Of a stretch of 64,000 bases of DNA, positions 1 through 64,000 are shown piece by piece. The notes below the pieces were generated by a model, which saw only the letters and a program-made list of their open reading frames with translations, searched no databases and had not been told where the DNA came from. The stretch is from Candidatus Bathyarchaeota archaeon (GTDB taxonomy: Archaea; Thermoproteota; Bathyarchaeia; Bathyarchaeales; Bathycorpusculaceae): assembly GCA_963770935.1 (NCBI GenBank), contig CAVYRJ010000009.1, positions 96,001 through 160,000 of the forward strand. Direction: 5' to 3'. Numbering within the stretch: position 1 is the first letter of the stretch; the number at the start of each line of letters is the position of its first letter. The position numbers were made by a program, and so were the translations under genes.

Positions 1-433
1 TAGCCATCGAGTACGCTATGGCTCTTGCAGCTCCGCCTGCACCAAGCAACAAAACTTTTCTGCCCTTAAGCTCCACACCGTTTTCTCGTAGAGCCTTTAG
101 CGCTCCAACTCCATCAGTATTGAACCCAAAAAGTTTGCTTTCTTTGTTCAGGACAGTGTTGACCGAATTTATTATTTGTGCAGACAAGTCAACTCTATCT
201 AGAAATTTTAGGATCGCACTCTTATGAGGCATCGTTACGTTTAGTCCGCGTATGTTTAGTGCGCGCATTCCATTTGCTGCGTTTTCAAGTTCTGCAGGTT
301 TTACTTTGAAGGCTATAAACGAGTAGTCAAGTTTAAGGGCGTTAAAAGCGGCATTATGCATAATGGGGCTTAAGGTGTGTTCTATTGGATCACCGATGAC
401 TCCACAAATCCTTGTTTTTCCAGATATATCCAT
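1..433 (-). CDS. aroE: Shikimate dehydrogenase (3' end runs out of window)
   Basis: Manual translation from ATG 433: MDISGKTRICGVIGDPIEHTLSPIMHNAAF...GLNVTMPHK...SVNTV...GFNTDGVG...LLGAGGAARA, typical AroE motifs. Confidence 0.95.
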   Translation of the reverse strand, partial: MDISGKTRICGVIGDPIEHTLSPIMHNAAFNALKLDYSFIAFKVKPAELENAANGMRALNIRGLNVTMPHKSAILKFLDRVDLSAQIINSVNTVLNKESKLFGFNTDGVGALKALRENGVELKGRKVLLLGAGGAARAIAYSMA

Positions 434-434
434 T

Positions 435-1118
435 TTATTTTATCCCCAAAAGAGTATAAGCAGATCTCATTTCTCGGATACTCATTTGCCCTGTTGCGGT
501 TTCATCGCCCGCATCTAGCGAAGCGAAAGTGAAGAAGGCTCCAAAGACCGGTGAGAGAAGCCTAGAGACTTTGCCGGGTTCACCCATGCAAAAACAAACT
601 ATCTTGGCCTTGCTCGATGCGAAAGAAACAAAGCTCAATGCGGGGAGGGTGTCTTCAACTTGTTTGGCGGTTGTAACAATCTTGCATATGCTGGCTCCAC
701 TGGCAATTTCCTCGTCAAGGATTTTCTCCATTGCTGAAACGTTGAGTGCCCCATCGAATTTGTGGTAGGAAGCGATTGGCTTAGCCCCCAGCAACTTAAG
801 TTGGCTGATTGATTCTTTATGCTTTGGGCTTAACAAATCAACATCAACGTACTCAAAACCATTTTTGGCAGCGTTTACTAGTGTTTGTTGCCGTTCAGAC
901 TCTGTTCCACCAAAGAAACCTGTTTCGCTTCGAAGTTTATTTGTTGCGATTAGGGGTGTTCTTGTACTTGCAGAAATATTTGATAGTTGGCAAGAATTTT
1001 CTAAACAGTCTAACCTAACTTCGATGAGGTCTGCTTTGGCTTTCTCGGATTTCTCAATCAGATTTAACGCTTCAAAATTGTTTTTGGGGAGAATCGAAAC
1101 ACAGATTCTCGCGGTCAC
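435..1118 (-). CDS. aroD: Type I 3-dehydroquinate dehydratase
   Basis: DLIEVRLD, YVDVD, SYH, CKIV, FCMGEPGKVSR, TGQ motifs; in aro operon. Confidence 0.93.
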   Translation of the reverse strand: MTARICVSILPKNNFEALNLIEKSEKAKADLIEVRLDCLENSCQLSNISASTRTPLIATNKLRSETGFFGGTESERQQTLVNAAKNGFEYVDVDLLSPKHKESISQLKLLGAKPIASYHKFDGALNVSAMEKILDEEIASGASICKIVTTAKQVEDTLPALSFVSFASSKAKIVCFCMGEPGKVSRLLSPVFGAFFTFASLDAGDETATGQMSIREMRSAYTLLGIK

Positions 1119-2156
1119 TTTTCGATCACCGTTTCTTCAGGCACAGATATGCCGAAGTGTCTTCCTCCCTTCGCCGCTAAATGCACAAGGACTTCATCAT
1201 TTGGTTTTAATTCAGTGACTGGTTTGGAATCTTTGGGGAGTGACTAGGCGGATGGTTTCTGCATTCTGAAGGATTGTTTTTATTTTTGTGTTGCCTGCTT
1301 GGGCTTCAATTAGAATGAGGGGGCGAAACTCGATTTTGGATCTGCCAACGTTTGTGACCCTGACGTTGCCTTCTCGGCTGACTATTAGGACTTCGTCTCC
1401 TGCTTTGAGCTCTGAAAGGTATCGCGTGCTCTGGGCAGAGGTTAAGGTGTAGTGAGATGCCGGTCCAGCGTTCACTCGGAAGGGTCTAGACTGCACATAG
1501 GGGTTTTCGTTGACTTCAGCTTCAACAAGAAAAAACCCTGCAGATTGGCATCCGACAAGCATTCCTTCGCCGGGTACCATCAAGTCGACCGTGTCCACGC
1601 AAACTCTTGCTCCTGAGCCAATCGGCTTAATGGATAAAATCTTCGCTGATGTCAACGTCATTTTCGGAGATTGAGCCTTGATGATTTTGATGGTTTTTTC
1701 CAGTTCTGTTGAGTTTCCAGTTTTAAGCAGCACTCCATCAGTTCCTAATTCAAGAGCTTCCAAAACTATCTTCGCATCCTCGGAAGTGTTGACTTCGGCG
1801 ATAAGAGCGCTTTTTCCTCTGCCTTTGGCAATTAAGTTTTCAAGGGGGATCACTCGCCAATCAAGACAGTTTATAATTACATAGTCAACTCCAAGTTCTG
1901 CAGCTTTAGCTGCTTTGTTCTCGTCTTCTTTACCCTGAATTGTAACTCGAAGAGCCGTTTTTTTGCCCTCTTTCTTTAGCTGAGCAAGCTTTTTCTCGTT
2001 TAAATCTGAAAGAAAAGTTATGAATAATTTTCCGTTGCGGTTGCTGGCTTGGTTGTTTTCGAGAATTACATCAACGTTTTCAATAGCAAGGCTAAGTAAA
2101 CCTTCCTTTTCTTGAGTGGTTGCGTTTTGCGCGATTTCTAGCCAGAGTTCTTTCAA
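1115..2156 (-). CDS. aroB': 3-dehydroquinate synthase II (archaeal), +1 frameshift in a C run near 1236
   Basis: RVCVDT, GEGMLVG, SRPFRVNAG, YLSEL, ILQNAETIRL; the shifted frame continues KDSKPVTELKPNDEVLVHLAAKGGRHFGISVPEETVIEK* and overlaps the aroD start. Confidence 0.92.
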
Positions 2157-2944
2157 CGTTTTTCACCGAGAATTCTAAGCGCTTGCTCAACCGATGCATC
2201 ATGATGGACAATGGCGGAGAGCGCTTTTGAAATTTGAGTTGGGCTGTCACATTGGAATACATTGCGTCCGATTGAAAGCCCAGCTGCGCCTGCTTTCAAA
2301 GCGTCACTTGTTGTTTGAAGCACTTCCTCTAAGGATTTGCATTTTGGTCCACCCGCGATGACTACTGGGACCGGACAGCTTTCGACAACTGTCTTGAAAG
2401 TTTCGATGGTGCCTGTGTAGTTTGTTTTGATTATGTCTGCGCCAAGTTCAGCGCCGATTCTGGCGGCATGCGCTACCATTTCGGGTGCATGTTCGTTTGG
2501 GATTTTGGGTCCACGCGGGTACATCATCGCCAATAATGGGATTCCTAAGGCATCACATTCCTCGGCGACTTTACCCAAGTTTTGGAGCATTTTATCTTCA
2601 TCTTGTGCGCCAACGTTGACGTGTACAGAGACCGCGTCTGCACCTATCCGTATGGCTTCCTGTAGGCTGCATACTTGGACTTTGGCGTTTATGTTTGGGC
2701 TAAGGTTTGACATGCCAGATAACATAACGATTAATCCTGCATCTCCAGTGTCGACTCGTTTGGCGATGCCTTTGTGTACAAGGATTGCGTCGACTCCGCC
2801 TTTAACAAGCTTGTCGGTTATAGTTTGCATGTTGGTTATGCCTTGGATAGGTCCAACGGTTACGCCATGGTCCATTGGCACGATAACTGTGCGGTTATCT
2901 TGCTGCATGATTCTTTTTAGTCTGCGATTTTTTCCTGTGTTCAT
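2153..2944 (-). CDS. aroA': 2-amino-3,7-dideoxy-D-threo-hept-6-ulosonate (ADH) synthase, DhnA-type class I aldolase
   Basis: VPMDHG, MMYPRG, ELGADIIKT, VIAGGPK, GRNVFQ; adjacent to aroB'. Confidence 0.92.
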   Translation of the reverse strand: MNTGKNRRLKRIMQQDNRTVIVPMDHGVTVGPIQGITNMQTITDKLVKGGVDAILVHKGIAKRVDTGDAGLIVMLSGMSNLSPNINAKVQVCSLQEAIRIGADAVSVHVNVGAQDEDKMLQNLGKVAEECDALGIPLLAMMYPRGPKIPNEHAPEMVAHAARIGAELGADIIKTNYTGTIETFKTVVESCPVPVVIAGGPKCKSLEEVLQTTSDALKAGAAGLSIGRNVFQCDSPTQISKALSAIVHHDASVEQALRILGEKR

Positions 2945-2952
2945 TTTTCCAC

Positions 2953-4188
2953 CTAGTGTGTTTTAAGTGAGTTTTTAATTAACTTTAACGCTTTTTCTTT
3001 ATCATTCCAATCCACAAAAAGCAAAATGCTCGATGTAATGGTTAAGATTCCAGAGATGTTTATGCCGTTGACTCTTAGGTCTTCGCTGATTTTGCCAATG
3101 ATGCCATGCGTTTCCTCTAAACCGACACCGCTGGTTTTTATGAAGACAAGATCTTTTTTGACAGCCATAGCGATTGTTTCTTTGTTGTTGGTTGTTATGT
3201 TATGGATTTGGTTGAAGAGAGCATCGATGTTTTTTTCCTGTGGCACGTAGAGAATGATTGAGTTTGTGTTCATTGACATGCCAAGCAGCATCGAGTTTTC
3301 TCTTACTTTCTCCACCATCTCTGTGATGACTTGGGGGTTGGCGGACATGCCGTTTCCTATTACAGTGACCTCAGCAACAGGGGTTGGATGAGCGATTTCA
3401 GCGTCAAGTTCAGTTGCTAATCCGCCTGTGATTATTGTACCTGCTCGACTCAAGTCTCCATAGGCATTGCTGATGACTTTTACATCGATGTCTTTGGGTT
3501 TGTATTTGAGGGCTTTGCTATGTATGAATTTCGCGCCTGAATCCGCTAAGCCAACAAGGGTGTTAACGTTGATTTCAGAAAGCCGTTTAGGTGAGGCGAT
3601 AATTTTTGGGTCACTAGACATTATGCCATCTGCATCAGTTACCAGAACAACTAGGTTTGCGTTTATCCCTTGTGCTAATATGAATGCAGTAGTATCACTT
3701 CCTCCTCTACCAAGGGTAGTAATTTTGCCGTCTTTAGTTTTGCCGAGGAACCCAGCGATGACGGGGATAGTACCTTTCTCAATAAGAGGAAGGACGCATT
3801 CTTTGATATTTTTATCGCACTCTTTGAGCATTGGGTTTGCGTTTTGGAATGAATTATCAGTTATAATTGGCCACTTATCATCCATTGGATCGAAGTAGCA
3901 TGCGTCAACACCATTATTCTTCAGTGCAGCGGCAAAAATACGCACGCTGGTTCGTTCACCCATTGAGAGAATGTCATCTAAATCATGTTTCTCCAATTTT
4001 CCGTTCGAAGTGTTCTTCGCAGTAGTCATGAGGACGTCGGTTGTTTTGCCCATAGCAGAAACTACAACAGCGATTCTTGTGCCTTTTTTAGCTTCATTAA
4101 CTACGGAAACAACTGCTTTAAGGAGCCTCTCGTGATCGGATAGGCTAGAGCCACCGAATTTAACCACAATTTTTTTGTTAGCTAACAT
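2953..4188 (-). CDS. Aspartate kinase, first gene of the aromatic amino acid operon
   Basis: VVKFGGSS, VVSAMG, GERTS, TTLGRGGSDTTA, C-terminal ACT-like domains. Confidence 0.9.
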   Translation of the reverse strand: MLANKKIVVKFGGSSLSDHERLLKAVVSVVNEAKKGTRIAVVVSAMGKTTDVLMTTAKNTSNGKLEKHDLDDILSMGERTSVRIFAAALKNNGVDACYFDPMDDKWPIITDNSFQNANPMLKECDKNIKECVLPLIEKGTIPVIAGFLGKTKDGKITTLGRGGSDTTAFILAQGINANLVVLVTDADGIMSSDPKIIASPKRLSEINVNTLVGLADSGAKFIHSKALKYKPKDIDVKVISNAYGDLSRAGTIITGGLATELDAEIAHPTPVAEVTVIGNGMSANPQVITEMVEKVRENSMLLGMSMNTNSIILYVPQEKNIDALFNQIHNITTNNKETIAMAVKKDLVFIKTSGVGLEETHGIIGKISEDLRVNGINISGILTITSSILLFVDWNDKEKALKLIKNSLKTH

Positions 4189-4207
4189 TTCAGTACACCC
4201 GTGTTTC

Positions 4208-4294
4208 GCCCAGAACCGTTCCCCAAAAATTTTTCAGTTCTGGGCTTAAGGAAAATAGTAATAATAAAAGTAGTAGTCGAAGCTAAGGAACGGT
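4208..4294 (-). promoter_or_regulatory. Candidate attenuator with alternative RNA helices
   Basis: mRNA GCCCAGAACUG (4245-4235) pairs with CGGUUCUGGGC (4218-4208); alternatively leader ACCGUUCC (4294-4287) pairs with GGAACGGU (4222-4215); the two helices share 4215-4218. Confidence 0.7.
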
Positions 4295-4332
4295 GATGCG
4301 TTGGTTTCTTTCTTGCTATTGCAATTGAGCAT
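4246..4332 (-). CDS. Phe/Tyr-rich leader peptide (28 aa) MLNCNSKKETNASPFLSFDYYFYYYYFP
   Basis: Manual translation ATG(4332)...TAA(4246); codons TAC TAC TTT TAT TAT TAC TAT TTT in a row; stop lies 57 nt upstream of the aro operon start. Confidence 0.85.
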   Translation of the reverse strand: MLNCNSKKETNASPFLSFDYYFYYYYFP

Positions 4333-4367
4333 TTTGCTTCGGACCAGTGAAAGAGTCATTGCAGAGA

Positions 4368-4384
4368 AAATATAAGCGTTTCGG
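4368..4384 (-). promoter_or_regulatory. BRE/TATA promoter of the leader-aro operon
   Basis: Minus strand CCGAAACG-CTTATATTT about 37-45 nt upstream of the leader ATG. Confidence 0.6.
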
Positions 4385-4452
4385 ATTCAGACTAAAGTTT
4401 GAACGCCGTCTATTGCTCTTAATTTAGTGTTAGTTAATATCGAAAACTAAAT

Positions 4453-5277
4453 TTAGGCAGTTATTTTTGGCGGAGGACGCACACGCCGTCTACCAAGCTT
4501 CACACGTAACGCTATGCGGTACAGTTTCCGTAGCGACTTAACTAATTGTTCAACAGTGGGCGCATTTGAGTAAATAAGTGGTATGTGTTCGTATTCAGCT
4601 ATTCGTATGGCTTCCTCATCAGGCACTGTTTTGTGGAAAACTACTATGCGTGGTTTGAGGCTACTTACACGCACAATCATCATGGGCAAACATCCAGCTT
4701 CAACGCTAGTGAAAATCAATGCCCGCTCGGTTGATGCCCCAAAAAGCTGCGTGTACTCCGAGCCTGAGTAAGCCTCAACCGCTTTTCTGCTATCGATAAC
4801 GGTATATCCGTTGACTTCTTTTACGAATTTTTCTTTGCAAGCCACCACTTCGCCCCCGATAGCCTTACACAAGTACTCCACCCTGACGGGTATGGGAAAC
4901 TCGCGGAGGTCCACAACCGCCATGCTAGGTGAACTGGTTAGTTTAGCGAATTCCCGTATGAAACGGCTGCCTTTGCCCTCGTCAATATGCAGAAGCGAAA
5001 GCACGAATCTGCGGATAAATTTGGCGCCTGGACTTTTCCTTCTGCAGCTTTCATAGTCACTAATGACTGAAGAGGATAATCCCATCGCTTCGGAGAGGCT
5101 GATTTGGGAAACAGCGAAGAGTTCACGCCACTTCTTCATAGTTGAGCCTGGTTTGCTTGAAAGAATTATTTCTCCAGCGATTCTTCTCGCTAAAACTTCC
5201 CTCAGACCAGGCGATATTGACACGAAATAATTCCTCTCTCTTGCACCTTTCCCTTCAAAGTTGAGGTATAAAACCAT
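4453..5277 (-). CDS. Archaeal HTH (XRE-like) transcriptional regulator with C-terminal domain; true start probably GTG near 5223
   Basis: IAGEIILS..PG.TMKKWRELF.VSQ..L...MGLSSSVISDYE..RRKSPG, a conserved archaeal HTH family pattern. Confidence 0.8.
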   Translation of the reverse strand: MVLYLNFEGKGARERNYFVSISPGLREVLARRIAGEIILSSKPGSTMKKWRELFAVSQISLSEAMGLSSSVISDYESCRRKSPGAKFIRRFVLSLLHIDEGKGSRFIREFAKLTSSPSMAVVDLREFPIPVRVEYLCKAIGGEVVACKEKFVKEVNGYTVIDSRKAVEAYSGSEYTQLFGASTERALIFTSVEAGCLPMMIVRVSSLKPRIVVFHKTVPDEEAIRIAEYEHIPLIYSNAPTVEQLVKSLRKLYRIALRVKLGRRRVRPPPKITA

Positions 5278-5501
5278 AGCGTTTTTTGGAGAGAACCATC
5301 GACAAACAACCGATTTAATTGATAAATCTACACAAATAAAAACTGCTTTTAGGCATTATATTTTGCAGTTGGAGCTATTTAGCGGGTCAAGTTGCTGAAT
5401 TTGGTTTATTAGGAAGTTTAACGTACTCTTGGTTTAACGTTCTACCCGAAAGGGCAAAGAACGTTATCCGCATCGAAGAATCAAATAAAAAAAGGAGTGA
5501 T

Positions 5502-5798
5502 ATGAATATGACAGAAAAAGCTAATGACGTAATATTCGTCGGAAATAAACCACCCATGAGCTATGTACTCGCCATCATAACTGCATTCTCTTCAGGCGCA
5601 GGGAAAGAAATTACCCTTAAAGCCCGAGGACAAGCAATCACCACCGCAGTTGACGTAGCAGAAATCACAAGAAGCCGCTTCATTAAAGACCTCAAAGTGA
5701 CAAAGATCGCAATCGGCACTGCAGAAATGCCACCACGAGAAGGCGAAAATAGGTCCAGGATGGTTTCAACCATAGAAATTACTCTCACAAAAGAGTAA
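5502..5798 (+). CDS. albA: DNA/RNA-binding protein Alba
   Basis: IFVGNKPPMSYVLA, ITLKARGQAITTAVDVAEI, VSTIEI. Confidence 0.97.
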   Translation: MNMTEKANDVIFVGNKPPMSYVLAIITAFSSGAGKEITLKARGQAITTAVDVAEITRSRFIKDLKVTKIAIGTAEMPPREGENRSRMVSTIEITLTKE

Positions 5799-5845
5799 AT
5801 CTACGGATAAAATTGAAACTGGGAGTTTTTAATCTCTCCAATTTT

Positions 5846-6619
5846 TTACTTTTGTTTTTTCTTCAGATATGCATCGACGTTTTTTACAATTTCCATGAAA
5901 GCCTTAGCTGCCGCCGAATCTTTATGTGACAGAACAAAGGGTGTTCCCTTATCAGAATCCACACCTACTTTGGGATCGATGGGTATGCTGCCCAGAAAAG
6001 CTACTTCCATTTCTTGAGCCATCTTTTTGCCGCCGCCTGACTGGAAAATCTCTATTTTCTCGTTGCAATGTGGACAAATAAATCCACTCATGTTCTCCAC
6101 AACGCCGATAATTGGCATGTTCAGTCTTTGTGCGAAAGTGATTGCTTTCTTAACGATGGAGCTGGAAAGTTCAGAGGGCATTGTAACGATCACTACGCCG
6201 TCGATGTCTGGGAGAAGCTGGGCTATGCTTAAAGGTTCATCGCCGGTTCCAGGTGGCAAGTCAATGAAGAGAAAATCAAGTTCGCCCCACTCGACATCTG
6301 AGAGGAATTGGCGGATTGCCCGCATCTTTAGCGGTCCACGCCAAATAGTGGGCGCCTGTTCTGGCAAAAAGAAATCAATCGACATAACTTTCATTCCTAA
6401 TGGCCCATCAACTGGGAAAAGTCCCATGGGGCTAGTTTTAGCCTGCTTTCCCTCTAAACCCAGAAGCCTAGGCACACTTGGTCCGTGAATATCTGCGTCT
6501 AAAACTCCCACACTTTTTCCCTGCATCGCAAAAGCGGTAGCAAGGTTAACGGTGACGGTGCTTTTTCCTACACCGCCTTTGCCGCTTATGATTGCAATTT
6601 TATGTTTAATCTTACCCAT
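5846..6619 (-). CDS. Mrp/NBP35 (ApbC) Fe-S cluster carrier ATPase; N-terminus may extend to about 6692 across a frameshift
   Basis: SGKGGVGKST, DADIHGPS, IWRGP, DLPPGTGD, ENMS..CPHC. Confidence 0.93.
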   Translation of the reverse strand: MGKIKHKIAIISGKGGVGKSTVTVNLATAFAMQGKSVGVLDADIHGPSVPRLLGLEGKQAKTSPMGLFPVDGPLGMKVMSIDFFLPEQAPTIWRGPLKMRAIRQFLSDVEWGELDFLFIDLPPGTGDEPLSIAQLLPDIDGVVIVTMPSELSSSIVKKAITFAQRLNMPIIGVVENMSGFICPHCNEKIEIFQSGGGKKMAQEMEVAFLGSIPIDPKVGVDSDKGTPFVLSHKDSAAAKAFMEIVKNVDAYLKKKQK

Positions 6620-6804
6620 TGCGTCTTTGAGTTTCTGTTGTTCTTGGGATGCTTCTGTTTGTAAGCTGCAATTTGAGCCATGTTTCTTTCATAAGCCATA
6701 AAAACACATCGCTTGCTTCTGTTAAGGTTTGATTCCGAAGTAAACTAAAATAGGTTACGGTAATATCCATATCAGTTAAACAAACGCTTTTTTAGGCGAA
6801 CAAT

Positions 6805-7773
6805 ATGGTTACACTTGAAAATATTCAAAGCGCACAAAAAACCATTGCGCCATACGCAAAAAACGCCCCATTAATCCGCTCTAAATTTCTAAGCGACCTA
6901 TGCAAAGCCAACGTTTACTTGAAACTTGAAAATTTGCAGGTTACACACTCATTCAAGATTCGAGGCGTCATAAACAAACTACTAAACTTAACCACGGAGG
7001 AGAAAGTAAGAGGTGTCGTGACGGCTTCAGCTGGCAATCATGGTCAAGCAGTGGCTTTTGGAGCAAAAGAACTTGATTTCAAAGCGAAAATTATAGTTCC
7101 AACTACAACGCCGAAGGTAAAAGTGGAGGGCATACGTCAATATGGGGCAGAGCTGGTTTTGTTTGGTGCAACTTACCCTGAAGCTGAACGTAAAGCTAAG
7201 GAACTGGCGCAGGTTGAAGGGCGTTTGTATATTTCTCCCTACAATGACGAGTTAATTGTTGCCGGGCATGGAACTATCGGTTTAGAAGTTTTAGCAGAGC
7301 TTCCAAATGTCGATGTAGTTATCGTACCAGTTGGTGGGGGAGGTTTAATCTCAGGTGTCAGCATAGCCTTGAAGAGTCTTAAGCCGACCGTTGAGGTTTT
7401 AGGAGTGCAGTCCGCTGCAGTTCCGATAATGTTTGAGTCTTTGAAGTCTGGTGAAATCGTTAAGGCCCATAGGCATGAGGGAAAAACCATCGCGGAGGGG
7501 CTCTCAGGAGGCGTCGAGAGGGGCTCAATAACTTTTGGGATTGTACAGCAATATGTTGATGAGATTTTCTTGGTTAGGGAACAGTCTATCAGACATGCTG
7601 TTTATGTTCTTTGGGAGAACGATAAGCAAGTTGTGGAAGGTTCAGGTGCTTCTGCTGCGGCGCTGCTTTTGGAGAATAAGGATTTGTTTGTTGGCAAAAC
7701 GGTTGTATTGGTGTTGACAGGCGGCAATATTGACGATTCGTTGTTTCAAACACTGTTAGCTTGGGAGAAATAA
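6805..7773 (+). CDS. Threonine/serine dehydratase (PLP, fold type II), no ACT domain
   Basis: LKLENLQ.THSFKIRG, ASAGNHGQ, VPVGGGGL, TGGNID. Confidence 0.9.
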   Translation: MVTLENIQSAQKTIAPYAKNAPLIRSKFLSDLCKANVYLKLENLQVTHSFKIRGVINKLLNLTTEEKVRGVVTASAGNHGQAVAFGAKELDFKAKIIVPTTTPKVKVEGIRQYGAELVLFGATYPEAERKAKELAQVEGRLYISPYNDELIVAGHGTIGLEVLAELPNVDVVIVPVGGGGLISGVSIALKSLKPTVEVLGVQSAAVPIMFESLKSGEIVKAHRHEGKTIAEGLSGGVERGSITFGIVQQYVDEIFLVREQSIRHAVYVLWENDKQVVEGSGASAAALLLENKDLFVGKTVVLVLTGGNIDDSLFQTLLAWEK

Positions 7774-7781
7774 GTTTGGTT

Positions 7782-8282
7782 TTAGCCTAGTTTGTACCCG
7801 ATTTTCCGAAGGAATTGCCGACGCTCCCCAACTTCTTTGTCAGTTTCTATGCCTTTGCTTCTTAGCCCATCTACAACGCCAACAATACCTCTACCCTGAC
7901 GGGTCTCGGCAATCAATACTTCCAGCGGATTAGCTGTCGCAGCATAAACAGTGCATACTTCAGGTACCTTCTTGATTTTGTCCAAAACATTAAGCGGATA
8001 GGCATTCTTTATGAATATCAAAAAGCTGTGTCCACAGCCAATTTCAAACGCCTTCTCCGCTGCCAACCTTCTTAGTTCAGGGTCGTTTCCTTCATGACGG
8101 ACAAGGCAAGGTCCTGAGCTTTCGCAGAAGCCCACGCCAAATTGGATATTTGGCACCGAATTAATCAGGGCTTCGTAGAGATCTTCGGCTGATTTGATAA
8201 AATGCGCTATCCCAAGGATAGTGTTGCAGTCTTTGGGTGGTTCAATTTTTACTGTTTTTATCTCCAACTTTAAGCCTCCCAT
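7782..8282 (-). CDS. Adenosine-specific kinase-like family protein (DUF355)
   Basis: [49 protein letters not shown]. Confidence 0.85.
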
Positions 8283-8394
8283 GTTACTGTTATTATTTTT
8301 TGGGATATAACGTTTTAAGCAATCTGTATTTATTTTCTGGCTGGCAAAACCTAAATATCAAAGTGTAGTATCTGATTCGAGAATGTAAGGCTGC

Positions 8395-8468
8395 GGGCTG
8401 GTAGTTCAGCTGGCATGAACGCTTGACTTGCACTCAAGAGGTCGGGGGTTCAAATCCCCCCCAGTCCA
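8395..8468 (+). tRNA. tRNA-Ala(UGC), intronless, CCA not encoded
   Basis: Acceptor GGGCTGG/CCAGTCC with G3:U70 Ala identity pair, anticodon arm CTTGA-CTTGCAC-TCAAG, T arm GGGGG-TTCAAAT-CCCCC. Confidence 0.96.
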
Positions 8469-8639
8469 CTGTATTCTTAAACTTGAAAAAATCAATAGAG
8501 CAAAAGCCCGCTACAATATTGTGACTGATTGCTCTTCCTCTTTTGATAAAGAATTGATACATCGGTTGCCAAGGTGTCTGTTTGGCTTGGAACCAATTTA
8601 TAAATAACTTGTTAGTCTAATTATTTATGAGGTTGTTTT

Positions 8640-8843
8640 ATGGAATTTAGAATAGCTGCAGTTGTAAGTTGCTGGCTTTCTGTAGCATTGATAGCTTCTG
8701 TTTACATGTTTGTTTTTGCTAGCCAAATTGGAGATATTTTGTTTGGAGTATTTTTGCCTGTAGGGTTGCTTGTTTTAGTGGCTTTGTTTGTAACAATTTA
8801 TGTAGCATCGAATCAGAAACAAGAGAAAAATAGCGCCGCTTAA
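8640..8843 (+). CDS. Small two-TM membrane protein
   Basis: Two hydrophobic helices, GAGG SD upstream. Confidence 0.65.
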   Translation: MEFRIAAVVSCWLSVALIASVYMFVFASQIGDILFGVFLPVGLLVLVALFVTIYVASNQKQEKNSAA

Positions 8844-9006
8844 CCTTCAGTTAGGTCTCACCTCTTAGCACTCCTCTGTAAACTTTATCGGCCTTGACCC
8901 TCTGGGCAGAATGGTCCATCGAACTTGAATACAAGATACAATGGTACAGATTACTCTATTGACAACTAAATTAAAAATAGTTTAGATCCGGCGATCCGAC
9001 GTATGT

Positions 9007-9583
9007 CTACTCTATTATTGAATGAGCTTTCAAGAGACGTTGTGTAGTTAGTTCACCTAAAACCGCCAAGCTTTCAGTATCCAAGAAACACCTGGCTGAT
9101 TCGTCAAACAACACATTGGCTGACGCTGAGAACTCATATCTCAGCCCAAAGAATATAGATTAATGGGATTCCCTCTAAAGCAGGAATCTCCACGGATAAT
9201 TCTCCGAAATCCACGCGGTTTCCCTTTAACAATTTTGCAGCTTCCACAAGTTGTGTTTGGCTGTTTCCAAAAACTTGGGCAATCGGATTAACCGCCCTTT
9301 GGATAAATGCGTGTTCATAAGCGTATCCTCCAGGGAGGTCCCTGAACTTAATCAACTTGCCGCTCTTTGGCGTCTCATAAGCTAAGGAGTAATGAACTAG
9401 CAAAGCTGTTATGTTCTGGAGCGCCCATTCGTTGTGCACGACACTTTTTTCAAAGAGGTCGAGAAACTCACCTGTTTCCAAATCCAGTGAATAGCCTAAG
9501 AATTGGTATGAACGGGCTTTTTCAACTTTTGTAAGTTGCCTTATTTTTTTTAGCTGCTCGGTTTGTAGGTTCAACTTAGTCAT
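9007..9583 (-). CDS. DUF3786-like protein, +1 frameshift near 9139
   Basis: FRDLPGGYAY..AF, IPLIYILW; the shifted frame continues EFSASANVLFDESARCFLDTESLAVLGEL. Confidence 0.75.
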
Positions 9584-9844
9584 TTAATTTAACCTCTGCC
9601 TATCTTCGCTTAATCTTTTTGGTTCATAAGTAGATAAAAGAAGGCGCTTCTGATAGTTAATGTGTACACGACTAATGCAACAGGGCATGACCAAAATTAA
9701 ATATTCTGTTTATAAAAAAAACATGATTTTCCCTATTTCACTTCCCATGGAATCTCCAAAAACAAGAATCACACATTATCACTAAGACACATTCTTAGAC
9801 AAAATTTATAGCTACAAATATAGGACGTTGAATGGCGACAAAGC

Positions 9845-10366
9845 ATGAATAAAGATGAATTAAAAGCACTCGCAAAAACCGACATAAATCTTGCATCAAC
9901 AAACCTTAACGATAGCGAAATAAATTTTCTGGTCGAGACACTTAACGAAAAGGATGACAAGTTAAGATACAATGCCTTTTTGCTTTTACAGGCGAGCTCA
10001 CGCCAGTTCCCCTATGTGTACAAGTATTGGGATGAGTTTGAGAAGAAGTTGGACAACGAAAACTCGTACCAGCGGAGTCTGGGAGTAATGCTGATTGCGG
10101 AGAATGTAAGATGGGACCAAGGGGACAAGTTTAGCAAAACAATCAACAAGTACCTAAGCTGTAGTACTGATGAAAAATTCATAACCGCAAGACAAACCAT
10201 TCAAGGGCTAGAAATTATCTTGAAAACAACCGACAAATTTAACGATATAATAAAACAAACATTAGTTAATTTGCAGCTTTCGCAGTACAAAGAAAACCAA
10301 CAAAAACTGTTAAGCAAAGATGCATCAAACGTTCTCCAAAAAATTAACCGAAAGAGCATAAAGTAA
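9845..10366 (+). CDS. Hypothetical HEAT/ARM-like helical protein
   Basis: LVETLNEKDDKLRYNAF, DEKFITARQTIQGL helical repeat pattern. Confidence 0.65.
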   Translation: MNKDELKALAKTDINLASTNLNDSEINFLVETLNEKDDKLRYNAFLLLQASSRQFPYVYKYWDEFEKKLDNENSYQRSLGVMLIAENVRWDQGDKFSKTINKYLSCSTDEKFITARQTIQGLEIILKTTDKFNDIIKQTLVNLQLSQYKENQQKLLSKDASNVLQKINRKSIK

Positions 10367-10534
10367 GCACCATCAAAAACTAAAATCTATAGTATTAAAA
10401 CGAACTTTTCAATATGAATAAGAGGAATCATTTATTGTCTGTGACAACGAGAAAAGGTATGTATAGGGTTTCAGAATAATAGAGAAAAAAATACGTTTAC
10501 TTTTTGGGGATTGAAAAATAAAAAACTGGAAAAA

Positions 10535-10603
10535 CTATTTCTTTCCGGTTTTTTCTTCGTGCTTCTTCTTTTTTGCTGCGTTCTTTTTGGCTAATGAAGG
10601 CAT
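10535..10603 (-). CDS. 22-aa lysine-rich small protein MPSLAKKNAAKKKKHEEKTGKK
   Basis: GAGGA SD 5 nt before ATG; T-tracts immediately after the stop. Confidence 0.6.
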   Translation of the reverse strand: MPSLAKKNAAKKKKHEEKTGKK

Positions 10604-10750
10604 AATATTCCTCTTGATTAATTCTATTTTAATTATTATGTAGTGAAGTGCCTAAAAGCTTACCTATTAAAAATTTTAAAATACCGTTGCAAAAATTGGT
10701 TTAAGCTATATATAATAGCTCATACAGTCTCATGAAAGTAAAATTAACTG

Positions 10751-11205
10751 TTGATTTGGGGGAATATTGGGTTGGATGAAGTCTTAGAAATGTTAGATAA
10801 AACTGCTAAGCGGGTTCAGAAAGTTGTGGATGAAACAAAAGAATCCACTGTAAAACAAACAGCTATCTACGAGCAACTTCTTGCATCATGTGAAGCATCT
10901 CAGGAACAAAAGTTAAAGGCATTTATTGGAAAAACCCTAGAGTTAGACCGCTTAGAACAGGTCTGAATTCTCAACTAAGCTTACTTTATTCGCTACAGAT
11001 TTTCGCGTTTAAAGTTAAAGTGCTTGAGGTTTCAGTTTGCAAAATAAACGAGCAACTTGTAAAGTCTGGGGTTTTGCAGAAAAGCGGCGAAGTAGAAGAC
11101 ATAAAAAAGAACATTGACGCCCTCAAAATCCTAATTGAAGCCCACTACGAATCGATGAAGGAAATAAACGAAACCCAAAACAAAAATCTTGGATACATAC
11201 AATAA
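10751..11205 (+). CDS. Coiled-coil hypothetical protein, frameshift near 10960
   Basis: ORFs 10751-10966 and 11020-11205 join through the open frame LNSQLSLLYSLQIFAFKVK. Confidence 0.65.
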
Positions 11206-11285
11206 AAATAAATTAAATAAAAAGGGCAGCCTTGGTGGTTTTCACCACTCTAGGTTGTTTCTGCCTGCGTCGGTTTTGGTTTATT

Positions 11286-12206
11286 TTAGAACAGTTTTTC
11301 CCAACTTGTAACTAAGTCGAGAACTTCTTGACCTGCTTTTCCGCCGTAACTCTTCAGGCGTTCGCGTGTGTCTTTTTCAGCGATTGCTGCTTTCTGGAAT
11401 TCTTGCATTTGGGCTGCTTTGTCTGTTAAGTATAGGAGACCGTCTGCACCTGCTCTTGCCATACGGACTGAGACTGTTAAGAGTTCGCTTGCAGTTGGTG
11501 TTTCTTTTGGATCGTCGCCTGGCCCGATAACGTATAGTGCGATGTTTAGTTTGACGTTCTTGAAGAGTTTCTTGAAGTTGCGTGTAAGCATTTCCCAGTA
11601 CCAGGGTGTAGCGTAGTTCTTGCTGAACATTACGACGAACATTTCTGTTGTGAGTGGTAGCATGTCGTCGAAGTTGACGCCGAAGCGTTCATAGTTGGTA
11701 ACGGGGTCTGGTAGTATACCGATGTAGAATGGTTTCTTTGCTTTGTTGATAACTGCGTCGCTTACTTGTGCCATGTAGCCTGTGATTTCTTTGCGTCTCC
11801 ATTCATACCATGAGAGTCCGCTTTTTGCGTGTAGTTCTTTGCATCTTGGGCATGTGCAGTGGCCGTGTTCTGCGAAGTGGATGCTGTTTAGCCAGATGCC
11901 TTGGGATTTGCGGGCGACGTCTTCCATATAGACTAGTTGTTCTGCTCTGTGTTCGGGCTGTGTTGCGCAGAGGACTTCCCAGCGTACGTTGTAGTTGTCG
12001 TTGGTTCTCCATGCTGGACCAAGGTCTGATTGGCTGATCCAGTCTGGGTGGATGCGGGCGGTTACGTTGTCTCCGAAAATCGCGATGTTGCTGTACATGT
12101 CAGCTTTTGGCGGCATTCGTCTGCCTACTTCTGGTTTAACGCGGAAAAGGTCAAAGTCGAAGCCTGGAACTTTTTTTGCTTCAAACATGTATGTGCCGAA
12201 TTTCAT
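11286..12206 (-). CDS. Hypothetical protein, probable TIM-barrel glycoside-hydrolase-like fold with CxCxxC motif
   Basis: HPDWIS, LCATQPEHR, IWLNSIHF, HCTCPRC, pattern resembling GHL10-like proteins. Confidence 0.55.
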   Translation of the reverse strand: MKFGTYMFEAKKVPGFDFDLFRVKPEVGRRMPPKADMYSNIAIFGDNVTARIHPDWISQSDLGPAWRTNDNYNVRWEVLCATQPEHRAEQLVYMEDVARKSQGIWLNSIHFAEHGHCTCPRCKELHAKSGLSWYEWRRKEITGYMAQVSDAVINKAKKPFYIGILPDPVTNYERFGVNFDDMLPLTTEMFVVMFSKNYATPWYWEMLTRNFKKLFKNVKLNIALYVIGPGDDPKETPTASELLTVSVRMARAGADGLLYLTDKAAQMQEFQKAAIAEKDTRERLKSYGGKAGQEVLDLVTSWEKLF

Positions 12207-12534
12207 TTTGCTCTACCTTTTTAGACTCAAAACGTGCGGCGCGGTTATAAAGTTTTGCGTAATAAGCCAAAAACTGTCTGCAAAAAAACAAAATGCAGTT
12301 TTGAGATTGATTTCCAATACACTAATACAAGTTTTCTCTTGTTTGTTAAACTTAAAACACCATTTATTTTTGGAACCATTTTTTTAGACAAATCAAAACT
12401 ACAGAAACATAAACAGTGAAAAAAAGAAACTTTGAACTCTATAAATTCTACTTATTATCTGCGCAATCTTTTTAGGGCAAGCTCCTTTCGCAACCTTTAG
12501 TAATTATTCAACCTTAGATGTTTAGGTTCTGCCT

Positions 12535-15139
12535 ATGAGCCAATTTCATTCAAAAGACAAACAAGAACTGCTGCATTCATTAGGCGTTGACTCAGATAGG
12601 GGTTTAACGGACCAAGAGGCAGCACAGCGCCTAAACCAGCACGGAAAAAACAGCCTTGTAGAAGAGCAGGAAATCCGTTTCTTAGGCATCCTACGGGAAG
12701 AAATCACAGAACCCATGATTCTGCTCCTCATCGCCGTCGGAGTCCTCTACAGCGTACTGGGCAGCTTAACTGACGCCCTTACGATCATAGTAATAATCAT
12801 CATCCTTGTCTTGGCAGAAGTCTGGAATGAATACAGAGCTAAACGTTCGATTTCAGCTCTCAGGCAACTGGCACCACCGACCGCACTTGCGATTAGGAAC
12901 GGTCAACCAGTAGAAGTTCAAACGATGTTTTTGGTTCCTGGCGATATTTTGCTTTTGAAGGTGGGGCAAAGGGTTCCAGCGGATGCCCGACTTCTTGAAG
13001 CCTACGGGTTAGAAATTGACGAATCCTCGTTAACAGGTGAATCGTTTCCCGCCACAAAAGATGCCGACGTGGTGTTGCCGAGTGAAACTAGAATCACCGA
13101 CCAAACCAACATGCTTTTCACAGGAACCGTAGTTAATCGGGGAAGGGCAAAAGCACTCGTAGTTGCAACTGGCGTAAGTACGGAGCTTGGAAGGGTTGCT
13201 GGCATAACCAAAGCGGCGAAAGAGCCCAAAACAGCGCTTCAATTAGCGATGAAGCAGCTTTCAAAGACGCTTGTGTGGGTTGCGCTCTTCTTTAGCATCC
13301 TTATCCCTGTTTTGAGTTATCTTAGGGGGTTGCAACCTAACCCTGGCGAGGCTGTGCTCTATGGGTTATCTTTGGCGTTCGTTGTCATCCCCGAAGAACT
13401 GCCCATCATAATTACGATGGTTTTAGGTGTCGGAAGCTATGCCTTGTCCCGCAAAGGCACCATAGTGAAGCGATTGCGTGCGGCTGAAACTTTGGGAACT
13501 GTAACCGTTATAGCGACAGACAAGACGGGAACAATTACTGAGAACAAATTGCGTGTTGAGCATTTTTATTTTGACGGTACAGTGCGGTTGACGGGTGAGT
13601 TTAAAGAAAACGAAAAAGCTGCATTGAAAACTGCGCTTCTGGCAAGCGATGCCATCCGGGACAATGCCGTTTTGGGTAATCCGATGGCGCAGGCAATTTT
13701 AGAGAGGCTAAAACAGGACGGAATCGATACTCAAGCCTTATCGAAAGATTGGGTTCTCAAAAACGAGATAAGCTTTGACGTGAAGCGTAAACTAGCTACT
13801 TACTTTTACCAATACGGCAACTCCCTTATTGCCTTGTCGAGCGGTGCACCAGAGAGAATTCTTGAAAAGTCCAGCAAGATACTGCTTAGAGGGGAAGAAA
13901 CACAGCTCACAGATGACTTAAGGAGCGAGACGTTGGGAGTAATAGTGCAGATGGCGAGTTTAGGCGAACGCCTTCTGGCTTTTGGATACCGCAGATTACC
14001 AACCGACGCCACATCTGGTAGCGAAAATATTGAAGGTGACATCGTTTTTGTCGGCATAATTGGCTTTATCGACCCCCCACGCAAAGAAGTCAAAGGCGCC
14101 ATCAAAACCTGCCAAGAAGCAGGAATCAAAGTAATCATGATAACTGGCGACCACCCTGAAACTGCTAGAACAATCGCTAATCAAGTCGGCATAAACAGCG
14201 CCAATGTGCTGACGGGTAGCGAAATTGCAGAAATGTCTGATACAGACTTGAAAGAAGCATTGAAGCAGCACCTTTGTTTTTGCTCGGGTCACTCCCGAAG
14301 ACAAGCTACGCTTAGTCAGGCTGCTAAAGGAGACCGGTGAAGTGGTAGCTGTCACGGGCGACGGTATTAACGATGCTCCAGCGCTCAAAGAAGCCCACAT
14401 TGGAATTGCAATGGGCATCCGCGGGACCGATGTTGCGAAGGAAAGCGCAAGTATGATTTTAACCGACGACAACTTCGCCAACATAGAAGTCGCCGTTAAA
14501 GAGGGACGTAAATTGTACGGCAATCTACGCAAGGGCGTCTCCTACTACTTAGCATGCAAAGTGGCGTTGGTTTCAATTTTCATTGTTCCAATCATCCTTG
14601 GGATTCCTCTTCCCTTTGCACCCATTCAAATCATAGTGCTTGAACTCTTCATGGATTTGGCCGCATCAGCCACCTTCGTAGCTGAACCCGAAGAAACGGG
14701 AAACATGAAAAAGCCGCCCACGAATCCAAAAGAGAGATTCCTCAACAAATCCGTGCTAAGAACCCTATTTTTGGGGGCATTGGGCCTCTTTATAGCTGTC
14801 ACAGCTACTTTCCTATTCGCATGGTATACAACGCAAAGTTTGCCTTACGCTCGAACAGTAGCGTTTGCGACATGGATGTTTGGTCACATCTTCCTCGCAT
14901 TAAATTTCCGCTCAGAACGCGAACCCCTGATAAAGGTAGGGTTGCTTTCAAACAAAGTCATGCTGCTTTGGGCTTTGCTGGTATTTGTGACCTTACTTGT
15001 CGGAACATCTTTGCCGATAATACAGACATCTCTGCAGATTACAGGTTTAAGCCTACAGGATTGGGTCCTAGCTATTGCAGTGTCGTTTGTGGCTACGTTC
15101 TGGATGGAACTTACAAAAATTCTGGGGAAAAGCGCCTAG
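12535..15139 (+). CDS. Cation (Ca2+-type) P-type ATPase, +1 frameshift near 14268
   Basis: DESSLTGES, IPEELP, DKTGT, MITGD, TGDGINDAPALK; the two ORFs join via STFVFARVTPEDKLRLV. Confidence 0.92.
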
Positions 15140-15188
15140 CTTTTTAACCCAAACAACATATTGATGGTAAAAGGGAAGAGGGTTAAGT

Positions 15189-15584
15189 GTGCCGATAAAG
15201 TATTTTGAGGCTCCAGAAATCAAAAAACAAGTTGACCAGTTAGCGCAGGAATGCGAGTTTTACCATGTTGTGCCGCAGTTTGTTTTCTGCGTGAGAAGCA
15301 AAGGTTCGAAGGCACGGCGCACCATTGCTCGAATTCATGGTTTGGGCAAGATTTGGCAGGGCGTTTTGAACCTTCCACCGTCCTATACGATTGAGGTTAT
15401 TTCGGAGATTTTTGACAGGATGTCGGCTGAGGATAGGGAGAGAACTTTGATTCATGAACTTATGCATATTCCGGGCGGTTTCTCCGGGGGTTTTCGCCCA
15501 CATAAGGGCTATGTTGAAAGGAAAAATGTGGATTTTGTTTACAAGAAATTGCAGAATGAACGAAAGATGGTTGAGGAAGTTTAA
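15189..15584 (+). CDS. Putative metallopeptidase (archaeal/phage-like HExxH family)
   Basis: ARIHGL..IWQ, IEVISE.FD, LIHELMHIP..FSGG.RPH. Confidence 0.8.
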   Translation: MPIKYFEAPEIKKQVDQLAQECEFYHVVPQFVFCVRSKGSKARRTIARIHGLGKIWQGVLNLPPSYTIEVISEIFDRMSAEDRERTLIHELMHIPGGFSGGFRPHKGYVERKNVDFVYKKLQNERKMVEEV

Positions 15585-15784
15585 GAAGCTGCAAAGCGAC
15601 AGGGCTGCAAAACGGCAAAAACTGCTTTTTTCCTAAATTAACAGGTCTTTTTTGGGTTAGGTTTTAAGTTGGGTAACCGGGGTTATAGAAAGTTACTGCT
15701 TTGGTAACGAAAGATAAAAAAAGCATGCATAAGCTAGTAGTTGGCTAAGCAAGAAACTTTGCCGAAAAATGGTGTTTAACCCAA

Positions 15785-17462
15785 ATGAAGCACGTTATGA
15801 AAAGTCTAAAGCACAACGGCATATTCGTTCCGCCTTACGACCTTAAAGGGTTTAGCTTAAAAATTCAGGGTCAAACAATCAAACTAACCGAAAAATCTGA
15901 GCCCATGGCGATGGCATGGAGCCGCAGAGTTCTATCAACCACCATACCGCCCCCAGACAAGGTCTTTACAAAGAACTTTATGAAAGAATTTCTCGAACAA
16001 CTAAAGAAGGAAAATCCTTCAGCAGACTACTTGAACACTTTTATCCCAAAATACCTCGCCTGCATCGATAACGCACCATCCACACAAAACAACGGTTGCG
16101 AACAAGTTAACGAAATTGACTTTGGACAAGTTAAGAGCTTCATCGTTGATGAAAAAGCAAAGAAAGAAGCCATAAGCAAGGAAGAGAAGAAGCAGCAGGC
16201 TGAAGAACGCAAAGTTAAACGTTTAGAATTCAAAGAAAAATATCGGCTACGCTGAAGTTGATGGGCAAAAGCTGGAGATAGCCAACTGGACTGCTGAGCC
16301 ATCATGCCTTTTCGCTGGACGCGGTGACCACCCGCAGCGTGGCAAATGGAAGGAAGGTCCAAGCGAGCAAGACATCATTCTTAATTTGCCCAAAGACGAG
16401 AAAGGCAACCTCTTGGTGCCCCGTCCCGCTGGAAACTGGAAAGACATCGTTTGGGAACCCAACAAGATGTACGTGGCAAAGTGGGAAGACAAGCTAACTG
16501 GAAAAATCAAGTACGTCTGGTTCTCCGATACTGCGTTCCTAAAACAGAACCGTGAGAAAGAGAAGTTTCAGAAAGCCGAAACCTTGGGCAAACAAATCAA
16601 ACAAATCGAAGCACACATTCTAAAAAACCTCAACGACAAAGATGAGACAAGACGGAAAACCGCTACGGTTTCTTGGCTGATTTTGGTGCCAAATATGAGG
16701 GTTGGTGACGAAAAAGACCCAGACGAAGCCGACACCGTAGGCGCAATCACTTTGCGTAAAGAACACATCAACATCGTTGGCGATACCATCTACTTTGACT
16801 TCTTAGGCAAAGACAGCGTAAGGTGGGTCAAAGAATACAAGGCGCCACCCGAAGTCATCAAAAACATCGAGTACTTCAGCAAAACAAGCAAAGAATACCT
16901 ATTCGAAGGCATCGACTCAAAACACGTCAGTCGTTTCCTCTCCGAGAAAATGCCCAAACTCACCGCCAAAGTCTTCCGTACATGGCGATGCACAAAAACC
17001 GTCCGAGAAGAACTTGAAAAAAGCGGCGTAACCAAAGACGACCCCGACTACAAGAAAAATTTCGCTGCAAAAATGGCAAACTTGAAAGTGGCAGAAGTCG
17101 CAAACCACAAACGCAAAATTCCACCCACCTTTGACCAGCGTGTAGCCGATAAAGACTCAAAACTCAAAGATTTACAACTGCTTTTAAAAGCAAAGAAGGC
17201 TGAGGGCAAAAAAACTGAATCCCTCGAAACACGCATCGAACGCGCCAAACTCGACTTAGAACTCACCAAACTAACACGTGAATACAACCTTGGCACCTCG
17301 CTCAAATCCTACATTGATCCAACGGCATATGTGAAGTGGGCAAAGAAAGTCAAGTTCGACATCGAAAAATTCTACCCCAAAACCCTTCGCAGCAAGTTCA
17401 GTTGGGCACTCGAGCACAGAAAAGCTGAGGCTCCATGCAACACTGAGTGTATAACTCCATGA
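15785..17462 (+). CDS. top1: DNA topoisomerase IB (eukaryote-like), +1 frameshift near 16244
   Basis: SLKHNG, EPSCLFAGRGDHPQRGKWK (in the joining frame), RVGDEKD, FDFLGKDS, AKVFRT, NHKR, LGTSLKSYIDP. Confidence 0.92.
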
Positions 17463-17752
17463 GCATTGCCGAAACTAATGATGGCGTTTTCCTCACAATT
17501 TTTGTTAAACCCAACTCGGCCAAATTCAAGATTGAACTCGACGGCGACGAAATTGTTGTGCATTCCACTGAGGAGCCAGTGAAGGGAAAAGTTAACAAGG
17601 AAATCATAAAAGAATTAACCAAGTTTTTGCATACCAAAGTTGAACTTGTTTCAGGTGCCACTTCTAGAAAAAAACAATTTTTTATTAAGGGTATGCGAAA
17701 GCAGCAGTTAGAAACATTTTTAGTGGAAGCCAATTTAGTGTTTGGATATTAA
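17459..17752 (+). CDS. DUF167 (YggU-like) protein
   Basis: VKPNS, EPVKGKVN.E, SGATSRKK; ATGA overlap with top1. Confidence 0.85.
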   Translation: MSIAETNDGVFLTIFVKPNSAKFKIELDGDEIVVHSTEEPVKGKVNKEIIKELTKFLHTKVELVSGATSRKKQFFIKGMRKQQLETFLVEANLVFGY

Positions 17753-17951
17753 AAAAATTGAAATATCCTTTATAAGGGAAAAAACACGCTCTTTATCTAA
17801 TAAACAATAAAAGAGAGGGACTGCCCCCTCACCTTACCCCAATTCTGCATCCAAAAACAACTTTTTTATTTCTTCATTTCTTGATTAAAAGGCTGTTTCA
17901 CTCAAAGCCCTTAATAACCCAGACACCATTTTTCCTTAAATGTGATTAGCC

Positions 17952-18134
17952 ATGTGTGAATTTAATGTAATAGTAGACGGCAAAGTGCAATTTAGGGATG
18001 TCATCTACAGCAAAGTTGACGGAGAAAACATAACCGTTAAAAACATCATGGGAGAGGCTAGAGAATTCAAGGGCTACAAAATCGTAGAAGTCGATGTTCC
18101 CAATACAAGGCTTGTTCTTTCTGTACTAAAATAG
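17952..18134 (+). CDS. CooT-family nickel-binding protein
   Basis: N-terminal MCE, 60 aa, DV...NIMGE...I.EVD pattern. Confidence 0.75.
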   Translation: MCEFNVIVDGKVQFRDVIYSKVDGENITVKNIMGEAREFKGYKIVEVDVPNTRLVLSVLK

Positions 18135-18518
18135 TAATATAAGCCTTCAATGACGCAAAGAAAAAACCTGCTGTTGCAATCGCAAGTACTGATGGTATCA
18201 ATTTGACTATTCTTCTAAAAATAGTTGATTCAGCGTACCTCTCAACTTGAGAGGGAAAGGGCGTTTTTGTTAGTATATAAGATTGCCTATACATAGTGGG
18301 TTCAATTTGTTCCAGTGGAAATTAAGGGGTTAAACATGAACTTAGCTAAAAAACCATGGGAAAAAAAATGTGCGACTGTAAGCACGGAGGTATTTAAGGC
18401 AAGATAACTCATGCTACCCCTCAGAACAATGGCTTTTTTGTCTTTCAGGATTTATATATCCTAAAGTTGACTAGTAAAGATTGCAGCTATCAGCATACCA
18501 GCTATTTGGCAAGGAAAT

Positions 18519-19196
18519 ATGATGAGTAACAGAGAAAAATTCGACCGTGACTTAACTGCTCTTCTGTGCAGGATGACTTTTGATTCTACTCCAGAAGTTG
18601 AAAACAAACTCAACACGTTAAAAGACTGGCTTGTCAAACTCCAGAAAGAAAACGTGGTAAAAATAAACCATTCCGTGATGGAACTCGTATGCGCCAAACA
18701 CCTCATTCAAAAAGGCTACGAAGTTCAAATTGAATATTCACTTAACTCATTTTTAACGTGCGATTTATATGGCATAAAAGGTTTGGGAAACCTAATAGTT
18801 GAAATAGAAACTGGATTTATTCCGCCTGAGAACGCCTTGGCGCCCTTAACCTACACAACCGCAAGATTGGCAAGCAAAATTATCCGGTATAGCAGCTTTG
18901 CAGGAAAATTCGCGCTGGGAGTTCCACCACATTACATCTTGCCTTTTCCACGAACCTTGGCAAAACCACCAAGAAACCGTTCAGACCAGGAAATTGAACA
19001 GATAAAAAATCTCTGTGATGCTTATTACCAGAAACCACCCGTGACACTTGAAGAAATCCGCAATGCCCGAATACAGGAAATTTACATTATCGACGTTGAC
19101 CGAGCAAGAGTTCAGGAGATCGATCCAGAAGCCTACCTCAAGAGAGCAATTCAGAAAGGCATAGTTCCTGATTACATAACGCAAACTGAGGAGTAA
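18519..19196 (+). CDS. Conserved archaeal protein with restriction-endonuclease-like (D-ExE) motif
   Basis: NHSVMEL, GYEVQIEY, CDLYG, IVEIETGF. Confidence 0.65.
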   Translation: MMSNREKFDRDLTALLCRMTFDSTPEVENKLNTLKDWLVKLQKENVVKINHSVMELVCAKHLIQKGYEVQIEYSLNSFLTCDLYGIKGLGNLIVEIETGFIPPENALAPLTYTTARLASKIIRYSSFAGKFALGVPPHYILPFPRTLAKPPRNRSDQEIEQIKNLCDAYYQKPPVTLEEIRNARIQEIYIIDVDRARVQEIDPEAYLKRAIQKGIVPDYITQTEE

Positions 19197-19205
19197 CAAG
19201 CCGCA

Positions 19206-19475
19206 ATGTCGTTTTACGTTTACGTACTACTCTGTATGGATGGCAGCTTCTACACAGGCTGTACAAATGATCTGCAGGAAAGAACAAAACAGCATGAAAA
19301 CGGCAAAGGCGCAAAATACACCAAGTCACATCGACCAAAAAAAGTAGCTTACGTGGAAGTTTTCGGGTCAAGAAGTAACGCCATGAAAAGGGAGAAAGCA
19401 ATAAAAAAGTTGAGCCACCTGCAAAAACAGGATCTTATTAGTTCCCAATGCAAAAAAATAAAAAAGCTATACTAA
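19206..19475 (+). CDS. GIY-YIG nuclease (YhbQ/UPF0213-like)
   Basis: FYVYVLLC.DGSFYTG.TNDL..R..QH..GKGAKYT, AMKRE..IK. Confidence 0.92.
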   Translation: MSFYVYVLLCMDGSFYTGCTNDLQERTKQHENGKGAKYTKSHRPKKVAYVEVFGSRSNAMKREKAIKKLSHLQKQDLISSQCKKIKKLY

Positions 19476-19681
19476 GAGTGGCCGCCTAATTGCCAAAGTT
19501 TTCATTAGACGATTTGTAGCCAAAGAAACAGAGACCATCCAGTATACATGTTTTTTTTGTAAAAAATGGAAAATTGACGTTTCTGTAATTGCTCAACACT
19601 TCGAATTAATATGAAAAACGGAATTGGATAAAGCTTAAATTTCTATGCGTACAAAAGCGAGTTCTCCTCGCGGAATAAACC

Positions 19682-19921
19682 TTGAACAGACAAGACGCTA
19701 TAGCAGTATTAAGAAAAATAATGGCTAGTTGCGCTTCATTCAATACTGCGCAAGCAGCAAATATAACCAAGGATAAGGAAAAACAAGGCTGGGTTCTTAA
19801 TGTTAATTGGACTCCTTACTCTGATGAAAACGGATGCTTAGACAACATTCTTGATGAATACAATTTAGAGTCAGTAACTACAAATGGATGCACAGTTTTT
19901 CGCTCAATTCAAAAATCCTAA
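19682..19921 (+). CDS. Hypothetical protein
   Basis: 79-aa ORF with protein-like composition. Confidence 0.55.
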   Translation: MNRQDAIAVLRKIMASCASFNTAQAANITKDKEKQGWVLNVNWTPYSDENGCLDNILDEYNLESVTTNGCTVFRSIQKS

Positions 19922-19940
19922 TTTTATAAAGCTCAAGAAA

Positions 19941-20177
19941 CTAACAACCCGTGGAAATCAACAAATATCCTCTAACATTGTCTGTTCTTAATTTGTGGCT
20001 TTTAACATAAGTGTCTAACTCATTAGAAAATGATTCTTGAATCGAACCTGAATCAGTTAGAACTACGTAACCATCTGTTTCAGTATCCAAAATACCCCAC
20101 TCAAGGAAACCTTTGAATATTTTTGGATGAAATGCGTCGAATTTTTTTAGGAACTCTATAGCTTCAGCAAAATCCAT
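19941..20177 (-). CDS. Hypothetical protein
   Basis: ORF from MDFAEAIEF, AGGT SD-like upstream. Confidence 0.55.
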   Translation of the reverse strand: MDFAEAIEFLKKFDAFHPKIFKGFLEWGILDTETDGYVVLTDSGSIQESFSNELDTYVKSHKLRTDNVRGYLLISTGC

Positions 20178-20482
20178 GATAATTAACCTAATTAACTCAC
20201 ATTTGTCTAATAGAATACTTAAAGAGTTGTGATTGCAAACAAGTAGTAACAACACATTTTATTGCTTTTTTGAATTTTAAAAAATATAGAAATAAACAGC
20301 TCCATTTGTCATTTTTCCCTTTTGTGTTTGGTTGAAAGCCTAATATTCGTTTAAAACATCAAATAAAAAACAGGCAACAATGATGTGTTGCCGAAGCCCA
20401 TAATGTCTGAAGTGACCTACTTATTATCAAAATAAGTGACCGCCCGAAATATTAAAAATGTAAGGGGTAACTTGAAAAAGTT

Positions 20483-30043: not shown

Positions 30044-30518
30044 TTGGCAGTGTAGCATTTTTGTGCTCACTCAACTATACTTTCGATATTTTAGGAACCT
30101 ATGAGGTCTTACCTCGTTATGTCTTTTAGGACGTTTATCGTTATGCTTTTTGTCGGTCAATTGTTTCCTTTATAGCCCTATAGTAAAGCAATCAGCAAAA
30201 GAAACGACCATTCAACACTTAAGACTTGCAGCTTCATTGATCAATTAATTGTGGCTTCGACTCCAAAGTAAGCTGATGCCAGAAGGCTGTTTACTCTTTT
30301 ACTTGATTCCCGACCAACCAAGTTTTCTACAAAGAATATATCTAAGTTCCGTCAGAACAAGTTCTGTAGTCCAAACGTCGACCAAATCATTTTCTAAAGC
30401 TTGCCTTAGTTTCTGTCCAAGCGTGTCACAATTTACTAGCTCAATCAGGGCGATGGCGTTACGACTGCATTGCTAAAGAAAAACGGTGTAAAGTTAACTG
30501 TGTAAAAGTTTAGGGTAG

Positions 30519-30929
30519 CTATGTGCTTCGCAGGACTATCATGGTGTTGGTTTTCATGATGCCTTCGACGCGGCGGATTTTCTCGATGCACTCGTTAACT
30601 TCTGTCACATTCATTCCTGTGATGACTGCAACGATGTCGTATTCGCCTGTGACTTCGTAGATGGTTTCTACATTTGGGATTTCTTGGATTTTCTTGGATA
30701 CTTCCTGGGTTGGGCAAGCCGGGTTTGTGGCAAGTAATGTTATGGCTTGGGCGCCTTCTGCTACGCCGATTTTAACTGTGAATTTTCTAATGACGTTTTC
30801 ATCGGTTAATGTTTTAATTCTTTTCCTGACGGCTCCTTCGGATAAGCCTACTTTGGCACCTATGTCTCCGTAACCTGCTCTCGCGTCGTCTTTTAGGATT
30901 TTTATGATTTGTTTGTCTTTTTCATCCAT
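30519..30929 (-). CDS. Lrp/AsnC regulator (LysM-like), divergent from the lysW operon
   Basis: MDEKDKQII..L..DAR, GLSEGAVRKRI, YEVTGEYDI. Confidence 0.9.
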   Translation of the reverse strand: MDEKDKQIIKILKDDARAGYGDIGAKVGLSEGAVRKRIKTLTDENVIRKFTVKIGVAEGAQAITLLATNPACPTQEVSKKIQEIPNVETIYEVTGEYDIVAVITGMNVTEVNECIEKIRRVEGIMKTNTMIVLRST

Positions 30930-31177
30930 TGTTTCAGCCGAGCACTTATTGGTGTGGAAAAATTTAACGCTTTCCATTACCGCCGTTGAATCTATAATAC
31001 GGATTTCGTTGTATTGCCGCGGTTATGGTACGTTTTTTGTTTCCCAAAGCATACGAAATGTCTGCACCAAATGGGACATTAAAAGTTCAAGTTGTAACAA
31101 ATAGGTCAAAATGTTTAAAAGAAACTGGAAATAATCTGAATGACATTTCCCAATATAAAAAAAGTGACGAATAAAAA

Positions 31178-31384
31178 ATGATTAAACCCGTAAACTCAAA
31201 CCAACCAAACGCAAAAGCAAAATGCCCAGACTGTGACGCAGACCTTGATGTTCCAGCCGATACTGAGAAGGGCGAAATCGTAAGTTGCCCTGGCTGTGGA
31301 CTTGAGCTCGAAGTTAAACAGGTAAAATGCGGTTGCGTTGACCTTCAAGAGTTAACCATTGAAGGCGAAGACTGGGGCGAATAA
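31178..31384 (+). CDS. lysW: Amino-group carrier protein LysW
   Basis: CPDC...CPGC and C-terminal EDWGE. Confidence 0.96.
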   Translation: MIKPVNSNQPNAKAKCPDCDADLDVPADTEKGEIVSCPGCGLELEVKQVKCGCVDLQELTIEGEDWGE

Positions 31385-31447
31385 ACAGTAACCCACCCTC
31401 CTTTTAATGCAAAATCACCCTTTTAAGGTATAATTTTTTCACGGAAG

Positions 31448-32641
31448 TTGAAAGCGATGAGCATTGCACTTTTGTATGAACGCTCGGAAAACGACGAAAA
31501 TGGCATAAAGCTCACCGCCCAGCAACTCGGCATTGACTTAACGTTTATTCCCTTTCGAAAAATTGCGTTATCCATCTCAAAAGACGGCTTTAGCGCCAAG
31601 ACAAAAGGCAAAGACTACTCTGGCGCCATAGAAAATACGAAAGTTGTACTTAACCGAGCGCAAAGCAAAAACCGCCGCCTCCAAGCCTCCTACATAATGG
31701 AGATGCTGGGCAAAAAAACCCTCAACTCATCCCAAATTGAATTTATCTGCTACAGCAAATACCGCACCCTTCTGCATCTCTTCAAAGAAGGCATTCCAAT
31801 TCCCAAAACCGTCTTCGTTCCTTGCGACGCGACTGATACCCTAAAAAATGGCAGAGAAATCCATAACGAAAAAGACATCGCTGACTTATTCCAGCAAGAA
31901 ATTCCCCTATCAGAAGGAATAGTAATCAAAGCTGACGCTGGCACACATGGCAAAATGATAATGCTTTCTCAAAACCGCGAGGAACTGGAAGTAAACATCA
32001 AAGAAACCAAACCCACAATCATCAACCCAATCGGCGTCGTCGCTCAAGAACTTATCCAGAAATGGTTCTATGACTTACGCATCATAGTTTCAAAAGAGAA
32101 AGGCAAACAGCCCGTTTGCTACGATATCTCAATGGCGCGTGCAGGTTTCAAGGATTTCCGTACAAACACTTTCCTGGGTAACTTGGTTTTTCACTCTAAA
32201 CTACCCCTGAGTATTCAGGAGTTGGCGGTGAAATGCGGAAAAACCCTTGGCAAAGGCAGTGACGCTTGGATTTTCGCTTTGGATGCTATGGTGAATGTTG
32301 GTGACAACAAGAATACCGATGAGGCTTTCCTGAAGAGTCAGTTGGATTTAGCTGCACAAGCATTTGGTCCTGTCCAGAAAGTTAAGGCGGATGAGTCTCG
32401 CCTAACCGATTTTGAAGGGTGGACTGGAAAATTAGAAAAAGCATTCCATACATACAAGAATAGTGCCGCTTACGAAAACGTTAAGAATATAATTGAAGAG
32501 AGTGTAGAAAAAAATAAGAGCGCCTTGGTGTTTCATGAGTCGAATTCTTGCCCAGAGTTCTGGGAGAACACGCGGCTCGCAACTGGACTTAACGTGGCAA
32601 TTCCGCTGCTAAAGGGCGCTCAAAGCCTAATCGACCATTAA
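31448..32641 (+). CDS. lysX: LysX/ArgX-like ATP-grasp ligase with large insertion
   Basis: GIPIPKT, QELI, DLR, RTN, ESNSCPEF; between lysW and lysY. Confidence 0.8.
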   Translation: MKAMSIALLYERSENDENGIKLTAQQLGIDLTFIPFRKIALSISKDGFSAKTKGKDYSGAIENTKVVLNRAQSKNRRLQASYIMEMLGKKTLNSSQIEFICYSKYRTLLHLFKEGIPIPKTVFVPCDATDTLKNGREIHNEKDIADLFQQEIPLSEGIVIKADAGTHGKMIMLSQNREELEVNIKETKPTIINPIGVVAQELIQKWFYDLRIIVSKEKGKQPVCYDISMARAGFKDFRTNTFLGNLVFHSKLPLSIQELAVKCGKTLGKGSDAWIFALDAMVNVGDNKNTDEAFLKSQLDLAAQAFGPVQKVKADESRLTDFEGWTGKLEKAFHTYKNSAAYENVKNIIEESVEKNKSALVFHESNSCPEFWENTRLATGLNVAIPLLKGAQSLIDH

Positions 32642-32660
32642 TCAAAAAGAGAGGAAAAAA

Positions 32661-33713
32661 ATGCGAATTGGAATTATCGGTGGTTCAGGATATGTTGGCA
32701 GTGAACTGTTAAGACTGTTGCTTATGCACCCGGAGGTAGAGGTAACGATGGTTACTTCTCGGCAAGTCGCAGGAGAATACGTCTTTAACGTTCACCCAAA
32801 CCTCAGAGGTTTAACTCAGCTGAAATTTGTTCCCCAAGACATGGGGCAGCTTAAAGAAAACTGCGATTTAGTTTTTACGGCTACCCCACATGGTGGCTCA
32901 GTAAACCTTGTACCCAAACTGCTTGAGACAGGCTTAAAAGTCATCGACATGAGCGCCGACTTCCGCTGCAAAAACCCAAAAGACTACGAAACTTACTATG
33001 GCTGGTCTCATGCTCACCCGGAAATGCTTAAGGAAGCCGCATACGGTTTGCCTGAATTGCATCGGGAAGAAATCAAAAAAGCCAAACTTGTCGCTTGCCC
33101 CGGCTGCATGGCAACATCAGCAATTCTTGGTTTAGCGCCGATAGTAAAAGCTGGATTAGTAGATAACAGCAAAATCGTAGTCGACCTCAAAGTTGGGTCT
33201 TCAGGCGGCGGCAGCAAACCAAACCTTGCCTCTCATCACCCAGAACGCTTCAGTGGAGTGCGCCCTTACCAAGTTTGCGGACACCGACATATCGCTGAAG
33301 TCGAACAAGAACTAAATGCCCTTACAAACGAACCAGTCAAAATCTCCTTTACACCACATGCAGTCAACATGGTTCGTGGTATCTTGGCAACAATCCATGC
33401 TTTCCCCAAACAACCCATCGCCAGCAAGGACCTCTGGAAAGCCCTCCGCGGCATGTATGGTACAGAACCTTTCGTTCGCTTAGTGAAGTACCAGAAGGGA
33501 CCCTACCAACTGCCCGACCCCAAAATTGTCATGGGCACAAACTTCTGCGATGTGGGCTTTGAAATTGATGAGCACGCTAACCGACTTATCATGTTCTCAG
33601 CTATTGATAACATGACCAAAGGAGCTGCAGGACAGGGTGTGCAATGCCTAAACCTGCTTATGGGTATTGACGAAACTACAGGCCTTAAGAGCACTGGGTT
33701 CCATCCGGCGTGA
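32661..33713 (+). CDS. lysY: [LysW]-aminoadipyl/glutamyl-phosphate reductase
   Basis: GGSGYVG, DMSADFR, YGLPE, PGC, GSSGGG, DNMTKGAAGQ. Confidence 0.93.
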   Translation: MRIGIIGGSGYVGSELLRLLLMHPEVEVTMVTSRQVAGEYVFNVHPNLRGLTQLKFVPQDMGQLKENCDLVFTATPHGGSVNLVPKLLETGLKVIDMSADFRCKNPKDYETYYGWSHAHPEMLKEAAYGLPELHREEIKKAKLVACPGCMATSAILGLAPIVKAGLVDNSKIVVDLKVGSSGGGSKPNLASHHPERFSGVRPYQVCGHRHIAEVEQELNALTNEPVKISFTPHAVNMVRGILATIHAFPKQPIASKDLWKALRGMYGTEPFVRLVKYQKGPYQLPDPKIVMGTNFCDVGFEIDEHANRLIMFSAIDNMTKGAAGQGVQCLNLLMGIDETTGLKSTGFHPA

Positions 33714-33719
33714 TCTGCC

Positions 33720-34530
33720 ATGTTACTTGTCATTAAGATGGGTGGAAGCATCCTAAAAGAAGGCGCCTCAAACGAACTAGTATGTGACCTAAAAGAAGTC
33801 GCCAAAACAAATAAAATAGTTCTTGTCCACGGTGGAGGCGTTGAAGTGACCGAAATAGCTTCAAAATTGGGCAAAGAACAAAAATTCATAATCTCACCAG
33901 AAGGCTTTCGCAGCCGCTACACCGACAAGGAAACCATTGAAATCTACACGATGGTTATGGCGGGCAAAATCAACAAGCAAATTGTACTGGCGCTCCAAAG
34001 CCAAGGAATCCAAGCTGTCGGCTTAAGTGGACTTGATGCGTCGATTCTGCAGGCTGAACGCAAAACCAGACTCATTGCTGTTGATGAGCGGGGCAGAAAA
34101 AAAGTTATCGACGGCGGCTACACAGGCAAAATTACTCATGTTAAAACCGAGCTTCTGAACTTGTTGCTTGAGAGACGGGTACGTTCCAATCGTTACCCCG
34201 ATTGCGTTAAGCCAAGACAGTGAGCCCTTAAACGTAGATGGCGACCGAACGGCAGCTATAATCGCAGGCGCCCTAAAAGCCGACAAACTTATCCTACTCA
34301 CAGACGTTGAAGGCTTAATGCTCAAGGGCGAACGTGTCCCAAAAATTGCAGCAACAGAAGTAAAAGAAATCCTCTCCAAAATCGGCGGAGGCATGAGCAC
34401 CAAAGTCCACGCTGGACTGGAAGCGTTAAACCAAGGCGTCAAAGAAGTCCTCGTAACATCGGGAACAGTTAAGCAACCCATTACTTCAGTTTTAAACCAT
34501 CAGGTTGGCACAGTGATAACCAGTGAATGA
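33720..34530 (+). CDS. lysZ: [LysW]-aminoadipate/glutamate kinase, +1 frameshift near 34172
   Basis: KMGGS, VHGGG, SRYTD, NVDGDR, GGGMSTK. Confidence 0.92.
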
Positions 34531-35734
34531 AAAAGAAATAATAGACATTGAAACCCGCTACATGGCTAATGTTTTCTCCAAAAAGCCAATTGTCCTCACA
34601 AAGGGCAAAGGTGCGCTTTTATGGGATATTAATGGCAGAGAATACGTGGATTGCGCAACCAGCTATGGCGTGGCTTTGCTGGGGCATTGTCACCCGAAAG
34701 TTGTGGCGGCAGTAAAGGCTCAAGCAGAACAGCTGATTACTTGCCATAGTTGCTACTATAATGATAAACGAGCTGAATTTATAGAAAAATTAGTTAAGAT
34801 AACTCCCAAAGGTTTAGACAAAGCGTTCCTCTCAAACAGTGGTGCCGAATCCGTTGAATGCGCCATAAAACTCGCACGCAAATACACGGGCAAAACAGAA
34901 ATAATCGCGCTAATGGGCGCGTTCCACGGCAAAACCATGGGCGCCTTGTCGGCAACATGGGACAAAAAATACCGCGAACCCTTCATGCCGCTTATTCCTG
35001 ATGTCAAGCATGTTGCCCCAGATAATGCTGACAAAATCCGTGAAGTAATAACCGATAAAACTGCCGCCGTCCTCATGGAGCCGATTCGCGGCGAAGGTGG
35101 AGTTCGCGTTCCACCAGAGGGTTACTTGCAGGCGGTTCGAGAAATCTGCGACGAAAAGAACGTTCTTTTAATCTTTGATGAAGTACAAACGAGTTTTGGT
35201 CGCACGGGCAAACTGTTCGGTTGCCAAAACTGGAACGTAACCCCTGACGTTATGTGTTTAGCCAAGCCCTTCGCAGGAGGCTTACCAATAGGCATTACAA
35301 TCGCTAAAGAAAACATCATGTCATCACTCAAAGTTGGTGAGCACTCAACCACATTCAGCGGAAGCCCACTGGTCTGTGCAGCAGGATGCGCCGCCATAGA
35401 CGCACTCATAGAAGAAAAACTGACGGACAAAGCCGCATCCAACGGCAAATACTTCAAGTCGCAACTGGAAAACTTGCAAGCCAAACACAAAATTATCAAG
35501 GAAGTCCGCGGCTTAGGTTTAATGCTTGGTATGGAACTACGCTACGACGTTTATAATGTAATCCTAAAGACGCTAAGCAAAGGCGTTCTGGTGCTGGATG
35601 CAGGCAGAACCGTGGTTCGTTTGCTTCCGCCGCTCGTAATCGAGAAAGCACAAATCGACAAAGCCATCTCAGTTCTAGATACAGTTTTGGGAGAAGAGGA
35701 AAATGAGCGAACAAGCAGTACGGTTCCTAACTAA
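34523..35734 (+). CDS. lysJ: [LysW]-semialdehyde aminotransferase (class III)
   Basis: NSGAES, FHGKT, EPIRGEGG, DEVQT, LAK, RLLPPL. Confidence 0.92.
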   Translation: MNEKEIIDIETRYMANVFSKKPIVLTKGKGALLWDINGREYVDCATSYGVALLGHCHPKVVAAVKAQAEQLITCHSCYYNDKRAEFIEKLVKITPKGLDKAFLSNSGAESVECAIKLARKYTGKTEIIALMGAFHGKTMGALSATWDKKYREPFMPLIPDVKHVAPDNADKIREVITDKTAAVLMEPIRGEGGVRVPPEGYLQAVREICDEKNVLLIFDEVQTSFGRTGKLFGCQNWNVTPDVMCLAKPFAGGLPIGITIAKENIMSSLKVGEHSTTFSGSPLVCAAGCAAIDALIEEKLTDKAASNGKYFKSQLENLQAKHKIIKEVRGLGLMLGMELRYDVYNVILKTLSKGVLVLDAGRTVVRLLPPLVIEKAQIDKAISVLDTVLGEEENERTSSTVPN

Positions 35735-36836
35735 CCTACTTGGCATTTATAGCCCATCAGGAAAAGAAGAGGACGCAGCCAACTTCTTGGACCTTGAAAT
35801 GAATAAGATGGGTTTTGAAGTTGGAAAAGACGACATCGGCAATGTCATTGGCGTCGTCGGCGAAGGCGAACCCGTTATTCTCTTGTGTGGACACATGGAT
35901 ACTGTAGCAGGGCACCTGCCACTTCGCATAGAAGAAGGCAAAATCTACGCTCGAGGTGCAGTGGATGCGAAGGGTCCGCTTGCAGCAATGATTATGGCTG
36001 CCCTTGCCGCCTCCAAAGAGACTGGGTTTAAAGGCAAAATCTTGATTGCCGCCGTTGTAGAAGAAGAAGCTACTAGCCGAGGTGTCAAACACCTGATCAC
36101 TCAGGGAATCACAGCTGACTATGCCATATTTGGCGAACCCAGCGGCGTCGAAAACGTAACAGTCGGATACAAAGGACAAATCCAACTTAAAATCATCCTC
36201 AAAACTGAGACGGGGCATGCTTCAACGCCTTGGCTCTATGACAACTCTTTGGAGAAAGCCATTGAGCTTTGGAAACAAATCAAAAATGCATCTTCCTATC
36301 CCTCGCTGGATCCCTCAGCAAGCCCATACAACGCTGTCACTGCCTGCTTAGTGAAGCTTGTCGGCGGAAGAGCCACCTCAGTTGTTCCCTTCGAGGCAGA
36401 AATGAACCTAGATGTCCGGGTACCCATTCAATTCTCCACGTCCCAGGTTTTTGAGCAGATACAGAAGATAATAACCAAGTACCAAGCTGCCAACCCAAAG
36501 GTCTCCGTGAAGTCAACTGTTTTGGACACGGTTGAGCCCTTTGAGGTAAACAAGGCATCTCCGCTGGTTCATGTTTTGGCTTCGTCTGTCCGCAAAGTGC
36601 TAAACAAGCCCGCAACGCTTCTGCATAAAACAGGAACTGGCGACATGAACATTTTGGGAAAAGCCATGAACCTGCCCATAGTCACCTATGGACCAGGAGA
36701 CTCACACCTAGACCACACCTTAGATGAGCACATTGAAGTAAGCGAATACCTGGATTCAATTGCAGTTTACAAGGAGACACTGCTGCGTCTGGGTGAGTTG
36801 CATAACAACAAGAATGATGCTCAGGGCGCGGTCTAA
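35703..36836 (+). CDS. lysK: [LysW]-lysine/ornithine hydrolase (M20)
   Basis: GHMDTV, RGAVDAKG, EEE, GEP, YGPGD..LDH. Confidence 0.92.
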   Translation: MSEQAVRFLTNLLGIYSPSGKEEDAANFLDLEMNKMGFEVGKDDIGNVIGVVGEGEPVILLCGHMDTVAGHLPLRIEEGKIYARGAVDAKGPLAAMIMAALAASKETGFKGKILIAAVVEEEATSRGVKHLITQGITADYAIFGEPSGVENVTVGYKGQIQLKIILKTETGHASTPWLYDNSLEKAIELWKQIKNASSYPSLDPSASPYNAVTACLVKLVGGRATSVVPFEAEMNLDVRVPIQFSTSQVFEQIQKIITKYQAANPKVSVKSTVLDTVEPFEVNKASPLVHVLASSVRKVLNKPATLLHKTGTGDMNILGKAMNLPIVTYGPGDSHLDHTLDEHIEVSEYLDSIAVYKETLLRLGELHNNKNDAQGAV

Positions 36837-36989
36837 ACATCTAACAACAATTAACTAAAAAGAAAAGAAAAAGACTAAACTGAGTAGTTGTAAATCTCTT
36901 GTAGAAACTGAGTTAGGTTATCAATTAGTTCTTCTCTAATTCTTAATAAAAACAAAAAAGGGGAAAGGTGATTGTTTGCTGTGTTGTTT

Positions 36990-39828
36990 TTATGGTCGTT
37001 TTCTGAGCACTAGGATTATTACGACGCCTATTATGGCCATGAATACGAACAAGCCGGCGATTGCGGGAACAAAGTATGCGTCAGCGACAGATTGTACCTG
37101 AGGTGTTGGTGCAGGAGTGCTAGCTGGTGCTTCTCCTACTGCCATGTAGGTTGTTGCTGTCGATGTGCCGTAGGATTTGGATCCGTCAAAGGTTGCGATA
37201 ATTTGATATGTGCCTGGAATTTCTGGTGTGAAGAGAAGTCCATAGTTGCCATTTATGTCTGATGTAGTGGTTCCGATGGGTATGTAGTTGCCGTTGGGGT
37301 CAATAGTGGCTAAGTTTACTGGAACACCTTTTGCGTCTGCTGGGTATATTTGTTGCATGAACTTGTATTCCATCCATCTGCTCATGTCTTCATCGGATAT
37401 TGCAGGGGTGCCTTTGAGGGTGAAGTCGATTTTATCATTGGCGGTTCGCCTGCCAGTCGGGGTGTCGTCGGTGACTGTCCCAGTGAGCATTACACTGGAT
37501 CCTAGTGTTGCAAGAGTCTGTGGTGCAGAGACTGTAGTGGCGCTTGAGCCTTTGCCGTAACAGTATATCATGTTATCCATGCTGTTGCTACATATTAGGC
37601 GGCCGTCTGCGACAGCTACACCGCCACCGAAGTCCAAGATGCTCCATATTTCTGTTCCGTCTGTGGCGTTGATGCAGCGTAAGTTTGGACCACGGATCAA
37701 TGGAATAGTGTACGAGTGCTCCCACGAGGTTGTGTAAATCTTATCGTCACTGACAGCACTTACGGTGATTGGGTAATTGCCGTAGGGTGATTCAGAGCCA
37801 ATGCCTTTAGCGTCGAAAGTCCATAATTTATCTCCAGTCTTTATGTCAAATGCGTTCATTTCTCCAGCATAGCCACCGTAGATTATGAGTTTTCCATCTA
37901 TAACGAGGGGGCTCTGGCCATAGTAATTGTATTGTGGTAGAGCATCAGGTTCGGTTTCCCATAACTGCTGACCTGTATACAAATCGAAGACCCAGAACTT
38001 CAGTTGCTTGACTTCTGAGAATACCATTACTCCGTCTTCTGGATAGACTCCGTTTAAAGTAAATCCGCCTGTGAACATTGCTGCTGCTGTAACGTTTTTA
38101 TCTACGTCCAAGAACGGTGGTGTAAAGGTGGTTTTCCAAAGTTGCGTGCCTTTATTTTCTGGTTTTAGACTGATACCTATCATCCATCCTTGTACTATTC
38201 CTGTTTTGTCGTTTCGTCCTTGAGTTCCAACGATCATAACGTCATCTTGGCGAATAGCGCGAATTGTGCCAGTTTCATTGAGAATAGAGTTGGATGGGCC
38301 AACTATGTTGGGTATTGAGAAGTTTTGAGAGTAGAACACTTCTCCATTATGTACGATGTCCCAATCCATAGTCATGGGGTTAAAGAAGTCTCCGGATCCA
38401 AAGTAGGGGTTTTCTGCTCCGAAATCGCCGCCCGCAGGTCTCCACTGCCAATAGCCTGTACCAAGTTGGCTAGCAACCATGGTTCCTGCTGAGGAGTTCC
38501 ATACTGTCAGATAGTAGTTAGGGTTTGCAGTAGTTCCTTTGTTGACCATGTTATAGTAAAGTATACTTCCGTCTTTACCATAGACCTGTGTTCCGGCTGC
38601 GGATACGTTAGCTATGTAGCAAATCGTATTTTGCGTCTTTGCATCCATCATCTTCCAAAGAGTATTGGTAACCAGTGGTGTTGTTGTCCTGTTCAATTTG
38701 TATGGGTTTCCTGTTTTGATTACACTTAGGTTTGCAGGTTGGGTTACTCGAGCTACTGTGACAACTTGTGGTAGTTGGATTGGTGTGCCGCTTACGCCGA
38801 AAAAGGATGACGCTAACACCAGTATCCCATAGGTATTCGAATGTTCCGTGTTGGTTGGGTGACTCGTATTCATAGACTGAGCCAAAAGCAGGTCTTGATG
38901 CATTCCAGTCAAGGAATAGTGTTTCTCCTGTATAGAGATCAATTATTTCCCAGCCTTTGTTGCCATGTGTAGTGTAGCGTGGTGACCAGTGAATTTTGCC
39001 GTCAAGCACTATTGTTGGACTAAACTCGACACCTTGGTAGTGCGCTGTGTGGCCTGCTGCTTCGCCGAACCTTTCATCTGTGACGCCTCCAATGAAGAAG
39101 GGCTTTGACCAGAGTATGTGAGCGCTCTCAGGTGCTGAGCCCCAGGCATAGGTGCCGATGTTGCCGCCTGAACTGCCTAAAGGCCATACGTTCGCGGCAC
39201 CTCCAAGCCAGTGACCAGCAAGCACATACCATTCTCTGGATGCACCGCTTATTGGGCGAGACCAGTATCCGGTTGGAAGAGGCGACTCAATCCATGGTTG
39301 TGTTGTTCCTTGGTAAACCTCGAATGTGTCTATTGGGCTAGTATCGGCGGTATAGATATAATGGTCCCCTGCTGTGTAAAAGACTCCAGCTGATGAAACC
39401 GTTACTTTGAGTTCTTTATCGGTACGCGGGAAGATAGCTTGAATTCTATATGTGCCGACTTTGAGAGGAGTATAGGTTATGTAGTTGGCGCCGACTGGAT
39501 CACTATAGGGCATATCAAGGATTTCTGTCTCATTGTCAGGGTCCCAGACTTGTATTTGCATACCATACCAACCGGCTCTGCCATTTGGTGAAGAAACGAC
39601 ACCGGATGTTTCACCTGTCTCTGGGGGCATATCTGCAGTCCAAGCGACTAGCAACACCATTTCGCCAACACCTACACCGCGGGGTCCAGCGCCATCAGCA
39701 ACGTAAACGTAAGAATAGAAGTTCCTGGTAGCTGCGCTTGCGCTAGGTAAAGTAACAATTGGAAAAGCAAAAGTCAACATTAAAAACAACGCAATCAAAG
39801 TTATAGTTTTTTTCTTTAAGAATATCAT
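36990..39828 (-). CDS. Large PQQ-like beta-propeller surface protein, frameshift near 38818
   Basis: Signal peptide, AHILW, repeated D..TG..LW blades, GTPAISD, TM + RKRP anchor; two overlapping ORFs. Confidence 0.85.
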
Positions 39829-39943
39829 TTTTTATCTTTCCTTTTTTTCAGTGGTAACTTGTTTGGTGATCTCACCTAATAAGAAAGCGTCATAAGTCCA
39901 ATGAACAACAGCCTGTCGCACAATACTAGACGACAAATAGAAA

Positions 39944-40801
39944 ATGATAAATACACAATCTCACAAATCGAAGCCCTCGATAAGCATGAAAGAATTAAGT
40001 TACGAAGAAGACGCCAAAACTTTGTCAGGATTGGGGATTACTATCTCCCAAGGAAAGGTGTATCTTGCTCTTCTTCGGTTAAAAACGGCTTCTAGAGTAC
40101 ACACAATAGCCAAGTTTACGGACATACCAAGACAAGATGTATACCGACTTTTAGATGAACTCATTCATCTCGGAATAGTTCATAAAACGCTCGTCAAGCC
40201 TGCAACTTTCAAGGCTACTCCTCCAACAGAGGCTGTTAGCATTCTCATAAGAAGAAAGAAGGGAGAGTTCTCCAGGATGGAAAGAGAAGCAAACAAATTC
40301 GTCCAAAGAGCAACAGAACTCCTTACAGAAACACAAACAGAATTGGAGAAAGATCAATTTCTCCTAATCGCAGATAGAGAAGCTATTATTTGTAAAGCGA
40401 TCCAAATAATCGAAAATACCAAAGCAACTTTGAAAGATATTACGCCATTTAGCGAGTTTGTGCCATGGCTTGCCGTTTTGTCCGAATCTATTGAAGGAGC
40501 CCTGAAAAAGGGAGTAAAATTCCAATGGCTTACAGAAAAGCCGGCAGACGCAAATGTGTTGCCTAAATCTCTACATACTATTATTAATCACCCGAATTTT
40601 AGTCTACGATTCATTCCCAGTGCTCCAAAAGTGAAACTGGGGATTTTTGACAAAAAAGAAGTACTTTTAGGGATCTTTGCAAAATCTGGTTTTGCTCTCT
40701 CGCCTTGTTTGTGGTCAAATAATCCTTCTTTGGTGACAATAGCAGAGAGCCACTTTGAAACTTGGTGGAAAAAAGGAATTGACATAAAGATTGAAGTTTG
40801 A
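39944..40801 (+). CDS. TrmB-family transcriptional regulator
   Basis: LG.T..Q.KVYLALL, IPRQDVYR.L..L...G.V, C-terminal IFDKKEV...WSNNP...FE..W; divergent from the propeller gene. Confidence 0.88.
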   Translation: MINTQSHKSKPSISMKELSYEEDAKTLSGLGITISQGKVYLALLRLKTASRVHTIAKFTDIPRQDVYRLLDELIHLGIVHKTLVKPATFKATPPTEAVSILIRRKKGEFSRMEREANKFVQRATELLTETQTELEKDQFLLIADREAIICKAIQIIENTKATLKDITPFSEFVPWLAVLSESIEGALKKGVKFQWLTEKPADANVLPKSLHTIINHPNFSLRFIPSAPKVKLGIFDKKEVLLGIFAKSGFALSPCLWSNNPSLVTIAESHFETWWKKGIDIKIEV

Positions 40802-40899
40802 AAGACTTCAAAAAACGAAGAAATTTTTATAGAAACCAAACCAAAAAAGCCCGATTTATTTTTTGCGTGTACCATTAATTTTAAAGGGTAAATTTGGGG

Positions 40900-42144
40900 T
40901 TAAACATTTTTTCCATTCATCCACACGGCGCCCGTAGCCTCGGACAGTTCTTTTTTCAGAGCAACAAGGTCTTCCAGCCCCAATTTTTTAATATCGTTCT
41001 TTCCAACAATTCTCAGTAAATTTGCAATTTCCATATTTGAAACTTTGATGAAATTTGTAAGCTTACGAACCCCCTCGTCAACGTCTAATCGCTGGACTAA
41101 AATTGGATCGTTTGTAGTTACTCCAGTCGGGCATTGTCCTGTGTGGCAGAGTCTGTATTGCTGACAATTTATTGCTATCAAAGCAGAAGTTCCAATGGCA
41201 ACTGCATCTGCACCAAGGGCAAGACACTTTGCGAAATCCGCTGAAGTTCTCAATCCACCCCCAGCTATCAAACTAATTTTATCCCTTGCGCCAATCTTCT
41301 TCAAATGCCTGTCAGCTCTTGGCAGAGCAACGATAATGGGAACCCCAACATTCTCTCTGACAAAAAATTCAGTGGCTCCGGTTCCCCCGCCAAAGCCATC
41401 AAGTGAAATGAAATCTACACCGCTTCTCGCCAAGATTTCAATGTCATTTTCAACGTTTCCGCAACCTATCTTAGCTCCGATTGGAACTCCATTAGTTAGT
41501 TCTTTAAACAACCGTATTTTTTCTTTAAGCTCATCTTCATTTCTTATGTCTGGGTGATGTGCAGGAGAGTGTTGGTCTTCTCCTTCTTTAAGCGCCAACA
41601 ACTTTGATACTTCTTGAGGTACTTTATTTGCTGGCAATAGACTCTCCCAACCTGGATATGCGCCTTGACCAAACCTGATTTCTACCGCTGAAATTTTCTT
41701 GAGAATATCTTCAGTTGTGTTAAGCCTCACGGTTGAGTATTGTAAAATGAGAGTTTTTGATGCAATATCTAGCTCTTCTGGAAGGATAATATCTTCCCCC
41801 GAGTTTATTCCAACATCTAAGCTTGATGCAACCTTTGCCAGAACTAACCTGACATTTCTAGATACAGCTCCATAGCTCATCCCGCTGAACAATATTGGAG
41901 AAGAGACTTTCAGAGGTTTTTTTGCTTGTGGTCCAATAACAGTCTTTATGTTTACTTCTTCGTTGGTATTAAGAGGAATTTTAGAGACTTGAGCGGGCAC
42001 AAAATGAAAATCGTCAAGAGAAAATGGCATTTTTTTAAGGGACCCCATAGAACCCAGCATGCTTACTCCCTTTTCTGCCACGTTCCTTATTTCGACCATT
42101 TTAGAGTAAAAATCTTCCCTTTCAGCTATGTCCTTTTTAATCAT
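40900..42144 (-). CDS. FMN-binding glutamate synthase family protein (stand-alone FMN domain)
   Basis: GMSYGA, GQGA.PG, HSP..H.DI, DG..GGTGA, C..YRLCHTG.CPTGVTT. Confidence 0.9.
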   Translation of the reverse strand: MIKKDIAEREDFYSKMVEIRNVAEKGVSMLGSMGSLKKMPFSLDDFHFVPAQVSKIPLNTNEEVNIKTVIGPQAKKPLKVSSPILFSGMSYGAVSRNVRLVLAKVASSLDVGINSGEDIILPEELDIASKTLILQYSTVRLNTTEDILKKISAVEIRFGQGAYPGWESLLPANKVPQEVSKLLALKEGEDQHSPAHHPDIRNEDELKEKIRLFKELTNGVPIGAKIGCGNVENDIEILARSGVDFISLDGFGGGTGATEFFVRENVGVPIIVALPRADRHLKKIGARDKISLIAGGGLRTSADFAKCLALGADAVAIGTSALIAINCQQYRLCHTGQCPTGVTTNDPILVQRLDVDEGVRKLTNFIKVSNMEIANLLRIVGKNDIKKLGLEDLVALKKELSEATGAVWMNGKNV

Positions 42145-42356
42145 GGAATTTAGCCTTCACAGACTCCCTTATTTAGGTAACTATTACCATATTTCACAGC
42201 TTCTCTCTAAAAAGTTCGCGCTCTATGCGATCCTAATTATTTTAAGAAGCAATTATTTCCAAACAACATCACCAAAAAAAGATTAAGTTGAACAGCCATC
42301 CTTTTTCATTTCCAATCTACATTTATACCGCGTTTGCCAGTTTCTAATAAAGTAAG

Positions 42357-42731
42357 GTGCTTTACTTGAAAACATTCGAATTAACAATTCCCAAACAGTA
42401 TATAGACTACGTCAACAAAGAAATTAAGAAACCAAAACGGTCCAACACTGAACTCTTAGAACTCTGGTTGGAGCGAGAATTAAGCATCGAAAACGAAGGC
42501 ACATATGGAAACTTGCCGACCGACGAAAGTCACGTGACCGTGGAGGTTCTGCCAAATGGAAACTACAAAGTGACAATTTCAAACGTGTGCTTTGGCATGA
42601 TTATGTCGCATGTGCAACCGGAACCCCATGGTCACAAGATGCACAGCGAAGATATATTCCACTGTTGGCTTGACATAAAAACAAACAAACTTCACCTCGA
42701 CCAACACATCGAAGTTAAAGAAACAACCTAA
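42357..42731 (+). CDS. Hypothetical protein (His-rich C-terminus)
   Basis: 124-aa ORF. Confidence 0.55.
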   Translation: MLYLKTFELTIPKQYIDYVNKEIKKPKRSNTELLELWLERELSIENEGTYGNLPTDESHVTVEVLPNGNYKVTISNVCFGMIMSHVQPEPHGHKMHSEDIFHCWLDIKTNKLHLDQHIEVKETT

Positions 42732-42970
42732 ACCTTGACTTTTAAAATTTAGATGTAAGCATCTATTCTAACTCAATTTCTCTGGTTATTCTCGATGGTA
42801 CAAGCTCATTGGTCCTTTGTATAACCCCAACTTGTGGGTGATAGCGCTGATTCTTCTAGGCGCACTTTCCCTACGGAACGCCAGAACCAATAGAGCCACC
42901 TATCCGCCTGAACGGAAATTACTTATTTTTTGTTTTCCTTTCTAACGCCACAGCAATAAGAACAATTGAA

Positions 42971-43031
42971 CTCTCCTGACTTTCTTTGACTACTACAGAC
43001 TATTTCAGACTACTACAGACTATTACAGACT
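42971..43031. repeat. Degenerate 10-bp tandem repeat (consensus TAYTACAGAC)
   Basis: ctctcctgac tttctttgac tactacagac tatttcagac tactacagac tattacagac. Confidence 0.85.
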
Positions 43032-43314
43032 CAACATGCAGATGTCACAAACCCTAAATCAAAAAAGCAACCCAAAACAACCTCTGCTCCAAATTGTAAT
43101 TTCAACTTTTGTTCTTCTAGAAGAGATTTTTTTCAGGGTCCAATTTAACTTAATTAGTTGATCGAGCTTCCATTGCTGAACAGAATTTTTTGAACATTTT
43201 TGTGTGCAAGAAAACCAAGAAAGCCCAAAAATGCTTCTGCCGAAAATGCCGTTGTGTAGTTGACATTGCCTATAAGCCAGGTCTGCTCTATGTGTGGTTT
43301 CCCGAGGTAATGGT

Positions 43315-43494
43315 ATGTTTGCTCAAATAGTAATCGATTGTCAAACTCGAAAAGAAACTTTTGGTTGCGAGTATTGTATTGTAAAAGAGAATTGTCATCT
43401 TCGCCTAGAATTAGAAGGTAAAATTGGAGTTGAGGAGAAACCGCAGAGACTGCTGGGTCCTCTTTTAACTATGGAAGCTCCAGTTTTTGGATAA
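43315..43494 (+). CDS. Small Cys-rich protein
   Basis: GAGGT SD; C-x8-CxxC-x5-C. Confidence 0.55.
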   Translation: MFAQIVIDCQTRKETFGCEYCIVKENCHLRLELEGKIGVEEKPQRLLGPLLTMEAPVFG

Positions 43495-43580
43495 TATCTT
43501 TAAGCATAAATCAACGGTACATACAATAATCCAAGGTTAGTTTAGGCTAAAGAGCGTTTACTAAGAGAGGGGGCAATCGG

Positions 43581-46500
43581 TTGAGTGAGAACGACAATAA
43601 TATAGAGCATTCATGCAAAAAAAAGCCGAGCAAAGATTCCTTAACTGCTTCAGGAATCGCAGAGTACATCCGCTTCAACTGCTGCCCCAGATTCTTCAAG
43701 CTAAGACTCCAAGACGACGATGAGGAAGAAAAGCGCAAATGGCCAATCTTTAAGCCAATTAGTCCCCTGCTTTATGGCGTAGGAAAAACGCTCGAAGAGA
43801 AAAAAGTTGCAGAACTCCAAACCAAAGCAGCCGAATACCACGATTGTAACAAGTACGTTGAAAATGAAGAGTCTTCCTTCAATAATTTGCGTGACGTCAT
43901 CGAGGAACAGATTTCTTCAATAGAAAGAGCTGATGGTAAGCCTGTTTTGCTCTATCAGGTTCCAATGATGGGCAAAATCGGAGTTTGGAAAGTTAAGGGC
44001 ATAGCTGATTTGATTGCCCTTTGGCGCTGCAAAGACGGAAAAGTGAAGGTTAGAATTTTTGAACTCAAGTCCTCTTGGCTAGAGCAGACTGCGCACCGAA
44101 TACAAGTAGCCATCTATGTATTGCTCCTATCAAAAGAATTAGCGAACCTTCTGCCCAAAATCGATGTTGAAGGCGGAGTAATTAATAGGGAAACGAATCT
44201 GGAAAATCTGACCCCTGAAACACTTCCCAAATTCAAGCTCAGCCCCCTAATTCAGGATGTTGAGCGTCTGCTTGCTGAAAACGGCGAGTTAAACCGTATT
44301 CGTAAGACTCCGCTACCCCAGGTTGAGTATCAGCTTTGCGCGAGATGCGACAACTGCGGGTTCAACGAGTATTGCATTGTTTGCTCAGTTGAAAATGAGA
44401 GTATTGCGCTGCTTAACTTGAGTAGGGGCGAACAGAGGGCGTTGGGACACTATGGAATCAAACGGCTTGAGGATCTGGCGAGATTAAAGGTTGTGATGGA
44501 TACAAGCGATTTGCGCCCCTACGACTTCAAAAGCATACAAGCCAAAGAACCTGAGAAGGTACATTTGTTAGCCACTGACAGAGTCGTAGGTGCCAAGTTG
44601 GATTGGCTGGTTCAGCGTGCGCAGTATATGCTTGGTGGAATTCGCCCAAACAGCCCCTTTGCCAGCAGGAGCAGGTGGATGCCCTGGTTAACAGGAACCG
44701 GTTATGGCGGGCTTCCCGAGGATAGTCCTTCAAACGGCATGGATTCAGCCCTTCTCTTTAGTCCAGACGGCATGATACGCGTTTACCTTTTTGTTGAACG
44801 CGACTATATGTTAGACGTTATTTCGATGATTAGCGCAAGGGTGGATTGTACACGCTACAAAGGCGACCCCTTAGGAGTATCAAAGGTTATTGCCAATCTT
44901 CCCGACGACCGACAAGAATGTTTAGATGAAGAAAAGAATCTGCTAGAAGCCTTCTTCAAAGACCTCACGGAAGCTATTACAAAGGTAGCCAAGGAAGTGG
45001 GCAGCCCAGATGAAGCCCCAATCCACCTTTACTTCTTTAGCAGAGGAGAAAGAGACGTACTAATGGAGGCAGTACGCCGCCAACCAACCTTGCTAAGTGC
45101 CATGGCGATTAGAGACCTTTTAGGACTAAGACAAGCCATTGACCAGCCAATGTTTTCAATCCTCCAAGATGAAGTAATACATAGAAAAGCCCTAAAATTT
45201 CATAGTACAGGGCTTCTGCCAATCCTTGAGCAATCGAGTTTTTTCGAAAATAAAGCTTGGTTGGCGAAGCGTAAGGATGGATCATCGGTTGATTTACGTT
45301 TAGTTTTCCGCGATGGATTGTTTAATTATTCACTTCCCTACAAAAGAAACCCAGATGGGTCAATCCTTTTTCTTGATGATAGATACGGACACAAAGATGG
45401 ATATTATCCTGCGCGTGCTCGGTTCGGCAACCAAATCCCTATAGAGTACTTGTGGGCCGCCAAAGGTCGCTTGGATAATTACCCGACGAAGGTTCTATTG
45501 GAGAAGCACAAATGGTGCGATTATGTTCAAAAAACAAGACGGATTACCGATGAAGAACTCAACCTCATGGGACTAAAGCTCTGCATGGCTCTAGAACACG
45601 TGGAACGGTCACTAATTATTCGTAACAGAAGGCTGGGCAAGAAACCGATTGCTGTCCCCACAATTGCAAATTTTTCATTAGGCGCTGCAACTTTAGAACG
45701 TGGATGCAGAGAATTTTTGGATTTAGAGTATTTTTCCAAGCGACAAGAGATGTACCAGCACTATTCTTTGCTCCCCTACCAGCGAGTAGCTTCAGGTAGA
45801 TCACTGATTTTTGAGTGCACTGGTGTCGCTGAGTCCGAAAAAGATTTTGTAGTTCGCGGAAAACTCGTCTATGAAGGCATTGGTTTGCCTAAATCTGACT
45901 GCGTGGCTAATGCTTGTAGAGTTAAAGGAGCAGACGGGTCAAGTTCTGGCGATTGGATGGTTGTAACCGAGCTTAGGCGCAACGAGCAGGCTCAGTTTGA
46001 AGAAGCTCAGAAACGCTCCCCATCCGAAGTGGAAAAATCAGCCCGGGCAATCGTCGACAAAATAGATGTACGCAAATCAGAGATAGTAATCAATGTAGTT
46101 ACTTGGCCAAGCGGCAAAGGAAGAAAATATAGCGCCTGGCACAATCTTCCAACAACTGACCCTGAGAAAGCAAAAAACAAGTATATGCAACTCTTTGAGG
46201 TCGGGCGAATCTACATTTTGGATGAGTTAGCGGATGATATTATTTCTGATAGGGCGGCAAAGTGCCTTGACTATGCGGGCAACAATGTGCTCTACTGTTT
46301 GTTAGCGAACTTCTTAGCGGGCAAATCTGAGGCTTCTTCGCATAAGGCTTTGCCACGGGATGCGGCTGCTTCGTTCTTGCGTTGGGTTGAGGGCAGACGA
46401 TTTTCTCCAAAGGCAGAGCAGCAACGGTTCATTGAGCGGGTTTTTGGGAAAGAGCAGATTGTTATGTTGCAGGGTCCACCGGGCACGGGGAAGACTGAGA

Positions 46501-47879
46501 CTTTGCAATTGGCTGTTTTGGCGCATGTCGCCACCCACAGAGTCAATTCAAGATGTCGTGTGCTAATGGTTGCTCCAACACACAAGGCTATCCACGAGTT
46601 TGTCAGCAAGCTTGCTCGGTGCTGGCAAGAATACTGCAGAGAAGGCGGCAAGGATCTAAAAGACCTGAACATTTACCGTGTGCTAAGCAGTTCCACTTCA
46701 TCCGCCAAACCCATCGACGGCGTCACTTACGTCAATTACAACGAAGACGAGGAAACTGTGCAGGAACTCAAAGATTATTTATTGAACCAAGCAACATTAA
46801 CCCCTAACTCTTCAGGTTCTGATCCCTTGATTTTATGCCTCACACCTCCAGGCTTGTACGGTTTAATGAAGAAGATCGGAGACTCTGAGCCTCCATGGGG
46901 CGAAGGCTTCTTTGATTTGCTTGTGGTCGACGAGGCTAGCATGATGCGTTTGCCCGAGCTGATTCTTTCAGGCTCATTCTTAACTAAAAGCAGCCAGATC
47001 CTCGTAGCTGGAGACCATCGGCAGTTGCCCCCGATTCAGGCGCACAACTGGGAAAAAGAAGACCGCCGAACACTCGAAGAAATGGCATCCTTCCTATCCG
47101 CAATGGATTTCCTAAGATTGCTACGCCAAGAAGACCTAGGCATAGATCGGATTAGTTGCAAACACCCTGCAGAAATTCCTGCTGAACGATTGTGCGAAAG
47201 CCACAGATGCCACTCAGTCGTAGCAGAGTTTCTGCGAGAATGGGTATATGAGAAGGACAAGATTGATTTTCGCTCCGACCAAAAACAAACGATAGCAGCT
47301 TCTGAGCCTAAAACTGATGGGTTAGGGGTTGTTTTGAATCCGGAGAACGTTTTTGTCCTGATTGTCCACGATGAAGCGGAAAGTTTCCAATCCAACATCG
47401 TTGAAGCATCGATTGTGGAAGCCTTGGTACGTAACGTGAAATCTGAGGGTATAGGCGTAATTACGCCTCATAACGCCCAGAAAGGCTTGCTGAAAAATAT
47501 GCTTTCTGAGGGCTGCGAAAACGCCAGAATCGACACTGTTGAACGATTTCAGGGCGGCGAAGCAGACTTCATCATCATCTCCTCCACCGTCAGCGACCCA
47601 GATTATGTCCGAAGCGAAAGCGACTTCCTACTTAACTTGAACCGAATTAACGTAGCCATTTCACGCATGAAGAAAAAACTGGTTATTATTGCGAGCAGGT
47701 CTATTTTTGAGTTCATGCCTCAGGACGCCAAAGACTATGACAAGGCTTTGCTCTGGCGAGGGATTTCGCAGACGGTTGGGTTTACGGCTGACTCGAAAGC
47801 ACATTGGACGGGTACTCTATCAGAGTTTCTGGGGAAAGATGCTTTACCGGTAAAGATTGAAATCTACATTAAGTCATGA
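43581..47879 (+). CDS. Cas4/RecB-like nuclease fused to SF1 (DNA2/UPF1-like) helicase
   Basis: TASGI...CCPRF, GIAD..ELK, QVAIY, CDNC..NEYC; QGPPGTGKT, DEAS, GDHRQLPP, SHR, ITPHNAQ, TVERFQGGE, NVAISR. Confidence 0.9.
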   Translation: MSENDNNIEHSCKKKPSKDSLTASGIAEYIRFNCCPRFFKLRLQDDDEEEKRKWPIFKPISPLLYGVGKTLEEKKVAELQTKAAEYHDCNKYVENEESSFNNLRDVIEEQISSIERADGKPVLLYQVPMMGKIGVWKVKGIADLIALWRCKDGKVKVRIFELKSSWLEQTAHRIQVAIYVLLLSKELANLLPKIDVEGGVINRETNLENLTPETLPKFKLSPLIQDVERLLAENGELNRIRKTPLPQVEYQLCARCDNCGFNEYCIVCSVENESIALLNLSRGEQRALGHYGIKRLEDLARLKVVMDTSDLRPYDFKSIQAKEPEKVHLLATDRVVGAKLDWLVQRAQYMLGGIRPNSPFASRSRWMPWLTGTGYGGLPEDSPSNGMDSALLFSPDGMIRVYLFVERDYMLDVISMISARVDCTRYKGDPLGVSKVIANLPDDRQECLDEEKNLLEAFFKDLTEAITKVAKEVGSPDEAPIHLYFFSRGERDVLMEAVRRQPTLLSAMAIRDLLGLRQAIDQPMFSILQDEVIHRKALKFHSTGLLPILEQSSFFENKAWLAKRKDGSSVDLRLVFRDGLFNYSLPYKRNPDGSILFLDDRYGHKDGYYPARARFGNQIPIEYLWAAKGRLDNYPTKVLLEKHKWCDYVQKTRRITDEELNLMGLKLCMALEHVERSLIIRNRRLGKKPIAVPTIANFSLGAATLERGCREFLDLEYFSKRQEMYQHYSLLPYQRVASGRSLIFECTGVAESEKDFVVRGKLVYEGIGLPKSDCVANACRVKGADGSSSGDWMVVTELRRNEQAQFEEAQKRSPSEVEKSARAIVDKIDVRKSEIVINVVTWPSGKGRKYSAWHNLPTTDPEKAKNKYMQLFEVGRIYILDELADDIISDRAAKCLDYAGNNVLYCLLANFLAGKSEASSHKALPRDAAASFLRWVEGRRFSPKAEQQRFIERVFGKEQIVMLQGPPGTGKTETLQLAVLAHVATHRVNSRCRVLMVAPTHKAIHEFVSKLARCWQEYCREGGKDLKDLNIYRVLSSSTSSAKPIDGVTYVNYNEDEETVQELKDYLLNQATLTPNSSGSDPLILCLTPPGLYGLMKKIGDSEPPWGEGFFDLLVVDEASMMRLPELILSGSFLTKSSQILVAGDHRQLPPIQAHNWEKEDRRTLEEMASFLSAMDFLRLLRQEDLGIDRISCKHPAEIPAERLCESHRCHSVVAEFLREWVYEKDKIDFRSDQKQTIAASEPKTDGLGVVLNPENVFVLIVHDEAESFQSNIVEASIVEALVRNVKSEGIGVITPHNAQKGLLKNMLSEGCENARIDTVERFQGGEADFIIISSTVSDPDYVRSESDFLLNLNRINVAISRMKKKLVIIASRSIFEFMPQDAKDYDKALLWRGISQTVGFTADSKAHWTGTLSEFLGKDALPVKIEIYIKS

Positions 47880-48040
47880 AGCTTTAAGAAATAGAAAAAT
47901 GAAACTGCCCTTTTTTATTAAAAAAAACAGCTTTTTTCCTTACAAGAAATCCAAAAAAGCTCCAAAACAACTGCACCATATTATTGTTGATTTTTTCCTC
48001 ATTTTAGACAAACCAAAAAACCAAACATACCCCAAAATAT

Positions 48041-49015
48041 CTAGGACTTTCGTTTTCTTTTGCGCTTGATTGAAGAGAGAACGATGGCGATTTGGTTTAG
48101 TTGATCATTGTTGAGTATGATTTCAGAAGTTTTAGATTTGATGTTTGTATTTTTTAGCATTTTAAAGAATTGTTCTCTTTGCAGCTGGTATGTTTTTTCT
48201 GTTTCAAAGGCTGCGTGGTAATCTCCTTCATCTGTTTCTACACGAGCTTTATCGATTATTCGGATCAATTCAATGCCTATTTCGCCGCGTTTGTTTAAGT
48301 CAGCTATGTATGCGTTGTCACCAAGTTTAAGTTGTAAAAAAGCATTGTAACCAACGTCTCCTATAACAGAAAGATTTGTGTGCCAATTTGTTTCCTTCTT
48401 TATCTTGCGCTCAAATTTTGGAGATATCCACTTGGAAACCCCAATGTACCACGTATTTATGTAAGCATTTGTCCAATCTTTGATTTTAGTGTGAGGCTTA
48501 ACTTTTTTAAGAGTACTGTTTTTTGTTGTCTTTTGCGATAAATTCCACATTTGCTTATACTTCTTCAAATCACCTATCGGTTTTGCTGAGTTCCATAAAT
48601 TCTCATTAAAGAAGCCCTTTACTTCCTCTGCCTCTACCCTCTCAAGCAGCACTCCAACTTCAATATTACTTTCAAATGCTGCTTCCGTCAAATTGGCTGA
48701 AGTTATTAAAGCTGAATCGTCAAAAATGTAGATGTTTGAATTAAAATTTTCATGAGATTTAATGTTGATACCCTTAAAGTGCTCCATAAGGTACTGTATT
48801 TCATTTGGATTAACTGCCCCTTCTTTGACTGAAACATCATTTACAGGAAAGACAAATCGGATGTCGGCTGGAGGGGTCTTTAGGATTTCCTGTGAAAAAA
48901 CTCTATGGGCACCTAAACCAAGAGAGGGGGAACATACCCATAAAATCTCTTTTGTGTCTAACGATTTCTGAAGAACAGTTTCATATAACTCTGCATTGGA
49001 CAGGAATATAGTCAT
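48041..49015 (-). CDS. PLD-like nuclease-domain protein with degenerate HxK motif
   Basis: FNSNIYIFDD.ALITSANLT...NIEVGV (NxN where HxK is expected). Confidence 0.75.
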   Translation of the reverse strand: MTIFLSNAELYETVLQKSLDTKEILWVCSPSLGLGAHRVFSQEILKTPPADIRFVFPVNDVSVKEGAVNPNEIQYLMEHFKGINIKSHENFNSNIYIFDDSALITSANLTEAAFESNIEVGVLLERVEAEEVKGFFNENLWNSAKPIGDLKKYKQMWNLSQKTTKNSTLKKVKPHTKIKDWTNAYINTWYIGVSKWISPKFERKIKKETNWHTNLSVIGDVGYNAFLQLKLGDNAYIADLNKRGEIGIELIRIIDKARVETDEGDYHAAFETEKTYQLQREQFFKMLKNTNIKSKTSEIILNNDQLNQIAIVLSSIKRKRKRKS

Positions 49016-49193
49016 AGGTTGAAGTTGCTTTGTATGAATAAAAGTTTTCCCAAAGTATTACCTATGATACCCGTTTCGAGAAAGCCAAGCGACAATGTTT
49101 GCATACTCGATATGATAAAAAAAGTTTTCTAAAGACCAGAATTTCGGTCTATTTTATCTAAAAAGAAAAAAGTGGGGTTGTTTGAATTATGAT

Positions 49194-50960
49194 TTATTTT
49201 GCTCGTTTCTTTAATGCTATAGCTGCAACTGCTATGACTATTATTGCTGATATTGCCGCTACTACAATGAATGCTACTTCCACAGGAAATGCAGTTGATT
49301 GTTGCGGGGCAGGGGATTGTGTGGGCGCTGGGGTTGCTGTTGGCGGAGTTGTTGGTGGAACCTCAGGTGTTGGGCTTGGGGTTTTTGTGGGTGAGGGTTT
49401 TGCTGTTGGCGTTGGAGTTGGTGGCGAGTTAACTGAGAGGCTTACAGTGTTTGATTGTGAAGTTATTCTTTCTGAGTCTTGGATTACGCAGTAGTAAGTG
49501 TAGGTGCCTGGTGTGGTCTTGGTTAGTGCCAACTGGGCATTGGTTTGTCCAGGAATAGCGTTTGATCCTTCATACCATTGGAAAGAGTAAGGCCATACTC
49601 CTCCAGACGCTGAAGCGGTGACTATTGCTGTTTGCCCAACTTTTACAGAAGGGTTATGCATTAAAGCAAAAGCCGCTGGAGGTTGATAGTGACTAAGCAT
49701 CCAATCAAGAGCTGGCTGGCTGACGTCTCTTGCAGAGTAAGTCCCTTGGAAGACATCGCTGTGACCATAATTCGGTAACAATGTCCAACTAAAATCTGTT
49801 GTTGCCATTCCGTTTGTTATGTTTCCGTAAGCAGCGAGGTTTAATCCGCTTCTGAAACCAAGCACTGGCACATTGACCTCAGAAATGTGCGCTATATAAT
49901 CATATGCTAACGGCGGAATTACGTTCCATGCCAGCAGGGCATTATAATCTATGAATACTCTAACTGGATAGTATCTTTCCGCTTGGGTGGCTAAATTCAT
50001 GTTTACTGTAATGTTACTGTAGCCTCCATAGGTATTGAATGAATTAGCAATATTCCAGTTGTATTCGAACCATTCCGTGATGTTAGCCCAAGTATTGTTA
50101 GTGCGCGGGTTAATTGTTGTTATCAATGTTCCATTGAGATACTGAGCGGGAGCACCAGGGTTTTGAGCGGCAAATTGAACCAAAAACACATATCCCGGAT
50201 TCAGCGAAGAAGGAACATTGGATGTCTGTGGGGATTCCCATAGCCAAGTTCCAAGGGTCTTTATGCTGTTTACTGCGGCGGTCACATTATAGAAGGCTGT
50301 TAGATTCTGGCTTTTCGCTAAAATAGATTTTGGTGGACCTGGATCTAAGAGAATCAATCCTCTAAGATCCTGCTGCCAGTATTTGGCTGCGTAGATTTGC
50401 TCCATAATTCCGCCCCAACTCTGGCCAGCCATGAATAATTTTTGTGCTCCAGAAACTTGTTTGGCTTTATCAACGGCTTCTTTGATGTCGCTTATGTATT
50501 GTTCCATGCCCCAGTCTGCAGTTGCTGAGAGTTGGCTCTTGTTTGTGTCAATGGGTATAAAGTGAGTTCTGTAATCAATAGTGTAGACATCATAGCCTCT
50601 GTTAGCCCAATATATGCATTGACTCATGTTTTCCGTCTTTGTGAAACTATCAGTTGATGGATTTGACGTCAGTCGCTCACCGCTGCCGTACAATCCAGGA
50701 AGCATGAAAACAACTCCTTTTAGAGGAACTCCAGTTTTCACAAGCCGGTGCAAGCCTATTTTGTCGTAGGGTCCATTAGGTTCCATGGACGCGTTTTTTT
50801 GCCAGACGTATTCTTTGAGGTCGACGTAAGCTTTTACTCCTCTGCCATCTTGGGTTAGTGTCCAGTTGTCGGTTGCAGCGTTAGAAAATTTAATGACTAT
50901 AGGGATAGTTGTGATTAATAGTCCAATGATTAGCGTTATTGTTAGGGTTTTATATTTCAT
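49194..50960 (-). CDS. Membrane-anchored alpha/beta hydrolase with Ig-like domain and Pro/Thr linker
   Basis: Signal peptide, GYDVYTIDYR, GQSWGG nucleophile elbow, YGHSD, C-terminal TM + KKRAK. Confidence 0.85.
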   Translation of the reverse strand: MKYKTLTITLIIGLLITTIPIVIKFSNAATDNWTLTQDGRGVKAYVDLKEYVWQKNASMEPNGPYDKIGLHRLVKTGVPLKGVVFMLPGLYGSGERLTSNPSTDSFTKTENMSQCIYWANRGYDVYTIDYRTHFIPIDTNKSQLSATADWGMEQYISDIKEAVDKAKQVSGAQKLFMAGQSWGGIMEQIYAAKYWQQDLRGLILLDPGPPKSILAKSQNLTAFYNVTAAVNSIKTLGTWLWESPQTSNVPSSLNPGYVFLVQFAAQNPGAPAQYLNGTLITTINPRTNNTWANITEWFEYNWNIANSFNTYGGYSNITVNMNLATQAERYYPVRVFIDYNALLAWNVIPPLAYDYIAHISEVNVPVLGFRSGLNLAAYGNITNGMATTDFSWTLLPNYGHSDVFQGTYSARDVSQPALDWMLSHYQPPAAFALMHNPSVKVGQTAIVTASASGGVWPYSFQWYEGSNAIPGQTNAQLALTKTTPGTYTYYCVIQDSERITSQSNTVSLSVNSPPTPTPTAKPSPTKTPSPTPEVPPTTPPTATPAPTQSPAPQQSTAFPVEVAFIVVAAISAIIVIAVAAIALKKRAK

Positions 50961-51201
50961 TTTTTCTTATTCTCCTTTATTTCGGGTACTTCTTGTCATT
51001 GCGCCCCTCACTCGGCACTCAGATAGGAAAACTCCTTCAATTTCAATTCCGTAAGTTCTCCTAAGTCACTATTAGGTCCGGAAAAATATGTAGCAATTTT
51101 TGACGATTTTTCCGATTTTTCCTGATTTTTCAGGAAGATGCAAAGAAAGCCCAATTCACTTCATTTCGAAAACTAAAGAATTATACTTTACTTTATTTAT
51201 C

Positions 51202-54200
51202 TCACAATTTAATCAATTTTTTTAAGGCTTCTACTTCATAAGCTGCTCTAATTTTGAAAATTTTGCCTCCACGACCTCTCTCACCAGTGAATGCTCTTAC
51301 TTCAACAATGCCACAGCGTTCCAGTTCGGATATTACTTGTCCCCGATGACCTGAAAAACCGTAAACGCTGTGTTTCGAAACTTTTCCGTGGTTCACGATT
51401 TGGTTTAAGGTTCTCCACCCTGACCTCTCAGGTGGCAACCTCAGTAGCCTGTAATCTTCAATAAAAGAGTTTATTAGAAAATCGAAGACTTTCTGAGCGG
51501 CTTCAGACTTAAATTCAAATTTGGATTATACCAGTCTCAGCTTCATTTTCCATGTTCGTTGGCAACGCTGATTTAACGGTGATTGTCACTGGATTAATTT
51601 CGAACGTTTTAGTCTGACTTAGCTCATCTATGTATTCAACTCGTAGACAAAGATTGAAAATCCCAGATTTGGCAGCTTTCAAACTTAGCTTAATTGGTTC
51701 AACACTAAAGGCATCAAGATTTTTTTTCATTGTAATGAAACCGTTGTTGGGGCAACTGTAATCGGAGGTAACATTGATTACTTTGAACTCTGAAGGAACC
51801 CCTTCGAATCCAACTATTTGAGCAAGTTTCTTGGATACGTTGACGACATCGAGCCGCATGTCGAATTCTTTTCGCAAGCTCAACTTCTCTTGGAGTCAAT
51901 AATGTAGCATTTATAGTAGTGTGATCAAAACATTTTTCGAGATGATTAAATATTTTTTGGGTTACTTTAAGCTGTGCTTTTGCTTCTTGTGCCCGGCTTT
52001 GTTTTTCGAGAACCCAAGCATAATTTATTCTTATCAAAACTTCTTCCGCTGGGTTAATGCCTTTCTTGAGCCATCTGAGGCATGCTTCAAAATAATGATT
52101 CGCCTCCTCACAACGGTTCGTAGCTGCAAAGTAGACCGCCTTAGACAAACCATATCTCACGAATCCGGTTGAATTCAGAACCTCTTGTGGCAGTTGGGTA
52201 AGTTTCTCAAAATATTCTTCTGCATGCTTCAGATCTCCAATTTTACTATATAGCCTTACTATATTCGCATAGGTCATGCCTTGTATCCATTTTGAATCTG
52301 TCTGCTTAGAATATTCTAGAGCTTTCAGGCTTAGTGATAACGCCTCCAATATCTCGCCTGTTCTTTCAAGAACCCATGATGAAGAAACATTTGCCTCTGC
52401 CACCCTGTTAAAATCACCTATCTTTTCGCCGATTCTAATGGCTTCTCTGTGCATATTCAACGCCTCTATTTTGAGGAGACGATAGCCGAAGCTTTGTCCA
52501 GCTCGGTTACAAGCGTCCATCAACCCTCGAACATCTCCAAGGTCGCTGTATAAGGTAACTGCACGAAGGACTCTAGCCAATCCTTTATCAAATTTGGTTT
52601 TTGCCTTGAAACCGCCTAATCCCAACAAAGTTCGGGCAACATCCGGAAAAGAGCATGTTTCCTCAAAAACCTGTAATGCTGCTTCGAAATCTTCTTTTCC
52701 AGCCTTTTGGTTTCCTAGAAATAAAGCAGCCCTTGCCTTATTCATTAGAATACGCGCGTTTTCCAAACGGTCAATGGACGAAAGCGACTCAGCATTCTTT
52801 GTTAGTTCCAACAAATGGACAAATTCGCCTTGGAAAAAAGCCGCGTCCATAGCCCGCCTTAAAGCACGCAGTTTCATAATTCCTGTTTCAATGCTGCTGA
52901 GTTGCTCAAATGTTCTTGTTGCTTCTTTAAACATACTATTTGCAAAAAAGGCTTCACCTAGACCCTCAAGCGCCGTTGCTGTTTCGGATGCATTCTGAGA
53001 GAATTCAGAAATTATTTGCATCGCAAAAGTGAAGTGTTTGAGGGCTTCTTTATTGCTGAACTTTGCCAAGGCATCCTTGCCCGCGGCCAAAGCATACTTT
53101 ACTGATTTGTTTTTGTCTCCTGCTTGAGCAAAATGATATGCAAGGTCGCTTACTGGAAGTTCCTTGCCAATCTGGTTGTAGCTCTCAATTTTGTTGCCAA
53201 TCCTGAGATGATACTCCTTTTTCATAAGCGACGGAATTTTATCATAAAGCATTTCGCGAGACTTTGCATGATCAAACCTGTAATAATCGCCTTCGCAACT
53301 TACCAAGAGCGTTGAGTGGGCTATCGAATCTAACGATTCCAGAACATCCAAGCTGTCCTGAGAAACCACTTCAGCCACAAGTTTTGGATCAAATTTTTCA
53401 CCTATTACAGAAGCAGTTTCTAGAATTCTTCTTTGGATAGACTTTAACGATTCAAGTCTTCTCTCGATAACATCCTTAACTTTCGCAGGAATGCCCAATT
53501 TTTCAACTTTGAGCCTCCACTCACCTTTCTCTAGATCCAAGCTTCCTTGTTCATAGAGCATCCTTACTGATTCAACAACGAAAAGGGGGTTACCTCTGCT
53601 TTCGTTTGCTAGCTGCTCAACAAGGGTCAGACTAGCGTTTCCTCCAACCATGCTCTCGACTATTTGACCAACATCGGATTGACTAAGGTTAGAAAGTTTA
53701 ATCTCTTCGTAGAGACCCTCGCGACCCATTAATCGTACAGTTTCCAGAAGGGAACGAGGCTGCCCCTCAGAGTTCATAGTCAATTCTTCACTTCTGAAAG
53801 TTGCCACAATTAAGATTCTTTCAGAGTTGATGGCACGCGCAATGTAGTGAAGTAACGAAAGCGAAGCTGAATCTGCCCAGTGTATGTCATCTATGAAAAG
53901 AACTGTCGGCTTTATCGTAGAAATCATCAATAACTCTTTAGTTATAGCCGCAAATGTCTGGTCCTTCCAAATTTGAGGACTTGGACTACCCTGTTTCTCT
54001 AGAGTTCCAGTCCAACATGTTTCTGTAAGCCAACTCTTCATTCTCAACAGTTGAGAGCCAAATGCTTGTGCTTCATTGTCTGATGAGAAGGATTCGAAAG
54101 CTTCCACAAACGGAAAGTAAGGAACAGCAGCGTTACTGAGACACCATCCAGTCAACACAGTTACTTCTTTTTTTCTTGCAATATTCAGGAACTCACTAGT

Positions 54201-54347
54201 GAGTCTTGTTTTTCCGCTGCCTGCTTCACCTGAGATAAATAGTGTTGTCCCAGTGCCGTTTACAGCTGAGTCTAAACTTGACAATAGCTCCTCGAGTTCG
54301 CGTTGCCTGCCAACCATTTTTGGTTCAGCCAGTAAACCCAATTTCAA
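51202..54347 (-). CDS. STAND-like AAA ATPase with TPR repeats and C-terminal beta/wHTH-like domains; frameshifts near 51875 and 51519
   Basis: VGRQREL, GEAGSGKT, IDDIHWAD, GNPLF, TPR helices; three ORFs join in frame after removing single bases. Confidence 0.85.
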
Positions 54348-54506
54348 TGTACCCCATCTATCCTTCTACAACGAATTTCTATCCATTATAATTAGAGATC
54401 AGTATTTTAGATTTGGCAAATAAGATTCTTAACTTTTAAACAAGCTTCTATCGTCTTAACACGTTTTTTCGCAAACCATAAATGTAGAACACTCCTATTC
54501 AAAAAC

Positions 54507-55742
54507 ATGAATGATACAATGACTGATTCTGAAAAGGGCTTTAAAAAGAGACTATTTCTTCCCGTATTGGCTCTTGCCGTTTTTTCCACAGTTGTAATAG
54601 ATATTGTGTTGCCCCTACTACTAACTGATATAGCCAAATCGTTCCAAGTAACTGTTGGAACTGCAAGCACAATTGCGTCATTTTCATCAATTATCGGCGT
54701 AATTATTGGATTATTTATGGCGCTCTTAAGCGTTCGATTCAAGCACAAATATTTGTTGCTTATAGGTGTTTTATGCATTTGTATATCTGCTTTAGGAAGC
54801 TTTTTGGCGCCATCCCTTTTTGCCATGCAGATCTTTAATTCTCTAAATGCGGTAGGCTCAGTAATGGTTGCTGCATTAGCTTACTCGATATTAGGAGATT
54901 TTTATCCGATCGAAAAAAAAGGGAAAGCTATAGGCTGGATGGTAGCAGCTGGGTTCTTAGGATTCATAGTGGGAGCCCCCATGGCAGGTATAATTGCACC
55001 CATTGGTGGCTGGCGTTCAGTCATGCTTTGGTTCATTCTACCCGTTTCACTTGTGTGTCTGTTTTTAGCACTTCTTGTTCTTCCATCAAAGCCAATTGAA
55101 AACCGACACGTCGTAAGAACACCTATCTTTGCAGGCTACAGACAAGCATTATCAAACAAATCTGCCGCTGCGTGCCTTGTAGGAGTCATGTTCATTGCCG
55201 GTACAGCAACAATAACTTTCTTTGTAATCTCTTTTTGGAAAACTCAATTTGCTATGGACACGAGCACAGGAGCCGTTTTGACTATGATTAACGCTTCATC
55301 TGCGGCTCTTGGGGGCATATTTGCTGGTCGAATAGTAAATAGAACGGGGCCAAAAACTCTGGGAGTAACAACTGGCTTAGTGACTAGTACGCTTGTGGTG
55401 CTAACTGTTCTTATGCCCACCCTTTTGTCATCTTGGGTTGTGAGCGTTGTTCGGGTCTGGTTCTATGGCATGTTGGTAGCCTCGTTAGCTACCCTAACTC
55501 TTGAACAGATTCCAAAATTTCGTGGTACTATGATGTCGCTAAGAGCCGCTTTTGGCGGCGCAGGAAGCTTTCTGGGAGTCACATTGGGGGGAATATCACT
55601 GAACATGTACAACTATCAAATACTGGGAATAGTTCTAGGAGTTTTGGGTATGGCCTCGATCACAGTTATTCTCCTCTTCGCAAAAGACCCATACAAAAAT
55701 CCACCTCCACAATCTGAGTTAAAGCAACCGCAAAACTTCTGA
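54507..55742 (+). CDS. MFS transporter
   Basis: About 12 TM helices, MFS motifs (GRIVNRTGPK, RGTMMS). Confidence 0.9.
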   Translation: MNDTMTDSEKGFKKRLFLPVLALAVFSTVVIDIVLPLLLTDIAKSFQVTVGTASTIASFSSIIGVIIGLFMALLSVRFKHKYLLLIGVLCICISALGSFLAPSLFAMQIFNSLNAVGSVMVAALAYSILGDFYPIEKKGKAIGWMVAAGFLGFIVGAPMAGIIAPIGGWRSVMLWFILPVSLVCLFLALLVLPSKPIENRHVVRTPIFAGYRQALSNKSAAACLVGVMFIAGTATITFFVISFWKTQFAMDTSTGAVLTMINASSAALGGIFAGRIVNRTGPKTLGVTTGLVTSTLVVLTVLMPTLLSSWVVSVVRVWFYGMLVASLATLTLEQIPKFRGTMMSLRAAFGGAGSFLGVTLGGISLNMYNYQILGIVLGVLGMASITVILLFAKDPYKNPPPQSELKQPQNF

Positions 55743-55778
55743 ATGGATTTATGTCATCCTTACGAAAACTTTATTGCG

Positions 55779-55980
55779 ATGGAGCCAGAGAAAGCGAAAA
55801 AGAAGCTGTTAACTCTGCAGGGGATAGATGAGTACTCTAGCTGAATTGGTGATCCCTAAGACGTGTTTTCCGCTTGATGTTTGAAGCGCCAAAATCTTCT
55901 AGTACTATTCAACGGCAAAGTGTCAGAAAACCCAAGAGATGCAATACCTGCCCTTAAAGGGGCTATGGAAAAAAGAGGGA
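55779..55980 (+). pseudogene. Remnant of HhH-GPD DNA glycosylase (AlkA/OGG1-like)
   Basis: EKAKKKLLTLQGIDEYS then, shifted, ELVIPKTCFPLDV*SAKIF*; stop where FPxDVW Trp is expected; no N-terminal part. Confidence 0.55.
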
Positions 55981-56033
55981 GAAAAGAATCTGCGTCCGAC
56001 TTGATCAAAGTTTTTGATGGGGCAAGTTGGTTT

Positions 56034-56783
56034 CTATATTACTTGTCCACCATTTGGGCTGATGACTTGACCTACCATGAAGTTTGCGTCGTCAGAAGCT
56101 AAGTAGGCTACCAAAGAGGCTATCTCTCGTGGCTTGCCTAGCCTGCCGATTGGGATTTGGGTTAGCAGTTGTTTTAAAATTTCATCAGTGATTCCAGCTC
56201 CCGATAACATGGGTGTTTCGATGTATCCCGGAGCTATTGCATTGACGTTTATGCCTTGGGAGATAACTTCTCTTGCCACGGCATGTGTGTACCCCATTAT
56301 TCCGCCTTTTGCAGCTGAATAATGCGCGGCGCCCAAGCAACCGGTTATACCGCAAATCGATGCAATGTTTATGATTTTGCCTGATTTGTTTTTAAGCATT
56401 ATTTTGAGGGCTTCGCGGGTGCAATTCATAGTGCCATATAGATGGACCCCGAGCATCTTATTCCAAACATCATCCTTCATGTCAACCGCCGAGGCGAAGT
56501 TGCCAATTCCAGCGTTGTTTACTAATATGTCTAATGTGGAGAATTCTGTGATGGCTTTTTCAAACATGTTTTTTACAGCCATGCTGCTTGAAACATCACC
56601 GTCTAAAGCTATAGCTCTTCTACCGAGTGCTTGTACCTCTTTCACTACTTCTTGAGCTTCAGCGGGATTTACAACATAGTTTACAACGATATCTGCGCCT
56701 TCTTCGGCTAAATAGAGCGATACTGCTTTGCCTATTCCTGAGTTAGCGCCAGTGACCAAAGCAATTTTTCCTAACAATTTCAT
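56034..56783 (-). CDS. SDR family oxidoreductase (FabG-like)
   Basis: TGANSGIG, NNAG, YSAAK, PG, NGG. Confidence 0.92.
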   Translation of the reverse strand: MKLLGKIALVTGANSGIGKAVSLYLAEEGADIVVNYVVNPAEAQEVVKEVQALGRRAIALDGDVSSSMAVKNMFEKAITEFSTLDILVNNAGIGNFASAVDMKDDVWNKMLGVHLYGTMNCTREALKIMLKNKSGKIINIASICGITGCLGAAHYSAAKGGIMGYTHAVAREVISQGINVNAIAPGYIETPMLSGAGITDEILKQLLTQIPIGRLGKPREIASLVAYLASDDANFMVGQVISPNGGQVI

Positions 56784-57090
56784 CTTCTCAAAACCTAATT
56801 AAATACAAACAAATCGTTATCGATAAACACTTCGGATTCTTAGTTAATTACCAATTTTGCCAATTGTTGTTGTATCAAGCCATCCACATACCCTTAAAGC
56901 AGTAGCTACAATAATTTTATTGATGTTATTAATTGAGTGAGCTGACTGTTGTAATTAGATTGGAGTTCTGGTGTTGACTGCTATGTTATATTCTGAATAT
57001 TTCAGATGGAACTGTTTTTCTGCCATCAAATGCCCTGGATCACTTGCAGAATTATTCGAATTTAAGAAACAATCTATCGGAGGAGCTTAG

Positions 57091-57480
57091 ATGAACGAAG
57101 AAAAAAAACGAATTCTTGTAGTTGATGATGACATTAATATTTTAAGAGTTTTTAAGCGAATTTTAGAAAAAGAAGGCTATATCGTTGAGACAGCTGATAC
57201 GGGTAAGGATGCTCTTGAAAAAATCTTAAACGAAAAGTTCAGCGTATGCTTAATTGACGTAAGGCTCCCTGATATGGACGGAACAGAGCTTCTCTGTAAG
57301 ATGGCAAATGACTCGAAAACCATCAAAATTATTGTCACTGGTTTCTCCACTGAAGAAGTAGGGAAAAAAGCTGCCGATTATGGAGCAGACGACTTTTTGG
57401 TTAAGCCGGTTAAAGCTGAAGAACTCATAGCTACAGTACGAGATAGGTTAGAAACTAAAGAAATAGAAAGTCAAATTTAG
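57091..57480 (+). CDS. Stand-alone response regulator receiver domain
   Basis: ILVVDDD, D..LPDMDG, TG, KP. Confidence 0.93.
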   Translation: MNEEKKRILVVDDDINILRVFKRILEKEGYIVETADTGKDALEKILNEKFSVCLIDVRLPDMDGTELLCKMANDSKTIKIIVTGFSTEEVGKKAADYGADDFLVKPVKAEELIATVRDRLETKEIESQI

Positions 57481-57727
57481 TGCAAAGTATTTTTTCTTAA
57501 ACTACAGTTTTTAATTTTCACTTATGGGTCTGCCTAAATATTCTAGCTTATCTCCATTGTGTCTCAACCACTATAAACAGGGTTTTCATAAAGCAACCAA
57601 ATACATATGAAAACACAACCAAACAAGTAGCACCAAGACTGAGGGCTGTTTCCTCACAAAAAGAAAAATGAATATCTATTCATAAATTTTAAAAGCAGAG
57701 ACATCAAATAAACAGTTCATTACAAAT

Positions 57728-58339
57728 ATGGGTGTAACAATGGGTTTTCTCAAAAAATTTACAAAAAAGCTTACTGCCCCTGAGGCATCTGTCCAATTAA
57801 GGTTTGCAAGTTACTCTGTTGCTTTAGGCGAAAACCTTCAAGGTGCACTCAACGTAGCGGCAAAAGAAGACTTTGAAGCCACAGAGGTCCGCTGCGAAAT
57901 TGCCTGTGTCGAACAAGCTAAGGTTATTCGGGAAGTCTATGATGCTGCACTGAAGAGGTCAATTCCCCGAGTTGTTGATGAATCGGTTGTTATTTACTGC
58001 GCAAAGCCGACGTTCTCGGGGCCTTCACACTTTGCAAACGGCGAAAACCGCTCTATCCCAATCACCATAAACATCCCTGCTGGCGCAAGACCAACAACCG
58101 CAGGCGTAGATAGACGAGTTACATGGACAATTAAAGGTGTCGTTGCAGTAGACGGCAGACCCGATAGAACAACAGAAACAAGCGAAATCCAGGTAATAAC
58201 ACCAACTATCCTAGCTCAGGCTACAGTGCAAAAAGAAGTAATCCGCACAGTCGTTATGATTCCATGCAGATACTGCCAAGGACTCATGGATCAGATGCTA
58301 ACAGTCTGCCCCAACTGCGGCGCAAAAAGAACCGTATAA
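57728..58339 (+). CDS. Arrestin/SpoOM-like beta-sandwich protein with C-terminal zinc ribbon
   Basis: GENLQG.L.V, P.TI.IP....PT, W.IK.V..V.GRPD, CRYC...CPNC. Confidence 0.6.
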   Translation: MGVTMGFLKKFTKKLTAPEASVQLRFASYSVALGENLQGALNVAAKEDFEATEVRCEIACVEQAKVIREVYDAALKRSIPRVVDESVVIYCAKPTFSGPSHFANGENRSIPITINIPAGARPTTAGVDRRVTWTIKGVVAVDGRPDRTTETSEIQVITPTILAQATVQKEVIRTVVMIPCRYCQGLMDQMLTVCPNCGAKRTV

Positions 58340-58484
58340 GAAGAAAACTACGCCTTTACTTCTTTTTGAAGCACTATTGAAACAGAGTGTTAATTCCCAG
58401 ATTAAAAAGCGTACCGGCAAAAATTATAGAAACGACTGATTAAATTTGAAAACAAAAAAAGGAGAATTGTTGGTTGATGATTTT

Positions 58485-61014
58485 TTATTGTCGCTTCCTA
58501 AGAATAAGCAATCCTAGTATGGCGATAGCTATGATTATAGCTACTCCTGTGCCTAGGATGTACATTTCTGTCGGAGGCAAAGCTACTGTTGGCTGTGCTG
58601 TTGGCGTGGGTGCTGCGTCGTTTACGACGAAGGCTGTTTCTGCGTGTGATGGCCAGTATGATTCTGAGCCTTGGAAGGTGGCGATTACTGTGTATTTGCC
58701 TACTATGTCAGGTATCCAGTTGAAGCTGTAGAAACCGTTTGCATCGCTAGTTGTTTTGCCTATGTTTCTGAAGTTACCGTTTGAGTCCCAAACATCAAGT
58801 GAGACTTCAACGCCAGTGGTGTCTGTAGGTAAAGGCTGCTGCATATACACGTATTCCATCCACTTTGTCATGCTCTCATCGGATACAGCTGGAACACCGT
58901 TGGGGAAACGAGCTGTTTGACGGTAATTTTCTGTACCAGCTGATATGTCAGTTACACTGCCTTCTATCAATACGCCGTCGCCATCGACTGAGACTTTTGG
59001 AGAAGCTGAAACTGTCAGGGCGGTTGGACCTTTACCGAAAGAGTATACTCTGCCGTCGTATGCGTTGTATGATGTGTATTGACCATCTGCAATTGCAAAG
59101 TCTACCCACCAGCCCTGTACAGTCCATACCGCTTTTCCAGTTGTTGCGTTAATTACGTGTAGTCGTTCGCCTCTGTACATTGGATCGTTGGGAGAATGTT
59201 CACCTGTCGCTGCAAATATTTTGCCGTCACCAACGCCCATTCCTTGGTAAATACCGAGGAAGAACGGGTACGAACCGTACGGAGTTACAAGTCCAGAGTC
59301 ACCAGAACGGTACTGCCATAGTAAGTCTCCAGTTGCAAGGTCATATGCCATTATGTATCCGTCGTATGCACCAACGTACAATTTGCCGTATGCGCTATCC
59401 ATGGGCCAGCCGGAAGTGTAAACTCCCCAGTCACTGATGTTGCGTGTTGGAGTGTAGTATTTGACTTGTCCATTGTTGTTTATGTCTAAAGCTAATACCT
59501 GCATTGTTTCTTTCTTGTAGTTGAGATAGACTCCAGCTTCGCTGTCTAAGTGTGTTCCTCCGCCGCCTCGCCATATGCTTGGGTCTTCAATCAACTGGTG
59601 GTTTGTTTGCCACATAACTTTACCGTCACTGCATCTTATGCCTGCAAGGTAAACTGTTGCTGGTGCGGTAGTTGTGTTCACTGACCTGGCAACAATCCAA
59701 TTTCCATCACATTCGCCACCGTTAGTGCCAATATTATAATCAGCTGCCAAGAATTGACCTGCTGTGTTTTGCGGTCTAGGTACCGCTACATTGTAAACCA
59801 TTCCAAGAGTTCCGTTGTAGGGAGTTGTCCTTGAGGGTGACCATGAGGTTTGGGTTCCTGTGGGTTTTACAGTTTCATAGAAGCTCCATTTTGTGAGATT
59901 ACCTGAGGCAAAGGCGTATATGTTGAAGTCGTTAGTTGTGCCCACTGGGTTTACAACTGATATTACGGCACCTCCAGATGGTGCATTGGTGATGTTAAAG
60001 ACGTTTTCTCCATTCCGTAGGATCCCAGAAGCTCATATTAGTGCCGCTGCGTGATACAAGGAAATCGATGGTTCCGTGTGCATTTTCCCAGTTATTTGCG
60101 AAGGAAAAAGCAAAGTTTAGCGTGTAATCACTTCTTCTGAATAGTTCTTTACCAGTGGCTAAGTCATAGCAGACATATCCTAGTGTCGTTTGAGGTCCAA
60201 CTCTTGTGTTGGTATAGAGTTTTCCATTAAGCACTATTGGTTGGAATTTGCTTTGGTAGGATTCTCCTGTGTAGTAGTCACTTTCACCCATTTCGCCTCC
60301 AACTATACCTCCGTTTTCAAACACGTTTGCCCACAGTATGTGAGCAGTGTTTGGAGCCGTTCCGTATGGTTGGAAGTTAGTCCAGTATCTTCCTTGCGAG
60401 CTACTCATTCCCATCCTTAGCCAGTTGCTTGTAAGACCTGCCCAAGCTTGGTTCGAAGGGTCGATAGGGCGAGTCCAATATTCAGCTGGCAGCGGATTTT
60501 CAACCCAAGCTTGTATGGGTTCTTGCTGAACTTCAAAGGTTACAGTTCTACTCTGTGCGGGTTTGAAAGCTACGTTAGATTTGAAAAACTCAACGTTTGC
60601 ATATGACTCACCAGGGTAGTAAGCTGAGATAGTGTAGGTGCCAATTTTAGTTGGTACATAGTTGAAGCTATTTCCGCCTAGAGAGTCAGTTTCGCGGAAC
60701 GTTCTATTCTCAACGATACCATCAGGGTCTATGATAGTAACGACGAAGTTGTGGTAACGCGGGAATCGAAGTATTCCTGCACCTGCACTGAGGTTTTGCG
60801 AGATGAAGTTGGTCGGGAGCATGTTAGACCAGGCGACAATCTGCATTGATTGGCCAACACCAATTTTGCCAGGAGCTGCTGCAATGAATAGCGAAAATTG
60901 CCTTTCAGTTACTTGAGAATTGGCTAGTGGTATGGGAATAATTATCATCGAAGTCATAAGAAGTATTGTCAAAGTAATCCATAGAGTTTTCTTAGATTTA
61001 TTTTCTATATTCAT
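58485..61014 (-). CDS. Second PQQ-like beta-propeller surface protein, +1 frameshift near 60016
   Basis: Paralog of 36990-39828 (PLP..YW.RPI, AHILW, GVPAVSD.SM..WMEY, TM + RKR). Confidence 0.85.
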
Positions 61015-61299
61015 TTTTTTTCTTTCCTTTTGTTTATTTGACAAGCAATCTTCAGAGAGGTTGCTTGCCAACCAAAAAGAATTGTTTTAAAGCTATATAT
61101 ATGTAGTTAAAGCAATTTTCGCCAAATTATTTTTTTGAGGAAAAATTAATGATTAATATGAGAGCATAAACTCATCGACAACGGAATTTCTGCTAAAACC
61201 ACTAAATACCAAGTTATAGCACAAAATATAGAAAACACTGAGCAGTTAAATTTCGGGTTAGGGTCCTAAAGATTCCACAAAGTTGGCTATTGCTTAACG

Positions 61300-62711
61300 T
61301 TATATTTTGTCAAGATTGAATTCTTCGTGTATCGCCCGGACAACTGCTACTCCGTCTTTTTCTTTGACGACGAATGAGATGTTTAGTTCTGAGCTGCCTT
61401 GTGCAATCATGCGAATGTTTATGCCTTTTTTGGCGACAGTGCTGAATATTCTTGATGCCACACCCAGCGTGCCTTTCATGTTTGCGCCCATAACAGCGAT
61501 TACTGCAACGTCGTCTTCAGCTGAGACTTCGCTGACTATTCCGCCTCGCTCCAGCAAAGCGATTTCTAGGTTGCTAATAGCTCTGCCCAAGAAGACCGCG
61601 TTTGACAATCATTGAGATATTGGCTTCCGAGGCGGCTGTGGATATCATCATAACGTTGATGTTGTTTTTGCCTAAGACGTCGAAGACTTTGGCGTAGCTT
61701 CCTGGTGCCCCAACCATTCCTGCACCGTTAACGTTGAGCATGGCAACATCCTTTATCATGGCAACTGCTTTCACTGCTTCAGTTACTTTTGCGTTGGGTT
61801 CCTTTGTTATAAGTGTACCAAGGTTTTCTGGATGGAATATGCTACGGATTCTAACAGGGATGTTTTCTTTGATGACAGGCTCTAAAGCTCGTGGATGCAT
61901 GGCTTTTGCGCCGAAAATCGCCATTTCAGCCGCTTCTTGATAGCTAAGTTGCGGCAGCATTCGGGCGGACGACCACTATCTTTGGGTCAGTGGTCATTAT
62001 GCCGTCAACGTCTGTCCAAATCCACACTTCGTCAACCTGCAGTGCCACGCCAAGGATGGTAGCAGTATAGTCGGAGCCACCGCGTCCAACAGTAGTAACT
62101 ATGCCATCTTGGTTTGCCGCGATAAATCCAGTTACAACTGGGATAACGCCTCTTTCCAGCAGTGGAGATAGCCTTTCACGGATCAGATGAGTGGTGAAGT
62201 TCATGAGCGGGTCGGCTTCGCCAAAGTTCGAGTCGGTGACTATGCCTGCTTCTTTGCCCGAGAAAAACTGCGTTTCAAATTTAAGGTCTTTTATGGCGCC
62301 CCAAACAATGGGCGCAGATAACCGTTCGCCGAAGGATACAACATAGTCTTTGGATTTAGGTGTGAGTTCGCCAACGTAGCATATGCCTGTTAAGACTTTT
62401 TCGAGCTCAGCTATGGTTTTCTCGATGATTTGGGTGACTTCTTTTTGAATTTGTTTGCTTTTGATGGCTGTTGAAAGGGTTTCGGTGTGTTTCTTTAAAA
62501 GTTCGGCCGTGAAGGTTTGGATTCGTTTTTCATCGCTTTTTTTGGCTTGGCAAGCAACTTCAATGAGACTGTTTGTGACTCCTGCCAATGCTGAAACAAC
62601 AACGGCTACCTTGTTATCTTTCTTGGCATATTTGGTAACTAAATCGGCAACATAGCGTATGTTTTCGCCTGTGCCAACGCTGGTTCCGCCGAACTTCATG
62701 ACGATTTTCAT
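61300..62711 (-). CDS. lysC: Aspartate kinase (Thr pathway), frameshifts near 61973 and 61586
   Basis: MKFGGTS, GERLS, GRGGSDYTA, two ACT domains, QGSSE; three ORF pieces join. Confidence 0.92.
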
Positions 62712-62713
62712 TT

Positions 62714-63757
62714 TTAGGACTCCGGGTTATTATTTAGCAGTCGGTTTGCTAACTTATGTCTTATGTCTAAGAGGTCTCTTAAAACTGCGCTGGCAGTCTC
62801 TACGCCACCTGCACCTCTGCCGACAAGGGTTTGTTCACCTGCAAATTCGGTAGAAAAGGTTACAGCGTTTAAAACTCCGCTGACGCACAACGGGTTGGTT
62901 TTCGGTATTTCCGTTGGCTTCACGGTTGTTCTGTCGCCATCTATTGCGCCGATAAGTTTGATTGTGTTGCCCCTCTTTGAAGCTTCATCAAGCGCTTGCA
63001 AAGAGACATCACGAATGCCTGTTCTATCTACGTCTTTTAGGGTTATTTTTTTGTTCAATATCCAGTTCGCCAAAATGACCACTTTGCAGGCGGTATCAAA
63101 CCCGTCAATATCCATAGATGGCTCTCTCTCGGCGTAACCGAGCTTCTGCGCATTTGACAGGGCTTCTTGGAAAGTCACTCGGTTTTGAGACATTTCAGTT
63201 AGTATATAGTTAGTTGTACCGTTTAGTATGCCTTGTATGGCAAGGATTCTGTCTCCTGCAAGGCACCGTTTGGCGAACTCAAGCATAGGGGTTCCGCCGC
63301 CGACTGTGCCGCTGAACCTTAGGTAAACGTTGTTGTACTCGGCGAGTTCGGTGAGTGCTGGCATGGCTAAGGCTAAGGGTCCTTTGTTTGTGGTGACCAC
63401 GTGTTTGCCTGTTTTGAAGGCTTTAGTGATGTGTGAAAGGGCTGGTTCACCGTTTTTGATGTTAACAGGCGTGACTTCAACAACCACTTCTGCTTCAACA
63501 GACTCAATAACATCTAGCGCTGTCATTCTTGGGTGCCCAAAATCCGGGTCTGCGGATATTGGATAACCTCGTTGCTTAATGGCTTCTAGTTTTTCCGTGC
63601 TTAGACCTCTTGGATCTATTACTGCGCCGTCAATGTCGGCGATGGCAACGATTTTTGGGTTAAACCCGTAATCCTTAACCTTTTCGACATATCTTCGTGC
63701 AAGAATGGTAGTTACGCCCTTCCCGACCACGCCATAGCCAACTAAGATTATCCTCAT
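62714..63757 (-). CDS. hom: Homoserine dehydrogenase
   Basis: GYGVVG, VVTTNKG, TVGGG.P, GILNGTTN, GYAE, GRGAGG..TA. Confidence 0.95.
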   Translation of the reverse strand: MRIILVGYGVVGKGVTTILARRYVEKVKDYGFNPKIVAIADIDGAVIDPRGLSTEKLEAIKQRGYPISADPDFGHPRMTALDVIESVEAEVVVEVTPVNIKNGEPALSHITKAFKTGKHVVTTNKGPLALAMPALTELAEYNNVYLRFSGTVGGGTPMLEFAKRCLAGDRILAIQGILNGTTNYILTEMSQNRVTFQEALSNAQKLGYAEREPSMDIDGFDTACKVVILANWILNKKITLKDVDRTGIRDVSLQALDEASKRGNTIKLIGAIDGDRTTVKPTEIPKTNPLCVSGVLNAVTFSTEFAGEQTLVGRGAGGVETASAVLRDLLDIRHKLANRLLNNNPES

Positions 63758-63765
63758 GTTCTATT

Positions 63766-64000: not shown

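Follow-up and report, generated by a model that had tools for sequence, protein, structure and literature searches.

The first gene of a ten-gene shikimate/Tyr operon in a Candidatus Bathyarchaeota genome is preceded by an element that probably serves as a cis-acting sensor of Phe/Tyr supply, composed of a leader ORF, which would be translated, and an RNA hairpin, and controlling the operon; judged from the sequence, this reading has a probability of about 0.68. The element lies on the minus strand of the window, by which we mean the whole 64,000-nt stretch of contig CAVYRJ010000009.1 that was analysed. It is likely that ribosomes slow or stop on the leader's run of Phe and Tyr codons when charged tRNA-Phe or tRNA-Tyr is scarce, and that the position of the ribosome sets the expression of the operon. 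The sequence comparisons described below support the leader ORF as real, conserved, and enriched in codons of the operon's end products.

In bacteria, leader-peptide attenuation is textbook knowledge. Full-text literature searches returned no archaeal leader-peptide attenuator, and the element looks like a candidate for the first amino-acid-sensing leader peptide known outside bacteria. The abstract of a 2021 article still names promoter recruitment as the sole target that transcriptional regulation in archaea is known to have (PMC8448881). We somewhat favour the broader reading that tRNA-charging-dependent ribosome attenuation occurs in Archaea, is spread widely through Thermoproteota (in Bathyarchaeia and in three or more other lineages of family rank), and follows a design of its own, namely a run of hungry codons and a stop codon in the base of a single hairpin beside the next ribosome-binding site, without any terminator/antiterminator pair. 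A conserved, phylogenetically broad case would show that in archaea, too, the translating ribosome serves to sense amino acids.

The leader ORF and its operon

The leader ORF (4246..4332, minus strand) consists of 28 codons and a TAA, MLNCNSKKETNASPFLSFDYYFYYYYFP, with the ATG at 4332-4330 and the stop at 4248-4246. Eight consecutive Tyr/Phe codons (codons 20-27, 4252..4275, minus strand) end within one codon of the stop, and Phe and Tyr occupy 10 of the last 14 codons, with TAC, TAT, TTT, and TTC all present. An earlier note on this DNA had described the 28-codon ORF, its eight-codon run, and the mixed codon use of the run, all of which were confirmed. Among 5191 small intergenic ATG-ORFs of the genome, this was the only one with eight F/Y/W residues in a span of eight, the runner-up having six.

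The ORF is placed between a conserved BRE/TATA and the aspartate kinase gene, the first of the operon. The archaeal promoter, read from the sequence of the minus strand, comprises the BRE CGAAAC (4382-4377) and the TATA box CTTATATT (4376-4369), 37-50 nt 5' of the leader ATG; in the alignment, CGAAACGCTTATATTTT was kept in all 23 genus loci with upstream sequence. From the usual TATA spacing, transcription would start at about 4345-4348. Nine RNA runs matched small parts of the window; the four that were aligned to it consist of contigs, and over 4190-4384 they gave nothing beyond a 33-base piece of one unlabelled run. On the same strand, Pfam matches identified the aspartate kinase (AA_kinase + ACT; 2953..4188, ATG at 4188), a DeoC-family aldolase (PF01791; 2153..2944), which from its context we take to be aroA' (ADH synthase), 3-dehydroquinate synthase II (aroB', PF01959; 1212..2156), a type I 3-dehydroquinase (435..1118), and a shikimate dehydrogenase (1..433) whose end lies beyond the window start. 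Further operon genes follow on the contig past the window: a GHMP-type kinase, EPSP synthase, chorismate synthase, an aminotransferase, and prephenate dehydrogenase. The ten genes read aspartate kinase, aroA', aroB', aroD, aroE, shikimate kinase, EPSP synthase, chorismate synthase, aminotransferase, and prephenate dehydrogenase.

A Phe/Tyr(/Trp)-rich ORF stood ahead of the orthologous aspartate kinase in 77/77 genus-level and close-relative loci. The leader was present in 27/27 orthologous loci, with kinase identities of 77-100% within the genus and down to 52% outside it, and in 50/50 further named MAG loci; it was missing in 3/3 paralogous kinase loci. Farther afield, 30/56 sampled kinase loci had it (25/45 from the same class but from different genera and families, and 5/11 from different classes of the phylum), and 26/56 were without it at the threshold used. 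As a control, 2/267 other ORFs in those sampled loci carried such a leader. The conserved F/Y-rich ORF upstream of aspartate kinase, which the earlier note had proposed as a check, was found in all the genus-level and close-relative loci and, well above the control, in about half of the wider sample.

The peptides differ between families, as in SFDYYFYYYHFP, PYYYYYYYCFF, FFDFFYYYFYFE, GFFYFYYNK, and MFGYFYFYYFGP; all that they keep in common is aromatic richness and its C-terminal placement, with Trp codons within the run in some. The leader ATG was invariant in 63 aligned sequences, TAA, TAG, and TGA interchanged at one stop site among relatives, and a Shine-Dalgarno-like motif was present 5' of the leader ATG in 18/31 diverse leaders (0.20 at control positions). 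Within the genus, the aromatic run is conserved at the nucleotide level and shows no third-position excess, the non-majority bases numbering 41, 72, and 50 at codon positions 1, 2, and 3; frame +2 was likewise open in 85/93 leaders. Openness and substitution pattern alone consequently do not show coding, and both codon-position variability and frame openness were set aside as uninformative coding signatures.

RNA helices around the leader

The hairpin P2 (4208..4245, minus strand) begins at the first base past the leader stop. Its 5' arm GCCCAGAACTG (4245-4235) pairs with its 3' arm CGGTTCTGGGC (4218-4208) through 11 pairs, one of them G-U, and the 16-nt loop (4234-4219) carries A5 and then T5 at 4229-4225. 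The hairpin belongs to the centroid structure and has a local z of -4.3, matched by 0/200 shuffles. The whole 191-nt leader folds no better than shuffles (z -0.06), and only the local hairpin stands out. The Shine-Dalgarno-like GGGTG of the kinase gene (4196..4200, minus strand) lies 7 nt past P2 and 7 nt before the ATG, and reaches at least 90% conservation across the 63 aligned sequences. One-sided changes in P2, C to U and A to G, preserve G-U pairs on the minus strand only.

The placement of the hairpin recurs outside the genus. Its start fell between -3 and +3 of the stop-codon end in 33/33 diverse leaders, with a median z of -3.75 and with 20/33 unmatched by any of 200 shuffles, and at 14 leaderless kinase loci there was no hairpin beyond 2 sd of shuffles. 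The arms are unrelated in sequence between families; unrelated arms in the same placement amount to covariation of the architecture. The kinase Shine-Dalgarno is found 0-7 nt 3' of the hairpin in all leaders, and in two of them (L153 and L159) the Shine-Dalgarno and the kinase start lie inside the hairpin 3' arm. The 11-bp stem described in the earlier note was recovered, in the centroid structure and with conserved placement. Its general occurrence as a stop-abutting hairpin had been missed there. The same note had seen no classical intrinsic terminator, in agreement with a bacterial promoter/terminator scan that gave 0 terminator-like sites in 3900-4700; the U-run in the 3' flank of P2 was two or shorter in all 63 genus-level leaders.

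A second helix, P1, was obtained with RNAalifold as a consensus helix on the 63 sequences. Its 5' arm GGTCCGAAGC (4336..4345, minus strand) is at the predicted mRNA 5' end, 3 nt before the leader ATG, and its 3' arm AGCTTCGAC (4276..4284, minus strand), found by folding as well as by RNAalifold, covers codons Ser17-Phe18-Asp19 just before the aromatic run. This helix (4345-4336 with 4284-4276) is absent from the earlier note. Eleven one-sided changes in P1 retain a wobble pair and two break a pair. Neither P1 nor P2 showed a double compensatory change within the genus, and the helix covariation that the earlier note had proposed looking for was accordingly not seen at that level. Covariation in an extended P1 was rejected, with only 1/6 extension positions exceeding shuffles. 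P1-like pairing between the leader start region and the first run codons beat 95% of shuffles in 7/28 leaders from five families and was absent in 21/28, that is, in most families.

Both P1 arms are near-palindromic around TTCGAA. The P1 motif has one copy in the window and 31 in the genome, about the number expected by chance and mostly inside genes. No Tar box (TGGACA-N8-TGTCCA) was present near the promoter, the sole window match with at most two mismatches being at 58124 and at chance level. With the P1 motif at chance frequency genome-wide and no Tar box near the promoter, an operator regulon was rejected.

The earlier note had also proposed switchable helices, in which part of P2 would pair inside the leader. 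Such an alternative pairing is present in this genome, between ACCGTTCCTT (4294-4285) and GGGGAACGGT (4224-4215), with a duplex energy of -17.7 kcal/mol and 7/200 shuffles as good. It is not conserved: across the genus it is no better than shuffles (median z +0.41; 4/63 at the 5% level), and RNAalifold gave only two independent helices and no competing helix.

Folding with ribosome constraints, likewise suggested in the earlier note, did not reveal a consistent switch in Shine-Dalgarno access with the ribosome at the stop or on the run, and a Shine-Dalgarno sequestration switch was not favoured by these models. Among 24 diverse leaders, Shine-Dalgarno unmasking went up in 6 and down in 6. The Shine-Dalgarno of diverse leaders had a mean unpaired probability of 0.39 in the free RNA, against 0.37 when a ribosome was placed at the stop and 0.41 when it was placed on the run; the corresponding genus-level values were 0.47, 0.57, and 0.63. 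Pairing of the run with the Shine-Dalgarno, as in the mycobacterial type discussed below, was rejected as no better than that of shuffled runs (n=90, median z +0.35).

Possible outputs of the proposed sensor

Our preferred output, ranked first but held tentatively, is gating of translation at the kinase start. With good supply, ribosomes would read the leader fast and depart, and the RNA would close; P1, where present, would block the leader's own start, and P2 would re-form against the kinase start region, with few ribosomes entering the kinase gene. With poor supply, the P1 3' arm would be covered by arrested ribosomes, so that more ribosomes would load, and the base of P2 would be held unwound by ribosomes that have halted at the final hungry codons or the stop. 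The unwound base would then lead to initiation or re-initiation at the kinase gene. Several results are counted against this output. The Shine-Dalgarno lies outside P2 in the window and the constrained folds, as models, predict no consistent unmasking; pairing of the run with the Shine-Dalgarno is at shuffle level, P1-like pairing is missing from most families, and about half of the sampled kinase loci are leaderless (26/56).

Ranked second, and rather unlikely, is an output of the same sensor through transcription termination, either by aCPSF1/FttA or by the U-tract itself. In this case a ribosome at the stop would unwind P2, and the U-rich loop and 3' arm would trail RNA polymerase as single-stranded RNA; with the ribosome instead arrested on the run, P2 would stay folded and the signal hidden, with no naked RNA up to the kinase start. 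The logic runs in the right direction and accounts for the run ending before the hairpin. A U-run of at least 5 lies inside P2 in 50/63 genus-level leaders, U5-U6 stands directly 3' of the hairpin in leaders of other families (L110, L111, L142, L104, and L025), and the genome has an aCPSF1 ortholog (TIGR03675, 909 bits, above the cut-off). Termination of this kind also agrees with published reports that aCPSF1 cuts downstream of uridine-rich motifs and that archaeal termination requires no hairpin (PMC7515710). However, six leaders from several families (L123, L124, L127, L131, L132, and L137) lack any run of four U or more within or past the hairpin, U3 or less is found in 5/63 genus-level leaders, and the genus U-run faces an A-run and may simply be the hairpin top. 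If the output were transcriptional, the element would be the first natural example in which a leader ribosome governs conditional, aCPSF1/FttA-dependent termination.

An output of the sensor through mRNA stability appears improbable. The exposed U/A-rich run between P1 and P2 would be a nuclease entry site, which arrested ribosomes would shield, stopping 5'-to-3' decay, with P2 as a second barrier. Here, too, the logic runs in the right direction, and no long stretch other than the run, which is flanked by two helices, is left unpaired in the predicted free structure. Yet lineages using TTC/TAC, e.g., L124 and L107, have runs that are not especially U/A-rich, and the tight spacing between hairpin and Shine-Dalgarno would be left unexplained.

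Even slightly less probable is that the ORF encodes a functional aromatic micropeptide (a membrane peptide or modified-peptide precursor) or is untranslated promoter/operator DNA, with the TATA-like TTTTATTAT as a second TATA box and the TTCGAA near-palindromes of the P1 arms as a repressor site: the strong nucleotide conservation in the genus without third-position excess would suit it, but families share only Phe/Tyr codon content, including C-rich TTC/TAC runs that are not TATA-like, the element, where present, always stands immediately 5' of the kinase gene of the aromatic operon (30/56 against 2/267), the ORF maps of the relatives' loci hold no maturation genes, the genomic copies of the P1 motif are at about chance expectation and mostly intragenic, and the one-sided P1 and P2 changes that retain G-U pairs make sense only for a minus-strand RNA.

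Comparison with known systems

Bacterial pheA/pheL, trpL, hisL, thrL, and leuL are ribosome-mediated transcription attenuators. Like the pheL type, the present element places a short ORF after the promoter and ahead of an amino acid operon's first gene, with codons of the end products packed near the C-terminus and a stop just before an RNA helix arm; the presumed signal, ribosome arrest on hungry codons, would also be shared. It differs in that the promoter is archaeal (BRE/TATA), that there is no conserved terminator/antiterminator pair and, in the window, no terminator of hairpin plus U-tract, and that one hairpin stands directly at the stop, with a Shine-Dalgarno after it. The comparison with bacterial pheL/trpL-type layouts made in the earlier note therefore holds for the leader ORF and its end-product codons and fails for the conserved antiterminator/terminator and the intrinsic terminator. 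Rfam covariance models gave no leader family at E up to 10, only four chance-level matches to unrelated families.

Polycysteine leaderless sORF attenuators of mycobacteria are reported to act by translational control and not by termination (bioRxiv 10.1101/834739). The present element shares several features with them: the first ORF is short, has little or no 5' UTR, and carries its hungry-codon tract at the 3' end; a very stable structure downstream takes the place of competing terminator/antiterminator helices; and the arrangement recurs ahead of cognate biosynthetic operons. In the mycobacterial design the tract itself pairs with the downstream Shine-Dalgarno, whereas here such pairing is at shuffle level and the conserved helix lies wholly past the stop codon.

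An arrested leader ribosome would also alter access to the RNA just downstream in the manner of erm/cat and tnaC. In erm/cat, a ribosome arrested near the leader end changes access to the ribosome-binding site, and in tna the entry site of the termination factor is beside the stop; erm/cat and tnaC sense a drug or free tryptophan via the nascent peptide, not tRNA charging. The Shine-Dalgarno of erm/cat is inside the helix, which here is so only in L153 and L159. Rho is not known from archaea, and by analogy aCPSF1/FttA would be its archaeal counterpart in tnaC-like control.

The same pathway is known to be regulated in archaea by TrpY (Methanothermobacter) and Tar/TK0271 (Thermococcus), DNA-binding proteins acting at promoters of aromatic amino acid genes (PMC6737238); in contrast to Tar control, the promoter of the present leader has no Tar box nearby. 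The paper on these proteins states that Crenarchaeota are mostly without either of the two and may rely on 'a third regulator or mechanism' (PMC6737238). The leader would be a candidate for that proposed third mechanism of aromatic amino acid control in Crenarchaeota. As a compact, portable element of about 140 nt, it would lend itself to probing transcription-translation coupling, re-initiation, and aCPSF1/FttA action in archaea, and the combination of hungry run, stop codon, and abutting hairpin offers a search template for other amino acids.

In the genome of the window, the trp operon has no Trp-rich leader upstream, and none of the His, Cys, Leu, and Thr runs in small ORFs lies upstream of matching genes. 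An Ile-rich ORF with a stop-abutting hairpin was rejected as a leader, as it precedes a secreted protein and not an Ile gene. The Phe/Tyr leader is the only ORF of the genome that joins an amino-acid run and a stop-abutting hairpin upstream of a relevant gene.

The leader and its operon

On the minus strand of the window, upstream of the aspartate kinase gene (the kinase hereafter), a 28-codon ORF with the product MLNCNSKKETNASPFLSFDYYFYYYYFP (ATG 4332, TAA 4248-4246) was read, in which codons 20-27 are eight Tyr/Phe codons in succession (the run), with TAC, TAT, TTT, and TTC all present. Sequence and folding indicated an 11-bp stem (P2; 4245-4235 with 4218-4208, minus strand) that opens at the first base past the leader stop and encloses a 16-nt loop containing A5T5, followed on the same strand by GGGTG (4200-4196) and then by the first long gene, whose ATG is at 4188. 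Upstream of the leader, CGAAAC and CTTATATT (4382-4369, minus strand) form an archaeal BRE/TATA by sequence. These features were re-read at their coordinates, and the description of the ORF, aromatic run, stem, GGGTG, and BRE/TATA in the earlier note is therefore accurate. Of the 5191 small ATG-ORFs that lie between genes in the 1.98-Mb genome, no other had an 8/8 aromatic window, the next best reaching 6.

Pfam assigned the downstream genes to aspartate kinase, DeoC-type aldolase, dehydroquinate synthase II, dehydroquinase I, and shikimate dehydrogenase; past the window edge, the same strand carries a GHMP-type kinase, EPSP synthase, chorismate synthase, class I/II aminotransferase, and prephenate dehydrogenase. 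Thus, the leader heads the entire common aromatic pathway together with Tyr-branch genes, which fits the Phe/Tyr codon run, joined by Trp codons in some relatives. In many other families (loci L094, L101, L102, L112, L114-L122, and others), the kinase and aroA' are separated by a gene of roughly 350 aa, which found no match in the reference set used and, judged by its position, is likely an aspartate-semialdehyde dehydrogenase; the window's operon lacks one. A 274-aa ORF with no Pfam family (4453-5277, minus strand) immediately precedes the leader promoter in the same orientation, and a weak second amino-acid-kinase-family match, in a 260-aa open frame at about 61971-62711 (minus strand), showed 39% identity to the operon kinase across residues 60-198.

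Conservation, probable translation, and the two helices

With the kinase as the anchor, an ATG-ORF of 24-29 codons was found ahead of it in 27/27 orthologous loci: 24 belonged to the window's genus (77-91% identity), and the remaining three to different families within its order (52-60%). Each ORF ended 53-86 nt ahead of the kinase start, and its best 10-residue window contained 6-9 aromatic residues; none was found at the three paralogous kinase loci. The leader was also present in 50/50 further loci from named MAGs. Removal of duplicates left 66 distinct leaders, and 63 were aligned: the N-terminal half of the ORF varied freely with an invariant ATG, and the promoter, GGTTCGAAGC, AGCTTCGAC, the run core, both P2 arms, and GGGTG were conserved. 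One locus (L052, contig JBLNCY010000053.1), from a MAG labelled Methanocella sp., has a kinase 81% identical to that of the window and the same leader and hairpin as in Bathyarchaeia; this contig is probably mis-binned or mislabelled.

Dehydroquinate synthase II turned up in 136/301 genomes sampled from the class and 122/251 sampled from the phylum, of which 25 belong to the class, and the upstream 4.5 kb was taken for 80 of the genomes carrying it. A uniform leader test (an ORF 15-45 codons long, with F/Y/W at 6 or more of 10 residues and an end lying from 110 nt before to 40 nt past the gene start) was positive for 30/56 kinase genes (25/45 in the class sample and 5/11 outside the class) versus 2/267 other ORFs of the same loci, a comparison that gives no formal probability because related loci are not independent. 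The positive leaders came from many families and had only C-terminal aromatic richness in common, with no shared sequence. Additional families gave weaker candidates, and none was found in families f26, f31, and f35.

Several sequence features favor the leader ORF being translated. The ATG is invariant, TAA, TAG, and TGA interchange at one position, a Shine-Dalgarno-like motif precedes the ATG in 18/31 diverse leaders (versus 0.20 at control positions), and Phe/Tyr codons, C-ending ones included, persist where the rest of the sequence has diverged. Third-position variability within the genus and frame openness were uninformative on coding.

When 50 nt from the stop codon were folded by minimum energy against 200 shuffles, pairing began at -3 to +3 relative to the stop end in 33/33 diverse leaders with a median z of -3.75, and in 20 of them no shuffle folded equally well; the two weakest hairpins (L026 and L027) exceed the 50-nt fold window. 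In the genus set, the onset was exactly +0 in 51/63 leaders. Hairpin arms of different families are unrelated in sequence. Within the genus, arm changes were solely one-sided, retaining G-U pairs on this strand, with 15 pair-keeping changes in P2 versus 7 broken or gapped. At the 14 kinase loci without a leader, no hairpin lay beyond 2 sd of shuffles; the leader ORF and hairpin therefore make up a single module. A gap of 0-7 nt separates the hairpin from the kinase Shine-Dalgarno downstream, and in L153 and L159 the latter lies with the start within the 3' arm. In two leaders from another class of the phylum (L160 and L161), the final pair of sense codons, GGU CCC (Gly-Pro), the post-stop GGGGACC, and the 3' arm GGUCCUC are three mutually complementary segments; a small hairpin looping out the stop codon could therefore form in competition with the long one. 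The last leader residue is Pro in most of the window's genus as well.

A second helix (P1) pairs the predicted mRNA 5' end (4345-4336) with the Ser-Phe-Asp codons (4284-4276) immediately ahead of the run, with 11 one-sided pair-keeping changes versus 2 broken or gapped in the genus. No covariation was found in the P1 extension. Pairing between the region of the leader start and the opening codons of the run beat 95% of shuffles in 7/28 diverse leaders (five families), and 11/200 shuffles did equally well in this genome; P1-like pairing is not universal. The P1 motif occurs in the genome at chance frequency, and an operator regulon built on it is therefore unlikely.

Candidate modes of control

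The run ends one to three codons ahead of the stop, which sits in the P2 base, and this anatomy constrains the geometry of ribosome and hairpin. The ribosomal P site is about 11-13 nt from the helicase. On these dimensions, a ribosome on most run positions would leave P2 folded, and one at the stop, or one or two sense codons short of it, would necessarily unwind its base. Simple coupling, in which a closely following ribosome leads to read-through or re-initiation, would regulate a biosynthetic operon in the wrong direction; the right direction is given by two models.

The first, translational gating, has a probability of roughly 0.35. A leader without ribosomes would close, P1 shutting the leader's own start and P2 lying against the kinase start; arrested ribosomes would hold P1 open so that the leader stays loaded, and ribosomes at its end would hold P2 open. 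The universal proximity of P2 to the kinase Shine-Dalgarno, the location of the latter inside P2 in two lineages, and the recurrence of P1-like helices are consistent with this model, whereas the folding tests were negative. A mycobacterial study (10.1101/834739) offers a precedent in which the tract is C-terminal and control is reported to be translational.

The second model, conditional termination by the archaeal termination factor aCPSF1/FttA under leader ribosome control, is conceivable but rather unlikely. Here, a finishing ribosome would make the U-rich loop and the 3' arm accessible to the factor, and an arrested ribosome would be sealed together with the hairpin and Shine-Dalgarno. 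U-runs in 50/63 genus-level hairpins, U5-6 located 3' of the hairpin in five leaders from other groups, an ortholog in the genome outside the window (G000:C9:43347-45230, minus strand; TIGR03675, 909 bits), and published aCPSF1 behavior (PMC7515710) point to this model, although some families have no U-run at all. The ortholog shares its contig, C9, with the operon. Stabilization of the mRNA as the output is very improbable, and so are readings in which the element is not a sensor of Phe/Tyr-tRNA charging.

Relation to known systems and other small ORFs

The sensor of the archaeal element probably works like that of pheL/trpL-type leaders, but the element fails their defining structural tests of alternative helices, terminator, and Rfam match. 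The switchable alternative helices proposed in the earlier note were not supported, the pairing being present in this genome but not conserved across the genus, whereas its statement that a classical intrinsic terminator is absent held, the window having no terminator at the leader; an Rfam search of the leader gave no match. The closest layout is that of the mycobacterial Cys sORFs, which have a tract-to-Shine-Dalgarno pairing that the archaeal element lacks. No archaeal leader-peptide attenuator was found in full-text searches of open-access papers and bioRxiv. The element is therefore best classed as a variant of known leader-peptide control, in a domain for which that literature gave no description of the kind.

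Elsewhere in the genome (G000), small ORFs with C7, H6, and HHQHHH runs occur at C1:170455-170626 (plus strand), C4:153103-153262 (plus strand), and C17:60872-60965 (minus strand), with no matching biosynthetic gene downstream on a rough gene map. Two copies of the direct repeat GGGATCGTC (G000:C9:82300-82400, plus strand) precede an ilvB-like gene, the first of several ORFs in an ilvBN-leuCDBA-pheA-like row whose names come solely from N-terminal sequence and size; one frame of the repeat region reads GIVTSIAGIVGYIF without an ATG and the ATG frame reads MRDRHLNSWDRRVHIF, and no clear branched-chain leader was found there. Outside the window, a 15-codon ORF, MSQSLTRRRHRNRPD (G000:C9:165839-165887, plus strand), with five Arg in eight residues, sits in a 190-nt gap between 385-aa and 1028-aa ORFs, which in size and N-terminal sequence resemble the two subunits, small and large, of carbamoyl-phosphate synthase; the short ORF may be an Arg-sensing leader or may have arisen by chance.
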